Shown here: positions 1 through 64,000 of the stretch, in pieces | How positions within the stretch are numbered: the first letter of the stretch is position 1 | Layout: every line of letters starts with the position of its first letter | DNA from: Raillietiella orientalis | Lineage: Eukaryota | Length of the DNA: 64,000 nt | Direction: 5' to 3' | Assembly (NCBI GenBank): GCA_036172245.1 | Contig: JAYWIR010000027.1 | Coordinates: 1,736,001-1,800,000, forward strand | Translations under genes and position numbers: made by a program | Notes under the pieces: model-generated | What the model was told of the DNA's origin: nothing | The model's database searches: none | What the model saw: only the letters and a program-made list of their open reading frames with translations

Positions 1-141
1 TATCAATTCCACTTGAAAAAAACAAAGCAAAAAGAAACGGTATGCTTTCGAACACAAGTTTGCGTAATCTGTAACTGAAAACAGTGTATAAATGATGGGA
101 TTCTATCAGAAAGGTGATTCAGGTAACGTTCTATTCTTCAG

Positions 142-3100
142 AATCAAGACCACTATGCTGTATTGGGGCTGAAACATCTTCGATATTTAGCATCCGAGGA
201 TCAAATAAAAAAAATGTGTAATTATTGCTTTCTTTTTCTATTTGCTATTGTTGGCTTCCAACATTTCATAACTTTTGCATTTTAGACCGACTGAAAGTCT
301 TGAAGTACCACCCTGATAAACAGATTTCAATGGAAACATCCCAGATCAACAACTATTTTTCATGTATCAACAAGGCGTATGAAATATTAGGGAATGCCAC
401 CAAACGAATGTCATATGATTCAGTTGATCCATTCTTCAATAATGACGTTCCAGCCTGCAATTTACATTCAAAAATGCATTTTTTTGAGGTATGTTCGTTT
501 TCCTGTATATTTGGTGATTGCTCCAGTACACAGGTGAAAAAAATTTAACAAACTAAGGTTCCTATACTTCTTGAAGGTGAATATTGATATTTTAGTATGT
601 AGTATTGCAATGATCAAATTGGATTCTTGATGATGATGCAGTTAGTGGAAACTGAACAGGGGGTTTATCAGGTGCTACAGCATGTTATATAAAGTACTGT
701 TTTTTGGATGAGAAAGCACTTGCTGATAGTTTATAGGAAATGTTCCAAGCTTTCTGATGCATATACCTAAATTAGATGGACTTTTTTATTGTCTAGGTTT
801 TTCCTTTATCTTATTTTAAAAAAAAAGAGGTTTTTTTTTATAAATATATAAAAGTAAACCAAACAAAATAGTTGGTCAAGAGAAATTTGCTGATGCCTTC
901 TATATTTTTAAATAAACATCTTACTTTTCCAAATTGTATCGTTTTAATTTTTCTCTTTTGACTCGATTATAAATAGCAAACTAGCATGGTTTTGCATGTA
1001 AAGTGCAGCTCCAAAACTGCTGTCGATCCTTATTTAGTATGCATATGTTGGAAATAAGCTTATGTGACTGGTTTCCACAACTGAAACATTCACATTAAAA
1101 ATTCAATGCATAATGTATGTGGTGCACAAGCTATGTACGGCACTTATCGCAAAATTTTAATTTTATTTTATTATTTTGAAAATCATGCAGGCAATGAAGT
1201 TTTATTGAGCAAGGAGCTTTGGACAAAAGAAAAAAATGCATGTTTTGTGCAAAACTGGCACTGAAAGTAGCTTTACTGCATGCATAGCTCCTTGTTTCAA
1301 CATAGATCTAAGTAGCACAACTTGATTTGGGTGAAGGCAAAGTAGGAAAATTACATATAAATTAAGGAAAGGAAAACAGATTTAGATGTTAGAGCAGTCA
1401 GATGTGTAGCAGGTGAAGTAGGCTATCTTTTAGTAGCTCCTTTCTTGACCCATGTTTGGTGAGTCTTGATCAGATATGTATATGCAAATGGTGCTTTCCC
1501 TTATTTTGCAGTGCTAGAAAAAGTTACTAATGGTTATAACCCTCAAATAAGGCCTTCCTGCAGCATGGACTAAAAATTCAGTCCTGCATGCATATTTCCC
1601 ATGTTCTCCTGCTGTTACCCAGAGTTTGAACAGGAAACAACACTGCTGCAAAGGCAAGTCAAGGTCTCTCCCTTCAGAGTATGATTATACATGCTACAAT
1701 GGCAAAGGTTGTTTGGCATCTTGTCTTTCTGATGGCACACATAACTAGCATGGGATTTGCTAGGCTGTCTTGTTCTCACCCATATGTCCAGTTTTAAGCA
1801 TCACTCATGATACCAGTGGGTTTACATGGTGGTTTTAGCACATACCAATGCCAAAGGTAGTAAGAAACTGATCAGAGGGTTTTGGTGTCAGTCACTTGGC
1901 TCTGGGCATCTATTAGCAGTTTATGCATATGTAGCTGTTTCCACGTACACTCTGAAGTCCTGAGTGTGTGTGCAAAATGTCAGCAACCGCATCCATGGGT
2001 TGGGTGGTACTTACAAGCCACCACCACAACCCAATAGTGCTAACTCTAGCCTTGGTGTCTCATGTTCGATCGAGATTTCTATTGATTCATTGAATTTGTA
2101 ACCATCATGATTTGCTTGGTCTTCTGTAAGGTGTCATTGCCAACTAAGACATGAAGTGAAGTCATGAAACGAATGCCCTGATAGAATTGGTTACATCGAA
2201 AGATTTTTATGTAGGTGTTTGCTCCCGTTTTCGAAAGGAATGCAAGGTGGTCCGTAGTGAGTTCCGCCCCTTTGCTGGGCGACGAAAATTCAGACAGAAA
2301 TGCAGTCGAAGAATTCTATGCCTTTTGGTATGCATTCCAGTCCTGGAGAGAATTTTCTTACCTAGATGAAGAGGAGAAAGAAAAGGGTCAACAGTACGTA
2401 TGAGTCCTTATGATTTTCGCTAGTGGGGGGGGTGAGGGGGGCGCCTTCAAAAAGAGGGAGGGGACGCGGAGCCTTTGTTGAGATTATTTTTTTGCTGATT
2501 CCCGGTTACTACTGCGGCGGTCAAATGTTCATATACCAGATGAGGATACCAATTCATGAAATTGATGTCAGTGGGAATCCTCCCGTTATCGATTCAAAAC
2601 ATCGTTTCAATTCTTTTGTGTCACTCGTCTTTGTAGTGTTTCCAAAGACGAAATGGAGTGTTTGGCTGCTCGTAAAGGCAGCAACCTTCTATTTGCGACT
2701 TCTGCATAACATTTCGATTTGCTTGTCCGTGAGTGACCTTTTGAGGCTGGTTTCAGCACGCGATCCAGTCTTCCCTTAGCAACCGTATAAGTGTAATAGT
2801 GCAACACGTGACGCGTGCTGTTGCTGAGAATCTCGTGCCGCGCTTTCTAACATAGGATGTCGGTGAAAGCACTGCCGTTTCCCGTCAAAAGAAGCATCAC
2901 GTGATTACGCGGCTACTTGGTTTCTTCCTAATACGTTCTTACTGTTATCTTCCTGCTGCTTACATCAGGGTTACTGCGTAAGGAACGATCCCTTGTCCTC
3001 TCCTAGCGCCTCCGGATGGAGGCAATAACTGCATTATTACTGCTGCGCCCATGCATGCTGAGGAGGGGGCAGCCTGCAGTTCATACTGGGAATCTGGAAA

Positions 3101-4945
3101 TTAATTCTTTTTCTCGTGGAAAACTATCACTGGAGTCGACCCCTCTTGGTATTCGTCCCTTGACCGGGTGACCTCGCGTTGTTTCCTTCTAGGACGTTGA
3201 ATGCTTCCGCGCGTTGACCAACTGCGTGGTCCAGGCATCGTGCTGGGAGTGTGGTTCCTGGAACCTTCCGCGGGGATTTGGCATGTAGATGGCTCGAAAG
3301 CTGCTGGTGGAACAACCCCAAGGCTTCTAAACGTCTACTCTCAAACGGTTTCTTTTTTACCGCGCCTGAAAGGATTCCCCGTGTCCACCTAGTTCGGGGA
3401 TGATTCAGGAATCTTGTCTACCATCGAGACGCGCGTGCGTCTGACCACCGAGTAAAATACGTGATGTTGCGGTTCGTGTGGGCGCTCTCCTCTCGTATTG
3501 CATGGTTGGCTTCCTCCTTTGAACCAAAGAACCGAGCGATTCAACTCGCGATGCAACCCCGTAGCCGTGAAGAACGCAGGTGGATAGAGAAAAAGAACCG
3601 TGCGGCGAGGGTCCGTCTAAAGAAGGAAGAGATGTCACGCATCCGGAAGCTGGTGGACAACGCTTATGCCTGCGACCCGCGCATTCAGATGTTCAAGTTG
3701 CAGGACAAAGAAGAGAAAGAGATGCAGAAGAAGGAAAAGATGGCAAACATTCAAAAAAAGGAGGCCCAGGAGCAAGAGGTAGCAAGGTTCACCTCGCTTG
3801 CAGTTCCATTTTCTTTTGTTACTGGCAGAAGAAGCAGCAGGCCTTGGAAGCAGAGGAGCACGCCAAGCAGGCCGCACTCATGGCAGAGAAGTTGCTGCAG
3901 GAGAAGCAGAAGAAGGAGAGAAACGCAGTCCGCAACTCCATGAAGAAGGAACGCAAGAACCTGCGGCTGCTGCTCGAGAGTGCCGGATACTTCGCTTCAG
4001 ATGAAGTGGAGAAGGTACAGCACATGGTGGACGTGGAACGGCTGGTGAAAACGTACGAATTGGAAAGGTGAAAAGGACGCGGAGATAATGTCGGTGCGGT
4101 TCGCTTAACGGGTGGTCCGGCTGCTTGCCTTCCCACAGACTGAAAGAGCTGATCGCTCGGCTGCGGTCCACCGAGAACCATGAGGAGCAGCGCGAGATCT
4201 TCATGCGGGAGATGACGAGCTTTCGGCAACAGGAGCATTCCCAGGACGATTCCTTGGACGCTCCCCTCCGTGTGGCGGACACGGGTGTCCAGAGCAACGG
4301 CGTCAGCGCCGCCCAGGCGAGACCCGTAGATCCTTTGCTGCTGAGCAAAGCCTTCAATCTCTTCCCAGCCGGTACGGTCTCAAGGTAAAGGGTCTACGAA
4401 AGTTGGAGGTAAAGGGTGAAATCCACAACAGATGGGAAACCATCACGGAATTCATCAATGAGCACAGCAGCGAGCGCTATAGCGTGAAAGAGATCCTGAC
4501 GCAGGCTCAGCAGCTTAAGGAGATCAGACACACTAGGATGAACAGGCAGAATGAAAACGGCAAGGACGACCCAAGCATGCATAAAAGTAATTTTTGCGAG
4601 CACTCTTTCGTCCCGCCTCCACACACGCACACAGATGACAGCTGCCTTTGTTCTTTACTTTTTCTTCAGAACCATGGACGCTGGAGGAGCAACGCCTTCT
4701 GGAGCACGCGCTTAAGAGGTTTCCCCCTTCGGTGCCGGCCCGCTGGGTGCGAATAGCCGAGTGCCTCCCGCACCGCAGCGTCAACGAGTGCATCCAGCGG
4801 TACAAGGTGAGAAAACGGGAAAGAGGAAGGATATCCTCACACTTGCGGGCGCGTTATTCTGCAGGATCTCGTGGAGATCGTACGGCAGAAGCGGGAAGCG
4901 GCGGCGGCGGCAGCAGCATCTAAGTGCAGCCCAGATCGTGCCTAG
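142..4945 (+). CDS. DNAJC2: DnaJ homolog subfamily C member 2 (zuotin/MPP11); 5'-partial spliced CDS: 142-217, 286-488, 2215-2393, 3565-3778, 3829-4067, 4139-4384, 4432-4586, 4670-4806, 4865-4945
   Basis: Exons join in phase across GT-AG introns. They give a J-domain ([10 protein letters not shown]...VLKYHPDK), the zuotin region ([56 protein letters not shown]) and two SANT/Myb repeats ([29 protein letters not shown]...[22 protein letters not shown]). Stop TAG at 4943-4945. Confidence 0.96.
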
Positions 4946-7900
4946 GCGGGTTGCTCTGCAGGAGCTTCATAATAAACGGGTTGCCGTGGGACATGACCTC
5001 GGCTTGCAATTTCATCTGGAGGTCGCGGAATTCCGCGTCGGGCATGTCCTCCATGGCCGCGCTCCTCAGCTCGTCCACGTACCTCTGCATGATGGACACT
5101 GCTTCCTGAAATCACACAGCATCCTGAGGGTTGGGCGGGATCTTGCACGTAACACACGAACCGTCTCCGAGGAATCGCCTTCGACTCGGTCGCGATTCAA
5201 CAGCCTGCTTTCTCCTCCCACATACCTTCCCAGCTTCTGTGCCATCTCCTTCGCCGACTACAAACGCACCAAAATGGCGAGCGGTAATAGAGCGGGAAAT
5301 CGCCGTTCTTGCTCACCTCGATCACCTCTTTTGGGAACTGCACGAGTTCCGCTATGCTGATGCCGAAACTCTGGTCGCACGTCCCGGGAGTGACCTGATA
5401 CAGCAGGGTCAGCGATCCGTCTGCTGCGAGTGCCTCCACATGAAGGTTGCTGACCGTCTTCAGGTCGTGTGCCAAGGCCGTTAACTCATGAAAGTGGGTC
5501 GCGAAGAGACAGAAAGCCCTGATGTTAACAGCGATGTGCCTGTGGGTGACGGCAAAGTGACCCTCGGACACGAGAGAATAGGAGCGCTCACTCAGCAATG
5601 GCCCACGCCAGCCCGAAGCCGTCGTAGGTCGACGTACCCCGCCCTAGCTCGTCGATTATGATCAGAGATGACGACGTCGCAGACTGCGACAACCACGGAA
5701 GAATTAGCAGAAGATGGGAAAGGAGCTCTTACTTTCAAAATGCTGGCAGTCTCGATCATCTCGGACAGGAAGGTGGACATCCCCTTGATCTGGCAGTCTC
5801 CTGCGCCCACCCGCGCCATAACGGCGTCGACGACGCTTATCTCAGCCGCCTCGCAGGGGACGAAGCATCCCATCTGCGCCATGAGCACGATCAGCCCCAC
5901 CGATCGGATGAACGTGCTCTTGCCGCCCATGTTGGGGCCCGTGATGATGTGGAACGTCTTGTCACCTGAGAGGAGAAAGGGGAAAGTGCATGCACGGGTT
6001 CGGGATGGATCGGTGGACAGGGGCAGACGCACTCTTGTCGAACGCCACATCATTGGGGATGAAACTCATGGCTTCCTGCAACTCCAGGATGGGATGGCGA
6101 CCTTTTCTGATGCGGATAACACCGCCTTCGGAACTGAGGAACTGCGGGCGCACGTACGCGACAGGGGCCTGGGCGGCGACGGTGGCGAAGCTCACCAAGA
6201 CATCCAGGACGGCTATGACGCTGTTCAGATCTTGCATCGGACGGCTATAGCCAGCTGGAATGAAGTTTGTTTGTTTGTGTTTCTCCCCAAAAACGAAAAA
6301 AAAGGTGGGACGGAGAGAGCGGACTGGGGAAAAAGTTTACGACGTTTGAATTTGTAAGACGGGAAAATGAGACCCATTTCGATTTTCGAAAGATCTTCCA
6401 GAGGCATACCAAGCGCACGCACACCCTTTGAGACCACGAGATGCTTCTCGGTTTGGCGCGGGCGGATCACGTGGTCTGGAAAGAGCGGAAACGAACAAAC
6501 GCAGATCTACAGACATTGCCCTGTTGCAGAAAATGACGCTCCTTTGGAGAAAGGAGAGTACAATTGGCTTCTTTTTTCTTCTTCTGCTTCTTCCTTTACC
6601 TTCGTTGAACCCGCGACTCGAGAATGAAGCAAGAGTCATTTTATATACTCATCCTCGCAAACACTTTTGCAAGGGAGACCTCAGGCCCCGGAATGTCATG
6701 GGATAATACCCACGTGAATGGTGAACGCTTCCCTAACGAGTCCGCGTTGGCGAGCTGGCAAGAGTGATCACGAAACTCCGTTCCCAATCCTAAAGCAAGC
6801 CACGGCTAATTCATCCCGCGAATCCCGGTTCATCCAGGCGCTTGCGCTCGTAGACGTCTGACCCTTGCGCAGAGATGCCGCCGTTCTTGCAAGACCGCAA
6901 TGGCAGGAGTACGGCAACGATCGCAAAGAGTGCTGACTTGCGCTGGCTGCTATCTGGCTGAGCAGCACTCGGCGTTGCATCCGAACCCGTTGGCTGATCC
7001 GGCTTGGATGTACAGCACCCCCTCCGCGCCCACTCCTCCCGGTCGGAGACGCAGACTCTGGCAGCGCGGATGACCACCGAGCAACGAAGAGAAAGAAACA
7101 AACAAGGCCGCACTTTTTAGACTCTGCAGCCAAGTAGCACACCGCGGAGCTCGCGCACGCACTGGGACGACGAGAGCGTCACTCTCTGCCACCCCGTCTG
7201 CGATGCTGCGTGGAAACAAGGAACCATGCTTTCAGTGCACGACTTCTTCACCCCCGAAAGTCACTGAAGCAGGTTTCACGTATCGAAAATGCAACAGTAA
7301 CGACGGCAGAAGCGTGCGAGGACGGCGCACGTCGGCTAGCCACCGAAATTCGACGTCGTCAAGACGAAACACCGACTTGAGACTTGACACGTCGTCGGAA
7401 ACCAAGGCAGAGGGAGAAGCAGGAAATAGAGTGGTGGATGGAATGCCGCTCGGATGGATGGAATTACATGCAAGACGACCAATGCGTTCGAGACTCTCAA
7501 CTCAAACAACCATTCAACTCGGAAACAACAACAAGAACCTGCGATTTTCAGCATCTCCTTGATGACGCTAACTTGCTGCTCGTTGTAGCTTTCCTTGAGG
7601 CTCATCCATTCCTCGTTCAGGCTACTCAACCGGTCGTTGCGGAAGCGAACACCGTTCTTATTGGTGTCGACGATCTTGAGGAACTTGTGGCCGCGCAGAC
7701 ACCTCTCTTCCTGGCAACAGTCTTTCGCCCTATGGGCCAACAGGGTTGCAACAAACTTTGCGGGTCACCCGGAAAAAGTATCCCATCTGACTGTTCGATT
7801 CCAGCTTCAAAACTTTCTGTGCCTCCACGCCGAGATCTCCGGCCATCCTGCTCAGCAAGCCCTGTATAGTCTGCTGCAGTTCCGACAGCCGCTCGGATAT

Positions 7901-10900
7901 TTCTTTCATCCCAGAATAGAGATAGTACCTCAATACGGAAGGGTCCTACCCAACAGCGACGAATCGAACTCCGGTTTGATGACGTACTCTCCTTCTTCCG
8001 CAGACTTCAGTTCCATGGTTGTTTCAATCATGTTCTGGAACTTGCTGAAGTCAGCACTGAGATCCTCCATGGGCTCGATGAAATAAGACCGGATCACATG
8101 GTAGTAAGCAGGAGCTTTTCCCAAGAGTGCGACGATCGAGGCAAGCTGACCGATGGCTTTGTAAGCTCTGCAAAAGGGAAAGAAAATTCGGCATGGCGAA
8201 GAAAATAAAACAAGTGATCCGTTCTGCTCTTAAGCCTCGCGTGCTTTCTGCCAAACAACCACTGCATCCAGTCCGAAGATATGAATGACCATTTTGTTGA
8301 CCTTTCGTTTCCCCGAAACTTGGCAGATCGCAAACTACACGAGCGGTTTCGGTACGAGGACAGACAACTCGCCTTCATTTCGTTACGGCTTTGAAGTACC
8401 ATACGAGGGCTCCCCGGCATCCGGCCGTTTCTCGAGAGAACGCCAAATGCGCGCTAACGTTCTCCGATTGTGCGTCATTACAGTCTCACGCGGATGCAAG
8501 AACGTCTCGCATGGAACGTTCGACATTGCCAAATTCCAAAGTGAGGCGACACTTGCGTTGGAAAGCAACAACAGTTCGAGGAGCAACCCTGCGGGCGGAC
8601 ATCTGTCTACATTAATATGAGTCAAGTCCCTCCAAACGAGTAAACCCCTTGCCCCCGCGGGCTTTAATGATTGCTGCCTTTTACAATGAGGGCATTATTG
8701 AGGAGCCATATCGATCGATCACAACGCCAGCTTTCGGGGATGAGGGTCTGGAAGCAAAGCAAGTGAAGGCAGCACCTGTAACAGTCCTGTAAATTTGCCT
8801 GCTGCTTCTGAAATCTCCTGGACAGTCTCTCGAAATCCGGCATCCTTGCGAGAAAGTTCTCCCGAAGAAGCTGCCGCAGCTCAGTGCTATCCAGAAAAGT
8901 CTGCACGATGCAGAGTCTGTCCCCTGGACAAACAAAACCCGAGCATCGCGAGCGAGAAAGACAACAGCGATACTAACCAATTTTATTTACGTCCGTCAGG
9001 GGTTGCTTGATCCACTTTAGAAGCAATCTCTGCCCTTGCGTCGTCTTGCAAACATTCAGCAGTCCAAACAGATTCTTTGTGGATGTGCTGCTTTCTCCGG
9101 TGGAGGGAAGGATGTTCAGGGCTTTCATTGTGGCACTGTCTAGTTTGACATGCTCCTTGAAATCGATGGCGTTCAGTGAAAACTGGTTGAAGTTTGATTC
9201 ATTGGAAGTGAGCTGAAAGCATACTCTCCACAAATGGTGCACGGAGAAAAATCAAATGAAACCTCGAGATATTTAATCAGGGAAGCCAAGCAAAGGCAGC
9301 TAGCTTGAGAAGTGAGCTCAGGAAGAACAGCAGCATTGGTATGCATGCCTTTTTTCCAATGAAGAAGTCTGTTGAGGTCCTGGATCAGTTCTTTGGAGTC
9401 AAAAAGCGCCTTCTTTATTTCAGTAATGCAGACGTGATTTCTCTTTAATATCTAAACACACACACACTAGCATAGATCAGCAGGACGAGCATCACCTCTT
9501 TGATTGTTCCATAAGAGCCATGTGAATCTACTGGTAGCAAACATTCTTTTGGTCCCAGCTGCAAAACAAGGCATTCCAGCAGGCTATAATGCTCGTTATC
9601 TTGGAATTCAGAAACGGAAAAATATCTGGAACTTACATCGGCAAAAGCAATCCCTAAACTCTGATACAAAAGTTATTGAGCTGAATGTCATGAAAATACT
9701 AACATTATGTCCGACATGTTTCAGAAACAATGATATAATCCCTGATGTGGTGGGAGTATCTGTTCCTTTATACAAAACATCTTCCAGTTGTGAAAAATTT
9801 CCAGGTGAAGCCTGATATCAAACTATCATCATGAAACAATCCAAGGAATTACATGCAAAATTTATTTACACAAAAATATCACCTCTGTCAATGACATGTC
9901 ATCTAAACTGATGCACAAAAAAAAAAGAAAAACAAATTGGTGCTTGCAAAAATATGAAATACTAAAATGACTGTTTGATGCTGTTCGAAGACCAAATAAA
10001 GATACAAACAAAATATCTCTGCGCTTTTTCAAAAGTTCGGGAAGCCATAAGGCTTGCATGTTTATGACCAAAAACATTATTCACTAAAACCTACACAATG
10101 ATTTCCAAAATGTGCTGCCAATTTTACAAAATTTAAGTGAAGAAAATGAATACATCTTTAGTAACAAGTATAACGGTGAATACAATAAGCTCATTGATAA
10201 TGATCAAAGGATGATCAGAAGCAAGTTTCCAAATACCTAACGATTGAAGCAAACTAAGAATTTAAAGACAGAACGAAGCTGTCACTGAAGGCAAATATCA
10301 GTCTAAGTGACTGTGAAATTTTCATTGGCAAAAAAGATTGACTCTCTTCACCAAAGCAACTCTACCTCAAGTAATGATGAAAGATAAGCTATCAGGACAA
10401 CATAGTTCCTACAAAAATCCAATGACCAAAAGTTACAATGATGCCAGTGCTTTGCAGAAACTGGATGCACAAACAGAAGAAAATGTTAGTCATCAATCAC
10501 TTTATTCTGAATACAAAATGAAAGCAAATCAGCTTACTGAAGGCATCATGAATTGAAAAGATAGTACAGTAGTCACATAAAGGAGAGGAAAACATTGTTC
10601 CAAAAGGACAGCTAATCTGACAACCTCGTAAAAGCTTTCCTTGATTGTGATAGCTCCAGCAATCAGTAGCTTACAAAAAAAAATTCGAAATCTGCAAGTG
10701 AAATGTCTTCCAGAGAAGACTTCATGCAAGTTATGAAAAAGGTGCACATTAATCTCGTAACAAATACTATGCTGCAATTCAGTCTACATAATACAAACCT
10801 GACAAGCTAAATTCCAGTCTTGATTCCTGTAGCCTTTATAAATTTCAATTTTGTACTGCCGATTTAAAAGAAGATCCCTGATGATATGTTCAAAATTTGA

Positions 10901-13452
10901 TGTATTCAGAATAACATATGGGATTCGGTTGCCACCTATATTTTAGACAAAAAGCACTTAATAAAGTTGTTTGTTAGTTGTTGCTAAGTACATCACATGG
11001 CAGCTCAATCTGTAATGTGGACAACTATTGCCTGATTACAGAACAATTCTAAACTATATTAAACAATGAAACAAATACAAAACTGATAAAATGATCAAAA
11101 TATTATATACTAAAACTAATGGAATCATAAAATTGGAAAGAAATTTACCGGAATCGATGTACTTCAGTATTCCAGTTGTCTTGAAAATTTCTTTGGCAAT
11201 AAATTGGGAGTCAACCCCATACACACTGACATAATCATTTCTGTCAAAAAAACGGAATGTGCTGGCTGGTTTCTATTCATACAGGAAAATAAGATATTCT
11301 TAAATCAGAAGTTTATGCCTTTTAAGATGAATCAGTGCAAACATGTTTTGTAAACTCAAAATACTGTAGAACCAAAAAAATGAACACCCATATGGGAATG
11401 TTTGCGAAATTTGTTCCTTCCCTCGAAATTATAAAAGGCAAAACTGCACTCATTTTCTACCCATAGTATTAATTACTTATACTGGAACTAATTCTCCATA
11501 TTTTATTGCAAGGTCTGATAAAGGAAAGTTAATTTTCCACATTTAATTGAAATCATAATCCCCTTCATCCATAACACGTTAAAAGCAGATCAATTCCTTG
11601 TTTTCTCAGGTTATGGACTGTTTAATCATCTTATACATACTTATTAACTGAAATATGATTTATAATTATCACAAATGTGTCTAAAGGTCCAACAGCATTT
11701 CTTCAATAAGATATGCTTCATTATGTCTGAAGTTTAAAATTTTTAATAACTGCAAACAAAACTTTTTCATTTCTTAATTTTTTTTTGAAGTTTAGTTATT
11801 CAACCAATATCAAAACTGATTTACTGTTAACAATAAATGATTCCAATTGTTCTGAGACATACATCTGAACATGAATATAAACACATCCGAAGTTTACATA
11901 AAAACAGCTAACCTCAGCAATATTCGGCTATATTTTGTTTTCATTCTTAGCAGATTCGCAGATAATAATTATTATGTTTTATTGGATTTAGTAATTATTC
12001 TTGGAATTACAGTAATCACCTTCATATTTTTCTGATCATATTATGGTTTAACAGCCAATAAGTACACATAAATCCATTTGCCCTTGTTGAATCAAATAGT
12101 AACTTGCAAAATGCAAAACCGCATTTGAAAAAATGATACTAATCAACCACCCTGAACTTGTTTTTTTTTTTCCTTTTCCAAAAGTAAATGTCCTGATTTC
12201 AATGGATCTTACTGATCACCAGTTTTTAAAATAGCGATCTGGTTCTCAATTGGAGAATAAATTCAAACTCTAAAACAAGTACCTTAGTTTTTTATGTAAG
12301 TTATTGAAACAGGTTTGTGTGGGAACTGTATTCAAGTGAGAATGGCTTTGCAAATTTGATCCAGGTTCCATCAATGTCAAATAAAGCACTCCAAAAAGGA
12401 TCATACATAATGATAATTTAAGAGAGTAATGTAAAAAAGTAATTCGATGTTACATAAAAATAAATATCTTGTTAATAGGTGATTGCTTTCATTATTTGAT
12501 CTTGTGGTTGACAAGTCTGCACTTACGATCAAACAAACCAAACTGCCACTCTCCCAAAATTTCATCATGAATTCATATCAAATTGTGTTTTTCTGCACAA
12601 AATTTTCTATTATAAACATTACTAATGCCAATTTGTAATGTGCAAAAAATTAAGTTGGTCATTTTTCATGGATGCTGCACTAATTTTATAATAATACAAA
12701 TTAATTTGGGTGCTTAAAACACAGACATCCTTTATATTGAATAAAAAAACACAAAAACAGAATTTCTGTCTTAGGGTATTTATGTATTTTTCTACTACCA
12801 CATATGCAAAAACATTTCAAATGGAGATGCACTGAACGATACCTTTTCAACTTACTGAATATATTTATGAAAACTAAAACTCACTTTGCCGCCAACAACT
12901 TCTGTTGGTCATACAGTAAAAACATGCCACTGCCAATTATACATAATAAATATCAATGTAGTGTAAAATCAAACACATAAACAAAACAAGTTTCATGATA
13001 ATATAACTAAATTTTGAGGGTAAACTGTAAGGCTAATTCCAATAAGTGTAAGTATATTTGTACAGATCCACAAGTGGGTAAAAGATGTATCTCCGACGAA
13101 ACCTCATGGTCTTTCCATGGGGAGGCAATGATGGTTTATCATTGCAACCATGAAAATTCGGTCAACAATCTTTCTGGCTAATAGCAGAAAACTATCCATC
13201 CCCCAATAAGGATTTTACCAATTATAAGAAAGAATACACTTGAACTTAATTAGAACCATTCCAATAAAACGCTGAAATTGATGTTCTGCGTTTACATTCG
13301 GTAAAAAACTCGAAAACTTAACTTACCTCTGGCAGGTTGGCATAGAAAGTTAAAAAACTCGATTCGTGTGAAACACCTAAAATACATAAAGAAATACATA
13401 AAGTATTGTCGCGCATGGGATTCGGGGTTATCTTACTGCTTGGTGTATCCAT
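4920..13452 (-). CDS. MSH2: DNA mismatch repair protein MSH2 (MutS homolog 2), many GT-AG exons; probable ATG at 13452, last exon 5105-4920
   Basis: Exons encode [80 protein letters not shown] (Walker A), ARVGAGD...[53 protein letters not shown] and the C-terminus [15 protein letters not shown]. Stop TAG is the complement of 4920-4922. The tiny first exon is the least certain part. Confidence 0.96.
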
Positions 13453-13699
13453 GCTTGCATAATGAGAAATCAAAAGTTCTCAAGAAAGTATAGCCTTCAA
13501 AACATGCTGCACCTAGGGAATTCAAAGTTCGCTCGAAAGCCTTCACTACAGCTAAGAATTACCAAATGCGTCCTCTTTATTTAAATAATACGATAAAGCA
13601 TCAATCTAGAATGCTGCAATCCTTTTTTTTAGGCTTCAGTATGAAATTTACGACTTGATGTAAGAAAAAGTTAATGCATATTTGAAAAAGATACTTCAA

Positions 13700-16600
13700 A
13701 AAGATTGAAAACTTTATCTGACATATTCGTATGTTTTTGAAAGTTTTCGTCTGTATTAATAAAAACTGTGAGCAACGAGTTTTCTATTCAAAGTTGAATG
13801 TTTTATAAAAGACAAAATTAAAGAGGAAATGCAGCTCGCATGAGTTAATATAAATCAAACAAATAAATGAATAAAGGGAAATCATCTTCGAAAGCTTTGA
13901 GAGAATGAGCCATAAATTACACTATAAGTATTTGAGGAAGTAGCCAGCCAAGTGACTTCCGATGTATACAACAATGCATTATTTGCTTAAAGTAAGACCA
14001 GTCACATCAGGTAATAGTAACAGATCACATATTTGTTCATCCTGTATTACTGGAGCATCGAAATTATCCAAAGATTGTATCCAATAAATTTCAACAAAGC
14101 CTTGTGCATTATAAAAAGAAATAAGGATATAAAGTAAACCTTGCGAGAAAGAAATCTGGAGAGCAGTTTAAATCTTTTTTTAATATTAAGTACATTTAAG
14201 AAATATGTCACAAAAGCAAACATCTAAGAATTGGAATATGAAATCAGACAAAAAGGCAACTTCCATTATTTCAGGTTTCATTCACTATGAACTTATATTT
14301 TTATTTTCAAGTTCTCTGTATATGTATCTAGATTTAAATATCATTGTATAATAAATAAAAAATTTTATGTTTCTGGAAAAAGTTGAACCTATGATCTATA
14401 TTGATATATTCAAGATAGACTCTTTAAGTTAAGTTATTTAAGCCCGAATCCACAAGTGTATTTTGTATGTTGTATCATTACCTTCCATGGTTTGAGCAGT
14501 CTGTGATGTAACGTCGCTCATTCCCTGCTACTGACTAAACCTCCGACGGGTATAAGGAAGAAATACACATCAATCCATAACTAAAATACTGAACTCCAAG
14601 AAGCTGAAGGAATCAAAAGTTCCCATATGCTCCCACGTTTCCTTGAGTCTTTCAAGCAGACGTTAAAATCTCGACAGGCCTACAGATTCAAATAATTCCC
14701 TGAACTAGACCAATGGGATGACGGGCAGCAGCTCCTCAGAAACCAGAGCTTGGTATTGGTTTGAGGTTCACCTAGTATTCCATCGGCCTGGCACGACCGT
14801 GAAATAAGAGCTTCATCCTGTACTTTAAACAGAAGTTTTGATGGGTGTTTGGGTGTTTTTCAAGATATTCAACAGTATCTATGAGGTCTTCACAAGGACG
14901 AAAAAATGTATATTGAAATTCATGTATGGGATGACAAACTAGACATGGCGTGTAGAAGGGTTTAGCGTCAGCGAATTGCACTTTCTATTCGGGAAACGTG
15001 GCGGCTAGACAGATTCATCCGATCGAGCAACAACAGCAGCAGGCAGAGGAGCTGCAAGTTCTAAAACCACCAAAGATATTCTACTTCTGCCTTTCCACCC
15101 TAGTCGTGATTCCAGATTATTAATTCCGGGGGGTCTCTGCCACCAGCTGAGAAACAACGCTGGCAAAGAGATAACGTGTGGGCCGACTTCAAGCAAGGCG
15201 AACGCAGGAAGGGGTGCTCCAACAACCTGAACTGCGCCGTGGTGTCTATGATGAACACAGAGGGCACCTCCCTCCACGTCCTCTACGGGCTGGAATCGTC
15301 TGGATTCGCGCTGGAGTAAGTGGAGGAGCAAACACTTCCGGTAGGCCTCTGTGCTTGTCATCGTCCCCACCAGTGGACGGACAGGCGGCAATCCCAACCA
15401 ACGGCAAGTCGCGCGCAAGACGACGCGCGCGGGCGGTTCAGGTGGATCTCGCTGGCTGTTGGGCCACGTTGGTGATTCGCTTCCTAGACGCCTCAGCAGC
15501 GGGCAGCAGCAGCAGCTTACCACGGAAACGAAGGCACCGAATCCACGAGGAATGTCTGAGCGCGCAGAGCTATCGAGAATTTTTTTCAGCACCCCTCATG
15601 GCGCTCTTCTTGCTGAGCTTACATTGGAAGTCCGACCGAGTCCATCGCAGGAACCCCCTGGAGTATTCTACCAGGAACCAGTGTTCCCAGCCAGAGACCC
15701 CGTCCTCGTTTCTTCGAGTTAAGCACCCGAGGGCAGGATGCTCAAGCAACGCCACAGCTCAGGTGAAGAAAGGATTTGAGGTGTCCCCAAATGGAACAAA
15801 TAATAATCAACATCAAATTCATCTTTACTTAAATCAGTAAATTACCCCCTTGCCTAGATACACCTAGACTATGCCAACACGGAAGCAAGGAGCATTCTCC
15901 TTGCTCCCAAGTTACCTAGACTATGCCAACGCCTGCGAGATGCAACGAACCTGGGCATCGCCTGCGAAACATGTTCTGGCGTGGAGGATCCTCGGGGCTG
16001 GAAAGACAGCTGTTTCCAGCCGCGGGCATATCCGACCTCCGGGGGATGGAGGATGCGGGATAAGGATGGAGGCTCAAGGTTGTCCCTGCACGCCCCTGTC
16101 GGCGGAGAGCCCGGAGACGCAGCCGGCAACACAGGGAGGAGAGTGACGCTGAGAGGGACGAGGGAGCGGCAATCTGCAGGACAAATCGAGTGCGGGGGGC
16201 CTGCAGGCGCACTGGCCTCCGCGCTCCTGTCAGGACACGAGACAAGAGCAACCTCCAAGGCCGGAGGGCGAAGGGTGGCCGCCATTGGCACCCGCTCCTT
16301 GAGGCAGAAAGGGGGAACGGCTCCTTCTTGGCCCGGGAGGGCGCCACCTCGTCAGCCGTGCGTGCGCGCGCGCCGCCTTCCGGGCAAGAAACTGGAAGGC
16401 AGCGCCCTCCCCCCTTCCCCCAGGCACGAGTGCGCCGAGATATAGGCGCAGGAGCGAAGCCGCTGAGTGGGGTCACCGAGCCCTCTGCTCAGAGACCGGT
16501 GTGCTCGACGCCGTCAGGCCTGTCTTGTTCTTATCTTTACCCCCACGGATGAGTTCGGGCGTTCGCGGTGCGGTTGACCCGCAGGGGGGGGGGGGGGAGA

Positions 16601-18500
16601 GCAGACGCCCGCGCCCGGGGAGGAGCCGTAAGGACAGTCGCCAGCGACGCTCGCACTCTTCTGCTGCAAGCACGAGTCGCCGGAGGAGACAGGACGAGGA
16701 AAGCGAAGGTGGGGGAGGGAGACGGTGGCTTGCTCGTCGCCGTAACGATGTTACGCTGGAGGGGAGAGATGGGAGGAGGAGTAAGGCGCCCCCTGGAGAA
16801 TCGGTAGACGTCGCCTCTAGCGTGCTTTCTTCGTCATCAGTGCGGATCATCGTCACCAGCAGCAGCAGCAGCAGCGGCGTTCAACGTTCACCATCACCAT
16901 CGACGACGATGCAAAATCGGTGACGTCCAGCTCCGATGTCCGACGGGCGTGCCTGGGGGGCAGCACTTTCCAAGTCTCTGCCGCTGCCGCGTTGCCTTAT
17001 TGTGGAAGGTTCTTGTTCCCGGAGGGCCAAGTCGTCTGGGAGGTCTTTGGTACTCCTGGCTCGAGGCTGGGCAGCCCGAGCAACAGCAGCAGCATCCTCC
17101 TTTCGGCGGTCTCCCGTACAGCAGGGTGGCGCGGAAAACTCCCCTCCATTCCAAGGGAGGTCGCGGGATTGGCGCCGCCACCTCTTGAGTCCCGTCGCCT
17201 GTCGCGCACCCAGGGAGCGATGTGGGAAGTGCACGCGGCGACGGCCCCTTTTTCCGGTCTCTCTCACAGACGTCTGACTCGCCTCTGCCGAAGGTGCGCA
17301 TCGCGTCGGTCGCCATCACCTCCGTATGCTGGCGCTTGGAGTTGCGCTCCCGTCCGTTCGGAGCGCAACCCGCGGAGGCAACGGCTGGCCGCGATGCCCG
17401 AGGCCGGCTTTGCCTATCTTGGCGCGCGCGCGCCTCCAACGACCAGCTTCCGAGGGGCGCCTCGAGGACCAGATTAAACGCGAGCTCCGAACCTATCCAG
17501 GGAGCGCGCTCCTCCGCCGTCCCAGCGAGTGAGCGCCACCTCTGCATGGGCGTCTCCCCGATTAGATTGTCTGGCGGACGTGCCGAACGGTGGGGCAGCC
17601 GCGTGCCAGCAGCCAGCCATCTCCGCGCGAGGGCAGCCGAGGATGGACTCGGGCGCTGCCCGCGAGCGGCGGCGACGGCGTCTTGGAGACCTGGTAGTGA
17701 CCTTCTCGCGCGCCCGCCCCGCGGATGCAAGGGGACGGCCCTGCTCAGGAGGTAAGTAGTGGGCGGAGGAAGTGACACGCATCTTCCGGTGAGCTGCTGA
17801 CGTGGCGCTGCTAGCATCCATTCCGCGCCTCTTTCGCCGTCGCCATTTCCGTCCGACCTGCGAAGAGTGAACCCACTGGCCGGTTCTTCCCCTTCCCCGC
17901 GCGAGAAGCGCCAGAAAGGGCGGAGGGCTGCGGCACCGACCCCAGTCTCCGGTGGCAGCTCCGTTCTCTTCGGCAATGAACTCCCGGCCGCGACTGCTGC
18001 ATGCCGCTGGAATCTGCACCACCCGCCTCGGTGGTCGTGGCGGAGGTCCGAGGGCGAGAGAGGCAGCCGCGGTCTCTTCTGGTGCACATCGCGGAGCTGC
18101 AGAGTGCCAAACCTCCCTCTCCGCGCACGGCGGGGCCCTCACCGCTTTCGACGCCTCCGCCTCATGGCTCCAGAGAACCAACGGAGCACGCGTCTTTCGG
18201 TGATGAAGACCGAGGCACCGCTTTTCGCTGGCGTGACACCGAAGATGCAGCGGTCTCCGCGTCCAGACGAGTCCTTCCAAGCGTTCTTCCTAGCCTGCGG
18301 CCGGGGATTCTTCGCCGCAGATTCGACCTCTGGTCTGGAGCGAAGAATGAATCACCCTGAGGAAGGCAGGGCAACCCGTGCGGGAAGATCAACGTGCACT
18401 TCTCAGGCTGGACTCGTGTGCTCGACGGCGGAGCAGGCATCCGAACCACGAGCCAATGGAACGAGATGCGCGCGAGGAGAGTGGCGCTCGCGTGGCAGAA
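13700..18500 (-). mobile_element. Highly decayed DIRS-like tyrosine-recombinase retrotransposon (approximate bounds)
   Basis: Motif remnants in DIRS order on -: GC-rich gag-like region (~18300-16000), RT-like FLVEYSRGFLRWTRSDF (~15690-15630), RNase H-like RISLVVLELAA...VVARSD (~15090-15010), YR-like SPDFFLA (~14160) and THASCISSL (~13840). Recognised by eye; many stops and frameshifts. Confidence 0.5.
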
Positions 18501-19430
18501 AGGGGGGGGGGTACTTCCTCGGGAGGAGAACCGCGGAACCAACGAACGCTTCACCGTTGAGCTCGGGCACGTGGCGACGGGGTCAGGGAAGCAGGGAGCA
18601 ACGGAAACGTGAATTTCAGGGAAGTCCGCTGCCGTTTCCGGAGAACCACCGGGACGCAGCGGCGCGCTTGACAACAGCGGAGCAGGAAAAGCTTCTTCCG
18701 GCGATGACGCGGTTCGAGCAGCTAAGGGGGAGGAACTTTCTGGAAGGACGCCGCGAGGAAGTGCGTGCGCAGGGAGAAAAGGGACTAAAAAATGTCTCCC
18801 GTATGCACAAGGGAACACCTTCTTCTAAAACCTGTGCTTTGGACGGGAAAGGCGAGCACACCATCACCCCGATGGGGAGAGGGGGGGGGCATTCAGGAAC
18901 ACCCGGAAGAAAGGAACCACTCAAGAGAGCATGGAATATTTAAATAATATATTTCCATCTGTCAATAACAAAACGATTCCTGTTTTTCTATAATCAGAAT
19001 CTCATGCAAATAAAACTTTTCACTATAATTTAACTTACAAGACATATACCCGAATGCAAGGCACGTGACATTTTTTTTTGTTTTGTTTTGTTTTTGCTTG
19101 GTTTTCTTACTGAATGCTCATAGGATCTTGCGGATAATTGAGTTCAGCAAACTACACTAGGAGAATATCACATTACTATGTAAGTATGAAGTATCACTTA
19201 AGACATATCAGGAAAACAAAAGGAGAAAACCAGTACTTGGCTGTTCGTACACCACAGAGGAAAGGGGGGAAGGGCGGGGCGGGGGAAGGGGGAGGGAGAA
19301 TCAGTTCGTTACACCTCACGATGTCTCAGTGTCAGAGTTCTTCTTCGCAGCCACAGGAAATTTGGCACGTCAGAAACAATGTCTTGAGGACAACACAAAC
19401 GTAGAGATAGAGATATTTCCCACTGGGACG

Positions 19431-25731
<6,301 letters not shown>

Positions 25732-26999
25732 CTACACAGAATGGAAAAAATCACGTGATGATGCATTTTGGGAGAAGGGTGTTTTGCTTTGCATGTCTCG
25801 AACAAACTTTTACAGAGCTTCTCGTCCGTAGATCGAAAGACAAAGGACAAAATTGCAAGAAAAAAAGAAAAAAAGGGTTGCAAAAAAATGAAACAACAAA
25901 AAATTACTTACCTCTTCGAAGGAAATATGGGACTGCAATACATTCTTCTGGAGACACGACTTGGGAATCCGTATCAGAGTTTTCTTCAAGGAACGCTGCA
26001 AGAACTCATCGTTTTCATCGATGACCTTGTCTTTTCGGGAAGACAGGAGGCAACAATTGAACGGGTGCTACAGAACAGCATTCATCATTCCGGAATTCTG
26101 CAGATTGACACACGAGATGTTCACACACGTGTTGCTGTGAGCTGTCCGCATTCGGTCAGCTCACAAGGTTGACCTCACACATCACACACGTGAGCTGGTC
26201 GCGCGGAATTCAAGGGAACACGCAATAAGCGGAGGAACAGTGGCATGTAAAACTCGTCTGGGAGATACGACCGAGAAAAAAAGGAAAAAGAAGGAGAGAA
26301 GGGGAAGGAAAAAAGGAGCATCAAGGATTATGTTTCGGCTCTGTTGCATCTCCGGTCGCCCCAATCCCCTTTCTATCCAAGTGCACTGGACAACCCAGCA
26401 ATCGGACACAGAAATGCAACGCGATTTTCGTGTTCGTTAGTTCCTTCCTCTGTTCTTTACTTTACTTCCAACGCAGCAGAAGCCAACGCATTTATGAATC
26501 GCAAGGAAAATAGACCCCTCCTCGTCAAGCACTTGCTTGCATATCTAGAGCAGGCTCTGAACAGCGAGAGGAGAAGGAACGCGGTTCTCCGCCGATACCG
26601 TTTCAGCGACAACGGATGCTTACAACTCACTGGCAACGTGTCCTAAGATACAGAAGATAACGGTGCAGGCTGCAGCCGTGAGGAGGTTGCATGCCCACTC
26701 CCTCCCTCCATGCATGTGTGCCGCGTGGGCCGCTCTTGCGAACCCGCAACAGCCAAGCAGAGATTCCCGGGCAAGGAGATGTCAAAACTGATAATCGTGG
26801 CTGCTACAACCTATGACCAGAGAGACAGGATCGAACCACTTGCCTAACCGGCTGCTCTCCCTACCTGCTAGTGACATCTGGAGATCCGTGAAGTGAACTC
26901 AACGCGCCAGTGTCGATCCACACAGTTCGGCAAGCTCCGCGTACGTGTGGAATACTCTAAAGAACGTAGTTGAAAACCACGCTCTTTAGCGTACAGGAG

Positions 27000-29900
27000 T
27001 ATAATTAGCAGCCCACGAGCGATAGTTTTGCAGCGTAGGTACGATACTCGTTGAAACGCGGGAAGGAACACGGCATGCACACCGGCGAAGATACGCGCGC
27101 TGCCCGAGAGGAAGAGAACATTTGGTTCCCAGCGCCCGCTCACACGAAGAAGCTGGGAAGCTCGAAAAGCTGGAGCATCGCGGAAGGAAAAAGCCAGTCG
27201 GTCCGCACAGCAACCAAACCAAGCGCGGAGCCTGCGTGTGCCCGTGGCGGTCGCGAGAATAACGTGCCACCTCAGGGCCACCACCACTCAATGGGAGTTT
27301 TCTCCGAGCGAACCGAGAAGTCGGAATTCGTCGCTCGAAAGAACATCTCACAGCATCCCAAGAGCAGGCGCGCACGAGCTCCGGGGCAAGCGCAGTGGCA
27401 AAACAGCTAACTGGACAAAGGAACAGGGGCGGACACCACGCGAGAATCCCTGGGAGGCGCGATCCGTCTCGGCGCGTCCTCTAGCGAGGGCTCGAGACGG
27501 AAGGGTGTGCGCAGGCGCGGAGGGGAACCTCGGAAGGATATTGAACCGTGCCGATACAGTGGGAACAGTCGATGAGACAACGGCACTTCCAGCTGGGGCG
27601 TTGCTGGTTCTCGCCGAGCTAGATTCCCATGATGCCAACGAGGTCGGAAGGGAGGGGGAGGGGGAAGGAAGGGGCGTGAGGGGGAAACTTGCGGAGGGAG
27701 ATGCGCCAACGTCATCAGACAGGCGGCGGCTTCACCGCCCGTTGTCTCGTACGGCCGCTTCTGCCGCCGAGTCGCGAGCGCGTTCGCTCCATGACGACGA
27801 GCTTCGCTGCACAGGAGATCCACGCCCTTCGCGCTCCCGCGAGGAGCGGATGGTTTCCAAGCAGAGAAGCCCGCGGAGGACTCCAAGGGTGCGTAACGTC
27901 AGCGACGAGGACAAGGCGACCTGGTCGCAGGAGGGTTTCACAACAACGGTGAAAGCAGGCGCGGGCCGACGCCTAGGCCTTCGCCATGCATCCCGGCCGA
28001 ACGAAGAAACGAAACTCCATCCGGTTTCGAGGACCCGTCTCCTGGGAACACCTTGGGATCTTTTTGTGGAGCGACTTCATCGCTCGAGGGAAGGAGCGCA
28101 CAGAAAAACCGGCTGTGGAAGCTGGCAACGAACCGGTGCCGGAAAAGCGGCTGTAGCCGAGAGTGGAAGAGAGCAGGTGGCAGGGAGTTTGTAAATGTCG
28201 ACAGCAACGAGGTGCAGCAACCGGATGCAGGAGAGAAATCGAGATCGAAAATGACGGAGTAGGGATTATGACGATTCGGGGAAGGAGCTCCTATTCCACG
28301 AAGACACACACGACCGTATGCTTCCATAAAGGCGACAGAGTTCTCTAGATGGCGCCATTAAAACTCCACGAACTACAGTCACAATAAGAAGGCAGTGAAC
28401 AGTGAAGACGAGGAAAGACGGTGCTTTCCTACAATAATAATTAAAGGAACCACCATATGGCACGACCTATAAAGACTCGAGTATGGATAGGAAAGAAGGA
28501 AGAGCCAGAAAAGCATCGCCAAGAAGGCACCTACACTGGAATCGTGACCATGGACAAATCGTAACGATTCTACCCACAAATCAGTAGTCGTGGATTCTGT
28601 TTGGAAAGCAATGCTGTACACTACTTTCAGCCCAAGCCACGCCCAAGGAGGAGCATCCAGGGCATCACCACGTACAAACCCAAAATGCAACAAGGCAACA
28701 AGAAACGAAAGAGGAGGCACCGTTGCTTGGAAAAGGATCTGCAGGAGAGGACACACGAGACTGATGGGTGAGTCACCGCGATATGATTGAGGGCACCACG
28801 GACGGCAACGCAAACCGAAAGATCTCCAACTCAACCTTCCCAAAGTGGGGGTTTTGCTGGAGACGGTCCGATGACCGAGCGGATTTGCAAAACATCATTT
28901 CACGTCGTTTGGAGCCGGCTTACCGTTGCCAGTCACTTCTCTTCCTCGCACTGCCCCGACGTCTGGATGTCAACGACGAAGACGCCGCTCGAAGACATTA
29001 CGAACTTTCGGTACCGATCTCACTGCTGTCAAGACTAATACCTGGTAAAAGACGATCGTCGCTGAATTTTCCTTTGGTCCAGACGTCAGAAGGCTCTTGG
29101 CAAAAGAGTGCTACGGATGAGAACGCGAACTTCTAACGCCTCATCACAGCCCACAGCTGTCCTCCAGTGTACGGGTTTGCAGAGTTCCCACAACCAGCAT
29201 CTTTTGCTGCAGGCACCTAGGCCGCTTCCTTAACTCTTGTCATTCCTTTGCTTTTGATGGCAGCCTCCGACGATGTTCCCGACAGCAGCGGTGTACTTCC
29301 CACTCTCCCGATCGCATTCCGAAGTATTCAACCCATGGGTCTTCTTATCTTCAGCTCGAAATGCACTCGGCCGAGGCGTTGTACCCCAACACCACGCGGA
29401 AAAAAGTCCAGGCTTTGTGTTGCGCCTTGATTCTTCTAATATGGAGAACATGCAAACCTCCGACACGCAAACTTATCAGCGGCAGTTTGCCACCCCAGCC
29501 TCGGCAAGCACCGCTTTCTTTACCCGGACCACCTATGCCAGACGTCCACAATTCCCAGCCTCAAATCAACAAAAGTCCTCGGGTTCCTCCGCTACTGGAA
29601 ATTGACCTTTACCATAGAAGTAAGGAGCACATGATCCCTGCCGGCCTGGCACTCACTTTCCGCTGTCTGCGCTCCTTCCACCGAGTCGCTGGAACTCCTG
29701 AAAATTTCGGCCAAGAGGCACGAGCTCCAAGGGAACTCCGATTTCCGGGTGCGATTCGTCCGGTGCTTCGGTTTGCTTTCGCACCCACCGATGGTCCGTT
29801 GGTGCGTATCCCGGCAGAGGTGCCCTCGGGGATTTTCTCCGGTCCAGAGGAGAAAAAAGCTGCTCACTTTCGAGCTGCCTTCGTGCTTGGCAATCCCTAA

Positions 29901-31000
29901 GGCTGGTCGAAGCGGCAGGACTCGGTGATCGGCAAAGGAATTGGCTTTTTTCCTCGCCGGCGATCTTTCATGCCTGCGACGCTCGACAAACGCGGGTTGA
30001 CAGACGCGCCCTTTTTTTCACCCCCCTGCTATCGCAGCTTGCGGATGGCAGGGGAGAAGGATCCCACCTTCACTAGGTTTCCGCCACAGCTTCCTACCAC
30101 ATTTCCAATTAGAAGCGGGAGCGCCAGACTCTTCCTTTTCCCCAGATTTCCTGGGGTTCAGTTTGCTCGCAGAGGCATACATACTTCTGTCCGGATGTAT
30201 CTGTTCAGATTCACGCAGCTGATCGCCAGCCGTGCACTTTTGGGCAACCTCCCAGTGGTCTCCAAGCCTCGTGCCGCATCGTACTACGCGCTGGTACTAC
30301 GAGATCACGAACTCTTTGGCCTGGCTTCAAGAGCTCCCTACTGCCAAATGCGAATCAGGAGGTGTCCACCTGAGGGTGAATCTGGCGCTCCCCATGGACT
30401 CCCGGCAACCAAGTACATCACTATGAGGATTCCAGAAAGTCATCTTTCCATGGAACAGGCAGACGGAACACGTGATCTCGCCCCCATACAGCCTGGAGAG
30501 TTTTGCAGCCCCTGGCTTCTTCAGAAACTTTCCCATGAACCTTAACCGAGGAAAAACCTCGTGTCCTTTTCCAGCAGCGCTTTAATCTGATCCGGGAAAA
30601 CACTTGGTCAAAACACCTTCGAGGTTTTTACTGGCATCTGATCGAGAATCGACAGACGGTAACAACGGTGGCAAACAGCAACCGATGCTGCCGAAGGCAA
30701 ACAAAACATAAAATGGCGGTCTCGAATGCCAAAACGGAAGAGGAAAGAGCGAGCGAGGGAGGGGGAGCGTAAGGCAGCATGCAAACGAAATATTAAAATG
30801 TGGGTAAATCATCGGCAAGCAAACTGCTGTCACGAGAACAAGCAGCAGCTAACAAGGCCTTTTCCTTCGGTTCTACGCGGTGGCTTAGAGCCGTTGCAGC
30901 CTCCCGACCTTCGGAAGTACTTTGGAGTGTCGTAAATGTACAAACTTTTGAGCTCCTTACAAAGAAAGATGCGGGAAACGCTCCACTCGGCCACGATGAA
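27000..31000 (-). mobile_element. Decayed DIRS-like remnant inside the KLF locus (approximate bounds)
   Basis: ORF 28379-28843 contains LQILFQAT...DALDAPPWAWLGLKVVY, resembling the DIRS methyltransferase-like DLFA...DA...W..L..YAFPP region. The surrounding DNA is GC-rich and does not resemble host coding sequence. Confidence 0.35.
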
Positions 31001-31077
31001 GACGATGAAGCCGGGGGCAACAACTACGTAGAGAAAGAAGATATCGGTCGAGAACTTTCCATGCGAAACTCGGTACG

Positions 31078-31081
<4 letters not shown>

Positions 31082-31112
<31 letters not shown>
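31082..31112. repeat. (CA)n microsatellite; another CA-rich tract at ~35918-36002
   Basis: Directly visible dinucleotide run. Confidence 0.95.
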
Positions 31113-31116
<4 letters not shown>

Positions 31117-31914
31117 TACGCAGGGGATCAAGAAAATTCAGCAAACATGCCCAGGACGTCCCCTACGTAACCACACGTCCGCAGGTTGCAGAATCCCACA
31201 TACAAGATGGGAAAAAGGCATGCGGAAACGATTCGGATCCTCTCTTCTATCACCAGGCTGGCTGCACAGGGACGTACCACGAGGCCCTCCCTGCATGAGG
31301 AAGCGTCGAATCTCAAAAACACAACGCTGGGAATTGGTTGACGCCGCATCAGCAACGATGGAGGAGATGCCTGCCCGTCCGTGCATGGGGCGTAGGGCAA
31401 TCCGGAAAAGGACGGGGGAAAATTCCCCAGCGCCTGCTACCTTTTTTCTCGAAAGCTCCAGTGCGGAAGGACCCCCCGGTGCAAACAAGAAATCAGGAGT
31501 TGTGCTCTCGCGTGCGTGCGAGAATCTCCCAGTTCCGAGTGGTCATCCAGCAAGTCGCCGCCGGCTGCTGCCGTGACGGCACCGCTAACGGGCATCGCCA
31601 TTTCCGAAGCAGGTGGTACACCTTACTTACAATGTGAACGGAAAAGATGGGGGGGGGGGGCGATTAAGCACCTAAACGCTGTCGGTGCGTGTAAAGGGTT
31701 GTTGGGGAAACGAGAAGGAAGGAGCCACCGCTTGATGGGGCACCGACCACTTCTACGACGTCCGTTTTGGAACGCACTTGCCGTTTGTAAGAATGCGCTT
31801 TGTTCCACGGGAAGACGATCAAAGTTCCCACCGTTTCTCGAACTCGTCCTCATAGATTCTTTTATGCACTCATACCAAGGGTAGAAGGGATGAGAACAAA
31901 TAAAGAAATCCTAC

Positions 31915-31993
31915 CTGTATTCCTGAGTTGGGAGAAAGTGTGATATCATCTATCTCTGTTTTACTTGAGTATTTCTTCGAAGCTTGTGATATA
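31915..31993 (-). CDS. Candidate upstream coding exon of the KLF gene (ISQASKKYSSKTEIDDITLSPNSGIQ)
   Basis: Acceptor cttttcag and donor CAG|gtagga. The frame is open and ends in phase 0, matching the phase-0 start of the 25731 exon (AEYSEQMEPVDLT). No homology support. Confidence 0.45.
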
Positions 31994-34936
31994 CTGAAAA
32001 GCGACACGGAGATGTAAACTGGAGTCACAGAAACACGTCTTTAGGGATAAACTTGTTACCTGCACACTTGAGTGCACCATCTGAATAATCTCGAGATTTA
32101 CCGTCGACCACGGAAATAACGTACAAACCCTCGACATCATCATCGTGCCCCCCCCCCCTCCCCCCTTTCCGAAAACAACAGGCAACCAAAAAGGTTGAGG
32201 TTGAACACAGTTTGAAGTACTGAATGATTCTTTTAACGTAAAAATCGATCCGAATGCGCGCACACACACACAAACACACGCACAAAAAAAAGAAAAAAAA
32301 AAAAAAAAAAAAAAACGGATTTGATTCAGATGGAGTGTGGAGAGAGCGGCACAGGCAAAAAACGTGCACACTCCACACACTTTCCGTACAGAAAGTTGAT
32401 CGGAACGGTGTGTGTGCATCAGGTCAAAACTTCGCCGGACCTCGGGCGGTTTTCGGGCACTGATGGATAGCTCAAGCCCGCAGTGCTGATGTGCAGGAAC
32501 GAGTATCAGCACACCAGAAGCCATTCCGGTGGGGTCGGCTCCTACTTCTTCGCATCAGCCAAACTGGGGAAGTGGACCCCCCTCCCCCCTTCCCTGGATG
32601 GCGGCGGCTCCGAACGTGAACTCCACGGTACAGCTTTGAGCATCCTTGAGCGGTCCGAAGACTTCGGCTCTGCTCTGCGGGTGCTTTCGGGAAGTCTTCG
32701 CGTCGGATGAAGGAAGGCACCTTGGAGACGGAACGCATCCAGCTTCCTCCGCTGTGAGCTGCTGCGTGCAACGTCACCGCGTGTGTCCATCTTGTTTTCG
32801 CTCGTGGCGACGGTTGCACACAACATGCATTGCTCCATCCGGTCGAACACTTGACCGCTCGTACGCCCACGCACTCATTCTATAACTTCCCGCCGCAATC
32901 ACGATACTTCTCATCAACAAGAGCGCGCACGCGGGCAGGAGGGTGGGAAGGAGGGAGGGAGGGAGGCAAGACAACAAGACGTCACTGGGGTATCTCCCTG
33001 GACTCCCGAGGAAACCGGCTTGAAAATCCAGGAAGAAACCGGGCGGACGTCGACTGGATGCAGTACCAAAAAGAGCAGCACGACTTGCAATAGGTGACGT
33101 CGCGCCCGCCAGAAGCGCTGCGTTCCTGCCGCATTGTTGGCGGTGTATTTATATCAGCAACCGGATGCGACGACGAAGCTTCTGGAAGGATTTTCCTAGG
33201 CTGTCGCCGTGGACCTCGGTCACGGGAACAGAGCAAAGCCGAATGGGGAACAACACACGAGGCGCAAGACGTTGTGTTGCAGAACAACTTTCCGCCGAAA
33301 ACACGGAGGAAGAAAAAAAAAAAAAAAACACGGGGAAGGGGATGGATGTACACGATGATACATGGACCAGATCACAAGTTCGCTGTATAATCGACCGCCA
33401 ACGGCAAAAATGCGCGAGAAAAAGCATGGAAGAGGAGCAAGAAGCGCCCCCCCCCTCCCCTCCTTCCCTTTAGTATGTTCGATTCGCTCGTGGGGCGCAG
33501 CTTTTTAATTATAAAATTCCTGAATACGAATTTTGATTACACGTGGACAAATGCGCGTTTGCACATGTTGGAAAGGAAAAGTCGACGATTTCTCGTGGAA
33601 AACGACAGCTACGCAATAATTTACGGGCATTAACGAGCAGAAGCTCGGAGGAATCAATTACAGAACTCTTGTTCGATCGTAAATTGTGAACATCACTAAC
33701 GAAGGCCGGATATTTAATTTGATCGGAACACTTCGAAGGTTTGTTGCGACAATACAATGTTGCTCAAAAGCGGAAGGAAAAAGGAGCTTATCGTTTTTTT
33801 TTTTTTTTTGTCTCCTCCTCTCCCTCCTCCAGGAGACCCATTCCTCTCGCAAATGGCATAGGAAGGGAAATGCAACATTACGAGTGCTTGGTTTCCACAT
33901 GCAAGCACTTGCGGATCATTCGGAGCATCACCGGATCGCAACTCTGATTTTCCTCAACGCATCGTGTGCATCATCAAAACGGAAGGTATTCAGAAACAAA
34001 AACAACAAAAAATGAGGAGGGACGAAGCGGGACTGAATGTTGTAGGCATATTACCTTATATCTCCATTCACAATAATAGGATCACATTCAATCACCATCG
34101 CTAAAACGAAAAAGAGAAACACATATCAGAATGTGCAAGCCAAAACAGCTTGAAATTTTTCTTCAACATTTCAATGCATTTGAATGTATTCTGTACCCCT
34201 CTATTCCATAACATCGAACACCACAAAACCACCGGGGACTTCAAGGAGAGCATCCACGTAAGACTGGGAATGTGTTTCATGAACTTCTTTCAACTCTTTA
34301 GATAGGAAAAAACGCGTTTTGCGATACAGCTATGGGAAAGAACATCGGAATACTGTGGTATCACTGAGGAACTGCAGGCAGAACAGACTTCACGGACGCT
34401 ATAGGTACACCCAGAGGATGATAACGTGCACGAAACACTAATTGCAATCATAAGAGGGATGGTAAATTGCTTTCTCACTAACCTAGAGTGAAAAAAGTCT
34501 GCAAACGTAAACGAAGAAGCCAAAGTGCAAAATGTTTCGGTTGTGAAATGTTGGGTGTCTCCTTCGCCTCCAGTTAGATGAAAGGCATCATCCTATATTT
34601 ACGATGCGAATCTTCGATCCTGCATCTAAAATATTCAATTCATATCCAAGAGGTGACAAAACGGTTCATCAACGCCATATACAGACAAAAAGTAGATGTT
34701 AACAACGTGATGTGCTTGTGAAACCGAATGCTCCTTTCGTGTCTTCGTTACTGCATTTGTAATGGAAGGGGTGGCTCAGGGAAGACGAGTGAACCTTTTT
34801 TTTTTTTTTGGACAAACAGTGTTACTGCTAATATGTTGATGAGACTGGGAAACGCAGATCGGAAACCTATGATCGCAAGACTTTCATCTGCACCTGCACA
34901 GGTTTGCTAAGGATTTTCGGTTCCCAGGGCACCCGA

Positions 34937-34977
<41 letters not shown>

Positions 34978-34992
34978 ACCACCACCACCACC
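34937..34992. repeat. Compound trinucleotide microsatellite (CGC)n-(CAC)n
   Basis: Directly visible; lies immediately upstream of the U2 insertion. Confidence 0.95.
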
Positions 34993-35035
34993 AGTATAAC
35001 AGCTTCTCGCTTCTTCCTCGCTTTGTTCTGCTATA

Positions 35036-35071
35036 ATCGCCTCTCGGTCTTTTGGCTAAGATCAAAGTGTA
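35036..35071 (+). pseudogene. 5' fragment of U2 snRNA, truncated at the branch-point pairing region
   Basis: ATCGCCTCTCGGTCTTTTGGCTAAGATCAAAGTGTA compared with U2 ATCGCTTCTCGGCCTTTTGGCTAAGATCA(A)AGTGTAG. Similarity stops after GTGTA. Confidence 0.85.
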
Positions 35072-38000
35072 ACAGCAGAAACTGGCCAATTAGGATGTCT
35101 GGTTGTTCGTATTTGCATGTACGTTACGTACGTGGGCCTGCAGAGTAAAAGAAAAAAAAAAGAAAAAAAAAAGTGAGCTACGACAGAAAAAGGATCCTCG
35201 TTTCTGTGGATTTGGCCACGTCCCGGTGACCAATACTAAAGCCGAACAAACTGCAGTCCATCCTTGGCGAGGGGAGTGTCAACCTTGTCTCCCTCCCTTG
35301 CTACGGCATGACACCACAGCCCACTGCAATTACTTGACGACCCTGAGTTCCGTGGTATCGCTGGGGAACCCCTTTTCCACCGAAACTTTTCCGAGGATTG
35401 CTGTCGTTGTCTTTGGCTATCCGTTTTGTTTTCCTTTTCCAGAAGGTCCACAGGAAAGAAAAAAAGTCTGTCCCGGGAGAAGCTCCCAGCCCGATCCGTG
35501 CATGCGGAAAGCACAGAACCAAGGTGAGGATGCTGCTGCTCCCGCTCTGCACGAAGGAGACTGTGAATGGATTCCTGAGAGGCAGCGTGGAGGACAAGCG
35601 GGGGTGATCAGCTGTGGCTTTTGTCTGATGCACGTATCTGTCTAGAATTTCCAAAACGCCGGTGCTGAGATCGTTTTGCTTTTGTGTGTGCATATGTGTG
35701 TGCGTGCGCGATGTGTGTGTGTTTTCGGAAATCTCACGGCTAGAGATTGCTTTTGCCATTCCCAAATGTTTGCACTTACGCTGATGATCTGGGAGGCGCG
35801 AGAAAGCTCACAGCACGGGGGGAGGAGGAAAGGAGGGGGAGGGGGATCGTTCCAACTTCGCCGGCATCGATTCGGAATTTCACTGCAAGACCGAGTAACT
35901 CAGGGCCTCCTTTTCCAGACACACACACACACAAAGCAAACACGCACACATCACACGCGCGCGCGCACACACACACACACACACGCACACACAGTGCACA
36001 CACCGTTCGATGGCAGGCACGGCACAATACCCGAAAGGATCACCGGGATCGCACTCCAGAATCCCCCTCTACTGTGTGCATGCATCACGCTGCCCCGACC
36101 ATCCAGACGCGGCACGCAAAAATAAAACGAAACGACAGGGAATTACACAAGAGTGTCCCTCCCCACTCTGGCCCCGTGTTTTCTCCCCCCCCCCTACCTT
36201 GCTCCGCCGACGTGCTCCCTTCCAAAATTTTTGATTTCACTTTGTAAGGAAGGCGCCTCTTCCGACGTTTCCTTTTCTCGGCCTGGTGAATTTCGTGAGC
36301 CATTCCACTTAGTCCAGATTCGGAGACTTATCACAAATACACTGCGACGCTAACTAGGTGTGGTTGCATAAGGAGGGGAAACGAGAAAACCCAGTTTCTC
36401 ACAGCAGGCAGCAACTGGTGACGTTGTTCTCTGGAGCGTTCGCCGTCCGTTGTACTTTTAGGGTCGATCTTGGAGAAACAAGCAGACACACCTACTCTTA
36501 AATCAAGATTCCATGCTAAGCCGCGTCGTTGCCGTGGAGATCGATACAAGTTTTCGCGTCTGTGCTAAAAATGGATACAATTATGGATATGAACTGTACG
36601 ATAAGCTCGAAGGTGCACTGATAATAAAATAAATGGTGACTGGCTTCACCGTAATTTAAAGAAAAGCGAGGTGGACGAAGGGATTTTTTTTTTTTTTTAA
36701 AAAAAAAGTAAAAAAAATATAAATAAAAATAGGAAGAAAAAAAAAAAGAAAACAAAGTCAACTCGGGATAGAATTTTTCCTGTGTGGAATCACTTTCGAA
36801 ACACTTGGGCATTTCTTGGTGCTTGAAGCGTGTGCCTCCACGGAGATGCAAATGCAAGAAATGCTCGACGGAGCGCTTCACGTTGCCGTGGAAACACAGC
36901 AACGTGAAGCGTGAAACGCGAGCAGGAGCGAGGAGGAGGATACACGTTCACGAAAACATCATCATCCCTGCAGCGGGGCTCACCGTGGCGGCAGCAGGGA
37001 CACACGGGTGCGGGGCACACGTTCCGGGCGCACTTCTCCGCATCCTCGCGTGCCCTGGGTGTACCGATCGCCGCCTCGGCCTGGTGGTGCCAAGGCCGGC
37101 CACCACACTCCGGTGGCGTGAGCGATGCACGCGCGAGGCATCGGGGGTGCATCGGAACGGCTCTCGCGGCCGAGCGGGCTCTCCCGGCGGTGGGGAAGAC
37201 GAAGCGCGCGCCTGGGAGACCCAGCACGCAATCGGAAACGGTGGGGCTGGCCGCTGCTCCCCAGGAGGCTCGCACCTCGCAGGCCGAGGAGGTCGCTGTG
37301 GCAGCATCCCGCGGACAACCGAGGGAGTGGCTGGAGCGAACTTGCCCACGAGGCAAGCGGGGGCGGCTGGAAGGCTCCTCCCGGAACTCCACCGCCTTTC
37401 TTCACCCTTAAAAAGCGAAGGGCTGCTCGACGGGCGAACGTTCGCCTGCACGGATACGCAACGTTTCTGTGTCTGCTGCTTTTCGTCCGTTCTTGTGCAA
37501 ATGCTTTCCCATAAAAACTCGGGTACGTGACAAAACAAACCAATGGAACAGAACACGGGGGGAAATCACACGCACAAATCAGAAAAATAGGCGACGAGAT
37601 GGCTCGCCATGATCGTGCAGGATTCCAGCGCCGAGAGTCGCAGATGACGCCAGGAAATAAACTGGGATGAAGCTGGCGATTCGCACCTGGCGTTTTCTGC
37701 GTGCAGGCAGTGCTTCAACTGCGGCCAGAACACTACAAAGTATCCGATGTACACCCGTTGAGGTGTACGCTGTGTTTGCATGCGATCGACCCCCCTGCCA
37801 GACGCTGGACTCCCTCCCTTGCGAAACACGTCGGCATCCCAAGTCCCAAGGAACGGTGTTCTCGAGTCCACGACGATTCAGCGGACTTGTTGTTTGCGTA
37901 ATGTATACCGATAGGAATTGCCTTTCGGAGCGCTGAGAACAAGATGGCGCTTACGGCGACGGACCGTGCCACGCTCCTCCTACCTCTGCTGATCATGGCA

Positions 38001-38099
38001 GCTGGGATAAAGGGAGTGGGGTAAGAGGTCCGCGGCACCCCCCCGGCATTCGTGGACAAAGCCGCGGCAGTCTGTCACCGGATGTGCACTTTGTATGAA

Positions 38100-38900
38100 G
38101 ACTTCCTCACGAGTTCTGATCTGGCAGCACAGAAATGCTTTCAGTTCGCTCTCAAGGATGCCAAATCCTGAGCACACATCGGCTTCGAGGAAGGCAGTCG
38201 GGTCCCCGGATGGGTTCCACCTGACACCGAGAACCTGCGTTGCGAGGGATAGCCTCCCAAAGTTTCGTAACCACGATCCTTCTCTAAATCATGTTCTTCA
38301 TCTTCTGGACCTTGAACTGCTGTTCGACCATGTTTCAGCCTGTTCGGAAATTGTGGAAGAGTTTACGGGACCGAGCGCGCTGGCGGAGGCGTGTTCCAAC
38401 ACTCCCTCGAGAACAGTGGCTGCACGGCGGAGCGAACAGCAACCTCGCTGCAAGGACACCGGCAAGAGCCCCGCGGTCACGCTCACCATTTTGCATTGCC
38501 ATTCGTCCCTCGCCCCTTCACATTATCTATTTGTGAGCTTATATGTCTTGAGGGAGATACTGCCGCGCTCAGCATCCCTTTTTTCCACACTGACGTGCGC
38601 TTTTACTGCAGGTCACCAAACCTTGGGGGCTTAGATCTACGCTTGCGTCGAGCCACACATTGCCACAAGGGCAGGGCATTAGTTTCGTGGATAGAAGCCC
38701 TCAAGGTGCGAGTACTGCGCAGGGTTCGTTCGGAATCCCGGTGGCCTGAATTTCTCAAGAGCGCCTCTCGTCTTCTGCACATCGCTGTAGTGGTTTTCCA
38801 AAGGAGGAGGGTAAAATAAGGCAGCTATAGTGTAACAAGCCGGTAAGCCCCCACCCCAGCCCGCTTGCAAACTAGAATAACACCTTCTGGACATGGAGTC
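38100..38900 (+). mobile_element. Decayed DIRS-type tyrosine recombinase fragment
   Basis: SLNHVLHLLDLEL followed by LVSWIEALK...AVVVFQRR resembles N- and C-terminal segments of DIRS YR. Weak match, by eye only. Confidence 0.3.
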
Positions 38901-40869
38901 CCATTTTGGTGTGTGGATTCCGGCAAAACGTATACTGGAAGGTTAAAACCTGAAGTCCAGCTGCCAACTCTGGGCAACTCTGTCCGCGCACATTCTGCTG
39001 CAGTCTCTGGAACTTCATGATGGCCATGATGACCTCACGTTGGTTCTGCTCCTCTACTGGTTCAGACGCGACTCGAATCGACCCACCTTGCCCCGATCGA
39101 TACCGGAAATCCCTGCTCAGTGCTGAGATTGCTGAGCCAAGACCACCCTCGCAGCACTGCTGACATGGCTATCGGATCTTCTAGCAAAGAACGCACGGTA
39201 TTCCATCGTCGGGTGGGTACTCAGAGACACAACGTACGTACGTACAACAACCGCGCTTCCCCTCTCGTTCTTTCTCTTCTCGGTGCTGTGGGGGGACGGA
39301 GAATTCAACGAAACGACTCTTCTCCGCACCGTAAGACACCGTCGTCTCCGCAACGCGTGCACGTCCGAGTTGAGCGTGCACCTCGTGAAGCCCAGTCTTT
39401 CCTCATCTGTGATCCATCATCTTGCACCCAAAACTTTTCTGTCGCCAGCCGCGACACTTTCCCCATCAACTCGGCTCTTTTGCCGAACACCTCGCTAACC
39501 GTCTACCGGGCTTTCCTGCTTGGAAACTCGCGTCAGAAACAACACATGATCACGTTTTATTTCATGCAGCAACTCTCGGTGCCTGCACGAATGACTTTCA
39601 GAAGTGCAAGATGCTACGGGCAAGTTTTCCCTCTTTCTTTCTGTCTGTCTTTCTCTCTCTCTCTCCTCTTCCTCTTTTTTTTTTTTTTTTTTTTTTGATG
39701 GACGCGCACGGCGGTCTGGAAAGCTGTAAACAGTGGTCAAAGTTTTGCTCTTGAGCGTCGTCTCCCCTTCCTCCCTAAATGGTTACATTTTATCTTCCTT
39801 CGAACACTTCACGAGATGTTTCGAGCTAAAGACGACGGCGACCTGGCCATGCTGCTTGGCTGGGAGGAGGAAAAAAAAAAGCAAAATGCTATACTACAAA
39901 ATGTTTAATGCTGCTCGTTGCTGCCGCCCGGAAGCATTTCAAACTCACCTACGAATCGATAGCGCCCCCAAATGGCTGATTTGCGAAAATGAGGATTGGG
40001 TGGCGCCGCCGAACCCAAGGTCCGTGCCACCAGCAGCTAACAAAGCGATCTTACAACACACAAAAGGAGAAGCTCCGAGAAGAGCAGCTTCCGATATGGC
40101 ACGTTAAGATCACACAGTCACACGCAGGCATAGACACACACACAGACATAAATCGGTGGAACAAAGATCACGTGAAAACGGTTGCACAGCCCATGTCAAC
40201 GAGGTTGGAAGGCAAGATTAGGCCACGCAGCTTTCGCATGTGCACGTGCTCACCGAGACAGCACCCATGTGACTTTCAAAGAAACGTCACTTTCCGGTCG
40301 CTCATATCAGGTTGTTTCACCCTCAAGCATCTTTCCCTTCCTTGGGGATGCTCCGATTAGCATCATCGGAAATCAAGTAGTTTCTACTGCGCGCATCTGG
40401 CTGGAAACTTGGTCCACCCGAATGCATCCGCGCCGGTGCTCACAACATAAATCTTTGAAAGAGATGAAACAATACTTGCACTGCGAGTGGAACTCGCAGT
40501 TTCCAATCATATACTGTATCTTATTCTTGTCCCTCATCCCCCTGGTCGTAAAATCATGCTACGCCGATCTTAAAAATTCACTAGCACTATTGGCTACCAA
40601 AACTGTCCATCTTCATCGTTCCGTGCAAGCTGCGCCACGTGGTAGCAACCGAAGACGTAGAGACGGCAGGTGGAAAACTCGGGTTCTCCTCCTCGGACAA
40701 TGTTCCCTTAGGAACGTTCACATCAGAAAAAAATCCGAGGACTTGCAACCCTTCGGGTCCGCAGCCGGTTCCGCGCGATCAGCAGCCCACAGAATTTCGG
40801 CTGGATTCGTTGCTTCCAGCGCTGCTAGGTTACCTCCGGTAAACACAGGTAAGACAGTTTGAGGAATTC

Positions 40870-41700
40870 GAACTGACCAATCGGGATCCGAGGAAGGAAA
40901 CTTAATAGGCCAATTGCAGAGTATGACGAGAACGCGCAACACAGGCGCTGCCACTGCCTGCAGGGGTGCAGAAAGGAAAAAACCAGAAGCCAAAAAAAAA
41001 AAAATTACGTAAAGGAAAACAAAAATTATGCGGAGAAGAAAAAAGAATGTACAGGAAGAAAAAACAAAGAAAAGTTTTGCGGGAAGCAAAACCACACACA
41101 CGCGCACACACGCTCGCTACGTGCGAGCGAGTGTACCTCTGCACGGGCAACCGCGCGCCGGTCTGGCGAGGCGCCGGAGCACGCCCTCCCGAAGCCTGCG
41201 GGCCGGACACGTCGGACGCACTCCTCCCTCGGCTTCTCTCTCCCTTCCCCCTCCTCGCCTCCCCCTTCCCGCCGGCGCCACCGCCCGTCGCCGTCGCCCC
41301 GAGAGCGGGCGGAAAAGGCGAACGGCGTTCCCCAGCGTTCCTCGCCCGCGCTCGCGGCGGCGTCTCGTCGCTCGCGACGGCAGTGAGGAGGGGAGGGAGG
41401 TGGAAGAAACGGGCGGGCGGGCCTGCCGCTCTCGAAGCGGCCGACGCCAACGCCATCTACGTCCTTCCGTCGGAGAGTCGAACCGGCAGGAGAGGAGGAG
41501 GCGAGGGGAAGGAGTGGGAGTGCCTCCGCCGCCGCCCGCCGCCTTCGGACGCTTCGCTTTGTCTCCCCGATTTTTTTTTTTCTTGAGCTTTCTCTCCGCC
41601 ACCCGTTTTTTTTTCCTTTTCTGTCTTTTTTTTTTTTTTTCCCCCTCTCTCTCTCTCCCTCTCTCTTCCCTCTGTGCGCTGTCGCTGAAAAGAGGAAAAA
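40870..41700. promoter_or_regulatory. CpG-island-like candidate promoter, possibly of the KLF gene
   Basis: Two CCAAT boxes (~40877, ~40910), GGGCGG GC boxes (~41411), and a very CpG-rich core bounded by A- and T-tracts. No transcript evidence. Confidence 0.35.
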
Positions 41701-44499
41701 GTCCTTGAGAATGGCGATGGAGGCGACCGGATCTCCGGAAAACATCTCAGGCGCTCCGGCGGTGGAGAGCGCGAGAGGAGCGGGAGAAAGCACAAGTCCA
41801 CTCTCCGAAAGCTACTCTGAGGAGGAGGAAGAATCAGGAAGGCTCGCCTGGGTTCGCCTGCCCGGAAAATTCGATTCGACTTCCACGCGCGCCGTCGGTA
41901 TTTGCGCGAAGGATTTCCGGGAAGCAAAGAAGTGGAAAAGGGCTAGAAAAGAAGTGGGGAAAAGGGGAGGGGATATGGAAGGAGAACCAAGAGGAAGCGC
42001 GGATCCAGGGGAAGGATACACCGAACAAATTCCCGCTCCTGCAGCGAACATGCGATAACTCCCAAGCTTTGCCTGGCAGAGGTAACTCAAACAACCAAGG
42101 CCGGATGGTCGAAGAGACAGCAGCGTGCGCGCGAACGATGGCAGGAATTCTGGGAGGAGCGCTGGGATGGGCGGACGGCAAAGAGGATGGAAGGGAAGGA
42201 GGAGGAAGAGGAGGGGGGAGGGAAGAGGAGGTTGGCGCAGCGACATGGAGACGCGGTTACAGAGCCGCGCCCCCGGCTTCGCTTCCACCCCGTCCCTCGT
42301 TCGCGGCGGCAGCCGGGATGCACACAGGCCGAACAGGACGGACGTGGAGACTGGATAGCGCATCTTCACGGAAGAAAGAGATCACATCAAGAAAGAGGAG
42401 GCGAAGGGTGCGCGAGCCTGGGAAATGCTGCGATGACGGCAATAAAGCTATAATGGAAAGACGCACGAGGCGTCCAGCTGATACGCTCTGACATTTCCAG
42501 AGACGATGAGCATCCACTGCTGCACCATCCACCCTTTCTCCTCTTGTGCTTGGCGGCATCGAGAGCAGCGTGAGAGGGAGCGCTCGAAGCTCACCGGAAA
42601 CTCATCTTGACGTAAGTCGTCGTGGGTCATACGGAGGAGTGGTGGAGGCGCGACGGCGGCGCTTGCAGGAAGCCAGGATTCCCATTCACGGGGTCCACCG
42701 CTTCGGTCGCTAGCGGCCACGCCAGGAAAGCCCTCCTCGGACGCGAGGCGTGACCGGACTTGCAGGCAAGCCCGCAGCCCGAGGACGCAGAGAACACGCC
42801 CCCACCCCGCTGAGGCGTGCGGGCACGCGCGCCCCCTCGCGCGAGAAGCGAACAGACGCGAACTGTCACGAGGGCTCGGCAGCCCGAGGGGAATCGATCC
42901 TACCTCCCGAGTCTCAGCGTGCTCGCGGAGCAGGAAATCTGCATCTTCCCGCGCCGAGACTTGCGGACTGCTGCTGTTGACCTCTGCGATTTCGGTGGTC
43001 TCTCATTCAGCGAGGCAGCACAGGGTCTTCTAGTCACGCATCTCCCGAACAGATGCCACTGTCTCAGTTTTCAACTCGGAACCGTTCCCATGCAACGAGG
43101 ACCGCTCGTAAAGTTCTTTGACCGGCATTTTATTTTTTTTTTTCTCCTGGCCTCCCCCCCCCTCCCCCCGCCAACCGACACTGCAGCACAAGTTCTCTGG
43201 GCGCCGGGGATTCCGAGGGCATTCACTGCGTGGACATCCGTCTACAATGGCGTACACGTTGCTAGCCGGCCAGCAACAATGGCGTGCGCAGGACGCTGGA
43301 TCTATTAATATCCTGAGCCCGAGCCTCAAACAATCCATGGCGACGTCGGTTGACACGAACGGCAGCAACGAGAGGGGGATGGATTTTTTACATAGCCATG
43401 AGTTTCCAGGGGAAAATTTAGACGTGTCCAAACCCTAGGAGATCGATCCAAGTTCCTATCATCGAAAATTGCAGCGCCAAGAAAATTGATACGCTAAACT
43501 AATACGACAAAAAAAAAAAAATGAAAAAATCCAGGAAACTAAACTACACCTCATCGTTTGCATTTGAACGTTTTCAGTAACTGAGGTGATTGAAGTGCTG
43601 CAGTCAATGGATGGATAATCAGTCTACCATCCACAGCATCCATTTAACATCGAGATTTTGTCGCGGAATCAAAGCTGAATTCCGTAAAGCTCTGCTATCC
43701 ATTCATCCTGGACCCACGTCTCTCATTTCTTTATAAGAGTCATGGTACAATGTGCGTGCTTAGACATCCAGGAACAAAATCACAATTTGCTGTTGCAGGA
43801 GTTCTTGTATATTTGTTTATCTCAATATTTCAGGCAGTCAGACACTGGATAAAATTGTGGAATGATGGACGAGTGCAACGAGGAATGGAACGACGGATGG
43901 GTGCAAAGGGCATTCGAAGGTAAACATGTCGCCCGCACAAAGTGGTTGAAAAAAAAAAAAGAAGTATTATCAGATTCAGATTTCCATTGCAAGAGGACTT
44001 CATGCCATAGGTGAAATGAGTTGCAGAGGTTCCCCATAGATCTTGAACCGTTCCCGCTGTTGCACTGCTCTGAACTTGAAGGCGACGGCTGAAGTGGGAC
44101 TTTTATTTCGCAGGCCCTTCTGGGAGATTCCGTCAACTCGTCCTTGTGCGTTCCAAATTCCCAAGTAAAGCACTCTTGCCTTGCTTGCGGCTAACTGGAG
44201 CTGACCGAAGGAGGGATGCATTCTCTCCTCCACATGACCCGTTTTTCCGAGACCGTTAATAAGGGACAGCAGACCACCACGGGCAGATGCAGGCACTCCG
44301 TTGCCCCAGTCCCCCGTGTAGAGAATAGCCCGCGGTTCGTCTGTTCCTTCGAGTATGGTTTCTCATGTTCATTCGGTAGCTGGTGGTTGCCAAGGGCGAC
44401 GAGGATCATTCGGTGGAGGTGGCTAGGCGGGCTAGTCAAGGGCAAGCAATGATACGGCTAAGGGCAGTTCTGTTCAGTGCCCGTACGAAAATTCGAATT

Positions 44500-47400
44500 G
44501 CCTTCCCTTGTGGGGACTTGGATGAGGTGCAACCAATGGAGACATGTCACCTCTAGGGTGTTCCAGGCACGTTTTCATTAGGTGCGAGTTACTGGAGCGG
44601 TCCTCGCATAGGTCGCCAGCGAGTCTGCTGTGGACCCCTCGTGAGCGCGACTGGCGTTGGCATTTCGGAGATGCCGTTTTTGCTATCGAGGGGATGTCCA
44701 CTTCGGGTGTGTAACGGATGGCGAGGTGCGGTCTGAAGAAATCTCGGAGGGGGCGTGTTCGATGAACTTTCGAGAACTCGGATTGCGTCCATGCCGCGAG
44801 GACTCATGGTACGGAGAAGACCTAAAGGCAGGCGGAAGAGAAGGGAACCTGAAAAGAAGAGGACGGGTGCCCAAGTCTTCGTGGGATCCTCCTCCTCCTG
44901 CTTCCCTCTCTGTTAGTTTCGATGGGGTTACATGACCAAAGGCCACCGTCGAGGAGAAAGGTTTTGAACGGAGAATGCTTTTGGATGCGGAGAATGGAAA
45001 CCAGTCAGAAGGTGGGATTAGGTCGCAGGAAGCCATGGTAAAAACCAAAAACCAGAGATACGTGAAATGGTGGGAAGATGCTCGACTGGGGATGCTGCGC
45101 TCTTCTCTGTCTGGTGACCAAGACGAGAAGGTTCCTGGTCCGCACCAGGAGCATGACCACTGTGATCCCCACACTGAGATTTTTCAACCGGGAAGATCGG
45201 AGATGCTTTCGTATATTTTCAAAGTCATCTTTACTGTGTCGCACACACAGCAGGTTTGAATGTTGCGAGTATTTAGCGAAATATCGGGGTGGGGGCGGGG
45301 GTGGGGGAAACTAGCACAGTTGCGGAGTTCGTGGAGAAATACTGCGAGCACTTGCAGGAGCAATGAGATTAATGAGCAAAACTCAGATGAAAACTCCACG
45401 ATAACCTCTTTGGATCTTGGTCGACCAGCAAGCCCACAGGAAACACGCTAACCGTAGCAACCGGGAAGTCAAGAGCGGAATGAGCAGCGAACAATCGTGC
45501 TAAAAATAGCCGAACAATGAGGTCCTCCATTTTGTGTTTGCGGGCTGCTCAGGAACGGTGGGAACTACGGTGTGATGGTGTTGCATCGACGCAGGGACAT
45601 GAGGAATCCAAAATCGGTGAGTCGTTCTCACGTTCAAGGCGTGAAGCTTCCGATTCCGATTTCCTGGGAAGTCACGTTCTCGTTAGAAGCTCAAGGATGC
45701 CCGAAAATCCAGGTGAGGGTGGGAGTCGGCGTGATTCCTAGGGTTGTCTTACGAGGGGACGAACCCGCACGCCGGCTCCCGGATGAGGCGGAGACGGAGT
45801 GTTTGGGAAAATTCCTGTTGCAGCGGGGGGCTGCAGTTCTGCGGCCTCTGCGCTCACGAAACGAAGCCTCCGGCGCGTCACGGACGACGCCGATGACCCG
45901 CGACGCAGCAATGCCGCGGGAATGGCGGCGGGACTTCATCCTACGCCGGTGGGTGTGGACCGACCTCGCCCCCTTGCGCGCTCCTTTTTCTTTCTTCTTG
46001 CTCGGAGAAGGAAACGACTTCCCGCAGTCAGGCAATCATAAGAGAAGGAGGGCCGCGGGAAAAAGACGGGGACACGGATGAACCGCTTCCTGTGACACTG
46101 TGGGACTTCTGACTCCTCTTCCGATTCCCTGAACTCCCAATTTTCGATCTCATCAGCATGCATGCACGAATTGTTTCAGAGTCCAGGAAAAAGGGAGGAG
46201 ACGAGGCACATCGTCCGGGCACATCTTCCAAAGGACATACTGGCGGACATGCTGCCTCAGGCTGTCCAGGGTAGGTCGGATGCCTGAACTCAGCTGGGAA
46301 AACCTGGAGGATCGCTATTGTCCTCCTTCCTGACCATGACAGACCAGAGGCATAGCTGACGCACCCAGAGAAAACCGAAAATGCGATCTTGATGCCGGGA
46401 CGCGCCACGCGCGCTGGTGGCGTTCTCTCTCACGAGTTCCCTCGGCAAGAAACGTCCTAGCAGAAGGTCAGCCTGGATACGTGGTTGAGATGGAGTCACG
46501 CTGGAGCATGGCCCTCGGTGGTGCAAGGACATATGAATGTAGCGGCTGCCTTCTCCCGTCCAACGAGCCAACTGGCGTACCAGACATGTATCCATCTGCA
46601 ACGCCGCTATCAGAGGATTCCCTCTACCCTCGATCTTTTCTTGAACTTTCCGCAACCCCAAACTGCTTACTGCCGGTACTCCCAGATCGCTCTCGTTGGT
46701 GAGTGCCCAGCAGCATCCTGGCGCAAGAATGATGCTCCGCTCTGCATACGTACACGCATCGAAAATTTCCAGTCAACATTTGGGTTGAAACGGAAGAGCA
46801 AGTATTACCACAGGGGTGGCGTCTGCACTTCCTCCCAATAGATTGCAGATCCAGACTTTGCAGCCACCCCAACGTCTTTCTCGATTTCCAGTATGTCTGC
46901 CCTTATGGCACGAAGAAGGTGATTCGAAGAGGGCGTGGATGAAAGGGAGGGGGGGAGGGGGAAGTTCGTCAATGCGACGAACTCGCTGTCACGGGCTCCT
47001 GCTATTTTCTGGCCGTCTGAATGCAACAAACTAAGGAGGAAGCGTGGAAGGTTGAGTGAGCAGCTGGGGGCAAACGACGTGCTAGTAGTAAACACCGAGA
47101 TACCCTGATTGCTTAAGGTGATTTGTCGGCAGTTGTTAAAGAGCGATGGCAGAGATCAACTTGTGTCAGAGAACACATACATGCCTTCCCTTCAGGAAGC
47201 GAGCATTCACTTAAAGTCAAGTCCACGCGATCACCACCTCGAAGCTTTTTGGCATCTAGACGGAAGCAGTCTTGATCCCGAGAAGCTTCGAATAAGCTCC
47301 AGTTGTGACAACTCGGAATTCCACAGACGATCTAGCAAGATCAGAGCAGGACCAACACGAGTGACTCCCTCTGTTGTCTTCTCCCTTCAGGAAAGACAAG

Positions 47401-49400
47401 TTCAACCAGAGCGTCAAGACTTCCGAGTTAGCGGCGACTGCACGCGCGGGGAACACAGTCATACGGGCGACCTAACCGTGCCATGCTCAGCAGTGCTTTC
47501 GGCCCTCTGGGCGATTTCGAGTTCCGTCGCGTTCCTCCCAATAGGCGAATTCTACACCTGTGTGCCACGATCGTTCCACAGATAGGCTGCGACAGCGGTC
47601 ATCTTCGATACAGGTTCCGGTTAAGGTCAAGAGTTGGTATGACCTCTTCATCGATGCATTGCCTCAGACCTTTCGACTGCTCGCGGCAGTAGAAGGGCGT
47701 ATGCGGACTTCCACTTTTTACGAAATTCTCAGCTGGGGGGAATCTCATAGGTTGAGACTTGGATGATGGACAGGCTCCCTCTCCTTATTCACCTGGAAAG
47801 TGAGGTCTGATAGCGGACCACGATCGTGAACAGATTGCACTTGAAGTGATGCGTTGGAGCAATCAGCCCTGTCTTAGTCGCGAACGCTTCAATGCCTTTT
47901 TGTACAAGCGACAGGTAAAATCCGACTGCAATGAGGAACCCGATTAGACAGTCGACAGCAGAGAATCCTCTGAGGATTCTCTCCCGAGGAAATTCACCGC
48001 AGGGAAAAGTTCACTGCTCTGCTGTCATGAACCGGGTTCCGGCCTGAGCATTCTTCGTCGGATGGGGATGGCGCTATCTAAACGCCAGCGCACGAACAAC
48101 TTGCAGATTATTCCCAAAGTGTAACTCGCAAGAAGGAACGACGATTATGATTGCGTGGAATGGACTTCGAGTGGGGAAAGACATAAACCGTGGCGGCCTG
48201 TAGGAACTTCCACACCTCACCATATGTGCTGCAAAACCAGTGTGGAGTATCCGAAGCTGGAGTATTTTAGTCGGTGCTTAATCCTGGAGTTTTCCAGGTT
48301 CGTCTGTAGATTTAAGGATCCTTCGACTCAGATTTCCACTGCACCGACGAAAAAGCCCGTTTTTCTGAATTGCAAATCTCAAAAGTTAAGGGAGGGAGCC
48401 CTCATTGGAAGCCTCAAAGATCCAAAAACTGTGAAGGTGAACGGATAGATTCCCTCCTTAAATCTCTCTCTCTGATAGTCCCATAGCACCACAGTATTCA
48501 TCATTGGAATCAATCACCCACAGAAGAATTCAGTAAATATTTTAAAAGCACGGAAGCCTGCAACTCCTAGCGAAATCCCACCCCTGCGTCTATACGCTTT
48601 TCATCTACGGAAACTTGACCTGCACCTCAATAGAAAGTCTTGTAAGAACCTTCATCAACTGCTCACTTTGGGAACCGTCCCCATCAAGCACTCCATGACC
48701 TTCAAAAGGATCTGCGAAGTACATTGGACACTGATTTGTGAGAGAATTTTCGCATCTGAAGCTAGGAATGCTCCGTTCTAAAATTTGAACCCGTTAACTA
48801 CTAAACACACACCTAAGAACTAGGTTTTCTTTATGTTCTTCTGCTTATAGCTTGACCGCTGGTCCTTCTTAAGATTTCTAGAGCTAATAGCTTCCTTAAC
48901 AGAGCTCCTCTTGTGCCACTATCAAAATTCATCCTGATTTCGGGCACCTTTTTTGCCCACTTCTGGATGCATTAATTAAGAGATTTTTCAAAGTCATTCG
49001 TGTCTAAACGATGGGTGTTTACGTTTTGTGTAACTGGCTCATTCCTGGATTTGTTGAGGAATAGGTCTCGACTATGGGCGTCTCATTGCATACATGCCAA
49101 GTGCTATAAAATAGAGAGCCACTCCCTGCGCCCTTTCTTCCATATTCGATGCTAAACACCAACCCGTAGCTGCAAGGTTTTCAAGAGTACATTTCCATCA
49201 CAGATTTCCCAGCATTTTCTTTGATTTTGGTGAGAAGCATTTTTGTTCTTCTACTTTGCACAACATAATCCTGAAGGATTCCACAGCCACCTTCCTTGGT
49301 ACCGGAGTTGACATCAACATTCATGAAATGCATTTCCTCATGTCTCAGAGAAATAGAAAACCTTGCTTTTGCATTTACGTCGAAGTCGCCATACGGCGGC
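44500..49400 (+). mobile_element. Decayed DIRS-like retrotransposon (gag-RT/RH-YR), approximate bounds
   Basis: gag-like SAVDP...RRCRFC (~44620-44690) and WRRDFILRRW...LAPLRAPF (~45920-45990). RT-like LSALWAISSSVAFLPIG (~47500-47550). AT-richer YR-like FEP...VFF segment (~48780-48850). Confidence 0.45.
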
Positions 49401-49999
49401 GGCGACGTGGACACTTTCTAGGTGGGCAGGTTTTCTTCCTTGCATCCACATTCCGGACAGATGATCTAGCCACAGGCACAAGAGGGAGGAAGAAGAAGCT
49501 TCGAGTCTAGCAAGTCACCACTGCCCCTTCAGCCTTAGCCGCTTGCAGCCAGCCGTAGAGTTGCTTCGCGGTCCACGGCACTTTACCTTCCCTTGTCTCA
49601 GTGATCTACGCGCCAGCGCCACCCAGTCCGGAGTCGCCTTTTCTCGTCTCCCCGGAGCACTTTTTGCTCGTGGCCAAGGGAAGCAGGCCAAACAGGTGGT
49701 AGTCCTTCCCAGAATGCTCCACTAGCATTGTTGTTCCCCGCCGTAACGATGGCAGCGTCGCTCAGTGGCATGGTGCCAGCCTACGCATGCGTATGTTTGT
49801 GCATAGGAATGACGTACCCATTCCGGTAGTTCCTCTCGAGGAAGCCCACGCTGGAATGCTCGGTGAAGCGTCCCGAACCAGCTCCGCTCCCTCCTTCCCT
49901 TGCAGGAGGATTTATTCCCTGCGGCATAGCGATCTCTCAGTCGAAGCTAGAAACGAAAAATCCATGGGAATCTTCCGGTGACGGATTCGGTCTCACTTG

Positions 50000-52900
50000 A
50001 ACGTCGTCTCTGGCTTCCAAAGCAGACTCCCTTCCAATGCGAGTTCCCCCCTTCCCCCCCTTTCCACTCCCCCATCCAGAAAAGCTATCGCGCATGTGTG
50101 CTTCTGGGGTACAACGTCCCGGTTAATGGTAAGATGGCTTTGGGGGACTCGAGCGCAATCTGCATCCGCTCGTGATCTCGATGCGTGTCGGGAGAGATTC
50201 CTCGGGTCCAGAGCGCGAGGCGTTTCTCTCGAGAGCCGCGTGAGTCCTCTCTGGATCACATCCCTCTGTCCTCCGAACGGAAGTTTGAGAGTTCGCCACT
50301 GCCTCACAGTTGCTCTCTGGCACGGGCCTGCTACCAAAACTAACCAACCAGGATTACCAGATGCGGTCCAGTTGATTCTGATTGGAAACGATTACGTGCT
50401 CTCGGCACCGAAAAGGCCTGTCCGCTTTTCTTGTCGCCGCTTCCGCTGGTTGACCGATGGTGTGCATGCAAGGGAGACGGTCATTCCGAGGAGATTCGGT
50501 GAAGATGGGAGAAGCGCAGTGTCGCTCCCCCCTTCCCCGAGGGGCGTGCTCGCAGTCGGAATGATCACCTTCCATCATCGGGAAGTCTCGGAAGGTGTGC
50601 ATCTGCGGCGGGCGGTGTATCGAGAGATGAGGATGAACTCCCGGCTTGCCGAGACCACGAGGCATCCTCGTGAGGGGTGTCGCTTCCCACTGCCTCTTTG
50701 GAGGCGTGGAAGAGTGGTGCTTCCGTTTGGCCCAGGAACTTCGTTCGCGGAAAGGAAGACGCCCGCGCGCCTTACTCCTGGAATTCCGAATCGCTGCGGA
50801 CCCAGTGAGCTGGGCGAATCCCCTCTCCCCCTCCCTCTTCGAGCTGAAGGAGGCCCATTTCCTGGAATTTCCTGGAATTCGAACCGTGTTCTGAGCCCCT
50901 AAGCTCGTGGGAACCGAAGGGGCATCCCGCGTGTTGCGTTTCGCGGGAGGTGCCCAGAAGCTCTGTAGCAGCCGCGCCTACTGCCAGCGTCCTTGGAGAG
51001 AGATCTACAAGTCGCGTGCTGGTGCCACCGAAGTATGGGTTGCAGGGCAAAGGAGCAGGCAGGAGGGCTTCCGAGATGCCGGAGCAGGCAGCTTCCCTTA
51101 CGGGGAACGCGGCTCCGATTCAGAGCCAGGTGCTCTCCGAAGCTGCGAGAGAGGAGCAGGCGAAACTCCCGCATCTCCCTGACGCGAGCTCCAGCGATGG
51201 CTCCCACAGGCATCTCTCGAGCCCACACGCGAGGTGGCAACGGATATTTGGTCACGGAGAGGAAGCTACGGGGTACCCTCCTGGCGTGAAGAATGCGCTC
51301 CTGGTGACCAGGAAGAGCCACACCCATGAAGCAGGAACAGTTTTCGCCACATCAAGGAGGGCTCAAGGGTCCGATTGCCCTCAGGGGAACCCACAGATAA
51401 GCTACCGACTGCATCAGCTCCCTCCCAGTCTTCCTCGCGGGATGGTCGAGCTGCTAGTCCGCACTGCGACCGGTGCCCCCCTCTGACCACCGCGACGACC
51501 TCCAGGAGGCTCGGGCAGCGGCGTCGAAGCAGTGACGCCGGACACAGGGAAGTCTGTCCGGAGCTGCTTGCGCTCCTGCTGGCGTTCCTTCCACCTGCGC
51601 AGCCCTCGGCGCCACCTGCCGTGGCGTGACGTGCCCGGGGGCAACGACTCCTTCCCGTAGGAGGCGCAGATCTCGACCTGGTGTCCTTCTCCGAACTCCA
51701 GAAGGATCAGCAGCCGCGGAAGCGCCAGCATCGGGAGCAGCACCAGCGTCCTCAGTAGCCGCGCGAGTGTCAGCGGGAGCAGGGCCGGCGGTACGGACTC
51801 AGCCGCGGCAGGAGCACCAGCAACATCTGCAGGACCAGTGATGAGAGCCTCACAGGCTGCCGTGCGGGAACACCAGCACCGGAAGCATCACCTCTGGAGA
51901 CAAGAACACCCGAGGTGGAGCCACCAGCAGGGTCGACAGGAACAGCATAAGTGGAACTGCCAGCAGAGTCAGTAGGAACAGAGTTGACAGAAGCGTCGGC
52001 CATCCTGAGCCGCGGTCATGACCTGCTGATCTTCGCGCCAAGAGGCCCCAGAAAGGAGCCGGATTTCTTTCGGCCTCCACCTCCTCCAGGAGTGTCTTTC
52101 TCGACTTTTTGCAACTTCGGGAGGAGCAGCCGGAAAGCGATTCCGGAAGCAGGAAAGCCGGCGGCAATAGGCCAATGGACAGTCGACCTCGGAAACGAGG
52201 GCACTACTGACTCCCCTTGCCCAACTCAGAACGCCTTGTCTCCGGGATTCGTTCCTGCCAGAAGAGGTTCAAAGGAGGGCTGGCGCATGCTTGCGTCCCT
52301 CGAATGGCACGTGCAGCAGGAAGGCAAAAGGATGGATCATCTTGGAATTAGAGGAAAAGGGTGACCACCAGCACTTTCACGTCAGGCAGCGAGCGCAGGG
52401 GCAAGGAACGAGCGTCCCAGCTTGCCAGAATAATCGCGTGCGGAGCATCCACGAGAAAGTGCCAAAAACAACATCAGGAGAGCCTTCCAAGGTGCGCGCT
52501 AGCAGCAAGAACCGAGTCCTCCGGGTTAGATCTCAGAAGTTGGAGGGGGGGAGGGTCAGAGGGCGATGCAAAACCCAGGCGGTACAGAGCTCCGGAATCC
52601 CCGAAAACGCGTTTCCCTTCTCAAAAGCGAATTTCAGGGGAGAACTCCTTCATGCTCCCCCTTTTCGGAACAGAGATGACGCTGAACCCCTTGCACCTCT
52701 GTGTCCGCGAATACTTCGGCGAAATGCGTTTCGCATGCTGCGGCACCGTTGCTTGAACATCCTGATGTCTCAGGAGCTGCCCTGCCGTCACAGATAGTCC
52801 GCGATCACAATCGAGAATCGGTGGACAGATTCCTTTGGATGCAGGGGATTTTGCTGCCAATGCATGCTATGTTTCATGCCACCGTAAACAATCGTGGATC

Positions 52901-55750
52901 GCTCCAAGAACTCCATGACGACCGCACAACCCAAAGCCAGAGAGTGGACCTCAGGATTTTTTTTTTAATGCAGAAGCAAGTGGTAACTCTTAATGCAAGA
53001 GGTTCAGCTGCTCCGCATTTCTCGGAAGGCAAGAGATGGCCATCTTTTCTGGCGTCGCTGGGAAAATAAAACTCGAAAGACGTTATAGGGAGAGAGAAGG
53101 TCAAGATCGGTAGAGTGGATGGTAGCGAGAGTTTTGCATAACTGAGGGATTGTTCCATGCGAAGGAAGCAACTCAGAGGGTCAGGGAGCCCAGCCTGAGA
53201 ACTCTCTATGAGTTGGATGAAGGACGCACCATGACGCGGACGCACCATGACGCGGCCGAAGAGTTGGAAGCTCGTAGGTCACGCTCCAAGGGTGCCACCA
53301 GACCGCATCCCTAGAGATTCTGGCGCGCGGCTTGTGGAGCCATCTTTCGGTTCAGGAGTTTTATTTACGCCTTAGTGAGTCAGTCCAAATAACGCGGATT
53401 GCAGTATCGCTCGCATTGTGTGATCCCATCGGACTTTAGGGAGACTTCTCCCTCGGAAGATGCGCCCACTGGTGCTCGCTCTCGAGTTCTGCTTCTGATA
53501 GCTCGAATTTTTCTAAATAATTTCTCTGAATAATGGTAATGTGTTTTGCTGCCTCGCCTCATGAGGTTGACATGCCAAACCCGGCTCGATCCATGCTTCC
53601 GTGTGTGTGTCCCGTACCATGTAAACTAGGCTCCAAGAGACCTGTTTTTTCTGTATTTTAAGAAAAGCAGGTAAAACCCTGTTAAAACTGCAACGAGACT
53701 CCTTGCGACCTCTTCTCTTTCATACAGGTTTTGACAATTAACAGCGACTCTATATCCTTCGTAATTCCTCTACAATGGAGAAACCTGATTCCGTAAGCCG
53801 TAGTGACAAACTCTCACTGATGGCAGCTGGTGTTTTGGAGGAATCTCTACCACGAGCTTTGGACGCAGGGAAGGACACCGCTTGGTTTTTGACGCGCTCG
53901 TGGGTACGCGCATCACTAAGAGATGGCGGAGCATTCCCGGTGAGCGGAACCCTCATCCCGCGAAAAAGGACTGCCATTATGCCAGATTTCGACTTTTTAC
54001 AATTATTCAGGTGGAGGTAGCCCCCAAAGATATTCTTGAGCCTTTCTTTTTTACACACAAAAACATGCATGTTTTCACTTACCTTTGTAGATCTTTCAGC
54101 AATAAATGTTTCTGATAGGAAGCAAGCAGATCATAAATCTTCGGTGCCATGAAGAAATGAATGAAAAACATTAAGAATCTAATAAATCCAAGCACCTCGA
54201 GTGCTTATTCCTCCGCTAGCCTAACAAATGAAAGTACAAAAAAAATTCTTCAGAACAGTAACTGTCATAACGTTTTTCTGCAGTAGTCATAATATGTCTA
54301 AGCCATGCAATCTGTTGAATGATGCAAAAGCGAAAAAATCCCTGGCTGTCGGGACTGTTTGGAACGATACTTAGCAGGGGACGGCGTTGTATTCCGCATA
54401 TGAAATAACAGTTCCCCCCCCCCCCCCCCCCCCATTTCCCTGGTTCCATTGCGCGTACGCATCAGTGTGCAGTGTGCATGGTGGCAACGTGTAAGCAACC
54501 GTATGAACCCTCCACCCTCATAAGCAACCTCTCGTGAATCCGAAACTGTAATGGAGGAGAAGTTTACGCTCAGCTGTAAGTTGGACCGAATAAATCATGC
54601 TGAATGACCTGTCTGGGCCTTCTAAGATTGCTTTCGGCGCTACGTTCTGAGCGGACCGTCGTAGTCAGCGTAAAAAAAGATGAGTGTATAAATAGGCAGT
54701 CGCTTCTTTCTTTGAATGAAGGCTGTATGAGCAAACCGGGAATCGGTTTCCGTAAAGGAGCGCAGGAGTTTATAGAGGAACTTTGGAGCTAGCGGCACAA
54801 GAACTCCAGTGAGATGAAGTGAAGCCAGCAGAAACTGAAAGGTTCGCTAAAGTCTTCCGGAGGCGTCACTCCTTGAGCTCAGGCACCACTTAAAAGTGAT
54901 TTCTGCCTCTTCGACTTGCTTTGGTGTAGCACCTCCCTTCCCTTTCCGCTTTCGGTTCTTCCAGCTTTCATGGGAATCGCTCGCCACAGCAATCCCATTA
55001 GGTTATGGACCTGCTTTTTTGGATGCAACTTCCCTGTTCCAAAGACACTACCCGCGAGCGAAGTCCGGCGTTTGTGCTCGGCGACCCAAAAAATCGCCGT
55101 CAAATGCAAGCCATCTACTCTGTTGCCTGATGAGGACGACGACGACGTCTACGAGGTTGGCCGCTTCCGGATTCCACCACGCTGCCTACATGGCGCATCT
55201 CGAAGACCACGAAAAGCCTCCCGTTAAAAGACGCAGCATCCGTTCGCCCACTCGGCGCCGGGAGAGGCAGCGGCGCACCGGACACGTTGTTCACCGAGCA
55301 CGTGTTCTCTGGGTGGGTGGCGCCACAGAAGTCTTAATTTGGGGGCTGCACTTTTGGTTGTAACGCAGCGAAGGAGTGCCGCTTTCGGCGTTTGCATCTT
55401 GCCCTTCCACTTTCCCTTCAATGGTGTTCTCAGCTGATACTTCAGCATGTAAGGAAAAACACGGTTGTTCACGGTCAGGATTCACGAAAGTGGCACAAAG
55501 AGAATTCAGCAAAGGGATGAAGAACTGGGTGACGCATGGGAAAAATATGAGCAAGATTTCCAACCCCACGACAAATGCGAATAGGCGCACCTGAACTGGT
55601 TTATCGCTAATCGGATTAGGTAAGGAAAAAATAGATGCAGGCAGCATCCAGCAAAGTGTGCAAGCGGTGTCACCCCTCAAACTCGCAATTCTGGTATCCC
55701 GATACAAATATGGCCTGGTTGGGACCATCCCATGGTGGCAGAGGGCGTGG
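50000..55750 (+). mobile_element. Decayed DIRS-like retrotransposon remnant(s), approximate bounds
   Basis: GC-rich low-complexity gag-like region (50000-52700), RT-like RIFFLMQK (~52960) and MEKPDSV (~53775), and MT/YR-like fragments at 55100-55600. Ends at the NAA20 3' end. Confidence 0.35.
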
Positions 55751-55820
55751 CTGTCGTGCCGATTCCATCATGACCATTCTTTTGCATCATTACAAAAAGT
55801 TTATGGAAAAAAAACCAAAG

Positions 55821-57780
55821 TCACTCTACATCTTCAGAATGGACAGGGTGAGAAAGGGGTATAACACTCTTCTTATCTGTATCCCTGGACATTGCCTTCC
55901 TCATATCTGACCAAACACAGTATTGAGTGAAAACTTTCCATGCTCTACAAACCGTATGCATCTTCGTCAGGATCTCCCGAGTAATACTCCAGAACTGTTC
56001 TGTATATGATATAATTCAGTGTAGAGTACATAGAAATTGCAACTTTGTTTGAAACACGCACAAACAGATCAATGAAGTACACTTGTTTTCTGGGAAAGCA
56101 AAGAACTGTTTCCTCTTTACTTTTTCTTTTGCTTCCCAGCAAACCTCTCTGAAGTATTCTCCAAGCAGGCCATCAGTTTTTGTGCCACATGTAATCGCCG
56201 ATACTCTGGTGCTACACTGAGAGCTGTCACATGTCCATGCCATGATGTTCCCTGTCCTTCAGCTTTGCCCATGACTTGAGATTCAAAGAAAAACTAACGA
56301 TCCGAACAAGCTCAATCTTAAACAAAAAACCTATCTACACGACTTGAGGACTGAGAAAAAAGTAAATCAGTCTTGAGTACTTTTTAAAATGAGAGCAGAT
56401 CCTTGCTTGGAACAGCTGCTCCCAAAGAGAAGAATTTTAATTTACTTTAGGAAAATCTACAATCTTGCAGCCACATGCTAACAAGCCTGATTTCAATCTG
56501 TCTATTTCTTTGGAAAATCCAAAGATAATTTGTGATAAACCACACACCTCAAGAGGCAACTTAAACGCACCACAAAAGAAAATTCAACAACCCCCTAAAT
56601 TTTCAAGTCCTGTGCTGAAATATTAAACAGTCAATTATGATACAAAAAAGAAGAAAACGGGAATGCAACCAGTAGAGAACTGGAAAAAAGATATTCTGAA
56701 AAAGTGGCATTAACCATGACTAAAACTCAGAAATTCAAAAAATAATCCGTATCACTTACTGTATCCCATAATTTGTCCATTTGGAGCCTCTGCCACAGTA
56801 AAATACTCAGGCCAATGTGCTAAATAATGCAAATAAAACGGCAAACCATACTGTCTGGGTTAAGTTAGCTGCAATTAAAATCTTAACAAAAATCTATAAC
56901 ATAAACTTAATGCATCTTTCAATTCTACTCCCACTATTGCTAAAATAATAAGAAATATTCACATAGGCTTCATCATCTTACATATTCCCTGAATAGCTGC
57001 ACTTATCTAAAGTTACCTAGCATATTACCAAAGAAAAATGCAATTTCATGGTTAATGCTAAATCAGTAAGATTTGAAGTTAAACACTCACAACTTCATAA
57101 CTGAAGCTTGAATGGATGTTGGAATCATTGTTACTCATGTTCATTAAAATTATTGATTGATGATATGTCTAGCTTTTTTTTTTTTTTTCGACACACTCGG
57201 CTTAGGTAATCGATAAACAAAGTATAGCAATACACTTCAGGAACTGTCATGATTAGTGTTGAAGCTATGTCTGATGAAAACAACCGTCCATACATACAAG
57301 ACTAATGACAACAAAAACACACATACTTGAGTATTTGGTGAAAGATTTTATGAGACCAAATCTTTTTAAACTACTGCTAAGTGTAGAGAAAATCTATAAA
57401 TTTTGATATATCAAACTCAAAGGTTTGTTTAGAAATCGGCAGTTATTAAATTTCACAAGCTTCACTTGCTCAATACACGTGCAAATACTGAATTCTCATT
57501 CCCATCAAATAAGTTATTTAAAAGGAAACAAACATTTATTAGGTCTAGTACATAAGAAACAACTTAAACACAAAGGATACAGTTTCTGTGAGGGGATCTA
57601 GGTTCCTAAAAATAAAAAAGAAAGCTTTATTGGATGTATCCATGAATTTTCAAAGAAATACAAAAATGCTACTGTACAATGCTTATCATATCAAACAAGG
57701 AAAAGTGAACACACAGAAATTGCGTACACGTTATTGAATTTAAACAGATCGTCACAAGTAAAAGGGCGAAGAAGAGTCAT
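55821..57780 (-). CDS. NAA20: N-alpha-acetyltransferase 20 (NatB catalytic subunit); exons 57780-57728, 57605-57581, 56850-56760, 56274-56145, 56089-55953, 55906-55821
   Basis: Joined exons give MTLLRPFTCDDLFKFNNVNLDPLTETYGLPFYLHYLAHWPEYFTVAEAPNGQIMGYIMGKAEG...WHGHVTALSVAPEYRRL...YFIDLFVRVSNKVAISMY...YRTVLEYYSGDPDEDAYDMRKAMSRDTDKKSVIPLSHPVHSEDVE*, the characteristic NAA20 sequence. All phases are consistent. Confidence 0.97.
56851..57580 (-). other. U12-type (minor spliceosome) GT-AG intron, NAA20 intron 2
   Basis: Donor GTATCCTT (57580-57573) matches the U12 5' splice-site consensus. Branch-like CTTAAC (56864-56859) lies just upstream of the acceptor, with no polypyrimidine tract. Confidence 0.85.
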
Positions 57781-57849
57781 TTGGGCAACTCTGACGTTTC
57801 CAGTCCAAGCTCCGTCACATCACTTTTCCGAGAGCGTTCCAGGTTGCCG

Positions 57850-60800
57850 TCAACCAGGTAAAGCAGGGTGACCACGAGAGTTGGAATTCGATCACAGATC
57901 GCTTGTTATCCTTTCGATTTCACATGCAGTTTTCACATGGCTTTGTGCCTTCTTTTTTTTGAACCTGCTATTCTGCGCAATTTTCGGTGATCAAATAGGA
58001 CAGCCGAACACTGCATTGGGATTGCAAGCCGCTTTTTCACATTCGATCGCTTTTCCCATTTGAAGCTTTCAAGGGTTCGACCTCCTCCTGCTGATTTTGC
58101 CATAGCCTTCCGTTCTAAGGTTCCTCTGGTCAACAAACCTATATCGCTTTCCTCACTTTGAAATAGATAAACTGTCTGTCTGCATTTAATCTCTTCAACT
58201 TATTAATCTTCTCAATCTCAGTTAGTTCCTTAATGTCTTGCTTTTGTAATTTTTCTCTAAAAAGATTTCGCCCGTTTCTATAAGGGAATGGTGAAAATCT
58301 TTTTTATGTTTTCATCATTTATTTCGGGAAAAAAACGAAAATTAGTGGCTCGAGTTGATTACAATATTCTTAAGATATCAGCTTGGATTGTTTGTTTAGG
58401 GTAAAGTTACCAGGATTAGCTGTCCAACACCGGTCAGTTAGCTAAAAATTAAAAAAAAATATGTGAACATTTCTGAAAATTTCTTCCGCAATTGTCTCTT
58501 AATTTAAGCAATTGTTTTACTGCCAAGTATTATAACAATTTTCCAGAAATGCTGCCAATCTGTTCTTTTCAACTATCCGCTTCATACTTATTGTTCATTT
58601 ATTCTCAAATGGGAAGAGATTTAGAAGTACTCTAAAATCTGCTTTTCTTCGATATCCCTCTCTTCGGTTCCGACTCTGTTTTAGGCATGCGTTTGTTTCA
58701 ACACAGCTGGCTTAACGGACCTGATGTGGTGTACACACTTAGAACCGCGATGTCGAATTTGCCCAGATTTGCAACACTTTTTGCAAGGGTACTTAAAATT
58801 CAAGCCTTGTGATTATAATTTTTTTCTCTAGCGAAGTTACCTTCTTGAGCCAAAGTGTTTTTAGAGTCAGTGTATTGGGGTAATACTGTCTGAAAACTCT
58901 GGTGATGACGGCCTCTACATTCGACTGCAGAATACAAGATGCTTTCTTCAGTTCACTATATTTTTTCGAAAACTCCTTCAATCAAATGTAAAACGTGTTC
59001 GATTTTCGCTCGAAATACGGCTTCCCACTAAGTTGCATTACAAAGATCAGCTTTCATCAAATACTGGGTAGGCATACCTCGAAGGAAGGACAGTATATAG
59101 AAGCAGACTACTGGTATTCGTATCAAAGTAACCGATTTGTCATCGTCTTGGTTTAATAAACCATCCTGAAACTCTTCCTCGCTACTTTGTTTCTTTTTAG
59201 AGTTGATGTCCTCTATGGAGCTTCTATGCTGTTCTTAAGATGCATGTTTCTACGATGTTTGTGTTTCTTAGTCTACGGCAATTCCTAGCAGGGTCTAGTT
59301 GGAAGCATAGGGGCACCCCGAGGTCACCGGGGCCACTTATTAAGCTTGCTATTAGGCCAGAGACCTTTGAAAGGAGTTGACGCTAATGGAGTCCTCTGTT
59401 TGAAGCGAACTTGGTTTTCGTGATCAGTTCTGCTTTCCTAGAAATCTTATTCGATTTTCCACGAAATGCTGCTAAGGTGATGCAAGAAATTCAGGAGGAA
59501 GATGTGTTCAAAAGAAGAGATCCAAGAAAGAGACTCTGGACTGTTCTGCTGCACAACCTACGGGATGCATTATACCTCAACAAGGCAAGATTCTGCTGTT
59601 CCTCCAGAAAATGGGAGAATGAAGGTCTTCCTCTTCTTTTCGCCTTTCGGACGTACTTTCTTTTTCTGATTTCTCTGAGGTCACTGAAACCACCGATGAG
59701 ACCAGAGCATCTCATCGGTGACTGTCTCTGATTTGTCTTCCTTCTCTAAAGCACAGCAGTAGCCTCCAAACGCTAGCTGTTGAAACGTATCACTTGCAAC
59801 ACGAGGTTCCGTGAACTTTTTTTACCCGATTGCAGTACTCATGAAATGGCTACCACAGAGTATGGGCAAGATGTGTTCTCTGAGTTGCCACTTAAAGCAT
59901 CCCTTTTTCTTGAGAGCATGCTTAGATACACGTTAAAGAGTCAGGAGTGGGACGGTGGCATCGTAGAGGGAATGTACTCGTGAAGAATCGCTCTCCTCCA
60001 ATTGTAGCCAAGCGTGTGCCCCCAAAATTGCCACCAGGACGCGCTGCTTGATTGCTGCTCGATTTAGAAGATGTAGAATCCGTGTGCTTCCTTTCCAGCC
60101 ATAGTCTTATCGGCAACAAATCTCAAAACCCTTCCCTCTACACAGCAACGACCTGACTCCCAAAGAACCGCTTGCACCTTCCGAGCTCAGCCGTTCTTGT
60201 GAAGCACAGCTTTCGTCTTGTTTCATCAGATTTCCCAGTGTTTCCCGTGTTTCGAACGCTCCACAGCGCAGACGCACCTTCGATTCTATGATCGAATCAG
60301 CCTGGCATCCCTGCGCTTTCACCGCTTGGGAGCGCCAAGCGTGCCTCGTGCCGCGAAAGCGCCAACCCGCTGCGGTCTGCTGCTGCTGCATCTTTCCGTG
60401 GTCACTAACGTGCGAGGGTCCCTGGCTTCTTGCAAGAGACACTTGAGTGCCCTGTTAACATTACGCATTTGTGTATAAAATCATATGCATTGTTGATTTC
60501 ATTTAATGGAACAGACGCATGCATATAATGAATATAATGAATGCGATCGATAAATTGTCGTTGAACCGAGTATTCCCACTTACGTTACTCCTGACGTCCT
60601 GCATGCGTTTGTAGCTGCATCTCCGGAAGGAAAGTTCACGTGTGTTCGGATTTGGGAATACCGCAAGTGTGCAAAACCAATACACATATTGTTTTCTGCG
60701 GTGCGGTAATACATTACCATGCGGCAGGACCCAATTCATACTGAGGAATGAGTATCGTAAACGTAGATGAGAGTCCTTTGGTAATGACTGTTGAACACTG

Positions 60801-62600
60801 AAACGAGGGCCACAGAGCAACAGCTGCGGATGGACGTGATTTTTGTGAATAAACAATCTCGGAGTGCCATTTCTGGAAATCAGGAGCGAGCGTGGGATGA
60901 AGCTCTGTAGAAGCGGCGTGTTTTCCGGGAACCTCGCGTCTTGCATCGCTTGTGTTGGGAACGAGTATCCACAATATCTTACGAATTGTCCGTGTTGTTT
61001 CTTTCTTTCTTAATAGTAGGTGCCGGATCACCTTCACTATCAGTATTGGGTCTTTCCGGCTCCGAATGCGTTTGCCAACGGCTACGCGGAATACCAGATG
61101 TGCTTTCTCAGGAGGCACCCCCCATTCCCCTTCTTCGGGCACCACATCTGCAGACTGGACAATGTTGTTGACCTCTTCCTGCAGAGACTCACCGTTCCGC
61201 GCGCCCCAGGCTTCCAGGGATCCCAGGGCAAGAGCCTGCAGCGAAGCGGGGGCCGACCTGGGGGGGAAGGAGAGGCAGCTGTTCGCCTTCCCCCTCTTCT
61301 CAGTGTCTCCAGGGCTCTTGCAGGTGCAGAGGATGTCGGGCACGATGACGATCGCCTCCACACTCACCCCTGTTCGCTTTGGAGCACCGGGTGAGGTCGG
61401 CGCCTCGAACGGAGTGCCCGACACGGGTTGGTTGGACGAGGTCACCGGCTACCATCGTTTTCCCTCCTGGACCGCTGGGTCCTGGCTCCCCTCTTGGCAA
61501 TGGGGTCGGAGTTCCCCACACGGAGAATGGGAACGGTTGTCGTTCACTCCTCGTCCACTTTGGTAATCGGGAACACAAGAGCAACGGAGTGGTTCGATCA
61601 GAGTGGCCAGGGGGGCTCCTCGCTACTATCTCCGGGTTCTTTAAGCCGGAAGAGGGCCGCGGTCCACGAGTTGCTGCTGCTTCCCGTTCGGCGGTGACCT
61701 CCCGGCTCAGGCGACGCCCATTTCCCTTCCGGCGATCCCCACAAGCAAAGACAGTGCCTGCGCATGGTCGCGTCGCTCCGTAGGAGACGTTCGCTGGCAC
61801 CCTCGGACCCACGCGGAGAAGCAGGGAGCAGCCTATCTCTCGAAGAGGTCCAGCCGTCCAGCCCGGAGACTTCCCAGTGCGTTCCCATCGCGGGTCCGGA
61901 GCATCTGGCAAGACTGTTGGGAGCTCCGCACGGACGGGAGAGCGAGGAGCTCCAAGTAGTCTTGCCAGATGCCCCGGATCACCCTACGGTAGCCGCTGGA
62001 TCCGGAGGCCGCCCCCGTCCTTGCAGTCTCCCTTCCACATTTCGGAGACAAACCTGGTGAGGGCAGGAGCAGCTCGATTGCTCCCCCCCAGAGAGGGCCA
62101 GTGATTAAAGGAGTAGGATGACACGGTTTCGGGCTGGCCACGAAGACACACGGCGAACGGGAACGGGAATAAGGGTGGGATGACCCCCCGGAGCAACAGG
62201 GCGGAAGACAAATCGGTCTCTCTATAGACGAGCGCCTGGTCAATTCCTGACCTGAAGCGTTCCGGGAGAGCTGGTCTTTGCTGAGACTTCCACCCTGAGG
62301 GAGCAGAGCCCTCGCTGCGCCTCACAAACCAGTTCACGGGTGGGAAACTACCAGGATTCCTGCAGACTTTGCACACCCCGCTCTCCAGCCCGCCGCAGGC
62401 GCCGGCTCACAGGGGCTCTCTGTGCCACTCTCCTTGCGAGGATGTCGTCGGAACTCATCCGCGCTAGGCGTCCGACCGACGGTGGCCATCCGCGACGCTC
62501 GGTTCCTGTCTTCTCGGCATTTCGCTTCGACCCCCGTGTGACCCAAAGCGCACCGGCGAATGCCGGAGGCCTCCCTTGGCTACGATTCAACGACCGAAGC
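57850..62600 (-). mobile_element. Decayed DIRS-like retrotransposon (gag-RT/RH-YR), approximate bounds
   Basis: RT N-terminal-like VPPEKAHLVF...DPILIVKVIR (~61120-61020). RT core-like SFIPRSLLISRNGTPRLFI...PQLLLCGPRFS and KQYVYWFCTL (ORF 60503-60946). GC-rich gag-like region 62600-61300. YR-like tail ~58150-57850. Confidence 0.55.
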
Positions 62601-63659
62601 GAAGATTTGCACCGCTGGGAGTTTTTCACCTCCCCCCTTTCGCCTGGAGAAGCTCCGGTTGTTTCTCGTTGCCTTAGCAATTCCGCTAGCTTTATGATGG
62701 GATTCGCCAGCTTGCAGCAGCAGCCGAGGAGCTGAACCACGCGGTTGCGTCACCACCATCCTTGTGAAGCGCCCAGCACGGTTACTGTGCGCCCCGACGC
62801 CCTGGGCTGCACGCTGAGAGTTGCGGTGCCAAGGCACTTCCCGCTGGCTTCAGCGGCTCGTTTTTGGCGCACGAGTCGACTTGTTTTCCGCGTGGCTTGT
62901 CGCGCGCAAGAGGCGCCAACGAGCTGCAGCGGCAGATGCCGTTGCGCGAGCTCCAGCGCAAGGACCTCGTTTGCATGGAGCAGGATGGGTGCAACGGTTT
63001 CGAAGGACCAAGCAAAGTTACCGTGGATCCCCCTGTGCTTCCGGTACCTGGTGCGGGGGCAATCCACTAAATGGATCTGCCAGCTGAGAATGCGAGAACA
63101 GAGTCGTGAAGGGGGAAGCAAGGAGCTTGCGGGTGGGACGGAAACGCGGTTCGCAAACAAATTCCACTTTGCAACCATTCAAGGGAGGATAAACCGAAAA
63201 ATGGAAGGAACGAGCCACCCTTGCGTGTCGATAGTGGGATCCACCCTTCCTCGAGAGGCGAGTGGTTACGGGAAGAGATAACGAAACGAGGTGACTGAGC
63301 GGGACAACTTGCTCCCGCGGGAAGTCCGAGGTGAAGAGGGAAAATAATCGCAAAAACGGGGGAAGACCGTCGGGAGGTGCACATCCGAGGTCGGGTCTCC
63401 TGCCACGGAGGGTGCCTTTCTCTGTTATATAATGCAGTGAGGAAAAAATCCCACGGAGCCTGCGGAAACTGGCCGTGCGGGAAAAGCTGCCTAAGGATTG
63501 CCATAGCAAAGGGAAACCGGGTTTCGGACCGGAGATCGAGGACCACTCCTGAGAGTGGAAGCAAGCAGCGGCCTGCAGTGCTCGCTGATAGCAAGAACAA
63601 AAAGGGACTACCAGAAGGCATGAACGGATCCTCCATCTTCGCTTCACCGTTGGAGAACA

Positions 63660-63945
63660 CGTCAACGGCGAATCGATTTATCACAGATGGAAACAGCGAA
63701 GATGAACCGATTGACCGAGGAAAGAAAAGTCTTCTTATGTTCTTCCGCTTCTGGACCTTGCCATCCACTGCTCAAACATGGAACACGAGGTGTTTCCTCG
63801 CCCGTTTGATAGGCATCACTTCTGATAAGCTGCGAAATAGCATCCAGTCCGCACACTTGCATCTGGGAGTGCCTATTCACAAAACAGAGAAACACCAGCT
63901 GGTTAGTGCTAGGAGGTATTTCCAGATGAGAATAACATAGCACTA
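63660..63945 (-). mobile_element. C-terminal tyrosine recombinase fragment of a further DIRS-like element extending past the window
   Basis: NQLVFLCFVN...LDAISQLIRSDAY resembles the YR C-terminal LF...(S/T)IS.WI...AY segment. Confidence 0.35.
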
Positions 63946-64000
63946 ATAATTAAAACAATTACGAAAAAGTGAAGAATAAGGGGAGCGGGGGGGAAGCTTC

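Follow-up and report, generated by a model that had tools for sequence, protein, structure and literature searches.

Predicted overlap between the coding ends of the convergent genes DNAJC2 and MSH2 in Raillietiella orientalis

Two genes sharing coding bases

Our analysis of a 64,000-nucleotide stretch of Raillietiella orientalis DNA (the window) confirmed, at the level of gene models, a convergent pair in which the coding sequences of DNAJC2 and MSH2 overlap and have coding bases in common. We consider it rather probable that this is an intact convergent cis-antisense pair, which arose incidentally as non-coding DNA was lost locally. Alignment of homologues by tblastn places the DNAJC2 exons on the + strand and the MSH2 exons on the - strand, with their 3' ends facing each other. 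As modelled, the segment common to the two coding sequences covers 26 bp on both strands (4920..4945), including both stop codons. DNAJC2 ends with ...SKCSPDRA followed by TAG (4943-4945), and MSH2 ends with ...PRHDLGCT followed by TAG (4922-4920). According to these models, positions 4923-4942 are sense-coding for both genes alike; codon position 1 faces position 1, position 2 faces position 3 and position 3 faces position 2. The frames that carry the two ends are open from 4811 to 4945 (+) for DNAJC2 and from 5111 to 4920 (-) for MSH2. The terminal exons, the stop codons and the 26-bp overlap announced in a preliminary description of this DNA were thereby reproduced.

Identity of the two genes

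The part of DNAJC2 that lies in the window (136..4945, +) was delimited by tblastn with four homologues and by Pfam, the 5' end being off the window. It displays the hallmarks of DNAJC2 (ZRF1/MPP11, zuotin-related), i.e. a J domain (DnaJ, E 4.4e-10), a zuotin homology domain (ZUO1-like_ZHD, in two exons, E 7e-22 and 7.3e-13) and two C-terminal SANT/Myb domains. The first SANT exon has no Pfam match at E <= 0.01, yet it aligns to homologues by tblastn. The second SANT/Myb domain (PF00249, E 3.8e-10) is encoded by the penultimate exon (4670..4806, +), which ends with ...ECIQRYK and is also backed by tblastn and by a profile of the family C-terminus (E 9.1e-23). The top database matches of this gene are named DNAJC2.

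MSH2 spans approximately 4920..13479 (-) according to tblastn. A candidate first coding exon (13321-13479, -) is weakly matched by an N-terminal profile (E 0.018). The MutS_I exon has no Pfam match at E <= 0.01 and aligns by tblastn to residues 29-79 of homologues. MutS_III was matched by Pfam, and MutS domain V (PF00488) is distributed over three exons on the - strand, 5965-5733, 5683-5592 and 5539-5317 (E 2.5e-33, 1.4e-11 and 6.1e-21), that cover positions 1-73, 75-103 and 105-178 of the 188 positions of the profile. Domain V carries the Walker A motif GPNMGGKS. Besides these MutS domains and this motif, the gene resembles Msh2 rather than other MutS homologues: among the 120 matches listed, the named ones are overwhelmingly Msh2. 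The top identities of the two gene products to any homologue are about 48-57%, and none of the homologues comes from a close relative. Pfam domains, named homologues and open spliced 3' halves indicate that both partners are protein-coding genes.

Homology and splicing support for the terminal exons

Spliced models of the 3' halves encode 356 aa for DNAJC2 and 349 aa for MSH2. They contain GT..AG introns and no internal stop, and they terminate at the stop codons of the overlap. The last DNAJC2 intron (4807..4864, +; 58 nt, phase 0) reads AAG/GTGAGA ... TTCTGCAG/GAT, with the acceptor ttctgcag, and is followed by the last coding exon (4865..4945, +), which encodes 26 residues and is in frame in the spliced model. 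Retention of this intron, which gives an end in ...SSI followed by TAA (4921-4923), was rejected, the resulting frame failing to match the family tail.

On the other strand, the penultimate exon of MSH2 (5162..5257, -) encodes 32 residues in frame in the spliced model. By eye it resembles ...AKQKALELEEFQ.IG... of homologues; alone, it does not reach significance in the comparison with the family profile. The last intron (5106..5161, -; 56 nt, phase 0) reads ACG/GTTCGT ... GATTTCAG/GAA. An alternative phase-0 donor (GTGTTA) located 6 nt downstream leads to a 50-nt intron and two additional residues. The last coding exon (4920..5105, -) encodes 61 residues and is in frame in the spliced model. 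The weak donor ACG/GTTCGT and the non-significant penultimate exon count against the gene model. Another donor in the penultimate exon, AAG/GTATGT, was rejected because its phase does not agree with that of the last exon, which homology supports.

C-terminal profiles were built from 93 homologues of MSH2 (final 100 residues) and 73 of DNAJC2 (final 75 residues), sets that are biased (mainly vertebrates for MSH2) and include predicted isoforms. They were compared with 59 six-frame pieces of 4300-5700. The MSH2 profile has a sole match among these pieces, 4923-5111 (-), with an E value of 5.9e-7, the runner-up being at 1.6. The DNAJC2 profile matches the frame of the second SANT exon and 4811-4942 (+), the latter with an E value of 2.1e-4. 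Since the family C-terminal profiles match them, neither terminal frame is a chance ORF. The earlier statement that both frames are fixed by splice phase and conserved residues is in line with these profiles and with the in-frame spliced models. Searches with the last MSH2 exon alone gave nine candidates but none at E <= 0.01 in the protein collection, no match at E <= 0.001 among 1.84 billion representatives, and two matches at the level of chance (E 1.4 and 1.7), neither of them a MutS protein, among PDB sequences.

It is unlikely that the overlap is an artefact of the gene models, in which another terminal exon, acceptor or donor in one gene would leave no translated overlap. The profiles match the terminal frames up to 11 (MSH2) and 7 (DNAJC2) residues from the stops. 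A strong-looking GTATGT does precede the weak last donor of MSH2, within the penultimate exon, but it cannot be joined in phase to the last exon. Furthermore, GT is absent from the last 45 nt of the MSH2 CDS, and also between codon Lys-49 of its last exon and the stop, which leaves no ordinary donor to divert this frame. The spacing of conserved motifs at the end of MSH2 also fits homologues, with 58 residues here vs 60 in human MSH2. As for DNAJC2, GT dinucleotides in its last exon are in principle donors, but an extra exon would fall inside MSH2, on the opposite strand.

The overlap affects unconserved tails

The MSH2 tail, counted from the Phe/Tyr of the N-x-[FY] motif onwards, has 18 residues here; it has 8-17 residues in 92 of 93 homologues and 23 in the remaining one, 27 of 120 homologues being unscorable. 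Tails of the tblastn homologues of MSH2 are similar to the modelled one. The DNAJC2 tail, i.e. the residues that follow RYK, has 26 residues. Its length ranges from 11 to 26 in 73 homologues, with a mode of 19-21, and a length of 26 is reached by one of them (30 of 103 unscorable). The profile alignment stops 11 residues short of the stop codon with 6 profile positions left for MSH2, and 7 residues short with 1 position left for DNAJC2. Each tail thus exceeds the family consensus length by 5-6 residues. At consensus lengths, the stops would be located at about 4925-4927 (+) and 4937-4935 (-), with 7 bp between them. No Pfam domain was matched in the terminal exons of either gene. As read from the sequence, the overlap encodes only the unconserved last residues (DNAJC2 ...KCSPDRA, MSH2 ...RHDLGCT) and the two stops, and the overlapping tails are dispensable-looking.

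Transcript ends and possible coupling of expression

An AATAAA motif (4971..4976, +), located 26 nt past the DNAJC2 stop, is the probable poly(A) signal of this gene. Neither strand has another copy from 1207 to 8203 (about 7 kb). Sequences simulated with a first-order Markov model of 3401-6400 displayed AATAAA 10-40 nt past the stop in 5 of 2000 cases. On the - strand, the same six bases are two codons of the last coding exon of MSH2, TTT (Phe, 4976-4974) and ATT (Ile, 4973-4971). In the spliced models, TTT is used 4 times vs 20 for TTC, and ATT 5 times vs 26 for ATC and 6 for ATA; the joint usage of TTT-ATT is 0.023, and falls to 0.014 once the focal pair is left out. Because this signal is placed there, the DNAJC2 mRNA very probably terminates within the last coding exon of MSH2. 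The proposal that each 3' UTR runs antisense into coding exons of the partner is therefore backed on the DNAJC2 side by this probable signal. On the MSH2 strand, no AATAAA was found downstream of the MSH2 stop between 1207 and 8203. The first variants past this stop in a motif scan are AAGAAA (from 4666) and AGTAAA (from 4659), 254 and 261 nt downstream (4654..4666, -). On the opposite strand, these candidate MSH2 signals face the polypyrimidine tract of a DNAJC2 intron.

Could the overlap be a functional device, in which mRNA pairing or polymerase collision couples the expression of MSH2 and DNAJC2? This seems quite improbable to us. With the probable DNAJC2 poly(A) signal placed inside an MSH2 coding exon, the transcription units would necessarily overlap, and the disfavoured codons that spell AATAAA hint at selection on the shared bases; however, selection for a poly(A) signal alone explains this codon choice, with no need for regulation. 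In excerpts of the literature, convergent mRNAs of Drosophila are siRNA precursors (PMC11840564, PMC4079977) and human convergent overlapping pairs are co-expressed (PMC2330155). In contrast, none of 8 papers listed, out of 16, dealt with DNAJC2 and MSH2 as an overlapping pair. Moreover, tblastn with eight DNAJC2 homologues found DNAJC2 beside MSH2 in none of 80 metagenome MSH2 loci, which belong to distant relatives (best exon identity <= 65%), often on short contigs, and have little bearing on close relatives. The overlap itself is limited to unconserved tails outside the Pfam domains. The preliminary description went as far as an 'obligatory' pairing or collision that could couple mismatch repair to the chaperone, a claim not supported here: the tails extend only 5-6 residues beyond the usual length. 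A related possibility that we also regard as quite improbable is dual selection: the conserved C-terminal Phe-Ile of MSH2 would be kept as TTT-ATT for the sake of AATAAA, and the antisense overlap would tie MSH2 to DNAJC2 levels through dsRNA/siRNA or polymerase interference. The MSH2 3' UTR would then cross the last two coding exons of DNAJC2.

Sequence accuracy and gene integrity

The last DNAJC2 exon encodes a tract of seven alanines, (GCG)4(GCA)3 (4898-4918, +), directly ahead of the overlap. An assembly or base-calling error (an indel, or a spacer that was collapsed or lost) could have created the overlap next to such a triplet repeat, and a TAA (4921-4923) is present in another + frame, to which a 1-base error in the tract would move the DNAJC2 stop. 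Nevertheless, the stops overlap even with this TAA, errors in triplet copy number preserve the frame, homopolymers never exceed 3 in 4919-4960, and both frames are homologous to their families right to the tails, making such an error very unlikely. That one of the genes is a non-functional duplicate with a working copy elsewhere, so that the overlap is without cost or meaning, is extremely improbable: the 5' end of DNAJC2 is indeed off the window, but every homology-supported exon is open, the 3' halves are free of internal stops, no splice site is damaged and the full set of expected domains is present.

GC content around the junction

GC content climbs from 0.32 to 0.575 (5001-6000), then drops to 0.28-0.30, and the DNAJC2/MSH2 junction is located at the top of this peak. 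GC3 in both genes rises from 0.30-0.47 among the 5' exons to 0.65-0.84 among the 3' ones. The five introns nearest the 3' end of each gene measure 47-83 nt (50, 71, 47, 83 and 58 nt for DNAJC2; 67, 49, 52, 59 and 56 nt for MSH2, in the spliced models). The window is not compact throughout: 5' introns reach 1-2 kb, and some 40 kb further downstream are nearly devoid of recognisable genes. Pfam searches on the 135 ORFs of at least 120 aa beyond 11.5 kb matched two zinc-finger ORFs and nothing else. Compaction is confined to the GC peak. The same GC-rich segment also contains a long intron that is itself GC-rich (about 1.3 kb, roughly 6255-7545), and this counts against an origin by deletion or compaction. 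The region had been called repeat-rich, a view that Tandem Repeats Finder did not confirm: its output for the 64 kb comprises no more than 5 short arrays, the closest of them at 31082. A scan for prokaryote-type promoters and terminators gave one terminator-like site vs 0.8 expected, which is irrelevant to a eukaryote.

Under the explanation that we favour, an intact pair brought together by local loss of non-coding DNA, spacer DNA would have been lost in this GC-rich, minimal-intron segment until the genes converged without any spacer. Each tail would then extend to the next in-frame stop, which is located in the tail of the partner. MSH2 would have to be transcribed beyond its own stop. Given this and the DNAJC2 poly(A) signal inside an MSH2 exon, the two mRNAs would share complementary sequence across several tens of bases or more, and would form a convergent cis-natural antisense pair. 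Transcriptional interference, or formation of dsRNA/siRNA, can occur in pairs of this kind. Endo-siRNA production by cis-NATs is recognised by Dicer-dependent small RNAs of about 21 nt from both strands of the overlap, and convergent transcriptional interference by a drop in the expression of one gene upon transcription of its partner in cis. Transcriptional interference between convergent genes was reportedly described by Prescott and Proudfoot in 2002.

If real in transcripts, the DNAJC2/MSH2 pair would be a clean animal example of two conserved housekeeping genes with common coding bases, in which the poly(A) signal of one gene is spelled by codons of the other. It may be a small natural test case for the tolerance of dual coding and antisense overlap, and for overlaps that arise from local non-coding loss. 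It adds no new class of mechanism, convergent overlaps and cis-antisense pairs being already well catalogued. The pair looks real and is a rare case of a known arrangement, probably an incidental one.

Comparison with known systems

In the excerpts of Sanna et al. (2008; PMC2335118), shared coding regions are reported for 51 of 615 different-strand overlaps in human and 28 of 497 in mouse. Coding-coding overlaps are described, in general terms, as under-represented in animals in those of Solda et al. (2008; PMC2330155), and convergent overlaps are the commonest type among different-strand overlaps in both (PMC2335118, PMC2330155). The rarity of coding-coding overlap in animals that had been asserted for this locus is therefore borne out by these excerpts (PMC2335118, PMC2330155). 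Since few animal coding-coding overlaps are catalogued there, the DNAJC2/MSH2 arrangement appears uncommon but not unprecedented. Like the animal convergent pairs of these excerpts, it involves two conserved protein-coding genes on opposite strands, with facing 3' ends and a partial overlap. As in the coding-coding pairs, the predicted coding overlap is short and restricted to the ends. Unlike most catalogued pairs, which overlap by their UTRs only, DNAJC2 and MSH2 have no spacer at all, and an overlap deduced from gene models rather than transcripts.

Excerpts on Drosophila cis-NAT loci describe endo-siRNAs that derive from the paired 3' ends of convergent mRNAs (PMC11840564, PMC4079977, PMC3953951). 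DNAJC2 and MSH2 resemble these loci by the perfect complementarity predicted for tens to hundreds of bases of their 3' ends. In addition, 3' deletions of EPCAM are described, in excerpts of two papers (PMC6503020, PMC3765447), as silencing human MSH2 through read-through transcription and promoter methylation. This is a known case in which transcription of a neighbour alters MSH2 expression. However, EPCAM precedes MSH2 on the same strand and its effect is on the MSH2 promoter, whereas DNAJC2 is convergent and meets MSH2 at its 3' end.

Gene identity and spliced models

The genes that meet tail-to-tail are identified by conserved exons on both sides. The 77-residue MSH2 exon at 5733-5963 (-), which contains GPNMGGKS, has best matches of 72-84% identity among the 120 matches listed; those that carry a name are overwhelmingly Msh2 (from sea urchins, insects, molluscs, fish and mammals). 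The 71-residue DNAJC2 exon at 3566-3778 (+) matches DNAJC2 of molluscs, crustaceans, echinoderms, rotifers and lancelets. Using tblastn of homologues, MSH2 exons were located from ~11272 down to 5308 (-) and DNAJC2 exons from 136 to 4806 (+). Pfam detects MutS_V across three consecutive MSH2 exons, which cover positions 1-73, 75-103 and 105-178 of the 188-position profile, and also MutS_III; on the DNAJC2 side, it detects DnaJ, a zuotin homology domain split over two exons, and Myb/SANT. A candidate first MSH2 exon lies within 13321-13479, with a weak score (E 0.018).

Spliced models of both 3' halves were put together from exon coordinates: 3565-3778, 3829-4067, 4139-4384, 4432-4586, 4670-4806 and 4865-4945 (+) for DNAJC2; 6254-6033, 5965-5733, 5683-5592, 5539-5317, 5257-5162 and 5105-4920 (-) for MSH2. 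Both are in frame, contain no internal stop and terminate at TAG codons (4943-4945 and 4922-4920, respectively), and all ten introns have GT..AG borders. The models are least secure at the last MSH2 donor, ACG/GTTCGT. A better-looking donor (GTATGT), located earlier in the penultimate MSH2 exon, was rejected because its phase does not fit the last exon, whose frame is backed by homology. A further candidate phase-0 donor for the last MSH2 intron, GTGTTA, is found 6 nt past GTTCGT and would leave the frame of the last exon unaffected; use of one or the other of these two donors (5154-5161, -) would yield MSH2 isoforms two residues apart (Val-Arg). Furthermore, the last MSH2 exon lacks GT dinucleotides between its Lys-49 codon and the stop, so that no ordinary donor could divert the frame in this stretch.

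The coding overlap

Reading of both strands over 4500-5400 shows that the penultimate DNAJC2 exon ends at 4806 (+) with ...ECIQRYK and donor AAG/GTGAGA, and is followed by a last intron of 58 nt with acceptor TTCTGCAG. Strand reading and stop-to-stop frames place the last DNAJC2 exon at 4865-4945 (+), with its stop at 4943-4945, and the last MSH2 exon, preceded by acceptor GATTTCAG, at 5105-4920 (-). Therefore, the 26 bp at 4920-4945 belong to both frames, codon position 1 facing 1, 2 facing 3 and 3 facing 2. The letters and coordinates that the preliminary description gave for this junction match these readings.

Conservation of both terminal exons is too low for a domain match in Pfam, and a PDB sequence search with the last MSH2 exon gave chance-level matches. 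Hence, C-terminal profiles were built from homologues and scored against the full set of 59 pieces from the six frames of 4300-5700. For MSH2, the profile of 93 sequences has a sole match, 4923-5111 (-), with E 5.9e-7, the runner-up having E 1.6. For DNAJC2, the profile of 73 sequences matches two frames: that of the penultimate exon, which encodes the second SANT/Myb domain, at E 9.1e-23, and 4811-4942 (+) at E 2.1e-4. Two large protein searches with the last MSH2 exon found no relatives.

Tail lengths were then compared with those of homologues, these sets being biased (MSH2 mostly from vertebrates, closest relatives only ~48-57% identical). If its start is set at the Phe/Tyr in the conserved N-x-[FY] motif, the MSH2 tail up to the C-terminus has 8-17 residues in 92 of the 93 scorable homologues, 23 in the remaining one and 18 in R. 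orientalis; another 27 of the 120 were not scorable, being fragments or isoforms with other ends. Residues after RYK in DNAJC2 number 11-26, mostly 19-21, in 73 scorable homologues (30 of 103 were not scorable), and the 26 of R. orientalis are equalled by one of the 73. In profile alignments, 11 residues follow the aligned end of MSH2 versus 6 in the profile, and 7 versus 1 for DNAJC2. Each tail therefore extends 5-6 residues beyond the usual length. The extra residues, CSPDRA in DNAJC2 and HDLGCT in MSH2, are encoded by the same bases read in opposite directions. Tails of the length of the family profile would place the stops at ~4925-4927 and 4937-4935, leaving a 7 bp gap; the genes would thus abut in any case, and the coding overlap only slightly extends a junction that has no spacer.

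Transcript 3' ends

The sole AATAAA on either strand within 1207-8203 is at 4971-4976 (+) and starts 26 nt past the DNAJC2 stop, a placement (10-40 nt after the stop) reached in 5 of 2000 first-order Markov simulations of 3401-6400. From this signal we infer in part that the DNAJC2 mRNA very probably ends inside the last coding exon of MSH2. Window-wide, AATAAA occurs 61 times versus 30.7 expected from shuffles, nearly all copies being in AT-rich stretches, and 1207-8203 forms a ~7-kb desert with its single copy. Read on the - strand, the hexamer corresponds to the MSH2 codons TTT-ATT (Phe-Ile of NPFIM). Both 3' halves together have 705 codons, among which TTT encodes Phe 4 times and TTC 20 times, and Ile is encoded by ATT 5, ATC 26 and ATA 6 times; TTT-ATT thus has a joint usage of 0.023, which drops to 0.014 once the focal pair is left out. 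This codon choice, a post hoc observation, is compatible with selection for a poly(A) signal.

No AATAAA follows the MSH2 stop on its strand. The first common variants, AAGAAA starting at 254 nt and AGTAAA at 261 nt, are antisense to a DNAJC2 intron polypyrimidine tract. The MSH2 3' end must lie within the last DNAJC2 exon or beyond. AATAAC is also found at 4853-4858 (-), 62 nt past the MSH2 stop. All these A-rich hexamers (AATAAC, and AAGAAA with AGTAAA at 4654-4666) are antisense to DNAJC2 intron polypyrimidine tracts. Speculatively, the MSH2 3'-end signal may be drawn from DNAJC2 splice-acceptor tracts.

Genomic surroundings

GC content peaks smoothly at the junction, from 0.32 (1-1000) to 0.575 (5001-6000) and down to 0.28-0.30 (11001-13000). 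In both genes, GC3 is 0.30-0.47 in 5' exons versus 0.65-0.84 in 3' exons, and the last five introns measure 47-83 nt versus 5' exon gaps of 1-2 kb. Short introns do not accompany high GC without exception, since one of ~1.3 kb (roughly 6255-7545) is also located in GC-rich sequence. GC-biased gene conversion and a recombination hotspot are possible causes of this overall pattern. The region had been called repeat-rich; this does not hold, as just five tandem arrays occur in 64 kb, none of them close to the junction.

Beyond 14.5 kb the window is again GC-rich: 14500-55000 has a GC of 0.49-0.60, a CpG observed/expected ratio of ~0.83-1.06 and long open frames in all six frames with almost no recognisable protein domains. 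Past 11.5 kb, Pfam matches were obtained for 2 of 135 ORFs of at least 120 aa, both C2H2 zinc fingers (PF00096) on the - strand, at 19434-19898 (E 5.1e-11) and 21555-22166 (E 6e-4). A full-length U6 spliceosomal snRNA gene lies at 20517-20620 (+) (Rfam RF00026, 82.7 bits, E 1.6e-19).

Origin of the overlap and known parallels

The best-supported explanation is that the overlap is incidental and tolerated. Local loss of spacer and intron DNA, presumably by deletion, would have brought the genes together, each frame then continuing a few codons into the unconstrained tail of its partner, up to the next stop. On this incidental reading, DNAJC2 and MSH2 form a convergent cis-natural antisense pair. 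DNAJC2 was near MSH2 in none of 80 metagenome loci, whose identity of at most 65% gives them little bearing on close relatives, and no paper among the matches listed deals with this overlapping pair.

Convergent pairs are reported as the most frequent different-strand overlaps in human, mouse and fly (PMC2335118, PMC2330155). Coding regions are shared in a minority of the different-strand pairs counted in one of these reports (51 of 615 in human, 28 of 497 in mouse; PMC2335118), and the other describes coding-coding overlaps as rarer than expected by chance (PMC2330155). In Drosophila, siRNA pathways reportedly can draw on the paired 3' ends of convergent mRNAs (PMC11840564, PMC4079977, PMC3953951), and human MSH2 is described as responding to read-through from its neighbour via EPCAM deletions (PMC6503020, PMC3765447). 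These cases do not establish that DNAJC2 and MSH2 are regulated via their overlap. Of the earlier interpretation, antisense 3' ends are supported, given the AATAAA inside the last MSH2 exon, and the coupling of mismatch repair to chaperone expression finds no such support.
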